DNA from: a virus
IMG/VR virus record: IMGVR_UViG_3300045988_073372
Length of the DNA stretch: 33,152 nucleotides
Reading direction: 5' to 3' (one strand)
This document shows positions 1-33,152 of this stretch, piece after piece. The notes beneath the pieces were generated by a model. That model was not told the DNA's origin. It saw only the letters and a program-made list of their open reading frames with translations, and did not search any database. A program made the translations under genes and the position numbers. Position 1 is the stretch's first letter; each line of letters starts with the position of its first letter.

Positions 1-119
1 AGGTAGTTGCTGTATTCCTCATCTCGTTTTTCCACCCAGTTCCGGGGGTGTTTGCATCCTAATGCGCCATCCTTAAATTCGATCCCGTATGCTCCCTCTG
101 CTTCCGGGCAGACATCTTC
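1..119. repeat. Left copy of 119-bp terminal direct repeat (identical to 33034-33152)
   Basis: Read base by base: aggtagttgctgtattcctc...gggcagacatcttc occurs at both window ends. This is consistent with the overlap of a circular assembly. Confidence 0.95.
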
Positions 120-152
120 GGGGTCTGACAGGGGACAATATTCGCACCTCAT
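1..152 (-). CDS. 5' part of a junction-spanning gene (hypothetical Cys-rich protein, 153 aa when joined to 32724-33033)
   Basis: ATG at 152-150 overlaps the TGA of the upstream gene as ATGA. It reads MRCEYCPLSDPEDVCPEAEGAYGIEFKDGALGCKHPRNW and continues in frame, via the repeat, into the ORF ending at 32724. Confidence 0.7.
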   Translation of the reverse strand, partial: MRCEYCPLSDPEDVCPEAEGAYGIEFKDGALGCKHPRNWVEKRDEEYSNY

Positions 153-664
153 GCTGCCTCCTTTGCCTCCGCCATATCGTCACACCACCGCAAAAATGCC
201 CGGAGCAGTGGGTTTGTGTTGGCCTGATCTGCCCATCCGGCAAATCCGATAAATCCGTCCTCGTTAAAGCTGATGGCCTCACGCCGGGTAAAGTAGTGGG
301 AGTTAACATACAAAAAGCATTTTATGATCGTCCCATTGGTGCGCTTTTTCATGTTGATTTTGCTGCTCATGTGCATGGTGCTGACCGATGTTTCCCCGGC
401 TTTATTGGACTTTTTGATTTCCCGGTTTAGCAGCATCAGCAGGGCTCGGTCTGAGATACTGGCGATCATGGCCAGCTGCTCCAGCATCACATACACATCC
501 GCCAGCTCGTCCAGCACCTGCAGCTGTTCTTCACGGGGTGTCCCTATGCGAGATACCTCGGTGATAAGTTCGCCTAATTCCTCCGTCACTTTCTGGAGCT
601 GGGCCTTTTCCCCGTATACGGCGATGGCCTCGGCGTATACTCTGCGTCTCTCATCCAGCGTCAT
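149..664 (-). CDS. MazG-like nucleotide pyrophosphohydrolase fused to an unrecognised ~75-aa C-terminal domain
   Basis: ORF 149-724 trimmed to ATG 664, which overlaps the stop of the 661-912 gene as ATGA. The N-terminus has MazG-type helices (VTEELGELITEV...LDELADVYVMLEQL). The C-terminus is FNEDGFIGFAGWADQANTNPLLRAFLRWCD. Confidence 0.6.
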   Translation of the reverse strand: MTLDERRRVYAEAIAVYGEKAQLQKVTEELGELITEVSRIGTPREEQLQVLDELADVYVMLEQLAMIASISDRALLMLLNREIKKSNKAGETSVSTMHMSSKINMKKRTNGTIIKCFLYVNSHYFTRREAISFNEDGFIGFAGWADQANTNPLLRAFLRWCDDMAEAKEAA

Positions 665-912
665 TGTTGCTGCACCTCCTTGGTGTAACACCCATCGTTT
701 TTGTATTTTTCCGGTAGATCGCACTCATACTCCGGGCATTTGATCACCCGGTAGCTTTGCACCACTCTGTAGGGTGGCTGCTGCAGTGTGGTCGGCTCTG
801 CCTCCCAGCCCTCCACGGGCTCAAAATTACGGCTCCAGCTGCACTTTTTGCATGCTTTGGCGCATGACCAGCACAGTGTTGCCCTACCGTTTGACATCCC
901 TCTCCTCGTCAT
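661..912 (-). CDS. Small Cys-rich (zinc-ribbon-like) hypothetical protein
   Basis: ORF 661-951. ATG at 912 is preceded by GACGGAGGACAAGAA; the alternative ATG at 897 also has a GAGGAG RBS. Motif CWSC...CKKC...CPEYEC. Confidence 0.6.
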   Translation of the reverse strand: MTRRGMSNGRATLCWSCAKACKKCSWSRNFEPVEGWEAEPTTLQQPPYRVVQSYRVIKCPEYECDLPEKYKNDGCYTKEVQQQ

Positions 913-1014
913 TTCTTGTCCTCCGTCATGTAGCGCTTGAAATTCTCCCACGGATCTCGCTCCAGCCGCCTCGCATCCATCTCGCGTATATCGTCCTCCC
1001 TGAGTACTCCGCCT

Positions 1015-1125
1015 CTACGATGCCGTGCGCTCTTTTCCCTTTCGCTCCGCACGCACCAGCTCCCGCATGGCTTCCGCCTCAGTAGGGCGGTAAATCTCTC
1101 CGGTCGGCGTGTATCTCGTGCTCAT
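1015..1125 (-). CDS. Small hypothetical protein (36 aa, MSTRYTPTGEIYRPTEAEAMRELVRAERKGKERTAS)
   Basis: Hand-translated; it is below the ORF-track cutoff. ATG 1125 is preceded by AAGGGAG 5 nt upstream, and the ORF fills the gap after the DUF1064 gene. Confidence 0.35.
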   Translation of the reverse strand: MSTRYTPTGEIYRPTEAEAMRELVRAERKGKERTAS

Positions 1126-1141
1126 AGCAGCTCCCTTATTG

Positions 1142-1462
1142 TCACACTTCCTTGATGGAAATACTGTGCACCCAGCGCATAAGCTTGCGCTTTATGATAT
1201 ACGCTGGTGTTTTCATGCCCTTGGTGTCTTCCACGACGGTTTTTCCGTCCTCGCCGGTGTACACAAAATCGGCGATGTACTTCACCGCACGTTCCACCAC
1301 GTTCCCGTTTTCGTCCCTTTGCGCCGGGAGAAGGAAAAACGGAACCTGCAATCTGAGGTCGGCGATCTTCCCGGCCAGCTCCAAAAGTCGCAGCTCCTGA
1401 TACCGCCTCGCCTCTTTGAGGCTGTCGAACTTGATCCCATCCACCTGGCATTTTTTTGCCAT
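1142..1462 (-). CDS. DUF1064-family protein (PD-(D/E)XK-like, putative Holliday-junction resolvase/nuclease)
   Basis: MAKKCQVDGIKFDSLKEARRYQELRLLELAGKI...YIADFVY...VEDTKG matches the DUF1064 pattern as I recall it. ORF 1142-1504 trimmed to ATG 1462, just after the upstream stop. Confidence 0.65.
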   Translation of the reverse strand: MAKKCQVDGIKFDSLKEARRYQELRLLELAGKIADLRLQVPFFLLPAQRDENGNVVERAVKYIADFVYTGEDGKTVVEDTKGMKTPAYIIKRKLMRWVHSISIKEV

Positions 1463-1466
1463 GTAC

Positions 1467-2357
1467 TTACTCACGCCCTGATCTCCTTTCTCTCGTCTTG
1501 GCAAGCTCGGCCTCCCATCCTGCGCCGTCTTGATCCAGATCTACAACCGTTCCTGTATCCTCGAGCGTTTTGTGCGCCGTTCGCTCATGATATCCGTGGT
1601 ATGCCATCCCCGGCCCTGTATCCGGTGGAATGTCGTCCTCCCAACGTCTCCCGTTGAGAAACGTAGCCGGATACGGAACAAACTGCCCGCCATCTTTGAT
1701 CCAGTCCTGCGACCTTTTGTGGTCTCTCACATGAGCGAGGATCCTTTCGACCAGCTCCGGCGAAGGGTTAAGCTTTTGCCATGCTTTCAGGGCGGCTGCT
1801 TTTGCGGCCTTACGTGGGTATTCCTGCCAAAACAAGGCGAATCCATCCATATCCGTACTTTTTTTCCTTCCGCTCCCCCGGAGGGGGGATGTAGGGGGGG
1901 TAGAATATATATCGACATCTACATCCTTATCCCCATCTACATCTTCATCATAGATTTTATCAGGTTCGGTTTTGGTTACCTCTTGGTTATGGTTTGGTTC
2001 CGGTTTGGTTTCGCTTTGGTTTTCAACGGGTTTATCTTCGGTTTCGACCGGGTTTTCCTTTGCTTCCGTCTCAGATTCCGCTTTTTCATTCTCCGGTTCC
2101 GGCTTGGATGCCTCTTGGTTATCCGTGCTTGCAGGCCGTCCACCATTCCTGCCGTTCTCCCGCCGCTTTGCGTTAGTATCCAGCACGGGGCGCACGAGCT
2201 TAAACATGGCGGCAGCTACAGGGTTGCCCTCGTCTGGCTCCTCACCGTAAAGGGAGTAATCCATAATGGCCTCATACAGTGCAAGGCGCGTAGCATCGTC
2301 AAGATTCCGGCTCGCATCCCGGAAGGATTCATAAAATACAAACGACGTGGCTTTCAT
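1467..2357 (-). CDS. Phage replisome organizer / replication initiation protein
   Basis: Start ATG 2357 with AGGAGG RBS directly after the ssb stop. The N-terminus MKATSFVFYESFRDA...LALYEAIMDYSLYGEEP is replisome-organizer N-domain-like. The linker is acidic and disordered. The C-terminus is FALFWQEYPRK...FLNGRRWEDD. Confidence 0.7.
   Translation of the reverse strand: MKATSFVFYESFRDASRNLDDATRLALYEAIMDYSLYGEEPDEGNPVAAAMFKLVRPVLDTNAKRRENGRNGGRPASTDNQEASKPEPENEKAESETEAKENPVETEDKPVENQSETKPEPNHNQEVTKTEPDKIYDEDVDGDKDVDVDIYSTPPTSPLRGSGRKKSTDMDGFALFWQEYPRKAAKAAALKAWQKLNPSPELVERILAHVRDHKRSQDWIKDGGQFVPYPATFLNGRRWEDDIPPDTGPGMAYHGYHERTAHKTLEDTGTVVDLDQDGAGWEAELAKTRERRSGRE
1963..2120. repeat. Phased iteron-like array (GGTT / TTGGTT cores at exact 11-bp spacing), putative origin of replication
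   Basis: GGTT starts at 1963, 1974, 1985, 1996, 2007, 2018, 2029, 2040 and 2051, and again in phase at 2095 and 2117. Five of these are full TTGGTT, and GGTTTGGTT occurs twice. The 11-bp period is not a multiple of 3. Confidence 0.6.
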
Positions 2358-2371
2358 CGGGCTCCTCCTGC

Positions 2372-2770
2372 TTAAAATGGGATATCGTCGGACGACATAT
2401 CGGGCCAGTTTGCCGGGTCCTTGCTTTCTTCTGCCTTTGTGGTTTCGCCGCTCCCCTTCGGGGGCAAGAACTCGATCTCGTCGGCCAGCACGTCCAATGA
2501 GAGGCGTGTGGTGCCGTCCTTGGCCGTATAGGTACGGGCCTGCAGCTCGCCTATGACCGCCGCCTTTTTGCCCTTGCTCAGATACCTGGCACAGGCATCC
2601 CCCATCTGCCGCCAGGCGTTGATGCGGAAGAAGTCGGTCTGCTTCTCCCCGCTCTGGGACGAGAACCGGCGATTCACGGCAATGGTGAAGCTGCACACCG
2701 TCACTCCATTGGGTGTGGAACGGGTCTCGGGATCGTGGGTCAGGTTGCCTATAAGTGTGATCCTCTGCAT
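2372..2770 (-). CDS. ssb: Single-stranded DNA-binding protein
   Basis: MQRITLIGNLTHDPETR...FFRINAWRQ OB-fold pattern and the acidic C-terminal tip DDIPF. AAGGAGG RBS. Confidence 0.95.
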   Translation of the reverse strand: MQRITLIGNLTHDPETRSTPNGVTVCSFTIAVNRRFSSQSGEKQTDFFRINAWRQMGDACARYLSKGKKAAVIGELQARTYTAKDGTTRLSLDVLADEIEFLPPKGSGETTKAEESKDPANWPDMSSDDIPF

Positions 2771-2779
2771 ATATCCTCC

Positions 2780-3058
2780 TTACAGATAGTTCCGGCCAAA
2801 GATGGCCACAAAATCAAGATCCGGGTGGGCGGCCTCAAAAGCTGCCTGTCCCCGTCTTTGGAGCATTCGGCGCAGCTCCAAATTGTAATGCACTCCATAC
2901 GGAGGCTCGTTGTGCTCATAGTGGGTGAGCCAGACCCATAAACCATATTTTTCTGACAGCTTCCGGTTTGCCCCGCCGAAGATGTGGTGCTTTTCCAGCC
3001 ACCGGGTATCCCCGGACAGGTAACTCCGTTTTTCCGTTTGCAGGATGCTTTTCATCAT
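2780..3058 (-). CDS. HNHc-like small phage protein with the usual cysteine ligands substituted
   Basis: LEKHHIFGGANRKLSEKYGLWVWLTHYEHNEPPYGVH...FGRNYL. ATG 3058 overlaps the upstream TGA as ATGA. Confidence 0.5.
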   Translation of the reverse strand: MMKSILQTEKRSYLSGDTRWLEKHHIFGGANRKLSEKYGLWVWLTHYEHNEPPYGVHYNLELRRMLQRRGQAAFEAAHPDLDFVAIFGRNYL

Positions 3059-3603
3059 ACCCTACGGAGAGGTATTCCCAGATTGCGGGCTTCCGCCTCG
3101 GCGCTTTCGATCAGCCGAGACATTTGCGATGCATCATATGCACTGCATCCGTAGTAGTTGATGGTGTCTACATACCCGTCAAACTCTCCCGCTTCCTCCA
3201 CGATCCAGCCGGAGCCGTTGCTTTCCCACTGCCGCCGCCAGCTTTCCAGCGCATCTTTGCGGACGCTCCTTTGTATGCTGTTGCCGCCGATGTCCCGCAC
3301 CACCTGCTTGTATACCTCTCTCTTGGGCTGCCGGGTGGATTGGGTGATCTTGTCGATCAATGCCCAAAAGTACGCCATGGCGGTGGGGCTTTTTCCGTTT
3401 GTCCACTTGCCTACGGATACGGATACATATCCGGTGCGCAGATCGTCCACAAGGGCCCGGGCTTCCGCCAGGCTGTCCGCGTCCACCTCTACGGATAACA
3501 CTGTGCCCCGCCCGTACTCGTGGGTAAGGCGGGGATTGAGAGCCTTGATCTTATACACTGTAGTCACCTCTGCGGGTTCTTCCGGTTTCCGGTCTGCGGG
3601 CAT
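3055..3603 (-). CDS. NinB/Orf-like recombination-associated protein (tentative)
   Basis: The pattern AMAYFWALIDKI...YKQVV...WESNGSGWIVEE...YYGCSAYDASQMSRLIESAEAEARNLGIPL parallels lambda NinB. An alternative GTG start at 3558 has a GAGGTG RBS and would remove the 53-nt overlap with the upstream gene. Confidence 0.45.
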   Translation of the reverse strand: MPADRKPEEPAEVTTVYKIKALNPRLTHEYGRGTVLSVEVDADSLAEARALVDDLRTGYVSVSVGKWTNGKSPTAMAYFWALIDKITQSTRQPKREVYKQVVRDIGGNSIQRSVRKDALESWRRQWESNGSGWIVEEAGEFDGYVDTINYYGCSAYDASQMSRLIESAEAEARNLGIPLRRV

Positions 3604-3811
3604 GGCTTCCGATTGTCGGCTCGTTGTATCTGGTGGCCTCCTCTATGGTCAGCTGCACGCCATCAATGGAGATCCTCGGCAATGCGCCGGTATAGCACAG
3701 ACGGGAGTAGACGCGCACGGCCTTTGCCTTATCGGTGGTGGTCAGGTAGGTATGTCGATGGCCGCAGTTGATGATATACACCTCATAGGTTTTAATCTTC
3801 TTCTTCGCCAT
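3551..3811 (-). CDS. Hypothetical early protein (86 aa)
   Basis: ORF 3551-3904 trimmed to ATG 3811 with a GGAGGG RBS. Starts MAKKKIKTYEVYIINCGHRH. Confidence 0.55.
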   Translation of the reverse strand: MAKKKIKTYEVYIINCGHRHTYLTTTDKAKAVRVYSRLCYTGALPRISIDGVQLTIEEATRYNEPTIGSHARRPETGRTRRGDYSV

Positions 3812-4163
3812 CTCGTCCCTCCAGATACTTACTGATAATGTACACAAGCCCGTCCTGCGTGGTTTTAAATCCATCGGCCTGCAAAGCCCGTTGCAACTGC
3901 CCATACATCCGTTTTCCCACTCTGCAGTAGAGGCGGCACGGGTTCTTCCTTCGGTCTGGTTTCCGGGATTCTGGCGCGGTCGGCGGGAATGCCTCCGCGA
4001 GGTTCTGCTCGATCTCGTTCAAAAGGCGGATCCCGTACTTTTCCGGGTGCTCGCACTTGCTCAGGAGATACCGGTCAAAGCGGGGTGCATCCTCCTGCAC
4101 CACTTCCACGATTTCCCGGGGAGAGAGCTTCCGGCTCTCCCGGAATTCTTTCATCTGGATCAT
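3792..4163 (-). CDS. Putative DNA-binding early protein
   Basis: ATG 4163 with AGGAGG RBS and an ATGA overlap with the upstream stop. N-terminal HTH-like segment KEFRESRKLSPREIVEVV. Confidence 0.5.
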   Translation of the reverse strand: MIQMKEFRESRKLSPREIVEVVQEDAPRFDRYLLSKCEHPEKYGIRLLNEIEQNLAEAFPPTAPESRKPDRRKNPCRLYCRVGKRMYGQLQRALQADGFKTTQDGLVYIISKYLEGRDGEEED

Positions 4164-4495
4164 CTTCCCTCCTTGCACGCTGCCGCCAGCAGTGTATTCA
4201 GGCGCTTGTTGTCCTTTTCCAGCTTGGCAATAAGTTCATCACGCTGGGCGATCTCAAATTCCAGATCGGTGATGGTCTGGCACTTCAGACCATTCATTCC
4301 GGCTTTGGTGGCCATGGCCTGATACTTGGCCCGCTCGATCTGTGCCTGCCGCATCTCCCTGCGGTCGGTCAGCTTGGTGTAGATCAGCCATGCCGCCAGC
4401 AATCCCAGGAGGATCACCAGCACAATGCCCAGCCGGTTAGCCGTTACGGCCTCGGCAATCTCTAACTCTGTACGCTCAATAACATCCGTAACCAT
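4160..4495 (-). CDS. Membrane-anchored coiled-coil protein (hypothetical)
   Basis: ATG 4495 preceded by AGGAGG. One TM segment (LGIVLVILLGLLAAWLIY) followed by a heptad-like helix. Confidence 0.6.
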   Translation of the reverse strand: MVTDVIERTELEIAEAVTANRLGIVLVILLGLLAAWLIYTKLTDRREMRQAQIERAKYQAMATKAGMNGLKCQTITDLEFEIAQRDELIAKLEKDNKRLNTLLAAACKEGR

Positions 4496-4510
4496 AAAAT
4501 CCTCCTGCAT

Positions 4511-4643
4511 GACCCCATAGGGGGACGGGCTTGGAGCGCTTACACCGGAAGGAGGTAAACCGGATCAATGCGGCACTTCCCCGGGGAGAAAGCTGTCAAA
4601 GTACCCGGGAGGGGCCGAGCGTAGCCCGCCCTCCTATGGGGTC
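4511..4643 (-). other. Structured intergenic element: 20-bp closing stem (18/20) around a ~93-nt GC-rich interior
   Basis: GACCCCATAGGGGGACGGGC (4511-4530) pairs with GCCCGCCCTCCTATGGGGTC (4624-4643). The interior contains CCGG-N11-CCGG, whose loop on the - sense reads UUUACCUCCUU (anti-SD-like). The element abuts the RBS of the 4160-4495 gene. Confidence 0.45.
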
Positions 4644-4651
4644 ACAAAAAC

Positions 4652-4942
4652 TCACATGATGGCAATAAGCTTAACGATGTGGTCTAACAGTTCCCGCTTT
4701 TCGTCCAGTTTGTTGTCGTATTCCTCCGGGAGGTCGATGCCGTTCCGGGGGAAGTATGCCGCCAGGGCACTGTCCGGCTCGTGGATCAGGGACAGGATGG
4801 TGTACATCTCATCCGTCCGCCAGGGGATCCTGCCCACCATCCGGGCGCTGAGGCATTGAGGGGTCATATTCAGCCTACGGGCCAGATACGCCCCATCCAT
4901 GTCCATTTCCCGGAGCTTCAGCCTTAACTTGCGGTGCAGCAT
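4652..4942 (-). CDS. HTH transcriptional regulator (Cro/Aca-like, phage-type XRE)
   Basis: MDMDGAYLARRLNMTPQCLSARMVGRIPWRTDEMYTILSLI is an HTH pattern. GGAGGAGG RBS. Confidence 0.65.
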   Translation of the reverse strand: MLHRKLRLKLREMDMDGAYLARRLNMTPQCLSARMVGRIPWRTDEMYTILSLIHEPDSALAAYFPRNGIDLPEEYDNKLDEKRELLDHIVKLIAIM

Positions 4943-5079
4943 TATGCCTCCTCCTTTTTCAGGCTTGCGGCGGCTACAATGCCCTCCGCAAAGCCCATTA
5001 CACGCTCCTGCTTGTCTTCGGGGAGCTTGTCCAGCAGTTTCTTGATGCTTTCGCCCAGCTGCTTCTCTTTTTCGCTCAT
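4942..5079 (-). CDS. Small hypothetical protein (45 aa)
   Basis: ATG 5079 preceded by AAAGGAGGAG. Starts MSEKEKQLGESIKKLLDKLPEDKQERV. Confidence 0.5.
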   Translation of the reverse strand: MSEKEKQLGESIKKLLDKLPEDKQERVMGFAEGIVAAASLKKEEA

Positions 5080-5095
5080 GCGCTCCTCCTTTCCG

Positions 5096-5380
5096 TCAAT
5101 ATGCGGACATCCGCAAAAGTAACGCGGCAAACCCTTCTGCCTCTCCATCCGTAGCCAGGGGGAATGCCTCAAAGATAAGCTCCGTCTGTTTGCGCAGGAT
5201 ATCCATGGATCCCTCCGAGATGGAGCCGGTCAGCTGTTCTTCTGCCGCCAGCAGGTCAAGGAGGCCACGGGTCATGCTTAACAGGTCGCCCCGCTCTGCG
5301 GGATTGGTCAGGATAAGGTTTTTGCTGTTGATGTGGATACGCTCTGCTGCCTTTTGCAGCCCGGATACAAATTTGCTCAT
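5096..5380 (-). CDS. Hypothetical early protein (94 aa)
   Basis: ATG 5380 with a GGAGGT RBS. Confidence 0.6.
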   Translation of the reverse strand: MSKFVSGLQKAAERIHINSKNLILTNPAERGDLLSMTRGLLDLLAAEEQLTGSISEGSMDILRKQTELIFEAFPLATDGEAEGFAALLLRMSAY

Positions 5381-5479
5381 ATATTTACCTCCATCAAGAT
5401 CAAGATAGATGATTATAAGCGCGGACGTTTTGTTTTCCCGGCCAGAATGCTAAAAAAGTGCGTGAGCTGGCGCGGGAAA

Positions 5480-5668
5480 TCATCGAGAGGGAAGCCATGG
5501 ACGATCATCGCGAGAAACATCCGCTCGGCGATAAAGGAACTCGCTGATGTGCAGCATGGTTTCCGCCGCTCCGGCAAGGCTGGCCAGATCGGCCGCGCCG
5601 GTGGCGGACTTGTCTGCAAGGATTTTAAGCTGCTTTTCCAGCGCCTGGTTGATTTCCTGCCTTGTCAT
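5480..5668 (-). CDS. First early-operon gene (62 aa as written; possibly continues by +1 shift to 5413)
   Basis: ATG 5668 with a GGAGGT RBS, about 27 nt downstream of the predicted early TSS. The last ~17 codons look non-protein-like, while the +1 frame (ending 5413) looks protein-like. Confidence 0.55.
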   Translation of the reverse strand: MTRQEINQALEKQLKILADKSATGAADLASLAGAAETMLHISEFLYRRADVSRDDRPWLPSR

Positions 5669-5701
5669 TGCTCGGTTACCTCCGTTTATTAGCTTGGCTA
5701 T

Positions 5702-5730
5702 ATTATAGCATTGCTCCGCTATATCGTCAA
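5702..5730 (-). promoter_or_regulatory. Early (lytic-side) sigma-A-type promoter TTGACG-17-TATAAT with palindrome GCTATA-T-TATAGC over the -10
   Basis: On the - strand the -35 is at 5730-5725 and the -10 at 5707-5702. The 13-bp palindrome is at 5697-5709. Confidence 0.7.
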
Positions 5731-5761
5731 GTGTTTATTCTTCGCTCAGCTAACTTTTTTA

Positions 5762-5790
5762 TTGACGCGCGAACAGGGTTGATGTATAAT
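5762..5790 (+). promoter_or_regulatory. Repressor-1 promoter TTGACG-17-TATAAT
   Basis: -35 at 5762-5767 and -10 at 5785-5790, back to back with the - strand promoter. Confidence 0.7.
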
Positions 5791-5820
5791 AAAAACAGAA
5801 AAAAGGAGAACAAAAACAAC

Positions 5821-6192
5821 ATGGAGAAAATCAACGAAAGAGTTTGTGAGCTCATAACGGCGAAGCAGATAAAGAAAACGCAGTTTGCCAAGGAGCTGGG
5901 CATATCCCAGCCGTATGTATCCGAACTTTGTAAGGGGACAAAATCCCCCAGCGATAGAACCATCCGGGATATCTGCCGCCTGTACGATGTCAATGAGACA
6001 TGGCTTCGCACCGGTGAGGGGCAGATGTTTGTGGCCAAATCCAGGGAACAGGAAATCGGGGAATTCTTTGCCGATGTAGTCAAAGACCAGGGATTCAAAA
6101 AGAACTTTGTGAATATGCTGGCCAGAATGACAGCGGAAGAATGGTCCCTGATGGAACGCAAAATGCGGGAAGTTTTGGAAGAAGCACCGTAA
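5821..6192 (+). CDS. XRE-family HTH repressor, paralog 1 (CI-like)
   Basis: The HTH is QFAKELGISQPYVSELCKG. Shared block NETWLRTGEGQMF...MTAEEWSLMER. ATG 5821 lies downstream of GGAG with 12-nt spacing. Confidence 0.8.
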   Translation: MEKINERVCELITAKQIKKTQFAKELGISQPYVSELCKGTKSPSDRTIRDICRLYDVNETWLRTGEGQMFVAKSREQEIGEFFADVVKDQGFKKNFVNMLARMTAEEWSLMERKMREVLEEAP

Positions 6193-6250
6193 GCGGTGTG
6201 GGATTCTTGTTTTACCATTGCTTGACACTCTTTGTTTCTCGATTGCCTAT

Positions 6251-6279
6251 ATTTTAATCTAATTACCTTAGATTGTCAA
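6251..6279 (-). promoter_or_regulatory. Antisense/distal leftward promoter TTGACA-17-TAAAAT
   Basis: On the - strand the -35 is at 6279-6274 and the -10 at 6256-6251. The spacer is filled by palindrome AATCTAA-TTACC-TTAGATT. Confidence 0.55.
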
Positions 6280-6303
6280 GCGAACTTTCTAACTTGTTTA
6301 GAT
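6256..6303. promoter_or_regulatory. Two operator-like palindromes, consensus TCTAA-N5-TTAGA
   Basis: AATCTAATTACCTTAGATT at 6256-6274 and TCTAACTTGTTTAGA at 6288-6302, lying between the divergent promoters upstream of repressor 2. Confidence 0.6.
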
Positions 6304-6309
6304 AAACTC

Positions 6310-6337
6310 TTGCATTTTTAACCAGACGGTTTATAAT
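6310..6337 (+). promoter_or_regulatory. Repressor-2 promoter TTGCAT-16-TATAAT
   Basis: -35 at 6310-6315 and -10 at 6332-6337, followed by a GAGGTGGAG RBS. Confidence 0.6.
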
Positions 6338-6359
6338 ACATTTACAAAAGAGGTGGAGA

Positions 6360-6728
6360 ATGGAATCTATCGGAAGTCGAGTAAAGGCAGTTAGAAAAGC
6401 ATTAAATCTCACGACAACGAAGTTCGGAGAACGCATAGGGATAAAGAACCCATCCGTCAGTATGATCGAAACCGGCAAGTCCAATCCGTCTGACCGAACG
6501 ATCTTATCTATTTGCCGCGAATTCAATGTAAATGAAAACTGGCTGCGCACCGGCGAGGGAGAAATGTTCACGGAGAGATCCCGCCAGCAGGAAATTGAAA
6601 AATTCCTCTCTGATGTGGCGAATGGCAGCGACTTCAAACGCCGCCTTGTGCTTTTGCTGGCCCAAATGACAGAGGATGAGTGGGCCCTTATGGAGCGGAT
6701 GTTGCGGAAAATCTCGGAAGAAATATAA
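6360..6728 (+). CDS. XRE-family HTH repressor, paralog 2
   Basis: Collinear with paralog 1 without gaps: KFGERIGIKNPSVSMIETG...NENWLRTGEGEMF...MTEDEWALMER. The recognition-helix region differs. Confidence 0.8.
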   Translation: MESIGSRVKAVRKALNLTTTKFGERIGIKNPSVSMIETGKSNPSDRTILSICREFNVNENWLRTGEGEMFTERSRQQEIEKFLSDVANGSDFKRRLVLLLAQMTEDEWALMERMLRKISEEI

Positions 6729-6732
6729 AAAA

Positions 6733-6762
6733 GACCCTCCAATGGAGGGCCTTTGTTGTTTA
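6733..6762. terminator. Bidirectional intrinsic terminator
   Basis: CCCTCC(6735-6740)-AAT-GGAGGG(6744-6749), flanked by an A-run upstream and TTTGTTGTTT downstream. It sits between the convergent genes 6360-6728 (+) and 6760-6882 (-). Confidence 0.6.
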
Positions 6763-6882
6763 GCGAATGAGGGAGCGAACAAAGTAAAGAATCACAAGCA
6801 GCTCGTCCTCTTTGAGTTTGGAAAGCATGGGAACCAGTTCGGCCAGGATCATGGAGGTGTCATCGGATTGTATATTTTCCAT
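6760..6882 (-). CDS. Small protein (40 aa) resembling the repressor C-terminal helices
   Basis: ATG 6882 with an AAAGGAG RBS at 7-nt spacing. Sequence MENIQSDDTSMILAELVPMLSKLKEDELLVILYFVRSLIR. A possible promoter is TTGATT-17-TACTAT at 6953-6981. Confidence 0.5.
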   Translation of the reverse strand: MENIQSDDTSMILAELVPMLSKLKEDELLVILYFVRSLIR

Positions 6883-7026
6883 TTTTCTCTCCTTTACTAT
6901 TGCGCTTTGGGAATAAATAGAGTTTAATGTATACATATCAGCTGACAAAAAAATAGTACCACCCGACCGGGATTAAATCAACAGTATTCAACATGCGCCG
7001 CGCATGCAGAATAGAATCATATATGA

Positions 7027-7593
7027 TTGGAGGACGGGATAACGGATGTAGCAGCAAATGTCAGGGAGTTTCTGGACGCTCAGACAAAGGACAATCCTAA
7101 TCTGAGGACAAACGCACAAATCGCCGAGTACACCGGTTTATCGGAGTCAACCATAAGCCGACTGCGGACAGGGACTATACAGCCAAGCAGCCTTGTGGTA
7201 AGACAGATCGCCGCCGCCTTTGGAAAAACGGAAAAAGAGGTAATGGGTGAGCCGGTAGTCATGTGCGCCGGATCCGAGGTCATTAAAGATCTTATGTCTA
7301 TTTTTGACCGACGAATCCGGGAACGGCAGGAAAGCATGGAAAGTCTCCAGGCCAAGCTGGACAGCGCCCTGGAGATGATCAGGGAGAAGGATAAAAGGAT
7401 CCTTGCCCTTGAGACAGATAAAGACCATCTGACACATGATCTGGAAACGTCAAGAAAATGGGCAATCGCCTGTGCCGTGGTGTGCATAACGCTGCTGGTG
7501 GCGATAGTGGCGATACTGCTCTATGACCTGACACATCTGGATCGGGGATGGTTTACGAGATTACTCGACCGATTCGGCGGGGCGAATATATAG
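7027..7593 (+). CDS. XRE-HTH protein with coiled coil and C-terminal transmembrane anchor
   Basis: The HTH is NAQIAEYTGLSESTISRLRTG. The coiled coil is QESMESLQAKLDSALEMIREKDKRILALETDK. The TM segment is WAIACAVVCITLLVAIVAILLY. The only in-frame start after the upstream stop is TTG 7027, with no SD, so the start is uncertain. Confidence 0.65.
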   Translation: MEDGITDVAANVREFLDAQTKDNPNLRTNAQIAEYTGLSESTISRLRTGTIQPSSLVVRQIAAAFGKTEKEVMGEPVVMCAGSEVIKDLMSIFDRRIRERQESMESLQAKLDSALEMIREKDKRILALETDKDHLTHDLETSRKWAIACAVVCITLLVAIVAILLYDLTHLDRGWFTRLLDRFGGANI

Positions 7594-7604
7594 GAGGGGT
7601 TGAC

Positions 7605-8213
7605 GTGATCTGGTTTATTTTGTTTGCAACGGCCGTTATCATTATAGGGGCCAACGCGCTAAGCAAAAACACGCAGAAAAAAGTTTTTGAAAAAGAAGAG
7701 GCCGAAAAAGCGGCAAAAGAAAAGGAAGAACAGGAAGCCGCCAGAATTAAGGCGGAGCAGGAGGAAGCCGAGAAGAAAGCAGCGGCAGAACTGGAGAAAA
7801 AGCTACGCCGGATTTACACCTTTGACGTGGAGGGTGTGAAGGACAAGAACGCCAACGGCACCGACCGCCAGTCTATCCTAACCAAGGCCATGGAAAAGGA
7901 GGAATCAGACCGGAACAGTAACAAGGAGTGGTGTGACCAGTATTCCCCGGATATCACTCTTGGGGCCTACATCAAAGACGGAGTAAGAAGATGCAGCGTC
8001 CTGTTGGACAACAAGCGTGTAGGGGATGTGCCGCAAGAGGACTTGGAAACCGTGCGCGAGATCATGGTCAGATCGTACAGCACAATGGCCAACCTTTCCA
8101 CCGAAATTGATAAAGAAACAGGCGACCCAATCACCGCGCTGGAAGTAGATCTGTTTTATAAGCTGACCCCAGAAGAGTTGGAAAAAGAAGAAAATGAAGC
8201 GCAGAAAGAATGA
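7605..8213 (+). CDS. Membrane-anchored protein: N-terminal TM, E/K-rich coiled coil, HIRAN-like C-terminal domain (tentative)
   Basis: GTG 7605 lies 7 nt after AGGAGG. The alternative ATG 7548 has a weak RBS. The TM segment is VIWFILFATAVIIIGANAL. The C-terminus is FDVEGVKDKNANGTDRQSIL...VLLDNKRVGDVPQEDLETVREIM. Confidence 0.6.
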   Translation: MIWFILFATAVIIIGANALSKNTQKKVFEKEEAEKAAKEKEEQEAARIKAEQEEAEKKAAAELEKKLRRIYTFDVEGVKDKNANGTDRQSILTKAMEKEESDRNSNKEWCDQYSPDITLGAYIKDGVRRCSVLLDNKRVGDVPQEDLETVREIMVRSYSTMANLSTEIDKETGDPITALEVDLFYKLTPEELEKEENEAQKE

Positions 8214-9366
8214 AGCCGTCTGGATCGAAAAGCGGCAATACTGGCAGATAAAAGTTACCAACGATATGGGGGAGCGGAAAACTTTCTGCTCCTCTGTTGG
8301 TATGACAACAAAAAAGGGAAAATTGCAGGCCGAACGGAAAGCGGATGAGTGGTTGGAAAGCAGCACCACGGGAGGATCCGCGCGGGTGGAAGCGGTGTTT
8401 GAAAAATATATGGATCATCTGCGCAAAACTACCTCCACGGGATATGTGAGCAGGATGGCCTCCGTTGGCCGTTGCTGGGTGTGCAAGTATGCAGGGCGTA
8501 AGCGCATAGGAGCCCTTACAGAGGGGGACTGCGAATCGATCATTGCAGCGGCTTACAAAAACGGGGCATCAAAGCAGCATTTGAAAGGCATACGGCAGTG
8601 CCTCAGCGGGTTTCTAAAATTTTGCCGGAAAAACAGGTACACTACCCTGCACCCGGAAGAGCTTGCCATTCCCAAGGGCGCGCCGGGTGTACAAAGATAC
8701 ATCCTCACCCCGGATGAGATCACAACGCTCTTTTCCAGTGACACGACCATATTCAAGGGCAATGAGGTGCAGGAATTCCACATCCACGCCTACAGATTCC
8801 TGCTTCTTTCCGATCTTCGGCCCGGGGAGCTGGCCGGGCTAAAATGGTCAGATATAGACGGGGCGCAATACAGCATAAACAGATCCATCAACATACGAGG
8901 AGAGGTAACGCACGGAAAAAACGATAATGCCCAGCGCTCGCTCATCATGAACGATTACGCCGCCAGGGTGATAGCTGACCAAAAAGAACTGCTGCGCAAG
9001 TGCGGGATAATATCACCGTATGTTTTCCCCGACCGGCACGGAGGTTTTTGTTCGCAAAAAAATCTGCGGCTCAGCTGGTACAAATACTGTAAGTACAACG
9101 GGATAGGCCGTCGAGGAGAAAACAAGAACGGGGCACCAAGATATATCCAGCCCTATGAGTTCCGGCACACCTGCTACAGTGTCAATAAGGACATGCCGGA
9201 GACGCTTAAAAAAATGGCCTTTGGGCATTCTCGCAAATTTGACGGTGACACAGTATACAACCACGAGATGAGCGGAGACAAAGAGCGGATCGCCGCATAC
9301 AGCAACGCCGCATTTAGCAAAATTCTGGAAAAAAATCCACCCGCAAATCCACCCATTCAGAATTAA
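8194..9366 (+). CDS. int: Tyrosine recombinase / phage integrase
   Basis: 390 aa with an N-terminal SAM-like domain. Catalytic-domain pattern LLLSDLRPGELAGLKWSDI...YEFRHTC...FGHS...VYNHE. Confidence 0.9.
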   Translation: MKRRKNEAVWIEKRQYWQIKVTNDMGERKTFCSSVGMTTKKGKLQAERKADEWLESSTTGGSARVEAVFEKYMDHLRKTTSTGYVSRMASVGRCWVCKYAGRKRIGALTEGDCESIIAAAYKNGASKQHLKGIRQCLSGFLKFCRKNRYTTLHPEELAIPKGAPGVQRYILTPDEITTLFSSDTTIFKGNEVQEFHIHAYRFLLLSDLRPGELAGLKWSDIDGAQYSINRSINIRGEVTHGKNDNAQRSLIMNDYAARVIADQKELLRKCGIISPYVFPDRHGGFCSQKNLRLSWYKYCKYNGIGRRGENKNGAPRYIQPYEFRHTCYSVNKDMPETLKKMAFGHSRKFDGDTVYNHEMSGDKERIAAYSNAAFSKILEKNPPANPPIQN

Positions 9367-9633
9367 AAACTGGGGATATCGCATAAACGCACAGGTTAAA
9401 AAATCCCCAAAAACGGGGAAAACCCAAGTTAGATAAAAGCATAAATTAAACAATTATTACCGTTGGGAGGGAAGGCGTATAGCAAATAAAAATCCCTAAA
9501 TATAGGGCTTTTTTGAGTTATTTTATTTTTCGTCCACCCGCAAATCCACCCAATCAACGAAGATTCGTTCCAGGCTTGACTTTTTGGGTGTTGTCTGATA
9601 TGCTTATCTTGTCACCCAGCAATGGGCGTGGAT
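9336..9633. other. Putative attP region with arm-type repeats
   Basis: The 20-bp exact direct repeat TCCACCCGCAAATCCACCCA occurs at 9336-9355 (in the int 3' end) and at 9533-9552. Each copy holds two TCCACCC cores 12 bp apart. An inverted related copy GGGCGTGGAT is at 9624-9633. Palindrome AACGAA-GA-TTCGTT is at 9556-9569. Confidence 0.5.
9494..9514 (+). terminator. Weak intrinsic terminator downstream of int
   Basis: CCCTA-AATA-TAGGG followed by C and T6. Confidence 0.4.
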
Positions 9634-9663
9634 TGAAATGTAGTGGAAGGTAATTAAACTTTC

Positions 9664-9706
9664 GCAGAAAAGCGGAGCGCAACGGCTCCGCCTTTTCTTT
9701 TTCTGC
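9664..9706. terminator. Bidirectional intrinsic terminator closing the - strand cassette
   Basis: GCGGAGC(9672-9678)-GCAACG-GCTCCGC(9685-9691). The outer arms are GCAGAAAA and TTTTCTGC, and there are T-runs on both senses. Confidence 0.7.
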
Positions 9707-9708
9707 GC

Positions 9709-10227
9709 TTAGTTAATTTTGCACCGGTCAGAGGCAAAGGATACAAGTGCGCTGGTGGTGTACATAGACTGCACCGTTGCCACCCTTGCGAAGTATTCCT
9801 CCCGCAACATGGGCTTGCCCACATCCTCCAAAATCTCTGCCCTTAATTTTTTGGAAAACTGAGTACCCAGCCCCACCAGACGCAAGCCGCGCACAATCTG
9901 GGTCTTGTTGTCCAGCAGTACCATAGTCACCGCATAGCCTTTTTCCTCCGGAACCTCCGGCAGGGAAGGAGTACGGGCCAGCTGCAAAGCAAACGGGGAA
10001 TCGTTCCACGGCAGGGACCCCAGCTTGGAGAGCAGGAACAACACACCGCCGACACGGACAAAGCGAAACTCGCAGGCCGTGCCAGCCTGAAACGCTGCGA
10101 TCTCTCCGGGAGTGGGGGAGTTGTAGTTGTACACCAGCAAAAAACCGGATCCGTCCAGATCAAAATATGCGCCCTCCTTGGACAGATTAAGCCATGGGGC
10201 AGGCTTGCAGACTTCAAACATTTCCAT
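9709..10227 (-). CDS. Hypothetical protein (172 aa), terminal gene of the attP-proximal cassette
   Basis: ATG 10227 with an AAGGAGGAAG RBS. I recognise no family. Confidence 0.65.
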   Translation of the reverse strand: MEMFEVCKPAPWLNLSKEGAYFDLDGSGFLLVYNYNSPTPGEIAAFQAGTACEFRFVRVGGVLFLLSKLGSLPWNDSPFALQLARTPSLPEVPEEKGYAVTMVLLDNKTQIVRGLRLVGLGTQFSKKLRAEILEDVGKPMLREEYFARVATVQSMYTTSALVSFASDRCKIN

Positions 10228-10243
10228 TTGTTTCTTCCTCCTT

Positions 10244-10411
10244 TTAGTTAAGTTCTACGGACTTCGTTTTTTTGGCGATGTCCCGCATGATCAGGTTGAC
10301 GATGTACCCGGACACCGTCCTGTTATCCGCGTCAGCTGCGGCCTGTATCTTGGCCTTAAGGTCAGGAGTTATCCTGACCTTAAGCATGTCTGTCTTGATC
10401 GTTTTTTCCAT
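10244..10411 (-). CDS. Ribbon-helix-helix (Arc/CopG-like) DNA-binding protein, 55 aa
   Basis: Hand-translated; it is below the ORF-track cutoff. Sequence MEKTIKTDMLKVRITPDLKAKIQAAADADNRTVSGYIVNLIMRDIAKKTKSVELN. GGAGGG RBS. The order strand, helix, helix is typical of RHH proteins. Confidence 0.65.
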   Translation of the reverse strand: MEKTIKTDMLKVRITPDLKAKIQAAADADNRTVSGYIVNLIMRDIAKKTKSVELN

Positions 10412-10420
10412 GGTCCCTCC

Positions 10421-10753
10421 TCACTCGTCAAACCATTTTACCGTAACGCCATGCGGATCACCCGCATCGTACAAGAGCTCGCCGGTGTCAAGCCGCTCGA
10501 TCAGATATGGATCAGACCAATCAATGCCGTCCACCCGCCTCTGGGAAAAGTCCGACTCGCACTCGTCGTCCCATTGATCCAGATCCGGTGCGGTGTAAGT
10601 GATGCAATACTCATTTTCATCCTTGTCAACGACGATCTCGCTATAATCATCATCGCCCGCCCAATGCTCGTCATCCGTAAAAAACAGCCTGAGAGTCTTA
10701 CCCCCGTTCACCAGGTCGATCCCGTAGTTGTAGTGCTTACGCGCGATAGTCAT
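10421..10753 (-). CDS. Hyper-acidic small protein (110 aa, about 29 D/E vs 9 K/R)
   Basis: ATG 10753 overlaps the upstream TGA as ATGA, with a GGGAGGAAG RBS. D/E clusters include DDEHWAGDDDYSE and DLDQWDDECESD. Confidence 0.65.
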   Translation of the reverse strand: MTIARKHYNYGIDLVNGGKTLRLFFTDDEHWAGDDDYSEIVVDKDENEYCITYTAPDLDQWDDECESDFSQRRVDGIDWSDPYLIERLDTGELLYDAGDPHGVTVKWFDE

Positions 10754-11355
10754 ATTGTTTCTTCCTCCCTTTTCAATTTTTTTGCATCCAGCAGTTTTTC
10801 GATTTCAGCCAGTCTGGCCAGCAGCTTTTCTTTCTCATCGATCAGGGCGCTCCTGGTTTCAAAGTTGTCGTCCTCTATGACCTCCATGGTCACGCCGCAG
10901 GGCAGCGCTGCCTCATCCAGTATGGTCTCAGGTACGCTGCTGAGTACCACCACACTGCCCTCCTCGACCACGCTGCGCCAATTTTTCACGCTGCCGCCGC
11001 TTGCGGGGCCGCCTGCGGTGTAATAGACATCCTCTCCGACTCTGGCACCGCTGTCCCGGCCGGTGGCGCTGGACAACACCTTGCCAAAGATTTCCACGGG
11101 CCCGTGCCATTCGGTGCATTCGTCCGCAAACGTGAGGCGGACGGAAACGCGCTTGACGGTGTCCATGCGGTCATCCTCTCCCCAGATGTTCCGCATGATC
11201 TCCCGCACCTGCGGCAGGCTTGCGGTGGGCACCATCCAGGCCTTGCCCTCTGCGTCCCACCTGGCTCCGCCGATCTTGCGGATGGCGGAGACAAATGCGG
11301 CGTTGTAAGGAGTGTACACGGCGGTCTGGGTTCCATTGTTTTTAGTGGCGATCAT
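10750..11355 (-). CDS. Hypothetical protein (201 aa) with an N-terminal DUF5710-like motif and a C-terminal coiled coil
   Basis: ORF 10750-11649 trimmed to ATG 11355 (RBS GAGGAGGAC). YTPYNAAFVSAIRKIGGARWDAEGKAWMVP resembles the DUF5710 signature as I recall it. Confidence 0.6.
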   Translation of the reverse strand: MIATKNNGTQTAVYTPYNAAFVSAIRKIGGARWDAEGKAWMVPTASLPQVREIMRNIWGEDDRMDTVKRVSVRLTFADECTEWHGPVEIFGKVLSSATGRDSGARVGEDVYYTAGGPASGGSVKNWRSVVEEGSVVVLSSVPETILDEAALPCGVTMEVIEDDNFETRSALIDEKEKLLARLAEIEKLLDAKKLKREEETI

Positions 11356-11381
11356 GATTTTGTCCTCCTCTTTTTTCTTTA

Positions 11382-11591
11382 TCAGGCGAGTCCCCACACG
11401 GTCTCCCAGCCGTTGGGGTGGTAGTCGCTCTTGCTGTGCAGAGCCTCGGTAGTGTCGAGCATGTCGAGCGCGATGCGGTCGATGACGAGACGGTTGCAGG
11501 AGTCCTCCGCGGTGATGTACCGATACTTGCGAGTGTCCAACACCCCGTAGGAGATTACCTTCTGCGCAAATGCTTTGTTGATCTTTTTCAT
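11382..11591 (-). CDS. Hypothetical protein (69 aa), first gene of the cassette
   Basis: ATG 11591 preceded by GAGGAGGAC, about 23 nt downstream of the predicted TSS. Confidence 0.6.
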   Translation of the reverse strand: MKKINKAFAQKVISYGVLDTRKYRYITAEDSCNRLVIDRIALDMLDTTEALHSKSDYHPNGWETVWGLA

Positions 11592-11620
11592 TTTTTTGTC
11601 CTCCTCTTTTTGATGTACTT

Positions 11621-11649
11621 ATCTTACCACATTGTGGCCACAAAGTCAA
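11621..11649 (-). promoter_or_regulatory. Cassette promoter TTGACT-17-TAAGAT with operator-like palindromes in the spacer
   Basis: On the - strand the -35 is at 11649-11644 and the -10 at 11626-11621. The spacer contains the perfect 12-bp palindrome TTGTGGCCACAA (11632-11643), overlapping CCACA-T-TGTGG (11627-11637). Confidence 0.7.
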
Positions 11650-11696
11650 GCGGTAAATGCAAAAAAGTTCCGATTTATCTATATTTTTTTGAAAAT

Positions 11697-11720
11697 AAAA
11701 AAGGCGGGATCTCTCCCGCC
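11697..11720 (-). terminator. Intrinsic terminator ending the late/lysis operon
   Basis: On the - sense: GGCGGGA-GAGA-TCCCGCC followed by TTTTTTATTTT. Confidence 0.8.
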
Positions 11721-11736
11721 TTGAATACGCTAATAC

Positions 11737-12090
11737 TTAATTTTTTACCCTTGCAATCGCCCCATACGCGCCGTTTGCCGCCAGAGATACCACTAACCCA
11801 TTGACCAGCGTCAGCACAGCGGAGGATACCGTAAGCCCACCGGTAAAGATAGTCGCAGCCAGCAGCACAATAACGGCCACGATGTAACTGTATATCTGCG
11901 TTGGGATCTTGGAGATAACGCCCAGCCCCTTGGTGAGCTGGACGAACAGCGCCACAACGGCGGTGGCCCCACCCACGGTGAGCAGCGAAGTCCACGTGAA
12001 AAACTCCGGCTCTGCCCCGGTGTCGGCAAAAGCCGCCAGCGGCAACAGAAAGATGCAGAAGGTCAACAGAATGAGTTTGATCTTTTTCAT
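11737..12090 (-). CDS. Multi-pass membrane protein with N-terminal signal-like peptide (holin-like or accessory lysis protein)
   Basis: MKKIKLILLTFCIFLLPLAAFA followed by about 3 hydrophobic segments. It is located after the endolysin. Confidence 0.5.
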   Translation of the reverse strand: MKKIKLILLTFCIFLLPLAAFADTGAEPEFFTWTSLLTVGGATAVVALFVQLTKGLGVISKIPTQIYSYIVAVIVLLAATIFTGGLTVSSAVLTLVNGLVVSLAANGAYGAIARVKN

Positions 12091-12111
12091 TTTTTGTTTT
12101 TCCTTTCGTTT

Positions 12112-12408
12112 TTATCGGTCACTTTCGTCAAGATGTTCCAACCGGTCTATCCGGCGGTGCGCCTGCTTCGCGGAGGATTCCACCGCAGTCATGCGGCTAT
12201 ATAGCTCCGTGTTTACCTTTCGCTGTTCCCGGTTCTCAGTTTTTATGTCGTCCACACCGGATTTGACATACCCCAGTTCCGTTAAGATGGTGCCGGTCTG
12301 CTGCCCCTCCCCGCGCTCATCATGGGTCTTGCTCCGCGCAAAAGCCAGATACCCAAATACTATGCTGCATACGGTGCCGACAACCGCCAGAATAGATACC
12401 CAATCCAC
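12112..12408 (-). CDS. N-terminally membrane-anchored coiled-coil protein (holin-like, BhlA/XhlA-type architecture)
   Basis: GTG 12408 with a GGAGGTG RBS immediately after the endolysin stop. The TM segment is VSILAVVGTVCSIVFGYLAF, followed by a coiled coil. Confidence 0.5.
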   Translation of the reverse strand: MDWVSILAVVGTVCSIVFGYLAFARSKTHDERGEGQQTGTILTELGYVKSGVDDIKTENREQRKVNTELYSRMTAVESSAKQAHRRIDRLEHLDESDR

Positions 12409-13188
12409 TTACACCTCCACCACCCGCGTATACCGGGGATTATTGGAGATGTAGCCTACCCGGCCTTTGTAGTCCACTCGATACCAGCCCTCACCAGACC
12501 AGTCCCGGATTGGGAGTCTGTCCCCCCGGTGCGCCGTGCCCAGCCGCTTTCCGAGGATGTTCCCGGCCTCCCGCACGTTGACGGATCCCAGCACCTCCAC
12601 GGTCGGGGTCTTTGGGGTCAGGTCGATGTCCTCACCGTCCAAATCCGGGAAATACTTGGGTCTGCCGCACACGCCCCAGCCGCCCCGCTTGTAGGGACGC
12701 ACAACCACGCCCTCCGCACGGCCTATGCACTCCACGGTATTCCCGCCCCCGATATAGATACCCACATGGTAGATTTCGGACGGCTCGAACCCGTCCCCGT
12801 CCTTGTCCGTCCACTTAAATACAAGGTCGCCAGGCTGAAGGTCAGAAACGTCAATCCGTTTGCAAATCCCAAAAAATCCCCGGCTGGACAGGTCGCTCTT
12901 TTGCAACCCCAACTCCTTCAGGCACCAGAAAACAAACCCGGAACAGTCGCCGCCACGGATGGGGTTTACCCCCTGTGCGTCCAGCTTGGCATACAGGGTC
13001 TTGATCATCTCCACCCGCTTGGCGTAGGGGATAGAGCTGGTTTTCAACCGCCCCTCCTGCTTGGCTATCCAGCTGTTGCGTGCCCGCTCGTCCATGGCGG
13101 TCATGTTCGCCCCGTTACCGCCCCAGACATAGCACCATGTGCCAGCCTGCCCGGCGGCAAAGTCGGCAAAATCCTTGCCAGTTACCAT
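12409..13188 (-). CDS. Endolysin: NlpC/P60 (C40) peptidase with C-terminal SH3b-like domain
   Basis: GGDCSGFVFWCL...YHVGIYIGG is the Cys/His motif. The C-terminus GDRLPIRDWSGEGWYRVDYKGRVGYI is SH3-like. ATG 13188 with a GAGGTG RBS. Confidence 0.85.
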   Translation of the reverse strand: MVTGKDFADFAAGQAGTWCYVWGGNGANMTAMDERARNSWIAKQEGRLKTSSIPYAKRVEMIKTLYAKLDAQGVNPIRGGDCSGFVFWCLKELGLQKSDLSSRGFFGICKRIDVSDLQPGDLVFKWTDKDGDGFEPSEIYHVGIYIGGGNTVECIGRAEGVVVRPYKRGGWGVCGRPKYFPDLDGEDIDLTPKTPTVEVLGSVNVREAGNILGKRLGTAHRGDRLPIRDWSGEGWYRVDYKGRVGYISNNPRYTRVVEV

Positions 13189-13224
13189 ATAATCACCTCT
13201 CAAAATTGATATCTGTCCTTTCCG

Positions 13225-13407
13225 TTATAGTTCGGCTTGCATTTCCGTTTTTGGGAGCGGGTCATATAAGTAAGCCCCGTCCACATAGCGGTTGTCGTAG
13301 ATGTCCCCAACCGGGAGGGTGTCCACCAGCACAGCGCCCTCCTTGGCGTACTGGGCATATGTGGCGGATAAGATCCTCCCGTCCGTATCAAGGTTGAGTG
13401 CGTACAT
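13225..13407 (-). CDS. Small tail-fibre-associated protein (XkdW-like, tentative)
   Basis: ATG 13407 overlaps the fibre-gene TGA as ATGA. Sequence MYALNLDTDGRILSATYAQYAKEGAVLVDTLPVGDIYDNRYVDGAYLYDPLP. Confidence 0.5.
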   Translation of the reverse strand: MYALNLDTDGRILSATYAQYAKEGAVLVDTLPVGDIYDNRYVDGAYLYDPLPKTEMQAEL

Positions 13408-15551
13408 CAATATATCCCCCAAATCTGGTACAGGATGCATTCCGTGTTGTCCTGCTTCCCGCTTATTTTCCCGTCGTTAGAGTTGTAATCATAGCCGTAG
13501 GCGTTGCCGATACGCACCTTGCCCCCGGCAGCCCGTTTAATGACCCTTGTCTGCAAGGTGACATGATAATTGTCCGTCCAGTGCGCTTCCGTCAGCACGC
13601 CGCCCCGATCCGTGTTGTCGAGGATAAACCCGCCGTTCGTGCCCACGCAGAGCAAAAACGGGCAGTTTTCATCTATGTCAATATCCTGCGTGGGGAGTGT
13701 GGATGTGGGGCTTGCGTTTGTCCACAACACAACAGGCTTTCCCCATGCGCCGATACCTTCCCGGGCTGTCGCCGGGGTATTCCCCCCTGTGCCGCCGCTT
13801 CCCACGCTCAGAGGGTCGCCCTCCAAGGTCACAGCGCCCCGAAAGTAAGCGTCAAAGTGGCAGTCAAACCCCGCTCTGGTCGGCGGCATACCCATAGACA
13901 CTCGGTCACGGTTCAGGCCGATAAACAACGAGCCGGTGACAGGTTGGAGGATCTCCGCTCTTACCGGAGCAGCACCCAAAGCATCTGTGACGGTCAGCTC
14001 CACCGCATAACTGCTGGCCTTGTCGATCTCGCCGAAGATATACGCCTGACCGCTGGCAGCGTTGCTCTCAATGACGCTCCATGCCCCGGTAGACTTGTAC
14101 CGCAGTACCGCTACCGCCGTGTTGTGCCCGCCGCACGAGGCTATATCATATGTGGGCGTGGCGCTTCCGTAGGTGCCTCCGGCATCGTCCGGCGTCCCGT
14201 CCTCTGTGCATCTGTACACGGATAAGCCGATAGCAGGCTGATAATACTGATAGCACGTCTCCGTGACAGTGGCAGAGGCAGGCCGGCCCCGGCTGTCCGT
14301 TACCGTCACCTTGTATGTCAGATCCCCGGTAGCGGTCAGGACGTTGGATGTGCATTCGGCGTTTGTCCCGCTCTGCGCTGCTCCCGGCCCCGTAAAGGCA
14401 TACCCGGCTATGGTCGCCCCGGTTCCCGGCTGTGCGGCGGCGGTCAGCTTGATCTGGCTGTATCCCTGCAAGGCAATGCCCCATCCGTTTACCGTCTCAT
14501 TGGCGTTGATTATCGTTTTTGTCAGCGTGACGGTGGGAATAACTGCGTCAGGGACAACAGCGTAAAAATAGGCCGTTGCAACCCCTCCCAGCTGTGCCCC
14601 GGATGCATCGTATGTCCACAGCTGCACCGTAGCCGTGCCCTTGGTCGCATTGGGCACTTGGGATACCCACGATGCCGGGAGTGTGAAGGTGCAGGAGGCT
14701 CCTACGTTCTCAAAGGTCTGTGATTCCGTTCCCAGTGTGATCTTGACTGTGTGGGTGTAGCTGGTGCCGTACCGATCAATGGTCACCGTTCCCTGCGTGG
14801 TGCCGTCCATAGGCACATTCTCGGTCACGCTTGATATGCTGCTGTTGGCCGGGTCATAGCTGATGCTCACGCCGTAGATCTCGCTCGTCCCGGCGTAGTT
14901 GCTTACGTTCCCATCCCGGTATTTGCCGATGCAGAGGATAAAGGTTCCGCTGCTCCGGATAGCGTTGAGCATGGTGTCCGTCAGGGTGATGGTGGTGGAT
15001 GTGCCGTTGAGGGTGGCGGTCATGTACACCTCATCCGTTAAGTCCTCCACAAACCCCGCCGCAGTCTGCACGGCGAGGAATATCGGGAAGTCGGTCACGC
15101 TGGCATGGGTTAGGATAAGGGATCCGCTTCTGACCGTATTGGCATCCAGCGCAAAGGCCGCTATCCGCTGGTAGGTTTTCCGCGCGGAAGATAGGGAGTA
15201 AGTACAGGTGCAGCGCACCGTTACCGTGTAGGTTGCGCCGCTCTCCACGTTGATAGTGGTGTAGCTATAGCTTTCCCCGCTTCTGCCCTCGCTTGAGTAC
15301 GCATTGCCTATGAGCGTGCTTGTCCCGATGGAGTTTGTTCCGTTGGACAGATCCCGTGTGCCGATTGCGCCTCGGTTGCTGCTTGCCGACTGGAAGGAGA
15401 TAGCCGCCTTGGCGTTGGCCTGTGCCGCACTGGTAGCCGTTTGCAAGGTTTTCCCAGTGCCGGTGGCCGTAGCGGTCGAGGTAAACCCGCCCTTGGTGCG
15501 CTTACCGATTGTGTTGATGCCCGTTTGCATCGTGGCAGATAATATAGGCAT
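13407..15551 (-). CDS. Tail fibre / receptor-binding protein (714 aa)
   Basis: Located after Tal. T/S/G-rich beta-type sequence. AAGGAGG RBS. Confidence 0.7.
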   Translation of the reverse strand: MPILSATMQTGINTIGKRTKGGFTSTATATGTGKTLQTATSAAQANAKAAISFQSASSNRGAIGTRDLSNGTNSIGTSTLIGNAYSSEGRSGESYSYTTINVESGATYTVTVRCTCTYSLSSARKTYQRIAAFALDANTVRSGSLILTHASVTDFPIFLAVQTAAGFVEDLTDEVYMTATLNGTSTTITLTDTMLNAIRSSGTFILCIGKYRDGNVSNYAGTSEIYGVSISYDPANSSISSVTENVPMDGTTQGTVTIDRYGTSYTHTVKITLGTESQTFENVGASCTFTLPASWVSQVPNATKGTATVQLWTYDASGAQLGGVATAYFYAVVPDAVIPTVTLTKTIINANETVNGWGIALQGYSQIKLTAAAQPGTGATIAGYAFTGPGAAQSGTNAECTSNVLTATGDLTYKVTVTDSRGRPASATVTETCYQYYQPAIGLSVYRCTEDGTPDDAGGTYGSATPTYDIASCGGHNTAVAVLRYKSTGAWSVIESNAASGQAYIFGEIDKASSYAVELTVTDALGAAPVRAEILQPVTGSLFIGLNRDRVSMGMPPTRAGFDCHFDAYFRGAVTLEGDPLSVGSGGTGGNTPATAREGIGAWGKPVVLWTNASPTSTLPTQDIDIDENCPFLLCVGTNGGFILDNTDRGGVLTEAHWTDNYHVTLQTRVIKRAAGGKVRIGNAYGYDYNSNDGKISGKQDNTECILYQIWGIY

Positions 15552-15560
15552 ATGTCCTCC

Positions 15561-17207
15561 TTACGTCAATCGCCCGATCATGCCCACGGCGGTATTCTCC
15601 CCGGAACCGAGGATGTAAAAATCCATGAGCCGCCCGGTAGTGCCGATGGTCAGTTGCTGGATCTGGGACTGCACCACGTACAATTTCCCGGCAGAAAAAT
15701 ACGCTATGGCGTTATTCACGGATACAGTTTTCTCATCGCCGGTAAAAAAGTACAGGATATCGTTTTCCAGCTTCAATTTTATCTGGCTGGTGCTCTCACC
15801 AATAACGATGCCGCCGTTTACCGTGGAGGTTTGGGCCATTAACCGGATAAAGCTGTGAATCTCGGAAAACTGCCGTGTGGTTTCGCCGTCTAAATCGCTC
15901 ACGGTTTCGGAGATGCTGGTAAAGGATGCTTCAATCTGTCCGGCCAAGATCTCAAACCGGGATTGCATGCTGGATCTTAATTGTTCCAGGTCTCCCGTTG
16001 TGGCGTATTCCTGCAACGCCTCCATGATGATGGCCTGGGATTGTTGGATCAGTTGGGTTGTATTTTGTGCGCTGTCGGATATGGCAGACCGCAAACTGTC
16101 TGCTGTCATTTCCAGCTCCTTGGTGATCCTCCGCGTCTCGATCACCGCGTACTGGGTGGCACTGCTTACCCCCTGATCCATGGATACAATGGTTCCGGCA
16201 ATGGAGCTTCTCACACTGCCGATATCCACGCTTTCATACCGATTCTGTAAGGCGTTGTAGCGCGTTTTCACAATCTTAGCCTTAGCAGATATACCTAAGC
16301 GAGAAAAATAAACGCCTACAACGTCTCCCAGATTCACGTTTTCCACGAACTCTTTAGATTGATACCAGGATACCGTGGTGCTTATGGTCGGCACCCCGGG
16401 ATCATGGTTGGAGATGTATTCCTGCGCTTTCTGCGTCAGCTCTTCGGCGGTGGGTTTGTTTTCAAATTCTTCCGTCAGGTCTAACAATAAGATCCGGGTA
16501 AAATCAAATTCGCCCTCCACCGGCACATACGATCTGCCAAGGTCGGCGCTTCCTTCTTCCTCCGAGTACCAGTACGGATATACGCCTGTATATACACCGC
16601 TGCCATCTTCTTCCTGGTTGACATCCGTCATGTTTTTCCCGTACCGGATTGTCACGCCGTTGTCTTTCCCACGGTGTGCCCATAATTTTACCTGGTAGCG
16701 GTCAAACTCCAGCTCCCCGCCGTAGGTATCCAGTAAGCTGCCTCTTTGCCCGGCCACCAGAGACCGGGCAGAAGAAGGATAGGACACAACAAAGTCAGAT
16801 ATAACCGTCTTATCCGTTTCATACTCAAACGGATTATCGGTAACGGCGTTGGTTTTCATCCCCTCCAACGCAGACGCAAGGGATGGAGCGTTAAAAGGCT
16901 CTATCACAATGCCGCTCAGGTCATAGCTCAAGTGCTGGGCATTGATGGTCACCACCCCGTTTATGGGACGGCTTATCTTATAGACCCTAAAGGGCTGGGG
17001 CCTTGCGGTAGGATTTGGCTTTGCCAGTATAATGGAGCGTAGTGTTACATCCGCATAATGCAGACCGTTCAGCCTGTATTGCATTTCCAGCTCAAAGGGC
17101 CCGTTTAATGTTTCCTCCACCACACAGGAGATGCAATCAGACAACGCCCCCAACCCATTGGTATCCCACGCCGCAGCAGTGGGAGGATACAGTCTCGGAT
17201 AGTTCAT
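15561..17207 (-). CDS. Tail-associated protein Tal (prophage endopeptidase-tail family N-terminal region)
   Basis: Located after Dit. ATG 17207 overlaps the Dit TGA as ATGA; the alternative ATG is at 17219. The C-terminal third is coiled coil. Confidence 0.75.
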   Translation of the reverse strand: MNYPRLYPPTAAAWDTNGLGALSDCISCVVEETLNGPFELEMQYRLNGLHYADVTLRSIILAKPNPTARPQPFRVYKISRPINGVVTINAQHLSYDLSGIVIEPFNAPSLASALEGMKTNAVTDNPFEYETDKTVISDFVVSYPSSARSLVAGQRGSLLDTYGGELEFDRYQVKLWAHRGKDNGVTIRYGKNMTDVNQEEDGSGVYTGVYPYWYSEEEGSADLGRSYVPVEGEFDFTRILLLDLTEEFENKPTAEELTQKAQEYISNHDPGVPTISTTVSWYQSKEFVENVNLGDVVGVYFSRLGISAKAKIVKTRYNALQNRYESVDIGSVRSSIAGTIVSMDQGVSSATQYAVIETRRITKELEMTADSLRSAISDSAQNTTQLIQQSQAIIMEALQEYATTGDLEQLRSSMQSRFEILAGQIEASFTSISETVSDLDGETTRQFSEIHSFIRLMAQTSTVNGGIVIGESTSQIKLKLENDILYFFTGDEKTVSVNNAIAYFSAGKLYVVQSQIQQLTIGTTGRLMDFYILGSGENTAVGMIGRLT

Positions 17208-17908
17208 AGCGTCCACCATCTGGGGATGATCTTCACGGAGGTTACAGTCCCCGTCCAGCTTATATTGTTTGCCCCCTCGCGTAACACGGGGAAATCCGGG
17301 GCATTGATTATGCCGTTCAGATTTGTCGCGCCGTTATAGGCGTTCTGAGTTTCACTGTCCAGCGTGATCTTGTTTTCCAATCCCGTTATCCCTACATCCA
17401 CATCCCCCACCGTCAGGGTGATATCTCCGGATCCGGTCACTTCTATCAACGGGAGCGCCGGGAACGGATTGGGCCCGGTCACACTTCCCGCCGCCGTAAG
17501 GGTTACAGGGGTTTCCCCTGATACTAAAAATCGCCTTGGGTCGCAGTTAAAGGAGATGGTCGCCCGGCCAAAGCGGTTAAGGATATTTTCTATATCCATT
17601 GGCCCCTCAAAAAATGCGAGGCGGAAGGTGTCCGCCTCGTAGCTGTCCTCTAACCTTTGGTACCCGACAGGCCCGGCCAGCCATGCCGCCGCCGCTTTGG
17701 CAACCGTGGGCAGCTTGGGCTGATCGGCGCTCAGATAGACCATATACTCCTGTGCGTAATTGTTGTATCCGCCCAAATCCTCCACCATGTCCCCAGACTT
17801 CCCCGGGATGGAGGTTATGAGGAGCTTCTTCTGTGCGTAGGTTCTTCCCGGATATCGCTCAACAATAACTTTCACGTCATCGCTGGATTTTCCCGCCCAT
17901 TTGATCAT
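17204..17908 (-). CDS. Distal tail protein (Dit)
   Basis: Directly follows the tape measure gene. ATG 17908 overlaps the TMP TGA as ATGA. Siphovirus tail-component-like sequence. Confidence 0.75.
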   Translation of the reverse strand: MIKWAGKSSDDVKVIVERYPGRTYAQKKLLITSIPGKSGDMVEDLGGYNNYAQEYMVYLSADQPKLPTVAKAAAAWLAGPVGYQRLEDSYEADTFRLAFFEGPMDIENILNRFGRATISFNCDPRRFLVSGETPVTLTAAGSVTGPNPFPALPLIEVTGSGDITLTVGDVDVGITGLENKITLDSETQNAYNGATNLNGIINAPDFPVLREGANNISWTGTVTSVKIIPRWWTL

Positions 17909-20900
17909 TGCCACACCGCCTCTCTCCGGTTTACCTCATCTTGCATTCTGCGCATGACCGCATCTGCCAGGGCATTCACGTCCTGTCCCTCAGCGCCGTA
18001 TACCTGTATGTTGATGCCGCCCCAGTTGGTGGTTGTGCTGCCGCCGTTTACGGATCCTCCGGTTTCTGGGATATTGTCCCATGCGGTCTGCGCTCTCTGG
18101 ATAGACGCGTACGCCGCCTCCGACAACCGGGAGGATGCACGGGTAACAAGCGGGATGCTCTTTTCAAACCCCAGCGCAAACCCTTCGCCGTCATATTTGC
18201 CCAGCCGCATATATTTTTTTGACGGGCTTTGTATCATGTCGGATCTGGCCAAACTCCACTGTCCGGCAGCGGACAATCTTGCAGCAGCAGCGCCTACTCT
18301 ACCAGCCATGCTTTCAATGCCTCGCGCGTAGCCTTCGCCGCAATTCACGCCAAGATTATAAAAATCGTTTGCGTTAATTTGTCCCTGCGCCGCTGCGACA
18401 CCATCCGCCATCATTCCGGCAAACTCGTTCTTTACGGGCCCTCTTAACTCTCTCAGGTTGGATACCATTTCGTTAAGTTCTGCGTCCGTTGCCTCTGTTA
18501 ACGCTTGCAAGCGCATTGCGGATTCCGTGGAGCCGTCCGCAAAGGTGGCTGCGAGTAATTCTATTCCTTCTACATTGCGGTTGATCAAAGTCCTAAAGTT
18601 CTGCGTATAGTTTTTGTAGTACTCTATCTGGCTTCTTTGCGCTTCTAACATTTCGGCTACGGAGGTGGTTGTTTTTACTTCAACCTTCTCCCAAAGCCCA
18701 AACTGCCCATCCAGGCTATTCTGGGCCGCCTCATATGTTTTGTCATACGCCTCTTGGATTTCCTCCATGGCCTTGGCTTGTTCTTCTGCCGCGTTAGACG
18801 TGGCGGTAGCCGCATTCTCGGTCGCCGTAGTGGCCTTATCTTGAGATTCTGTAATCCCCTCCAAGGTATCATATAGACCCGCCAGCGCCGTATCATATTC
18901 GCCAACCGTGGCGGTAGCCTCTTTGTATGCCTTGTTTGCAGCATTTAATTGCTTTTCGGATTGGTTAATCCAATCGTCACGCACACTATTGTTCGGTTTA
19001 TACAGTTCTTGGGCCTTTACCAGGTTCTCGTAAGCAATCCTCTGATTTTCGATTGCGTCCGCTTTTTTTAACTCCAGGGATATAATTTTCTCAGATAGGG
19101 CAGACGCTTGTGCTTCTTTCACTTTAAGCGTGATCAACTCTCTTACGCTTACCGCCTGCGCATCCAGTAGGCCGGTCTGCTCGTTATATGCGTTCGTTAG
19201 TTCCGGCATTACCCCCACGAGCCTGCTGGATACTTCTTTCAACTGTTCCGTTTCCGCTGCCGTGCGGTTCGTTTTTTTGGACAGTTTTTCGTATACGGCC
19301 ACCAGCGCAAGACTTTCTACCTGGGTAGCCTTCGCAGCGGAAACCGTGTCGTTGTAAGAGTCGTTTATGGAGTCCAGATCTCTTTTAAGCATCCTGTTTT
19401 TGGTGCTGACCTGGTCGCTTGCATTCGCTAATTCCAGCATTTCCCCCTTGCAGTCATCTATGACCGGTGCAAGGGCCGCTGTCGCGCCCATCAGTGCTAC
19501 CATCCCCGCCGCCGCAATAGCTATATGCGGAGAGGACAAGGATGTAACAAGTGTTCCCAAGCTTTTAGATACCTTGCTTATATCATCAGCCTGCTTCGCC
19601 AGAGAGGTAAGCCCGGATAATGTTTTCACACCAGCCACCAGACCGCCGCCCACAAGAGCAACGTTTTTCATGGTGGTCAGCATCCCGCCAAGTGATTTAT
19701 CCAGTTCGCCGCTTTTTAGCTTGAGCGTGTCCACCACATTGGGGATGGATGTCGCCGCTCTCTTTATAACAGGTGCCACGTTGTTGTATACGTTGACAAA
19801 ACTATCCGCTACATCTTCGGTCAGCTGCGCCACATCTGATTCGGAGTCGCCCAAACCGGCCACAAAAGACTTAAAGGACGCAGACAGAGATCCCAAAGAG
19901 CCCTCTATGGTTTCCGCCGCTTCCCGCTTGAAATTTCCCGCGTATTTGGTGGTGCGCTCGAAAAAGTACCGCATGGACAATTCTGCCTTTTCGGCGTTGG
20001 TCATCTGGGAAAACGCTTTATCCATGCCCAGCTCCAGCCGGTAGGCTTCCAGGGTGGTGGCATTCATTGCCACGCCCAGATTATCCATCATAGTATAATT
20101 ACCCTTAGCCGCGCCGGTAACGGCTTCCAGCGCCGAGGATACATCAATACCCATGACAGAGGCAGCGTCCGCCGCCCTCTCTATGGCCAACGTGGTCAGC
20201 TCCATAGACCTTTCCACGCTCAGCCCGGATCCCTGGAAAAGTGCGCCCATCTTGTTGGCCACCGCCAGATATTCCGCCTGAGACGTGCCCAAGGTCTTGG
20301 ATGCGGTTTTGGATGTTTGTACAATTTGGTCGGCATAGTCGCCAAACACCGCCGCCGCACCGCCTACGGCCTGCTCCAATGCACCGTAAGCCTTAACAAC
20401 CTGCGTCCCCAAAGTCGTTGCAACGGTCAGAGATGCCGCCGAAAATGCAAGCGTGACATTCAACGCCTTATTCAATTTGTCGGCGTAAAAGGCAACCTTC
20501 TCCGCCGCTTTCTTGGATTCTTCCGCTTGCCTCTTTTGAGCCTCCGCCAGGTCTTTTTCTCTCTGGGCCGCGTCCGATGCTTCGGTTTGCAGATCTCCCA
20601 ATTCTGCATTCAGCTGGTTGATGGTGGCCGAGGTGTTATTGATATCCGCCTGCGTCTTTACAATGGCGTTACCCATGTCCTCATAGGCGCGCTGGGCGGT
20701 TGTAACCTCTTTACTGCCCTCCCCGTATTGGGCCTTTACTTCCTCCAGCTGCTTTCCGTAATCCTGGTATTGCTTCTGCTGCTTCGCAAGCAGGTCGGTG
20801 AGGGTGGCAAGCTTGTTTTTCTGGTTTTCGATTTGTTTTGTCAGTATGGGGATCTTTGCAGCGGCTTTCTGCTGTGCGGTGGCGTTTTTATCAAAGGAGG

Positions 20901-21018
20901 ATGCCAGCAATTTCAGCTCAGAATCCAGCTCCTTATCCGCCTGGGTGATGCTTTTTATCGCCCGTCTATATTCCTGTTCGCCCTCTATGGCGATCTTTGT
21001 CTTTATGTCGCTTGCCAT
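17905..21018 (-). CDS. Tape measure protein (1037 aa)
   Basis: Long alpha-helical, A/E/K/Q-rich protein with hydrophobic central segments. It sits between the chaperone and Dit genes. Confidence 0.9.
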   Translation of the reverse strand: MASDIKTKIAIEGEQEYRRAIKSITQADKELDSELKLLASSFDKNATAQQKAAAKIPILTKQIENQKNKLATLTDLLAKQQKQYQDYGKQLEEVKAQYGEGSKEVTTAQRAYEDMGNAIVKTQADINNTSATINQLNAELGDLQTEASDAAQREKDLAEAQKRQAEESKKAAEKVAFYADKLNKALNVTLAFSAASLTVATTLGTQVVKAYGALEQAVGGAAAVFGDYADQIVQTSKTASKTLGTSQAEYLAVANKMGALFQGSGLSVERSMELTTLAIERAADAASVMGIDVSSALEAVTGAAKGNYTMMDNLGVAMNATTLEAYRLELGMDKAFSQMTNAEKAELSMRYFFERTTKYAGNFKREAAETIEGSLGSLSASFKSFVAGLGDSESDVAQLTEDVADSFVNVYNNVAPVIKRAATSIPNVVDTLKLKSGELDKSLGGMLTTMKNVALVGGGLVAGVKTLSGLTSLAKQADDISKVSKSLGTLVTSLSSPHIAIAAAGMVALMGATAALAPVIDDCKGEMLELANASDQVSTKNRMLKRDLDSINDSYNDTVSAAKATQVESLALVAVYEKLSKKTNRTAAETEQLKEVSSRLVGVMPELTNAYNEQTGLLDAQAVSVRELITLKVKEAQASALSEKIISLELKKADAIENQRIAYENLVKAQELYKPNNSVRDDWINQSEKQLNAANKAYKEATATVGEYDTALAGLYDTLEGITESQDKATTATENAATATSNAAEEQAKAMEEIQEAYDKTYEAAQNSLDGQFGLWEKVEVKTTTSVAEMLEAQRSQIEYYKNYTQNFRTLINRNVEGIELLAATFADGSTESAMRLQALTEATDAELNEMVSNLRELRGPVKNEFAGMMADGVAAAQGQINANDFYNLGVNCGEGYARGIESMAGRVGAAAARLSAAGQWSLARSDMIQSPSKKYMRLGKYDGEGFALGFEKSIPLVTRASSRLSEAAYASIQRAQTAWDNIPETGGSVNGGSTTTNWGGINIQVYGAEGQDVNALADAVMRRMQDEVNRREAVWQ

Positions 21019-21021
21019 GGG

Positions 21022-21518
21022 TTACCTCAGTTCAAAAATATCAAAATCTGCCGGAGCTTCTTTTTCCTTTGCCGTGCCGTTATATACGGCAAGGCAGGAG
21101 ATCATATCCACAAACTCCCCGTACCGGGTGGACAAAATCTCCTGCCTTTGCATGCCTAACTTACGCCCGTAAAACAGGGCCCAGGATAGGGTCAGTCGCC
21201 GTCTGGTCTTTTTTTTTGAGATTCCAGCTTGACGGTGACGGCGGTATCCACGTCAAAGCACTTAAACACTTTTTCCCTGAGGAGGATGTACTCCGGCATT
21301 TCCAGCCCCAACACATCCTCCACGGTCAAATAGTGTTCGCCGTCCGCGCTTTTGCTCAAAATAGAGATGATCTGCGCCCACGTTCTGGTTTGCTCTTCAT
21401 AGGATTTTCCTTCGCCCGCCAGCAACAGGCCCACATTTCCAAAGTCCTCATCTTCGCAAAGTTTAGCGATCTCAATGGACGCGCCTACTGTCAACGCCAG
21501 TTTTTCCTCCATCGGCAT
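21022..21518 (-). CDS. Tail assembly chaperone frameshift product (gpGT-like, -1 shift at A AAA AAA)
   Basis: The A9 run is T9 on the + strand at 21209-21217. The -1 frame reads KTRRRLTLSWALFYGRKLGMQRQEILSTRYGEFVDMISCLAVYNGTAKEKEAPADFDIFELR and stops at 21022-21024, 3 nt before the TMP ATG. Confidence 0.75.
21192..21518 (-). CDS. Tail assembly chaperone (gpG-like)
   Basis: Located between the major tail and tape measure genes. It ends just after an A9 slippery run. Confidence 0.8.
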   Translation of the reverse strand: MPMEEKLALTVGASIEIAKLCEDEDFGNVGLLLAGEGKSYEEQTRTWAQIISILSKSADGEHYLTVEDVLGLEMPEYILLREKVFKCFDVDTAVTVKLESQKKRPDGD

Positions 21519-21522
21519 ATCC

Positions 21523-22137
21523 TCAGTCGGTGATGTTAAGCAACTGCTTGATCACAGCCACCGCATCCTCCCGGCTTTCCAGGTCGTCCACGTGGTACTG
21601 CCAGTTGTGGGCGGTAGTATCATCCCTAAAGATCTGGGCCGTGAGGGGGGTGTTCTGCCAGTCGATAGTCTTCTCTTGCGTGGCAGCGGCTACCGCCTCG
21701 GGATTAAACTTGGCCTTGGTCAGGACAATACCCCGCCAGGTAGTCACGCCTCCGGATCTGCGGCGCTGCAAGCACCCAATGCCCACGTAAGGAGCCTGGG
21801 CAGAATCGCCGTACTTGTAGACGCTGGCTTTTTTGCTTCCGCCAGTGCCGATGGTCACTTCCTCCGCAGCCGGGAGGCCCATAACAAGCGCCTCAGTCTC
21901 ACCAAGCAAACCGTCAATGGTGATGGTGGCCGTGCCATCGGAAAACTCGCCGGAGGCATTTTCTGCCGCCTGGTTATCGGCATAAAAAATGTTATCCTCG
22001 GAGAAATTCACATCCAAAGACAGGGACACGCCGCGCCCAAGCGGAACGCCTCCGGAGTAGGTGGTAGTGCCGTCAGTGTTGCTATACTTAGCAACGTAGA
22101 CATCGCTAAAACCGGTAATTACTCTTCCGTTTGCCAT
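21523..22137 (-). CDS. Major tail protein (phi13-like)
   Basis: Position and sequence fit. ATG 22137 has GAGGA at 7 nt, whereas ATG 22143 has it too close. Confidence 0.8.
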   Translation of the reverse strand: MANGRVITGFSDVYVAKYSNTDGTTTYSGGVPLGRGVSLSLDVNFSEDNIFYADNQAAENASGEFSDGTATITIDGLLGETEALVMGLPAAEEVTIGTGGSKKASVYKYGDSAQAPYVGIGCLQRRRSGGVTTWRGIVLTKAKFNPEAVAAATQEKTIDWQNTPLTAQIFRDDTTAHNWQYHVDDLESREDAVAVIKQLLNITD

Positions 22138-22147
22138 ATTCATATCC

Positions 22148-22630
22148 TCATTTCATGATTTTGTTTATTTCTTCTTCGTAGGTTTCCAGCATCTTTTTTT
22201 GGGCTGCCGCCTTGGAGCTCCGCACTGTTTTTTTAATAAAAGGATAGGCACGCCGAAAAGACGTGCCACGCTCTACAGATCTGGCTATCAGCTGGTTGGG
22301 CTGTCCGCCAGGATACTTTTTTGTGCGTATCCCGTTATACCCATCAAAGCCGATCAATACGTTGTAACCGTCATTTTCGTGCTTCATGGGGGTGATGCCG
22401 AAACTCTCTTCAAGCCCTTGCTTTTGCAGGGGCTGAATACCATACACCGGGTTTTCCGGCGTGCCAATGCGGTTATCCGTTGGGATACCCTGTATAGCCT
22501 GACGCATATTGTCAGCCACCACACCAGCCCCTTCATACAAGGTGCGCCGGATGATCTCCGGGGCCTGTATGCTCAATTCTTCCAGATCGGCTATTTTATC
22601 TTCCAGCCCTCTAATGGTCATCTTCGCCAT
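22148..22630 (-). CDS. HK97 gp10-family tail/head-tail joining protein
   Basis: IRGLEDKIADLEEL...GITPMKHENDGYNVLIGFDG pattern. ATG 22630 with a GGGAGGT RBS. Confidence 0.65.
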   Translation of the reverse strand: MAKMTIRGLEDKIADLEELSIQAPEIIRRTLYEGAGVVADNMRQAIQGIPTDNRIGTPENPVYGIQPLQKQGLEESFGITPMKHENDGYNVLIGFDGYNGIRTKKYPGGQPNQLIARSVERGTSFRRAYPFIKKTVRSSKAAAQKKMLETYEEEINKIMK

Positions 22631-22631
22631 A

Positions 22632-22961
22632 TCAGACAACCTCCCAATCCCATGAGTAGTGGATCAGGTTGGTTTCTTCCTCATACAGCGCATCCGTCAG
22701 CTCCCAGGCCATTTCCATGGACTCCATGGCTTCCTGCACTTGATCCACTACCGGATCAAATTCAGTTTGTGTGTAGTAGTCCACTTTGCCGGTTATGCCC
22801 TGCTCGGCCTTGTGGTTGTCGGTTTCATATCCGTTATCACCGTCTTCTGCCCATACCAAAAAAGGGGCCTGTAATCTGGGCCGCCAGTAGTGGTATGTAT
22901 TGGGGGTTACCGCTGCAAAGGTCTCGCCGATGGCTTTAAGCCGTGATTGCAGAGATGTCAT
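22632..22961 (-). CDS. Head-tail joining / tail completion protein (hypothetical)
   Basis: Position within the head-tail joining block. ATG 22961 is 9 nt after AAAGGTGG. Confidence 0.5.
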   Translation of the reverse strand: MTSLQSRLKAIGETFAAVTPNTYHYWRPRLQAPFLVWAEDGDNGYETDNHKAEQGITGKVDYYTQTEFDPVVDQVQEAMESMEMAWELTDALYEEETNLIHYSWDWEVV

Positions 22962-23286
22962 ACAGATCATCCACCTTTCTAAGGGTCAGGTCGGTGACCT
23001 TCAAGCCGTCATCATCCAGCAGGTGCTGCACATTGTCAATCCGGTATTGCTCTCCGGTTTCCAGCACTGCGTACATGCCTATCTGGATATTTGGGTCAGC
23101 CCACACCCTTACAAGCATATCAATCTGCTGGTTTACGCCTTGCGCCGCGTAATACCGGCCATAGCCTATTGTTCGTGCGCCGTAAAAGTGCCGCCAGAGC
23201 TCTTGCAGCTGTGCCTTGGGCATTTGTCCCTGATTGGGAGGATACTCAAGGCGGCATATAGTCAGCAGTCCGTCATCGTAGGTCAT
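22936..23286 (-). CDS. Head closure / head-tail adaptor protein
   Basis: Position and size fit. ATGA overlap with the upstream gene. Confidence 0.55.
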   Translation of the reverse strand: MTYDDGLLTICRLEYPPNQGQMPKAQLQELWRHFYGARTIGYGRYYAAQGVNQQIDMLVRVWADPNIQIGMYAVLETGEQYRIDNVQHLLDDDGLKVTDLTLRKVDDLYDISAITA

Positions 23287-23555
23287 TGGGACACCTTCTC
23301 GCTAAACAGTCGGTTGTTCAGCGCCCACCGCAGCATTCGGGGCATGGGAGGGTTGTCCTCCGCCCTTTTGCGATAGAGATACGCGGCATACATCACTATC
23401 AGCTCGTTATCCTCCGGGGTGTCCTGCAAGCTGATTCCCTCCCGGGATATTAACTCCCGGGAGGTCAAGAGGAGGTGTGCAAGATAGTCATCGTATACCG
23501 TGGTGATCATGCTGAGGTTAAGCTTCAGCAGCTTGAGCAGATCTGCCTCGGTCAT
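23283..23555 (-). CDS. Head-tail connector (gp6-like)
   Basis: Directly follows the capsid gene. Starts LLKLNLSMITTVYDDYLAHLL. Confidence 0.6.
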   Translation of the reverse strand: MTEADLLKLLKLNLSMITTVYDDYLAHLLLTSRELISREGISLQDTPEDNELIVMYAAYLYRKRAEDNPPMPRMLRWALNNRLFSEKVSQ

Positions 23556-23563
23556 GCGCTGCC

Positions 23564-25219
23564 TCAGGACTTGGTGATGGTGACGGTGTACACCTTAACG
23601 GCGTTGCCGTTTTTCACGGTGATGGTCAGGGGCTTGGTGCCGGTGACGGGAGTGAGGGTTTCTCCGTTTACAATGTTCTTGCCGTTGTAGGTCAGCGCTA
23701 CGTTTGCGGCAGCCTGGGCAGGAGTGGCAACTACGGCAGCGGCAGCGGTCATGGTAGCGGTGTAAGCGGTGGTAGCCGCATCAAAGGCCGGAGTCAGAGT
23801 AAGCCCGCTGATACCGTCCAGGTCTGCATCATTGGCAGTGTCGGCGGCAAAGTCCATGGAGGTGGTCACATCGCTGCCGTTGATGTTGATAGCCACAAAG
23901 GCGCCGGGGATAACGGGAGCGCCGTCCGCTCTGGCCTTGCCGCGGAAAACGGTGTTGTCCTGGATAAACTGTACCTCCCGGCTGGCCTCGATGCTCATAC
24001 CGGCGCGCTGGACAAACAAGTACAAATCGCCATAGCCTCCGACGATATCGCCATCAGGCATAAACTCCAATACCTCGATGTCGCCGGAGACGATAGGCAG
24101 GATGCCGTACACGTTAGCCACCACGTCACCGGAGGCGGTAAAGGTGATAGCCTTGGATTTCAGCAGAGCGTAGGTCTTGGAGTTCATGGCCCAGAACTGA
24201 TTGCCCCGGCTGTAACGGGTAAAGGTGTTACCAGCCGCCACCTGCAAGGCCGCCCAGAACTCAGCGCCGGTCTTGTTGCTGGCGATCTGCTGGATGTTGC
24301 TGGTGTGCAGGTCAACCCAAGCCGGAGCGTTGGCAGGATAATCAGCAGGCTTGCTCTGCTGGGCAAGACGGGTCACAATGCCAAGAGGCATTCTGTTGGC
24401 TGCGCCCTTACCGTACAGGATAGCCTTATCCTCCGCCAGGCCGATGGCTTCCGCCAGCATCTCCACGATCCAGCTGGCAAGATTTACATCGTTGTCCTCC
24501 AGCAGGCTGTTGCACACAGGCACATAACCGGCTACTTTGTATCCGTCCAGGGTGACCTGGTTAAATGCAAAGGTCAGTTCGTTGATGGCCGCGCACATTT
24601 CAGTCCATACGGCTTCGGGGACGGTTCCGGCAATGGTCTGCCGGGCTTCGCCGGAGACGTTGCGCACGCGCACCCGCCGCAGCAGCTTGCTATAGCGGTA
24701 CATGTTCTCGGCGATCAGATCCAGCATGACCACGGGGATAGTCAGCTCGCCGCCAGTGATGGCCCGGCTCTGACCCTTCATGCTTCTGAGCTGACCCAAA
24801 AATTCTTTTACCTGGTTGTCGCCCAGGATCATGCTACGCTCTTCTATGGTGAGAGCGTCAAACGCCCGGACGCTCATATCCAGGCTGCGTACATTGGTTT
24901 TGATGTGCATCTTGTTGCTCCTCTCGGTTTTCTTTTCAGGGTCGGGAGCCTTGCGCTCCAGGTCGGTAAGGTCTTTTTCGAGCCCTTCGATTTCGGCGTT
25001 GAGGGTATTCACTGCCTCTTCGTGGGCCTTTTTCTCCGTGTCAAACTTCTCCACTTCCTCAGATACGGCTTTCTGGGCTTCTTCGTCCTCAGCCTCACCG
25101 ATAGCGGTTTCCAGTTCCTTTTCCCGGGTCTCAAAGTCTTTATCTTTGGCCCTGAGTTCTTCCAGCTGCTTCTTTTTCAGATCGATAGACCGCCGCAGCA
25201 TGATGGTTTTAAGTGCCAT
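23564..25219 (-). CDS. Major capsid protein, HK97 fold, with N-terminal delta (scaffold) domain and C-terminal cadherin-like/Ig-like domain
   Basis: The first ~105 aa are coiled coil. The HK97-like core follows. The C-terminal ~80 aa read LTLTPAFDAATTAYTATM...LTITVKNGNAVKVYTVTITKS. Confidence 0.9.
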   Translation of the reverse strand: MALKTIMLRRSIDLKKKQLEELRAKDKDFETREKELETAIGEAEDEEAQKAVSEEVEKFDTEKKAHEEAVNTLNAEIEGLEKDLTDLERKAPDPEKKTERSNKMHIKTNVRSLDMSVRAFDALTIEERSMILGDNQVKEFLGQLRSMKGQSRAITGGELTIPVVMLDLIAENMYRYSKLLRRVRVRNVSGEARQTIAGTVPEAVWTEMCAAINELTFAFNQVTLDGYKVAGYVPVCNSLLEDNDVNLASWIVEMLAEAIGLAEDKAILYGKGAANRMPLGIVTRLAQQSKPADYPANAPAWVDLHTSNIQQIASNKTGAEFWAALQVAAGNTFTRYSRGNQFWAMNSKTYALLKSKAITFTASGDVVANVYGILPIVSGDIEVLEFMPDGDIVGGYGDLYLFVQRAGMSIEASREVQFIQDNTVFRGKARADGAPVIPGAFVAININGSDVTTSMDFAADTANDADLDGISGLTLTPAFDAATTAYTATMTAAAAVVATPAQAAANVALTYNGKNIVNGETLTPVTGTKPLTITVKNGNAVKVYTVTITKS

Positions 25220-25790
25220 TTGCAGCTCCTTTCAGCTTGGCGGTCATTTCATCCCGCCATTTTTTTACTTGTCGTTTCTTGATTTCGTCCCGCTCTGCTT
25301 TTCTGGCCTGCACGCCGGTATCCTCGTAAGCCGGAAAGGTCACTACGGACACCTCGTACAGTTTGACCTTGCGGATGTGCCAGGCAGCGGGTTCCCCGTC
25401 TTTGTACTCCACGTACTCATCCGTGATATCAAACCCAAAGGAGCACTGAGACACGTCCCCGCGTTTTACACGTTCGTACAGGTTCACCGCGTCCTGGTCA
25501 GCCTGATTCACAAGGATGCTGCCCCAAAGACCTCTTTCATCCAGTCGGAGGGTCAGCGTGCCGGAGATCGTGCGCCCCAGCACCAGAGTAGTATCATGGT
25601 TGGTCAGGGCCCGCACATCTCCGTCCGTTTCGCCATCAAACGCGCCGGGGTCTATGGTTTCATACGCTCCATCCCATAACTCATACCGGCTGTTGTATAC
25701 GGCAAAATATCCTTCGATGTACAAGTTTCCGTCCTCCGCCCGGGTGTTAAAATCCCCGTTGCGGGAAATAGCGTAGCGTTTACAGATCAT
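25209..25790 (-). CDS. Prohead protease (HK97 family)
   Basis: YIEGYFAVYNSRYELWDGAYETIDPGAFD...RALTNHD pattern. ATG 25790 with a GGAGG RBS. Confidence 0.85.
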   Translation of the reverse strand: MICKRYAISRNGDFNTRAEDGNLYIEGYFAVYNSRYELWDGAYETIDPGAFDGETDGDVRALTNHDTTLVLGRTISGTLTLRLDERGLWGSILVNQADQDAVNLYERVKRGDVSQCSFGFDITDEYVEYKDGEPAAWHIRKVKLYEVSVVTFPAYEDTGVQARKAERDEIKKRQVKKWRDEMTAKLKGAANGT

Positions 25791-26976
25791 CTGCACCGCC
25801 TCCGTTCAATTTGTTTTGTTCCCCGATCATTCCACGGGGGATGTAGTTCTCCAGTATAACCAATTCGTCCAAACCATCCAGGGGAGGCAAACCCAGCCAA
25901 TCCCTAACCTCATTTCCCAGCATAATGCCGCGTACATACTGGTCATCTGCCACATCCGCCAGTTCGGTAAGGTCATAGCTGTACAGGCTCCGACTATTAA
26001 AGCGGAAATACAGATCCGGGCTATATAAGAGCTTACGCGTTAATTCCTGCTGGATGTTCTGCGCCAATGGCATGATGCGCGTGGAAATAAAGTTGTTCCA
26101 CGCTTCCTTTCTGAAGTCTCCCACGCCCAGCACAAACGGCGGCACCCCAAGAATGGTGGCAACCGTCTGCTTGTCCAGTTTCACAAAGTCCGCCAGCGCA
26201 AGATCAGATAAAGTCAAAGGCTTTACCTGTTCCACAGAAAACTGCTCCGATGGTATCAGCCAGGGTTCCCCAGCTTCTCCGCTCATGGCGTAGCTTTCCA
26301 GCAGTTTTTTTCTGCCATCGGGGCTGGAAAACTCATCCGTCAAAGCGTCCACTTTGACGATTATGGACGGTTTCCACTTGGACGACATAAAGCCCCGTTC
26401 CGTTGCCGATGCCTGTTTGAGGTTTGTTGCAACGCTCGACAAGGCTATTTGATACCCTTCGCCCAGCCACGGGTAATAACTCCCGGGGTTTGCAACAAAG
26501 TGAAGCACGTCCTCGGGATCGTACTCCTGACCGGCTACAATCACCTTGTAGCCAAACGCCCCATCCGGCACAAAGGACGCAAACGCGGGAGGGATAGGCA
26601 CCAGCTGCCGAATATACCCGCTTTCCGTCCTTGGATAGACAACCGCATTCCCGTGCCCGTCCAATAACATGGTGCGCACGATCCACTGCACAAAGTTGGA
26701 TCTGGTCATGTACTTGTTGGGGTTTATGTCCACTCTCCGGCTTAGCTCGTTGACTATGCGCACATCGCCCCGGTCGGTATTCTGCATAAGGTGGATGGTC
26801 ATGGCTCCGATCAACCGTGCAATGGTGTCCACCGCCGTTATGATCTCCGGGTTATGTGCCAGGTTGGTATATCCGGCACACGCAAGAGATGCATCATCGC
26901 CAGCCCAAAAACCGACTATGCCGCGCTTTTTAGGTTCCGCCCTCGGTGCCGGACGGCTTCTGTTCTTTTTACTCAC
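25780..26976 (-). CDS. Portal protein (HK97 family)
   Basis: 398 aa, located between terL and the protease gene. The GTG start overlaps the terL TGA. Confidence 0.9.
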
Positions 26977-28721
26977 TCTTCATTTTCTCCCCACCATTTT
27001 TTCCCGGCCTTGGATCTCTCAAGGCTCTCAAGGTAGCGGATGCAGGCAAACACTGACGCATCAAACAGGTCGATTCGGTGTTCCGGCTGCACCTTGTCAT
27101 ATTGGATCATGTCGTCCGTTTTCTCTACGGCTGACACGTTCTCCACGCAGTATTCATACGCTTCGCTGTGCAGGTAGCACAGGCTTCCGTTTTTAGCACA
27201 TTGTTCAATGTGCCGGAAGCCTTCTGATTTTTTGTAGTAATACTGAGGCTGGTCGATGATCTTAAATCCTGCCTCTTTCATGCCGATAAAATATTCCCGG
27301 CAGAATTTGCGGTCATGGCCCACCTGCCGGATCTTAAATCCCTTTTTGCGCATGGCCACAAACCAGTTGACCACATCGGCATGGTTGACGGTTGGGGTGT
27401 TGCACATGGTCAGCCACCCGTCATCCTGCCAACCAAACAAGGGGATATTGTCCTCATCTGCTTTTTCGTGTGCCCTGACGATCGGGAAAAATGCATGGGA
27501 AATGATGATATCCGTCCCTTTGTAATTCCCGTACAAACATGCTGCCGTCAGGTCGTGCAGCTTTGACAGGTCAGCGCCTCCGTACCAGTCAATGGGCAGC
27601 TTCGCCAGTTCGTCAAGCGTCCAGGTGTATTTCTGGTCGCTCTTCCTAAATTCATCGATGTCAAAATAGGCCCGCATGGCGGAGGAATACACGTTCAGAG
27701 ATTTCGCAAAAAAGTCCTTCCGCTGCTGCGGATCGTTAAGCGCCTGTAGGCTGTCGTTTAAGATCTCCGCAGGCCGTATGCTCACGCCATAAGCCGGATT
27801 TGCCATTTCGTGGATCTTAGGATCCGTAAAATCTACGCTCCCGTCCCGCACCCCATCCGGAGCGCAGCACACAAAAATAAAATATTGTTCGTCCTTCACC
27901 GTGCCGTCCAGCACCTTCCGGCAATACTTTAATCGTTGTCCCAAAAAAGCCTGCTCGTTATCGCCAGCCGTGGAAATGCCGATCAGCAGTTTGTTTGTGT
28001 AGGCTTTCATGGCCTCCTTAAACAGGTTGTATTGCTTCGGCTTCTTAAAGGCGTGGATTTCATCACATATCGCAATGTTGCAGTTCAAAGAGTCTTGTGT
28101 GTCCGCGTTCGCCGCCAAGGCCCGGATAAAAAAAGAACCGTCCGGAAGATCGGCGGTCATGGAGTGCTCGTTGTTGTTGTCTATGATTTTTACCGCCCCG
28201 CCGTGCTTTTCATCCTCGCCCATCCGCTCCACGTTGTAGCGCAGGAAGTTATAGGATTCCAGAGACTGCATAAGGGCAGCTGACGCAATGTACATTTTCG
28301 CCCCGCTGCGCCTGTACCATAATGACAGGGCCCAGCTGAGGGCAGCGGCAAAGGTCGTTTTAATATTTTTCCGAGGCACAAAAATAAGCGCCTCGTGGTA
28401 CCTTACAATATCCGTTCCCCTGAGCTTAAAGCCCAGGAGATTGTAGATAATAAACTTGTGGTACGGTTCCAGCAAAAACGGCTTCCCGCGCAACGGTGTT
28501 CCGTCTAGCTGCTCCCCTTGTTGGTGTACCAGTGTTTTTTCAATGATCTGGATGCAAAACTCCGGCCCTTTGGGATGCATCTCATATTCCGGATTTTCCA
28601 GATCCGCAAAAAATCGCTCGACCGCCTGCTTGAGTTCCGCGCAGGCAATTTTCTCGCCGCTCCGTATGCTTTCGGCGTACTTCAGCACCACGGGCCAGTT
28701 TTTACCCTTAGTCTGTTTCAA
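26973..28721 (-). CDS. terL: Terminase large subunit
   Basis: 582 aa, Terminase_1-like. Walker-type region [10 protein letters not shown] and nuclease C-terminal half. The only available start is TTG 28721, overlapping the terS end. Confidence 0.9.
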
Positions 28722-29097
28722 TCTGCATCAGAGCAGCGGCAAGGCCGCTCGGTTTTTCTTTTGTGGGCCCGTCACCGCTTACTTTTTTGTAGCTGCTGGG
28801 TGTGAGCCCCAGTTCCCGCCAGTACGCCAGAGCGGATTTATTCAGATCGTCCCACAAAATAAGCAGTGGATTTTTGACAATGTTCGTTGCGCCTCCTTTG
28901 TTGGTGTGTCTCACCACAGGATTTCCTCCCGTATCCTCGTACAGATCAAGCGCATCGTCCCGTTTCTCTAAAATACCGGCAAGGGTGGTGATAAGGGGCG
29001 CGTATTCCTTCGGCGTGATGCCTTTTTCACGGCACATTTTCTTTATTATTTTTTCCCATGCTCCGGTATCCACTTTAGTTATCCCCCTTTTCCACAA
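28708..29097 (-). CDS. terS: Terminase small subunit (P27 family)
   Basis: [16 protein letters not shown]...[10 protein letters not shown] pattern. The start is TTG 29097 or, more likely, GTG 29073, which lies 8 nt after AAGGGGGA. Confidence 0.8.
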
Positions 29098-29172
29098 TTG
29101 TCTCTCAGAGTTGGAAAAAGTTACCCGCCCCAGTAGAGAAAGCCGGGAAGGGGCCGTCCCGATGAGGGGGGG

Positions 29173-29415
29173 TTATCGCTTCCAATTGCCACCTTTTTCC
29201 GGGTGTTGTTTGTTGTGACACGCATGGCAGAGGCTTATCAGGTTATTATTTTCCCATACAAGCTCCGGATATTCGTCCGCACGTTTGATGTGGTGTACCT
29301 CTGTCGCCTCAACTGCCCTGCCGTATCTCTTGCAGTGCTGGCATTTGTATCCGTCCCGGCGCAGGATGGCCGCACGCTTGCGCTTCCACCGCGTGGATGT
29401 ATAGTCAAACGGCAT
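29173..29415 (-). CDS. HNH endonuclease (packaging-associated)
   Basis: CQHCKRYG...VHHIKR...NLISLCHACHNKQH. ATG 29415 overlaps the methyltransferase TGA as ATGA. Confidence 0.9.
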   Translation of the reverse strand: MPFDYTSTRWKRKRAAILRRDGYKCQHCKRYGRAVEATEVHHIKRADEYPELVWENNNLISLCHACHNKQHPEKGGNWKR

Positions 29416-30151
29416 CAATCGTTCCCCGCAAATAGTTTTATCTTTGTTCTTTCGGTTTCCAGCCTCTTTGTCGCCATATCAAAATATCCTTTGTGCGTCT
29501 CAAAGCCCCAGTATTCCAGCCCCGCACGGTGACATGCGATTAAACTTGATGCACTGCCCACGTGTGTATCAAGTATCTTGTATCCCGGTTTTGCGTAGTG
29601 GTTAAGCAGCCAGGTATACAAGGAGATTGGTTTCTGCGTGGGGTGGAATCTTTTCTCAGTGTTTCCTTGTGAGCTTGCTTCCACATACGCCGCATTCCCT
29701 GGAAAAGAAGTCCAGGCATATTCAACCGGAGCCATGGAAAATCCTTCCCTCGGGATGTTTGTCTTGCGCCATACGATAAAGCAGCGCGTAGGTGGGAGAT
29801 CAAAGTAATTCCCGCCCCATATAATCTGGTCATTGCTGACCCGGGCGAGCTCCCGAAAGTATGAATCATCCGGTGCAACGTCCCATGTGCGTATATCTGC
29901 GTCGTCAAAGATACCCCCTTGACTGTATTTCGTCGCCCATGTCCCGCCCGTCCGACAAATCGTAACGCGAGAACCGTCCTCCAAATCTTCCGGTCGGGCC
30001 GTTCCAGTCAGTTGCCCCCCACAAGACCACTCTTGTTTGCATTTGCAGCGTTGCCGTATGGAGGATCAACTATGGCCAGATCAAAAAACTTGTCTGGGAA
30101 CATTTTCATCCCGTCCATGCAGTCCATGTTATATAAGCCAGTTTCCAACAT
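29415..30151 (-). pseudogene. DNA methyltransferase (N6A/N4C, DPPY...HPTQKP type) split by a frameshift at a G6 tract
   Basis: The N-terminal ORF, ATG 30151 to TGA 30008, reads MLETGLYNMDCMDGMKMFPDKFFDLAIVDPPYG...GLVGGN*. The remainder (to 29415) is in the -1 frame: GGTWATKY...QIIWGGNYF...HPTQKP...LDTHVGSASS. The frames overlap at the C6 on the + strand, 30015-30020. Confidence 0.8.
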
Positions 30152-30242
30152 TTCGCTCTCCTTGTGCGCCGCCGCTCCACCTCCGGCTGCCTATGGCGCT
30201 ATCCCCTCCCCACATCCCCGCACGCAGGAGGAGGACGCGCGG

Positions 30243-30269
30243 AAACTAAAAGCCGCCCTTCCGGACGGC
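30243..30269 (-). terminator. Intrinsic terminator in the leader upstream of the methyltransferase/packaging genes
   Basis: On the - sense: GCCGUCC-GGAA-GGGCGGC followed by UUUUAGUUU. Confidence 0.6.
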
Positions 30270-30315
30270 TCGAAACTGGTCTGCCTGGTGGCTTTTCCTC
30301 CCGCCACCATGGCTT

Positions 30316-30354
30316 ATTATCAATATACCACGGACTTACCGGACATACCGGACA
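30316..30354 (-). promoter_or_regulatory. Candidate late promoter: tandem 9-bp repeats plus an extended -10
   Basis: On the - sense: TGTCCGGTA TGTCCGGTA AGTCCGTGGTA, then TGGTATATT/GATAAT. There is no -35 match. Confidence 0.4.
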
Positions 30355-30777
30355 TTACAGATTTTTTTCCAAAAATCTTCTCACTCGCTTCCGCGCCGCC
30401 TCCTCAAAATGCGGAGATCCGTACATGCGCTTTGCTACCTGCCGCCAGGTAAGTCCATCCACGTACCGGAGCACGATCATTCTCCGCACCTTGATATCCC
30501 TCACAGAGGATATATATTCCTCCACATCCGCCAGCTGCTCCTGAGCATCCGCCAGACGGTTCCGGCGCAGGGTGTCTATCCTTCGCAATGCAGCTTCCTG
30601 CCTGCGGGATATACCGGATACCTTTATGGTATGTGCGCAGTATGGCCATTCCGGCGCGGATCCTCTCACGGTATCCGCCAGAATATCCAACCTATCCATA
30701 AGGCGCTTTTTGCGCTCCTCCAGATCGGCAACCTCATCCGCCAGCGCACGGTAGTTTTCCAACTGCTCTATGGTCAT
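30355..30777 (-). CDS. DUF1492 / sigma-70 region-4-like late transcription regulator
   Basis: The C-terminus reads VRRMIVLRYVDGLTWRQVAKRMYGSPHFEEAARKRVRRFLEK. It lies upstream of the packaging genes. ATG 30777. Confidence 0.65.
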   Translation of the reverse strand: MTIEQLENYRALADEVADLEERKKRLMDRLDILADTVRGSAPEWPYCAHTIKVSGISRRQEAALRRIDTLRRNRLADAQEQLADVEEYISSVRDIKVRRMIVLRYVDGLTWRQVAKRMYGSPHFEEAARKRVRRFLEKNL

Positions 30778-30820
30778 ATTTCCCTTTCCGCCCGTCAAGC
30801 CGATAGCGCAGCTACGCTTT

Positions 30821-31582
30821 TTACTCTTTGATTTCCAGCATTGTTATATAGGAATTGTGTCGTTCATCCACTAAGAATCCCGGATGTTTAGCATCCTCTG
30901 CGTCCCGGTAAGGCTCTTTCCTGTTTTTGGGGTACTTATCTCCATCGTCCGCAGTCACAATTCCGTCTTTATATTCGTAAATTTTACCGACAGTCCACCA
31001 GTTAAATCCGCCATTCTCCACGCACACCATCTTACCGTTGTAATACTTCGGTTTCTCCGGATCGATGACTTTATGACTTCTTCTATACGCCCGAATGGAT
31101 ACCTTGTACCGCTTCCCTGATTCAAACTTTTCAGGATACGCAGGAGATTCGATATCTTCCTTCTTCAACGCCCTCCTGAGTGCCAGTTCACATCCGGTAT
31201 ATAGGTCAAACTGATCGTCCGGTGAGCACTTCGCCGTGCCGTGCAAATCTCCCATGTGTACGGTAATGGTGTTGCCGTTGCGCTTGATTACGCCGATGGT
31301 TTCTTCACGTTCAAACTCGGAGAAGGGGACGATTTTCCAACCTTCGTTTTTGTGGCATCCAGCCGTGGAATGTGTGAGATCCTTGTCTCGCTTAGCACCA
31401 AACCCGCACTCTATTTGGTGCCCATCAAGGCCGCTTCCAGTGGCAAAGCCGTCAAGAGGTAACATTCCTCCGCACCACCTAAGCCCCGCCTTCTGGCACA
31501 TCTTCAAGAACTCAATCCGTTCTTCTCTGTTCGCAAAGCTGACCGCAATTTTCTTCTCAATAAAATCATTCATGGTATACAT
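30821..31582 (-). CDS. Hypothetical protein (253 aa)
   Basis: AAAGGAG RBS. The central motif GDLHGTAKCSPDDQFDLYTGCELALRRAL is common in phage proteins of unknown function. Confidence 0.6.
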   Translation of the reverse strand: MYTMNDFIEKKIAVSFANREERIEFLKMCQKAGLRWCGGMLPLDGFATGSGLDGHQIECGFGAKRDKDLTHSTAGCHKNEGWKIVPFSEFEREETIGVIKRNGNTITVHMGDLHGTAKCSPDDQFDLYTGCELALRRALKKEDIESPAYPEKFESGKRYKVSIRAYRRSHKVIDPEKPKYYNGKMVCVENGGFNWWTVGKIYEYKDGIVTADDGDKYPKNRKEPYRDAEDAKHPGFLVDERHNSYITMLEIKE

Positions 31583-31597
31583 GGTTTTTCTCCTTTC

Positions 31598-32314
31598 TTA
31601 CATCAGCACATGGCTCATCAACACTGCCGTGGTCACAGGCCCCACGCCGCCCTTGAAGGGGATGAGGTTGATCCCAGGATCGTACTCATCGTACCTATCA
31701 CCAACATAGTCCCCTCCTACGTTAATCACTGTGCATCCGCGAGTCACCCACGTCCAGTCCAGCAGTCCCTTTTGCCCGGATGCACATACGACAATATCCG
31801 CACCGGCTACCAGCTTAAGCAGGTTGCCCTTGTCCGTCTTGCTGTGGCACACCGTCACAGTGGCATCCCGAGCCAGCATGAGCATGGCCGTGGGCTTGCC
31901 TACACGTTCAGACCGCCCGATCACTACCGCATGTTTGCCCGCTATGGGGATATTGTAGTAGTCCAGCATACAGATGATCGCCTCGGCGGTGCAGGGAGTG
32001 TCTCTATAGATTTCCCCTTCGTATGCGCCCGCCCTGCCCCATACACTTTGCCCATCTACAGAGTGCATACCAACTTCCGTAGCGCATTCGCAGATGTCAA
32101 TCACATGCGTTTCTATGTATGCGTCCGACATGCAATCACTGCACTGCACATGTATTTTCCACCGCTCTGCTTCCTTCCTGATTGCCGCCAGATATTGCGG
32201 ATCTTCAGATCCGTCCACCAGTACGGTCAATGTCTGCTGCCACGCGTTTTCTTCGATCCGCTCTGCGTACTGCTCCCGCAGGGCATCCGCTACTGGTTTG
32301 CCGTACAGTATCAT
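31598..32314 (-). CDS. FolD-like protein (methylene-THF dehydrogenase/cyclohydrolase homolog), shortened
   Basis: Collinear by eye with bacterial FolD: ILYGKPVA..., PCTAEAIICMLDYYNIPIAGKHAVVIGRSERVGKP, VTVCHSKT, ADIVVCASGQ, VINVG, GGVGPVTTAVLM. It is 238 aa against about 285, and the DGILVQLPLP region is missing. Confidence 0.7.
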   Translation of the reverse strand: MILYGKPVADALREQYAERIEENAWQQTLTVLVDGSEDPQYLAAIRKEAERWKIHVQCSDCMSDAYIETHVIDICECATEVGMHSVDGQSVWGRAGAYEGEIYRDTPCTAEAIICMLDYYNIPIAGKHAVVIGRSERVGKPTAMLMLARDATVTVCHSKTDKGNLLKLVAGADIVVCASGQKGLLDWTWVTRGCTVINVGGDYVGDRYDEYDPGINLIPFKGGVGPVTTAVLMSHVLM

Positions 32315-32643
32315 GCAAGGTCCTCTTCATATATGATTTCCAGCCCATATGCTTTTGCGGCCTCATGTTCGATTTTGCATCCTCTGGCGTTTTCCCATCC
32401 CTTGCAAAAATACGCCGCATGGCACAGAGACATATTTTCCAGTGATTTCGCTAAAAAACATAGCGGTATCTGCACAACACCTCTGCTCTCCATTGCATCC
32501 TTGCCGTACCATTCGTTCGTAAACAGGGTATTGATGATTTCATATCCCTTTGCGGTGAGAGTGGCTATTGCACGTTCTCTGGTTGCTACGATTTCCTCGT
32601 TGGTTTTCCCTGCCATAGGCTGACTTAACATTGCTTTTTTCAT
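32311..32643 (-). CDS. DUF4406 / nucleoside 2-deoxyribosyltransferase-like protein
   Basis: MLSQPMAGKTNEEIVATRERAIATLTAKGYEIIN...AAYFCKGWENARGCKIEHEAAKAYGLEI pattern. Confidence 0.55.
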   Translation of the reverse strand: MKKAMLSQPMAGKTNEEIVATRERAIATLTAKGYEIINTLFTNEWYGKDAMESRGVVQIPLCFLAKSLENMSLCHAAYFCKGWENARGCKIEHEAAKAYGLEIIYEEDLA

Positions 32644-32723
32644 GGTTGATTTTCCTTTCGTTTTTTGTTTTTATAGATCGGCTATATGGCCGATCGCTGG
32701 TTTGCCGTATAAGATCATGTTGC

Positions 32724-33152
32724 CTACCTCACCGTTATCTTTATTTTCAGCTGTCTGCCGAGCCACTCCAAGCCGGTTTTTGTGAGATGATATGTTGCTC
32801 CACGCTCATTCCGATGGACTCTGAATAGGCACTCTGGCAATTTATCCAGCAGCCTGTTTCCCTCCGGCACGTCTCCGTAGTAGTTCCGGTATGCCCGATA
32901 AAAAGCCTTTCCGTGGCGATGATACGGGCGTTCGTAGTCCAGCCCCACCATGTGCTTGCAGATCTCTATGGCTCTGGCAAGTTCTTCCTCCGTCAAGTCC
33001 ATCTCAATGCCCATATCAAGCCCCATTGCACCCAGGTAGTTGCTGTATTCCTCATCTCGTTTTTCCACCCAGTTCCGGGGGTGTTTGCATCCTAATGCGC
33101 CATCCTTAAATTCGATCCCGTATGCTCCCTCTGCTTCCGGGCAGACATCTTC
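32724..33152 (-). CDS. 3' part of the junction-spanning gene; the 5' end runs off the window and is found at 1-152
   Basis: The ORF track starts it at GTG 33068, but the frame stays open to the window end. Via the 119-bp repeat it continues to ATG 152. C-terminal motif YERPYHRHGKAFYRAYRNYYGD. Confidence 0.7.
   Translation of the reverse strand, partial: EDVCPEAEGAYGIEFKDGALGCKHPRNWVEKRDEEYSNYLGAMGLDMGIEMDLTEEELARAIEICKHMVGLDYERPYHRHGKAFYRAYRNYYGDVPEGNRLLDKLPECLFRVHRNERGATYHLTKTGLEWLGRQLKIKITVR
33034..33152. repeat. Right copy of the 119-bp terminal direct repeat
   Basis: Identical to 1-119. Confidence 0.95.

Follow-up and report, generated by a model that had tools for sequence, protein, structure and literature searches.

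A mobile, self-promoted gene cassette beside the attachment site of a gut Clostridia phage as a candidate acr-aca-type counter-defence operon

The DNA analysed here, referred to as the window (33,152 nucleotides; IMG/VR record IMGVR_UViG_3300045988_073372), belongs to a temperate siphovirus of uncultured gut Clostridia, whose host is probably an uncultured lineage of the Oscillospirales. At the end of its genome, this phage carries a cassette of five small genes (g1 to g5, with g4 also termed RHH), which is flanked by the endolysin gene, followed downstream by two small membrane proteins, and by the attP region with a convergent integrase gene. Related loci are distinguished below by L numbers. 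The features of the region are as follows:

8194-9366, plus strand: tyrosine integrase (PF00589), convergent with the cassette
9336..9556: attP region, with the crossover near 9462 and 24-nt arm-type direct repeats at 9336-9359 and 9533-9556
9660..9707, both strands: cassette-closing hairpin terminator, core stem 9672-9691
9709..10227, minus strand: g5, 172-aa protein of a very large mobile-element family
10244..10411, minus strand: g4, 55-aa ribbon-helix-helix (RHH) DNA-binding protein, putative Aca-like autorepressor
10421..10753, minus strand: g3, 110-aa hyper-acidic protein, optional cargo
10750..11355, minus strand: g2, 201-aa protein with a HARP-like N-terminal domain (residues 1-58), a beta domain (69-160) and a C-terminal coiled coil (167-200)
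11382..11591, minus strand: g1, 69-aa protein, first cargo gene, in an exchangeable first position
11621..11649, minus strand: sigma-70-type promoter TTGACT-17-TAAGAT with a TG extended -10 element
11627..11643, minus strand: putative RHH operator TTGTGGCCACAATGTGG, in the promoter spacer
11701..11722, minus strand: intrinsic terminator of the late (lysis) operon, AAGGCGGGA-GAGA-TCCCGCCTT followed by TTTTTTATTTT
13203-12409: NlpC/P60+SH3 endolysin, flanking the cassette

The attP site was mapped to ~9462 because the homology of an integrated copy (L116) to the window, at 99% identity, ends at this position and gives way to bacterial genes (DUF4097, Na/H antiporter). A 390-aa integrase is encoded at the matching position in L104, L107 and L114-L119, with the translations from L104 and L107 being near-identical to that of the window as judged by eye. 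The lysogeny module contains a gene at 7548-8213, and the equivalent slot in L009 is occupied by an Ltp-family lipoprotein.

All five tightly coupled open reading frames listed in the preliminary description of this region (69, 201, 110, 55 and 172 aa) are present on the minus strand. They are separated, in order, by 26, -4 (an ATGA overlap), 9 and 16 nt, and each of them has a GGAGG ribosome-binding site. The dN/dS values relative to homologues (0.13-0.43) identify the last four, g2 to g5, as real coding genes. The strong terminator said to end the late operon is indeed found upstream of the cassette, as a hairpin with a 9-bp stem (6 GC pairs) and a T-run that is conserved among sibling phages and has a free energy of -16.8 kcal/mol (z = -4.0 relative to shuffled sequences). 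Similarly, the bidirectional terminator proposed to close the cassette beside attP corresponds to a hairpin ~200 bp away from attP that is stable on both strands (-24.7 kcal/mol on the minus and -24.5 kcal/mol on the plus strand; z = -3.5 and -4.3, respectively) and insulates the operon from the convergent integrase gene.

The near-consensus promoter reported for the cassette is present on the minus strand (11649-11621), although it is not significant by itself, given that six promoter-like sites were found in the region compared with 5.1 expected. Its spacer does contain the operator-like element noted previously, in the form of a perfect 12-bp palindrome, TTGTGGCCACAA, which lies inside TTGTGGCCACAATGTGG and has its sole copy in the window at this site. 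With a chance expectation of 0.16-0.44, the single site is again not significant alone, and its significance comes from comparisons with related loci. The half-sites of the putative operator are of the TGTGG type and alternate in orientation at a distance of ~11 bp. Across nine promoter variants, the sequence TTGTG...ACA(A/T)TGTGG is invariant, and only spacer positions 6-8 and 12 differ; since the sibling loci are closely related (their intergenic regions being ~90-95% identical), this conservation is weak evidence of constraint. A promoter of the form TTGAC(T/A)-TTGTG...ACA(A/T)TGTGG-TA..AT precedes the RHH gene at all 18 of the 18 RHH loci with enough upstream sequence, and an RHH gene follows every such promoter with enough downstream sequence; where RHH served as the query, the loci retrieved include this gene by construction. 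The putative operator and the RHH gene co-occur one-to-one, and L009, the one related cassette that lacks RHH, has a different promoter from which the operator is absent. Based on these sequence patterns, we infer that the RHH protein may bind the operator in the promoter spacer.

Comparison of the siblings shows that the cargo has been reshuffled around a constant promoter, operator and RHH gene. The gene orders observed are the following, with numbers denoting other proteins by their length in residues:

window: g1-g2-g3-RHH-g5
L104: AcrIC5-like-g2-g3-RHH
L012: 66-g2-g3-RHH-98-146
L006: 66-g2-RHH-98-146
L105 and L106: 66-RHH-146
L107: g3-like-RHH-146
L110: g1-g2-RHH-98-143
L118: 146-RHH-g5

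The view of the cassette as one coherent five-gene system is thus not borne out, as its genes assort independently among sibling phages. Instead, a promoter, operator and terminators of its own make it an autonomous unit, which moves between phages. In L006, the module extending from the promoter to RHH is located on the opposite strand and in a different slot of a phage whose packaging and portal module is unrelated, and the homology to the window starts just ~24 nt upstream of the -35 element. It is transferred as a whole between phages whose backbones are unrelated, and its left end lies immediately upstream of the -35 element.

The moron architecture and the cargo slot between lysin gene and attP, both pointed out before, are well borne out by these data: the cassette has its own promoter and terminators, is inserted between conserved modules and varies among related phages. 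It could accordingly be a moron that is expressed from the prophage to the benefit of the lysogen, be it by superinfection exclusion, anti-phage defence or lysogenic conversion; one or more of the cargo proteins would then stop incoming phages, and RHH would set the expression level. Besides its classic architecture and its position between the lysis genes and attP, the cargo differences between siblings, likewise a typical trait of defence hotspots, and the presence of a g2 homologue alone and on the strand opposite to its neighbours in L001 are consistent with such a role. Nevertheless, we consider it unlikely, because none of the five proteins has a match to the defence systems in PADLOC-DB at E<=1 and all of them are small, soluble, single-domain proteins that lack nuclease, ATPase, TIR, SIR2 and membrane features. 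Moreover, the only sibling cargo assigned to a family is an anti-CRISPR rather than a defence protein, and a likelier exclusion gene is found in the lysogeny module of the window, at 7548-8213.

The one constant gene of the module, g4, encodes the ribbon-helix-helix protein that it had been taken for. It scores 28.4 bits (1.7e-6) against Pfam TacA1, above the threshold of 21, although only over the RHH part (profile positions 2-36 of 80), and it also matches the NikA-like family in Pfam and Arc-like repressors in PHROG. Its closest solved chain, 6ajm, an 88-aa DUF1778 protein (TacA1/DUF1778-type RHH antitoxin family), aligns over residues 3-43 only. With 55 aa that align solely to the DNA-binding part of TacA1/DUF1778, g4 lacks a toxin-neutralising tail; judged from its sequence, it consists of the DNA-binding domain alone and has the size of Arc/CopG. 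Among the sibling cassettes, which show eight different arrangements of cargo, its identity is 93-95%. Like Arc, Mnt and CopG, g4 consists of the beta-alpha-alpha fold only, and its putative operator comprises short repeats placed about one helical turn apart inside the promoter; its sequence is not significantly related to that of Arc or CopG, and its best Pfam matches are the TacA1 and NikA-like families.

The gene downstream of RHH, g5, is well represented in databases yet eludes classification. It matches phrog_12389 at 3.5e-19 and belongs to a family of 1017 representative clusters (E<=1e-3) from phages, phage-plasmids and conjugative plasmids. Its AlphaFold model is of high quality (pLDDT 95.3, pTM 0.89), but Foldseek searches of this fold returned no match in the PDB (best prob 0.14) or BFVD (best prob 0.44), and searches of Pfam, NCBIfam and PADLOC returned no match and no toxin family. 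In some relatives of g5, an HTH_59 domain is fused to the protein, a hint that these may act in regulation. The surroundings of g5 and its homologues are of an anti-defence type. In L097, a g5 homologue occupies the integrase-lysin slot beside a gene with a precomputed AcrVA2-like annotation, a label not reproduced by a Pfam scan, and on the conjugative plasmid pOBV01, another homologue and a polyvalent protein that carries an ArdC-N anti-restriction domain are encoded 3 kb apart.

Based on the order and sizes of the two genes, g4 and g5 had been suggested to form an antitoxin-toxin or regulator-effector pair. A type II toxin-antitoxin or dedicated regulator-effector module would agree with their spacing of only 16 nt, with the above-threshold TacA1 match of the RHH protein, with the recurrence of the RHH-g5 adjacency in L118 and with the fusion of a few g5 relatives to a DNA-binding domain. 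The similarity of g4 to the TacA/AtaR (DUF1778) antitoxins is, however, limited to their N-terminal RHH region, as it lacks the C-terminal toxin-binding half, adjoins no GNAT toxin gene and has no conserved partner. Near-identical RHH genes precede unrelated 98-aa/146-aa genes or close the operon (L104), so that RHH occurs without g5 in L104, L006, L012, L105-L107 and L110; conversely, most occurrences of the g5 family lack any RHH, as in L009, L030, L094-L100, Leptospira phage LE1 and pOBV01. With neither a toxin-binding tail in RHH, nor a toxin domain in g5, nor a conserved pairing of the two, we rejected the toxin-antitoxin assignment, and a specific g4-g5 pair of either kind appears highly improbable. 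The regulator half of the regulator-effector idea fits the data, whereas a single effector gene as its target does not, the evidence favouring the promoter of the whole operon.

The remaining cargo genes are largely devoid of annotation. Family profile searches with g1 yielded zero matches, leaving it an orphan, but an identical protein is encoded on 12 contigs, in the first position in every one of them. Elsewhere, this position is taken by a 69-aa AcrIC5-family protein (L104) or an unrelated 66-aa protein (L006 and L012); the first six codons (MKKINK) are all that g1 and the L104 gene have in common. The 110-aa protein g3 is hyper-acidic, as had been recognized, with a net charge of -20 and a pI of 4.06, making it a possible DNA mimic. 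It had no matches in family, PDB and phage-genome searches, and its homologues are confined to sibling cassettes (L012, L104, L107 and L009); in L006 and L110, it is missing and g2 abuts RHH.

More can be said about g2, which matches phrog_18108 at 1.4e-20 and has more than 222 homologues, none of them annotated, as well as matches on 110 IMG/VR contigs. Its AlphaFold model (pLDDT 88.9) agrees with the beta-rich middle and coiled-coil tail proposed earlier, while the DUF5710-like motif amounts to a sub-threshold match (PF18974; 15.3 bits with a cut-off of 26.5, E = 0.017, residues 30-45 only). The first 58 residues are predicted to adopt a beta-beta-alpha-beta-beta-alpha arrangement, for which Foldseek reported a weak local match to the HARP domain of SMARCAL1 (4o66; prob 0.96, E 0.088, target-normalised TM 0.51) and a match to the N-terminal half of XPB (2fz4; prob 0.92). 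This likeness has no sequence-level support, and the Pfam HARP threshold was not reached. The HARP domain and the XPB N-terminal half, which comprises the damage-recognition domain, mediate structure-specific DNA binding, and in SMARCAL1 the HARP domain serves the SNF2 motor. The comparison extends to the genomic context in that distant g2 relatives adjoin SNF2 helicases, but g2 itself is a stand-alone protein that combines the HARP-like fold with an unrelated beta domain and a coiled coil.

These features raise the possibility that the cassette contains accessory genes for DNA metabolism or regulation without any role in conflict, with g2 recognising forked or branched DNA and aiding replication or recombination, g5 being a regulator-associated domain and RHH controlling timing. 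Apart from the fold similarity of g2 and the HTH_59 fusions of g5 relatives, this interpretation could draw on the translational coupling of distant g2 relatives to SNF2-family helicases in L077, L084 and L086 and on the frequent location of the g2 family beside integrases and cI-like repressors, a setting that suits such a role no less than one in anti-defence. We regard it as improbable, though, to the same degree as a moron that benefits the lysogen. No SNF2 helicase was detected among the scanned early-region ORFs of the window, g2 is dispensable in siblings with the same backbone (L105, L106, L107 and L118), and the structural match on which the idea builds is local and weak (E ~0.09). 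In addition, g2 lies outside the replication module, has its own host-type promoter and is shuffled together with an Acr-family gene, which would be unexpected for core replication factors.

Clear homologues of a validated Acr are encoded in the sibling cassettes L104 and L009; among the cargo genes of the window, none was found. In L104, the first position is held by a full-length, 69-aa AcrIC5-family protein (PF22147, 81.7 bits compared with a cut-off of 27; profile positions 2-53 of 53). L009 begins with a gene for a 166-aa protein that has an AcrIC5 domain at its end (4.5e-19), in a cassette that also holds a g3 homologue and g5 (92% identity). AcrIC5 is acidic and prevents the type I-C Cascade complex from binding target DNA. 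Its homologues exist beyond Pseudomonas, and one of them served as bait that led to an acr locus in a clostridial phage. A member of this family thus occupies the g1 position in L104, and the cassette of L009, which contains g5, starts with a protein that carries its domain. Like AcrIC5, g3 is acidic, but neither g1 nor g3 has sequence similarity to AcrIC5. Among the roles listed in the preliminary description, anti-defence is therefore the one favoured by the sibling comparisons. Since g1, g2, g3 and g5 matched no known anti-defence family in profile searches, the argument for the window is one of guilt by association with the sibling cassettes.

Aca proteins are known to autorepress strong acr promoters via inverted repeats, and an RHH-type Aca with an inverted repeat at the -10 element, Aca14 (WP_005725436.1 in Pasteurella multocida), was validated in 2026 (PMC13551039; PMC9410906). 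The cassette shares several characteristics with such loci, including a strong promoter with an inverted repeat at or beside -10 that is associated with the regulator, small exchangeable cargo combined with one constant, small DNA-binding gene in the same operon, and an occurrence in prophages with mobility between elements. The resemblance is closest in L104, in which an AcrIC5-family gene comes first and RHH last. Unlike typical acr-aca loci, by contrast, the window has no gene of a known Acr family, and additional cargo (g5 or, in siblings, the 98-aa and 146-aa genes) is located downstream of the regulator. Moreover, the operator of Aca14 is described as AT-rich and positioned over the -10 element, whereas TTGTGGCCACAATGTGG is not AT-rich and fills the spacer, such that it abuts -10 and overlaps the TG of the extended -10 element.

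Taken together, we favour, with somewhat better than even confidence, the notion of a mobile accessory operon of the anti-CRISPR/anti-defence (acr-aca) type that is transcribed from its own promoter and autorepressed by its RHH protein. In this model, the host-type promoter with its extended -10 element would fire once the phage DNA enters the cell and remain active at a low level in the prophage. The resulting transcript would comprise a string of small cargo genes that function independently of each other, and the RHH protein made from the same transcript would bind the TGTGG repeats in the spacer and shut the promoter, establishing Aca-like negative feedback, while recombination between phages would exchange the cargo. 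We infer that g1, g2, g3 and g5 may each be an inhibitor of host immunity with one target of its own.

To our knowledge, descriptions of anti-defence loci in strictly anaerobic gut Clostridia are scarce, and we know of no regulator that serves as a bait for finding such loci in these organisms. It is tempting to speculate, if only tentatively and with clearly less confidence than for the model as such, that RHH and its TGTGG operator mark an unmined family of anti-defence operons in phages of gut Clostridia, in which at least two cargo families represent inhibitors of immunity of a new kind: g5, and g2 as a stand-alone, HARP-like binder of branched DNA with a coiled coil that might shield or mimic DNA structures sensed by host nucleases. 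Should the cargo turn out to be unrelated to defence, the finding would shrink to an ordinary autoregulated moron. If, on the other hand, RHH and its operator are of the Aca type, they would provide a guilt-by-association handle on g1, g2, g3, g5 and the 66-, 98- and 146-aa proteins, with the sibling operon that contains a recognisable AcrIC5-family gene serving as a natural control for type I-C systems.

All elements of the cassette named in the preliminary description are present in the sequence, on the minus strand. The promoter lies 52 nt downstream of the hairpin that closes the late operon:

13203-12409, minus strand, NlpC/P60+SH3 endolysin gene at the end of the late operon, followed by genes for two small membrane proteins
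11722-11701, minus strand, late-operon terminator, a 9-bp GC-rich hairpin with a T-run (-16.8 kcal/mol, z = -4.0)
11649-11621, minus strand, promoter TTGACT-17-TAAGAT with a TG extended -10
11591-11382, minus strand, g1 (69 aa)
11355-10750, minus strand, g2 (201 aa)
10753-10421, minus strand, g3 (110 aa)
10411-10244, minus strand, g4 (55 aa), a ribbon-helix-helix (RHH) protein
10227-9709, minus strand, g5 (172 aa)
9660-9707, both strands, hairpin at the end of the cassette (about -24.6 kcal/mol on either strand)

The promoter spacer, TTGTGGCCACAATGTGG, contains a perfect palindrome, TTGTGGCCACAA, which occurs as a single copy in the whole window. Taken alone, neither the promoter match (6 promoter-like sites against 5.1 expected) nor the single palindrome (chance expectation 0.16-0.44) is significant. 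Each of the five ORFs is preceded by a GGAGG site, the gaps between them measure 26, -4, 9 and 16 nt, and the last four show dN/dS values of 0.13-0.43 relative to their homologues. A search of the window against Rfam returned no RNA family.

We regard the comparative anatomy of related loci, as read from their sequences, as the decisive evidence on the nature of the cassette. These loci were gathered with four queries (g2, g5, g1 and the RHH protein); the siblings among them are closely related. In siblings whose sequence extends upstream of the cassette, the holin-gene end and the terminator are shared; in those extending downstream (L104, L107 and L114-L119), the integrase is. Between these borders, the gene content varies.

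Gene orders in the window and in sibling loci on other contigs (66, 98, 143 and 146 denote cargo proteins by their length in amino acids)
Window: g1-g2-g3-RHH-g5
L104: AcrIC5-like-g2-g3-RHH
L012/L102: 66-g2-g3-RHH-98-146
L110: g1-g2-RHH-98-143
L105/L106: 66-RHH-146
L107: g3-like-RHH-146-like
L118: 146-RHH-g5

Since the genes assort independently among siblings, the proposal of a single five-gene, multi-component system was abandoned. What stays constant is the promoter, operator and RHH gene, around which the cargo is shuffled. RHH identity is 93-95% across all sibling cassettes, and all sibling promoters follow the pattern TTGAC(T/A)-TTGTG[NNN]ACA(A/T)TGTGG-TA..AT, differing only at positions 6-8 and 12 of the spacer and at single positions within each hexamer. 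The pairing is one-to-one: each of the 18 RHH loci whose upstream sequence is long enough has the promoter (loci recovered with the RHH query contain the RHH gene by construction), and the RHH gene is present behind every such promoter with enough downstream sequence. L009, with a 92%-identical g5 and a homologue of g3, lacks the RHH gene and has a different promoter. Operator conservation is only modestly above the synonymous divergence of the genes, with 1 change in 29 nt against a dS of about 0.2 between the window and L006, and 4 changes in 29 nt against a dS of about 0.18 between the window and L104. The exact 29-nt promoter pattern was absent from the metagenome and genome collections and found in one IMG/VR contig only.

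The module also changes its genomic position. In L006 and L013, which represent a phage with a P22-type portal, the module (66-g2-RHH-98-146) is encoded on the opposite strand, in the interval that separates the early genes from the gene for the small terminase subunit, and homology to the window sets in no more than about 24 nt upstream of the -35 element. This placement and homology boundary show that the promoter-to-RHH unit is mobile and autonomous, and that the genes around the RHH gene are interchangeable cargo.

In siblings, this slot can hold a gene of an Acr family. The operon of L104 begins with a gene for a 69-aa protein that matches the AcrIC5 Pfam model over its full length (81.7 bits against a cut-off of 27); it occupies the exact position of g1, with which it has the 5' UTR and its first six codons in common, and the RHH gene is the final gene of its operon. 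This layout, with the regulator gene last, is the canonical one of operons pairing anti-CRISPR (acr) genes with their autorepressor (aca). Similarly, the L009 cassette opens with a 166-aa acidic protein that carries an AcrIC5 domain at its end (4.5e-19). AcrIC5, an acidic protein, inhibits target binding by type I-C systems, and an acr locus of a clostridial phage has already been found with a non-Pseudomonas AcrIC5 homologue as bait. Repression of acr promoters by Aca proteins acts via inverted repeats (PMC9410906), and an RHH-type member, Aca14, was validated in 2026 (PMC13551039). We also considered g1 as a diverged AcrIC5 and rejected this idea, as only the first six codons are in common.

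Two more distant g5 homologues are likewise found in counter-defence settings. In L097, the homologue lies in the integrase-lysin slot and adjoins a gene pre-annotated as AcrVA2-like, a precomputed label to which we give little weight because our own Pfam scan did not reproduce it. In the Oscillibacter conjugative plasmid pOBV01 (AP012045.1), it lies at 16236-16844 among small genes including DUF932 and DUF2786/DUF7168, 3 kb downstream of a gene (8744-13198) for a polyvalent protein of 1484 aa that combines ArdC-N, LPD18, LPD25 and M78 peptidase domains; the region looks like a leading-region anti-defence island. Our best reading, which we hold to be somewhat more probable than not, is that the cassette is an acr-aca-like counter-defence operon.

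The preliminary description had noted that the RHH protein and g5 have the order and sizes of an antitoxin-toxin or regulator-effector pair. We consider the antitoxin-toxin reading highly improbable, as all three of the defining features tested failed. The 55-aa protein is a bare RHH, matching only the DNA-binding part of TacA1/DUF1778-type antitoxins as well as Arc-like repressor PHROGs, and no conserved gene partner was found for the g5 family. This family comprises 1017 representative clusters, with members in phages and phage-plasmids as well as on a conjugative plasmid and in a Tn7-like island. The AlphaFold model of g5 is very confident (pLDDT 95.3, pTM 0.89), and Foldseek searches against PDB and BFVD returned no match. 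Two members, P0210 and P0172, are fused to an HTH_59 DNA-binding domain, at the C-terminus in one and the N-terminus in the other; several others have unannotated N-terminal extensions of 100-220 aa.

The g2 family is also large and unannotated, with more than 222 matches, 110 IMG/VR contigs and a match to phrog_18108, and it also occurs on phage-plasmids; PHROGs returned only families of unknown function for g2 and g5. In the AlphaFold model of g2 (pLDDT 88.9), a beta-beta-alpha-beta-beta-alpha domain at the N-terminus is followed by an all-beta domain, whose conserved loops are rich in glycine (GRDSGA, SGGSVKNW), and by a C-terminal helix of 34 residues. The DUF5710-like N-terminal motif proposed previously scored below the Pfam threshold. 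Foldseek gave weak matches, for the N-domain only, to the HARP domain of SMARCAL1 and the N-terminal half of XPB. The same N-domain (hhalign probability 91.5%) is joined to a different C-terminal part in the 146-aa cargo protein, so that the HARP-like module recurs on different cargo proteins:

L006, 7076-7516, 146-aa cargo protein
L012, 6430-6867, 146-aa cargo protein
L107, 5221-5661, 146-aa cargo protein

In distant phages, the neighbours of g2-like genes include serine or tyrosine integrases and cI-like repressors, and some g2-like genes are coupled to SNF2 helicases. At about 5000-7700 in L077, L084 and L086 (also L027, L080 and L087), g2-like genes (about 33-36% identical) lie directly upstream of, and often overlap, genes for SNF2-family helicases of about 549 aa. 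SMARCAL1 combines HARP with SNF2, an arrangement that these neighbours echo. The HARP-like domain and the SNF2 neighbours would fit accessory genes for DNA metabolism or regulation; however, g2 is dispensable in siblings and the scanned early-region ORFs of the window include no SNF2 gene, so that we consider this explanation unlikely. A 40%-identical g2 homologue is followed without a gap by a 31%-identical g5 homologue in L030 (5001-6097), a second, distant case of the two families occurring together, unique among 76 g2 loci.

The remaining cargo is more narrowly distributed. Matches to g1 are identical copies in the same cassette position; Pfam, PHROGs, PADLOC and NCBIfam returned nothing for it, and tblastn against phage genomes one marginal match. 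The g3 protein (net charge -20, pI 4.06) has relatives confined to sibling cassettes, and tblastn against phage genomes found nothing. None of the four cargo proteins has a Pfam match above threshold, leaving the RHH match as the sole one among the five, and PDB sequence and profile searches with g2, g3 and g5 gave chance-level matches only.

The window represents a temperate siphovirus-like genome, with terminase, portal, tail, lysis and cassette genes as well as early genes (including those for SSB and a DUF6291 protein) on the minus strand. Features outside the cassette include:

7027-7593, plus strand, cI-like repressor
7548-8213, plus strand, 221-aa membrane-anchored Glu/Lys-rich protein, between repressor and integrase
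end at 9366, plus strand, tyrosine integrase, convergent with the cassette
29415-29984, minus strand, N6/N4 DNA methylase-family ORF (PF01555, C-terminal part only, positions 155-220 of 221), possibly a methyltransferase gene that is truncated or has been mis-started
31598-32314, minus strand, early-region FolD-like tetrahydrofolate dehydrogenase/cyclohydrolase (PF02882, 2e-36)

A gene of the PF02882 family (241 aa) also occurs in L006, whose packaging and portal module is unrelated. The position of attP beside the cassette could be checked directly in L116, an integrated copy of the same phage that matches the window at 99% identity as far as position 9462 and then runs into bacterial genes (DUF4097, Na/H antiporter, thiamine transporter). 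Direct repeats of 24 nt (TCCACCCGCAAATCCACCCA(T/A)TCA) at 9336-9359 and 9533-9556 flank the crossover at about 9462 in the manner of arm sites; one copy lies within the 3' end of the integrase gene. As the window contains no tRNA genes, attP is not a tRNA site. The called DUF4097 gene (L116 6743-7288) begins within phage-derived sequence, so that the prophage appears to sit at its 5' end. Because the host-flank proteins of L116 are at most 65-68% identical to those of Acutalibacteraceae, Ruminococcaceae and other Clostridia MAGs, the host is assigned to an uncultured gut Clostridia lineage, probably within the Oscillospirales. A blastn search against 50,697 phage genomes gave zero matches, indicating no isolate phage resembling the region.

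This context bears on the alternative that the cassette is a defence or exclusion moron benefiting the lysogen, which we judge to be improbable. PADLOC returned no match for the five proteins (nor did NCBIfam yield anything useful), and exclusion expressed from the prophage would more plausibly come from the gene at 7548-8213, which overlaps the integrase start, than from the cassette. The slot of this gene differs in siblings: L104 encodes a lipoprotein-like protein of 212 aa there, and L009 a 390-aa lipoprotein of the Ltp family, which is a superinfection-exclusion family.

In an acr-aca-like counter-defence operon, the host-type promoter would give immediate expression, the RHH protein would bind the putative operator and provide negative feedback via its TGTGG repeats, and the cargo proteins g1, g2, g3 and g5 would act independently on host immunity. 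The anti-defence role is proposed through guilt by association and constitutes a good, testable lead. The architecture is of an already known kind, of which gut Clostridia phages here provide a new member. Novelty could lie in the cargo, above all in the families of g5 and g2, and in employing this RHH protein and its operator as a search handle.
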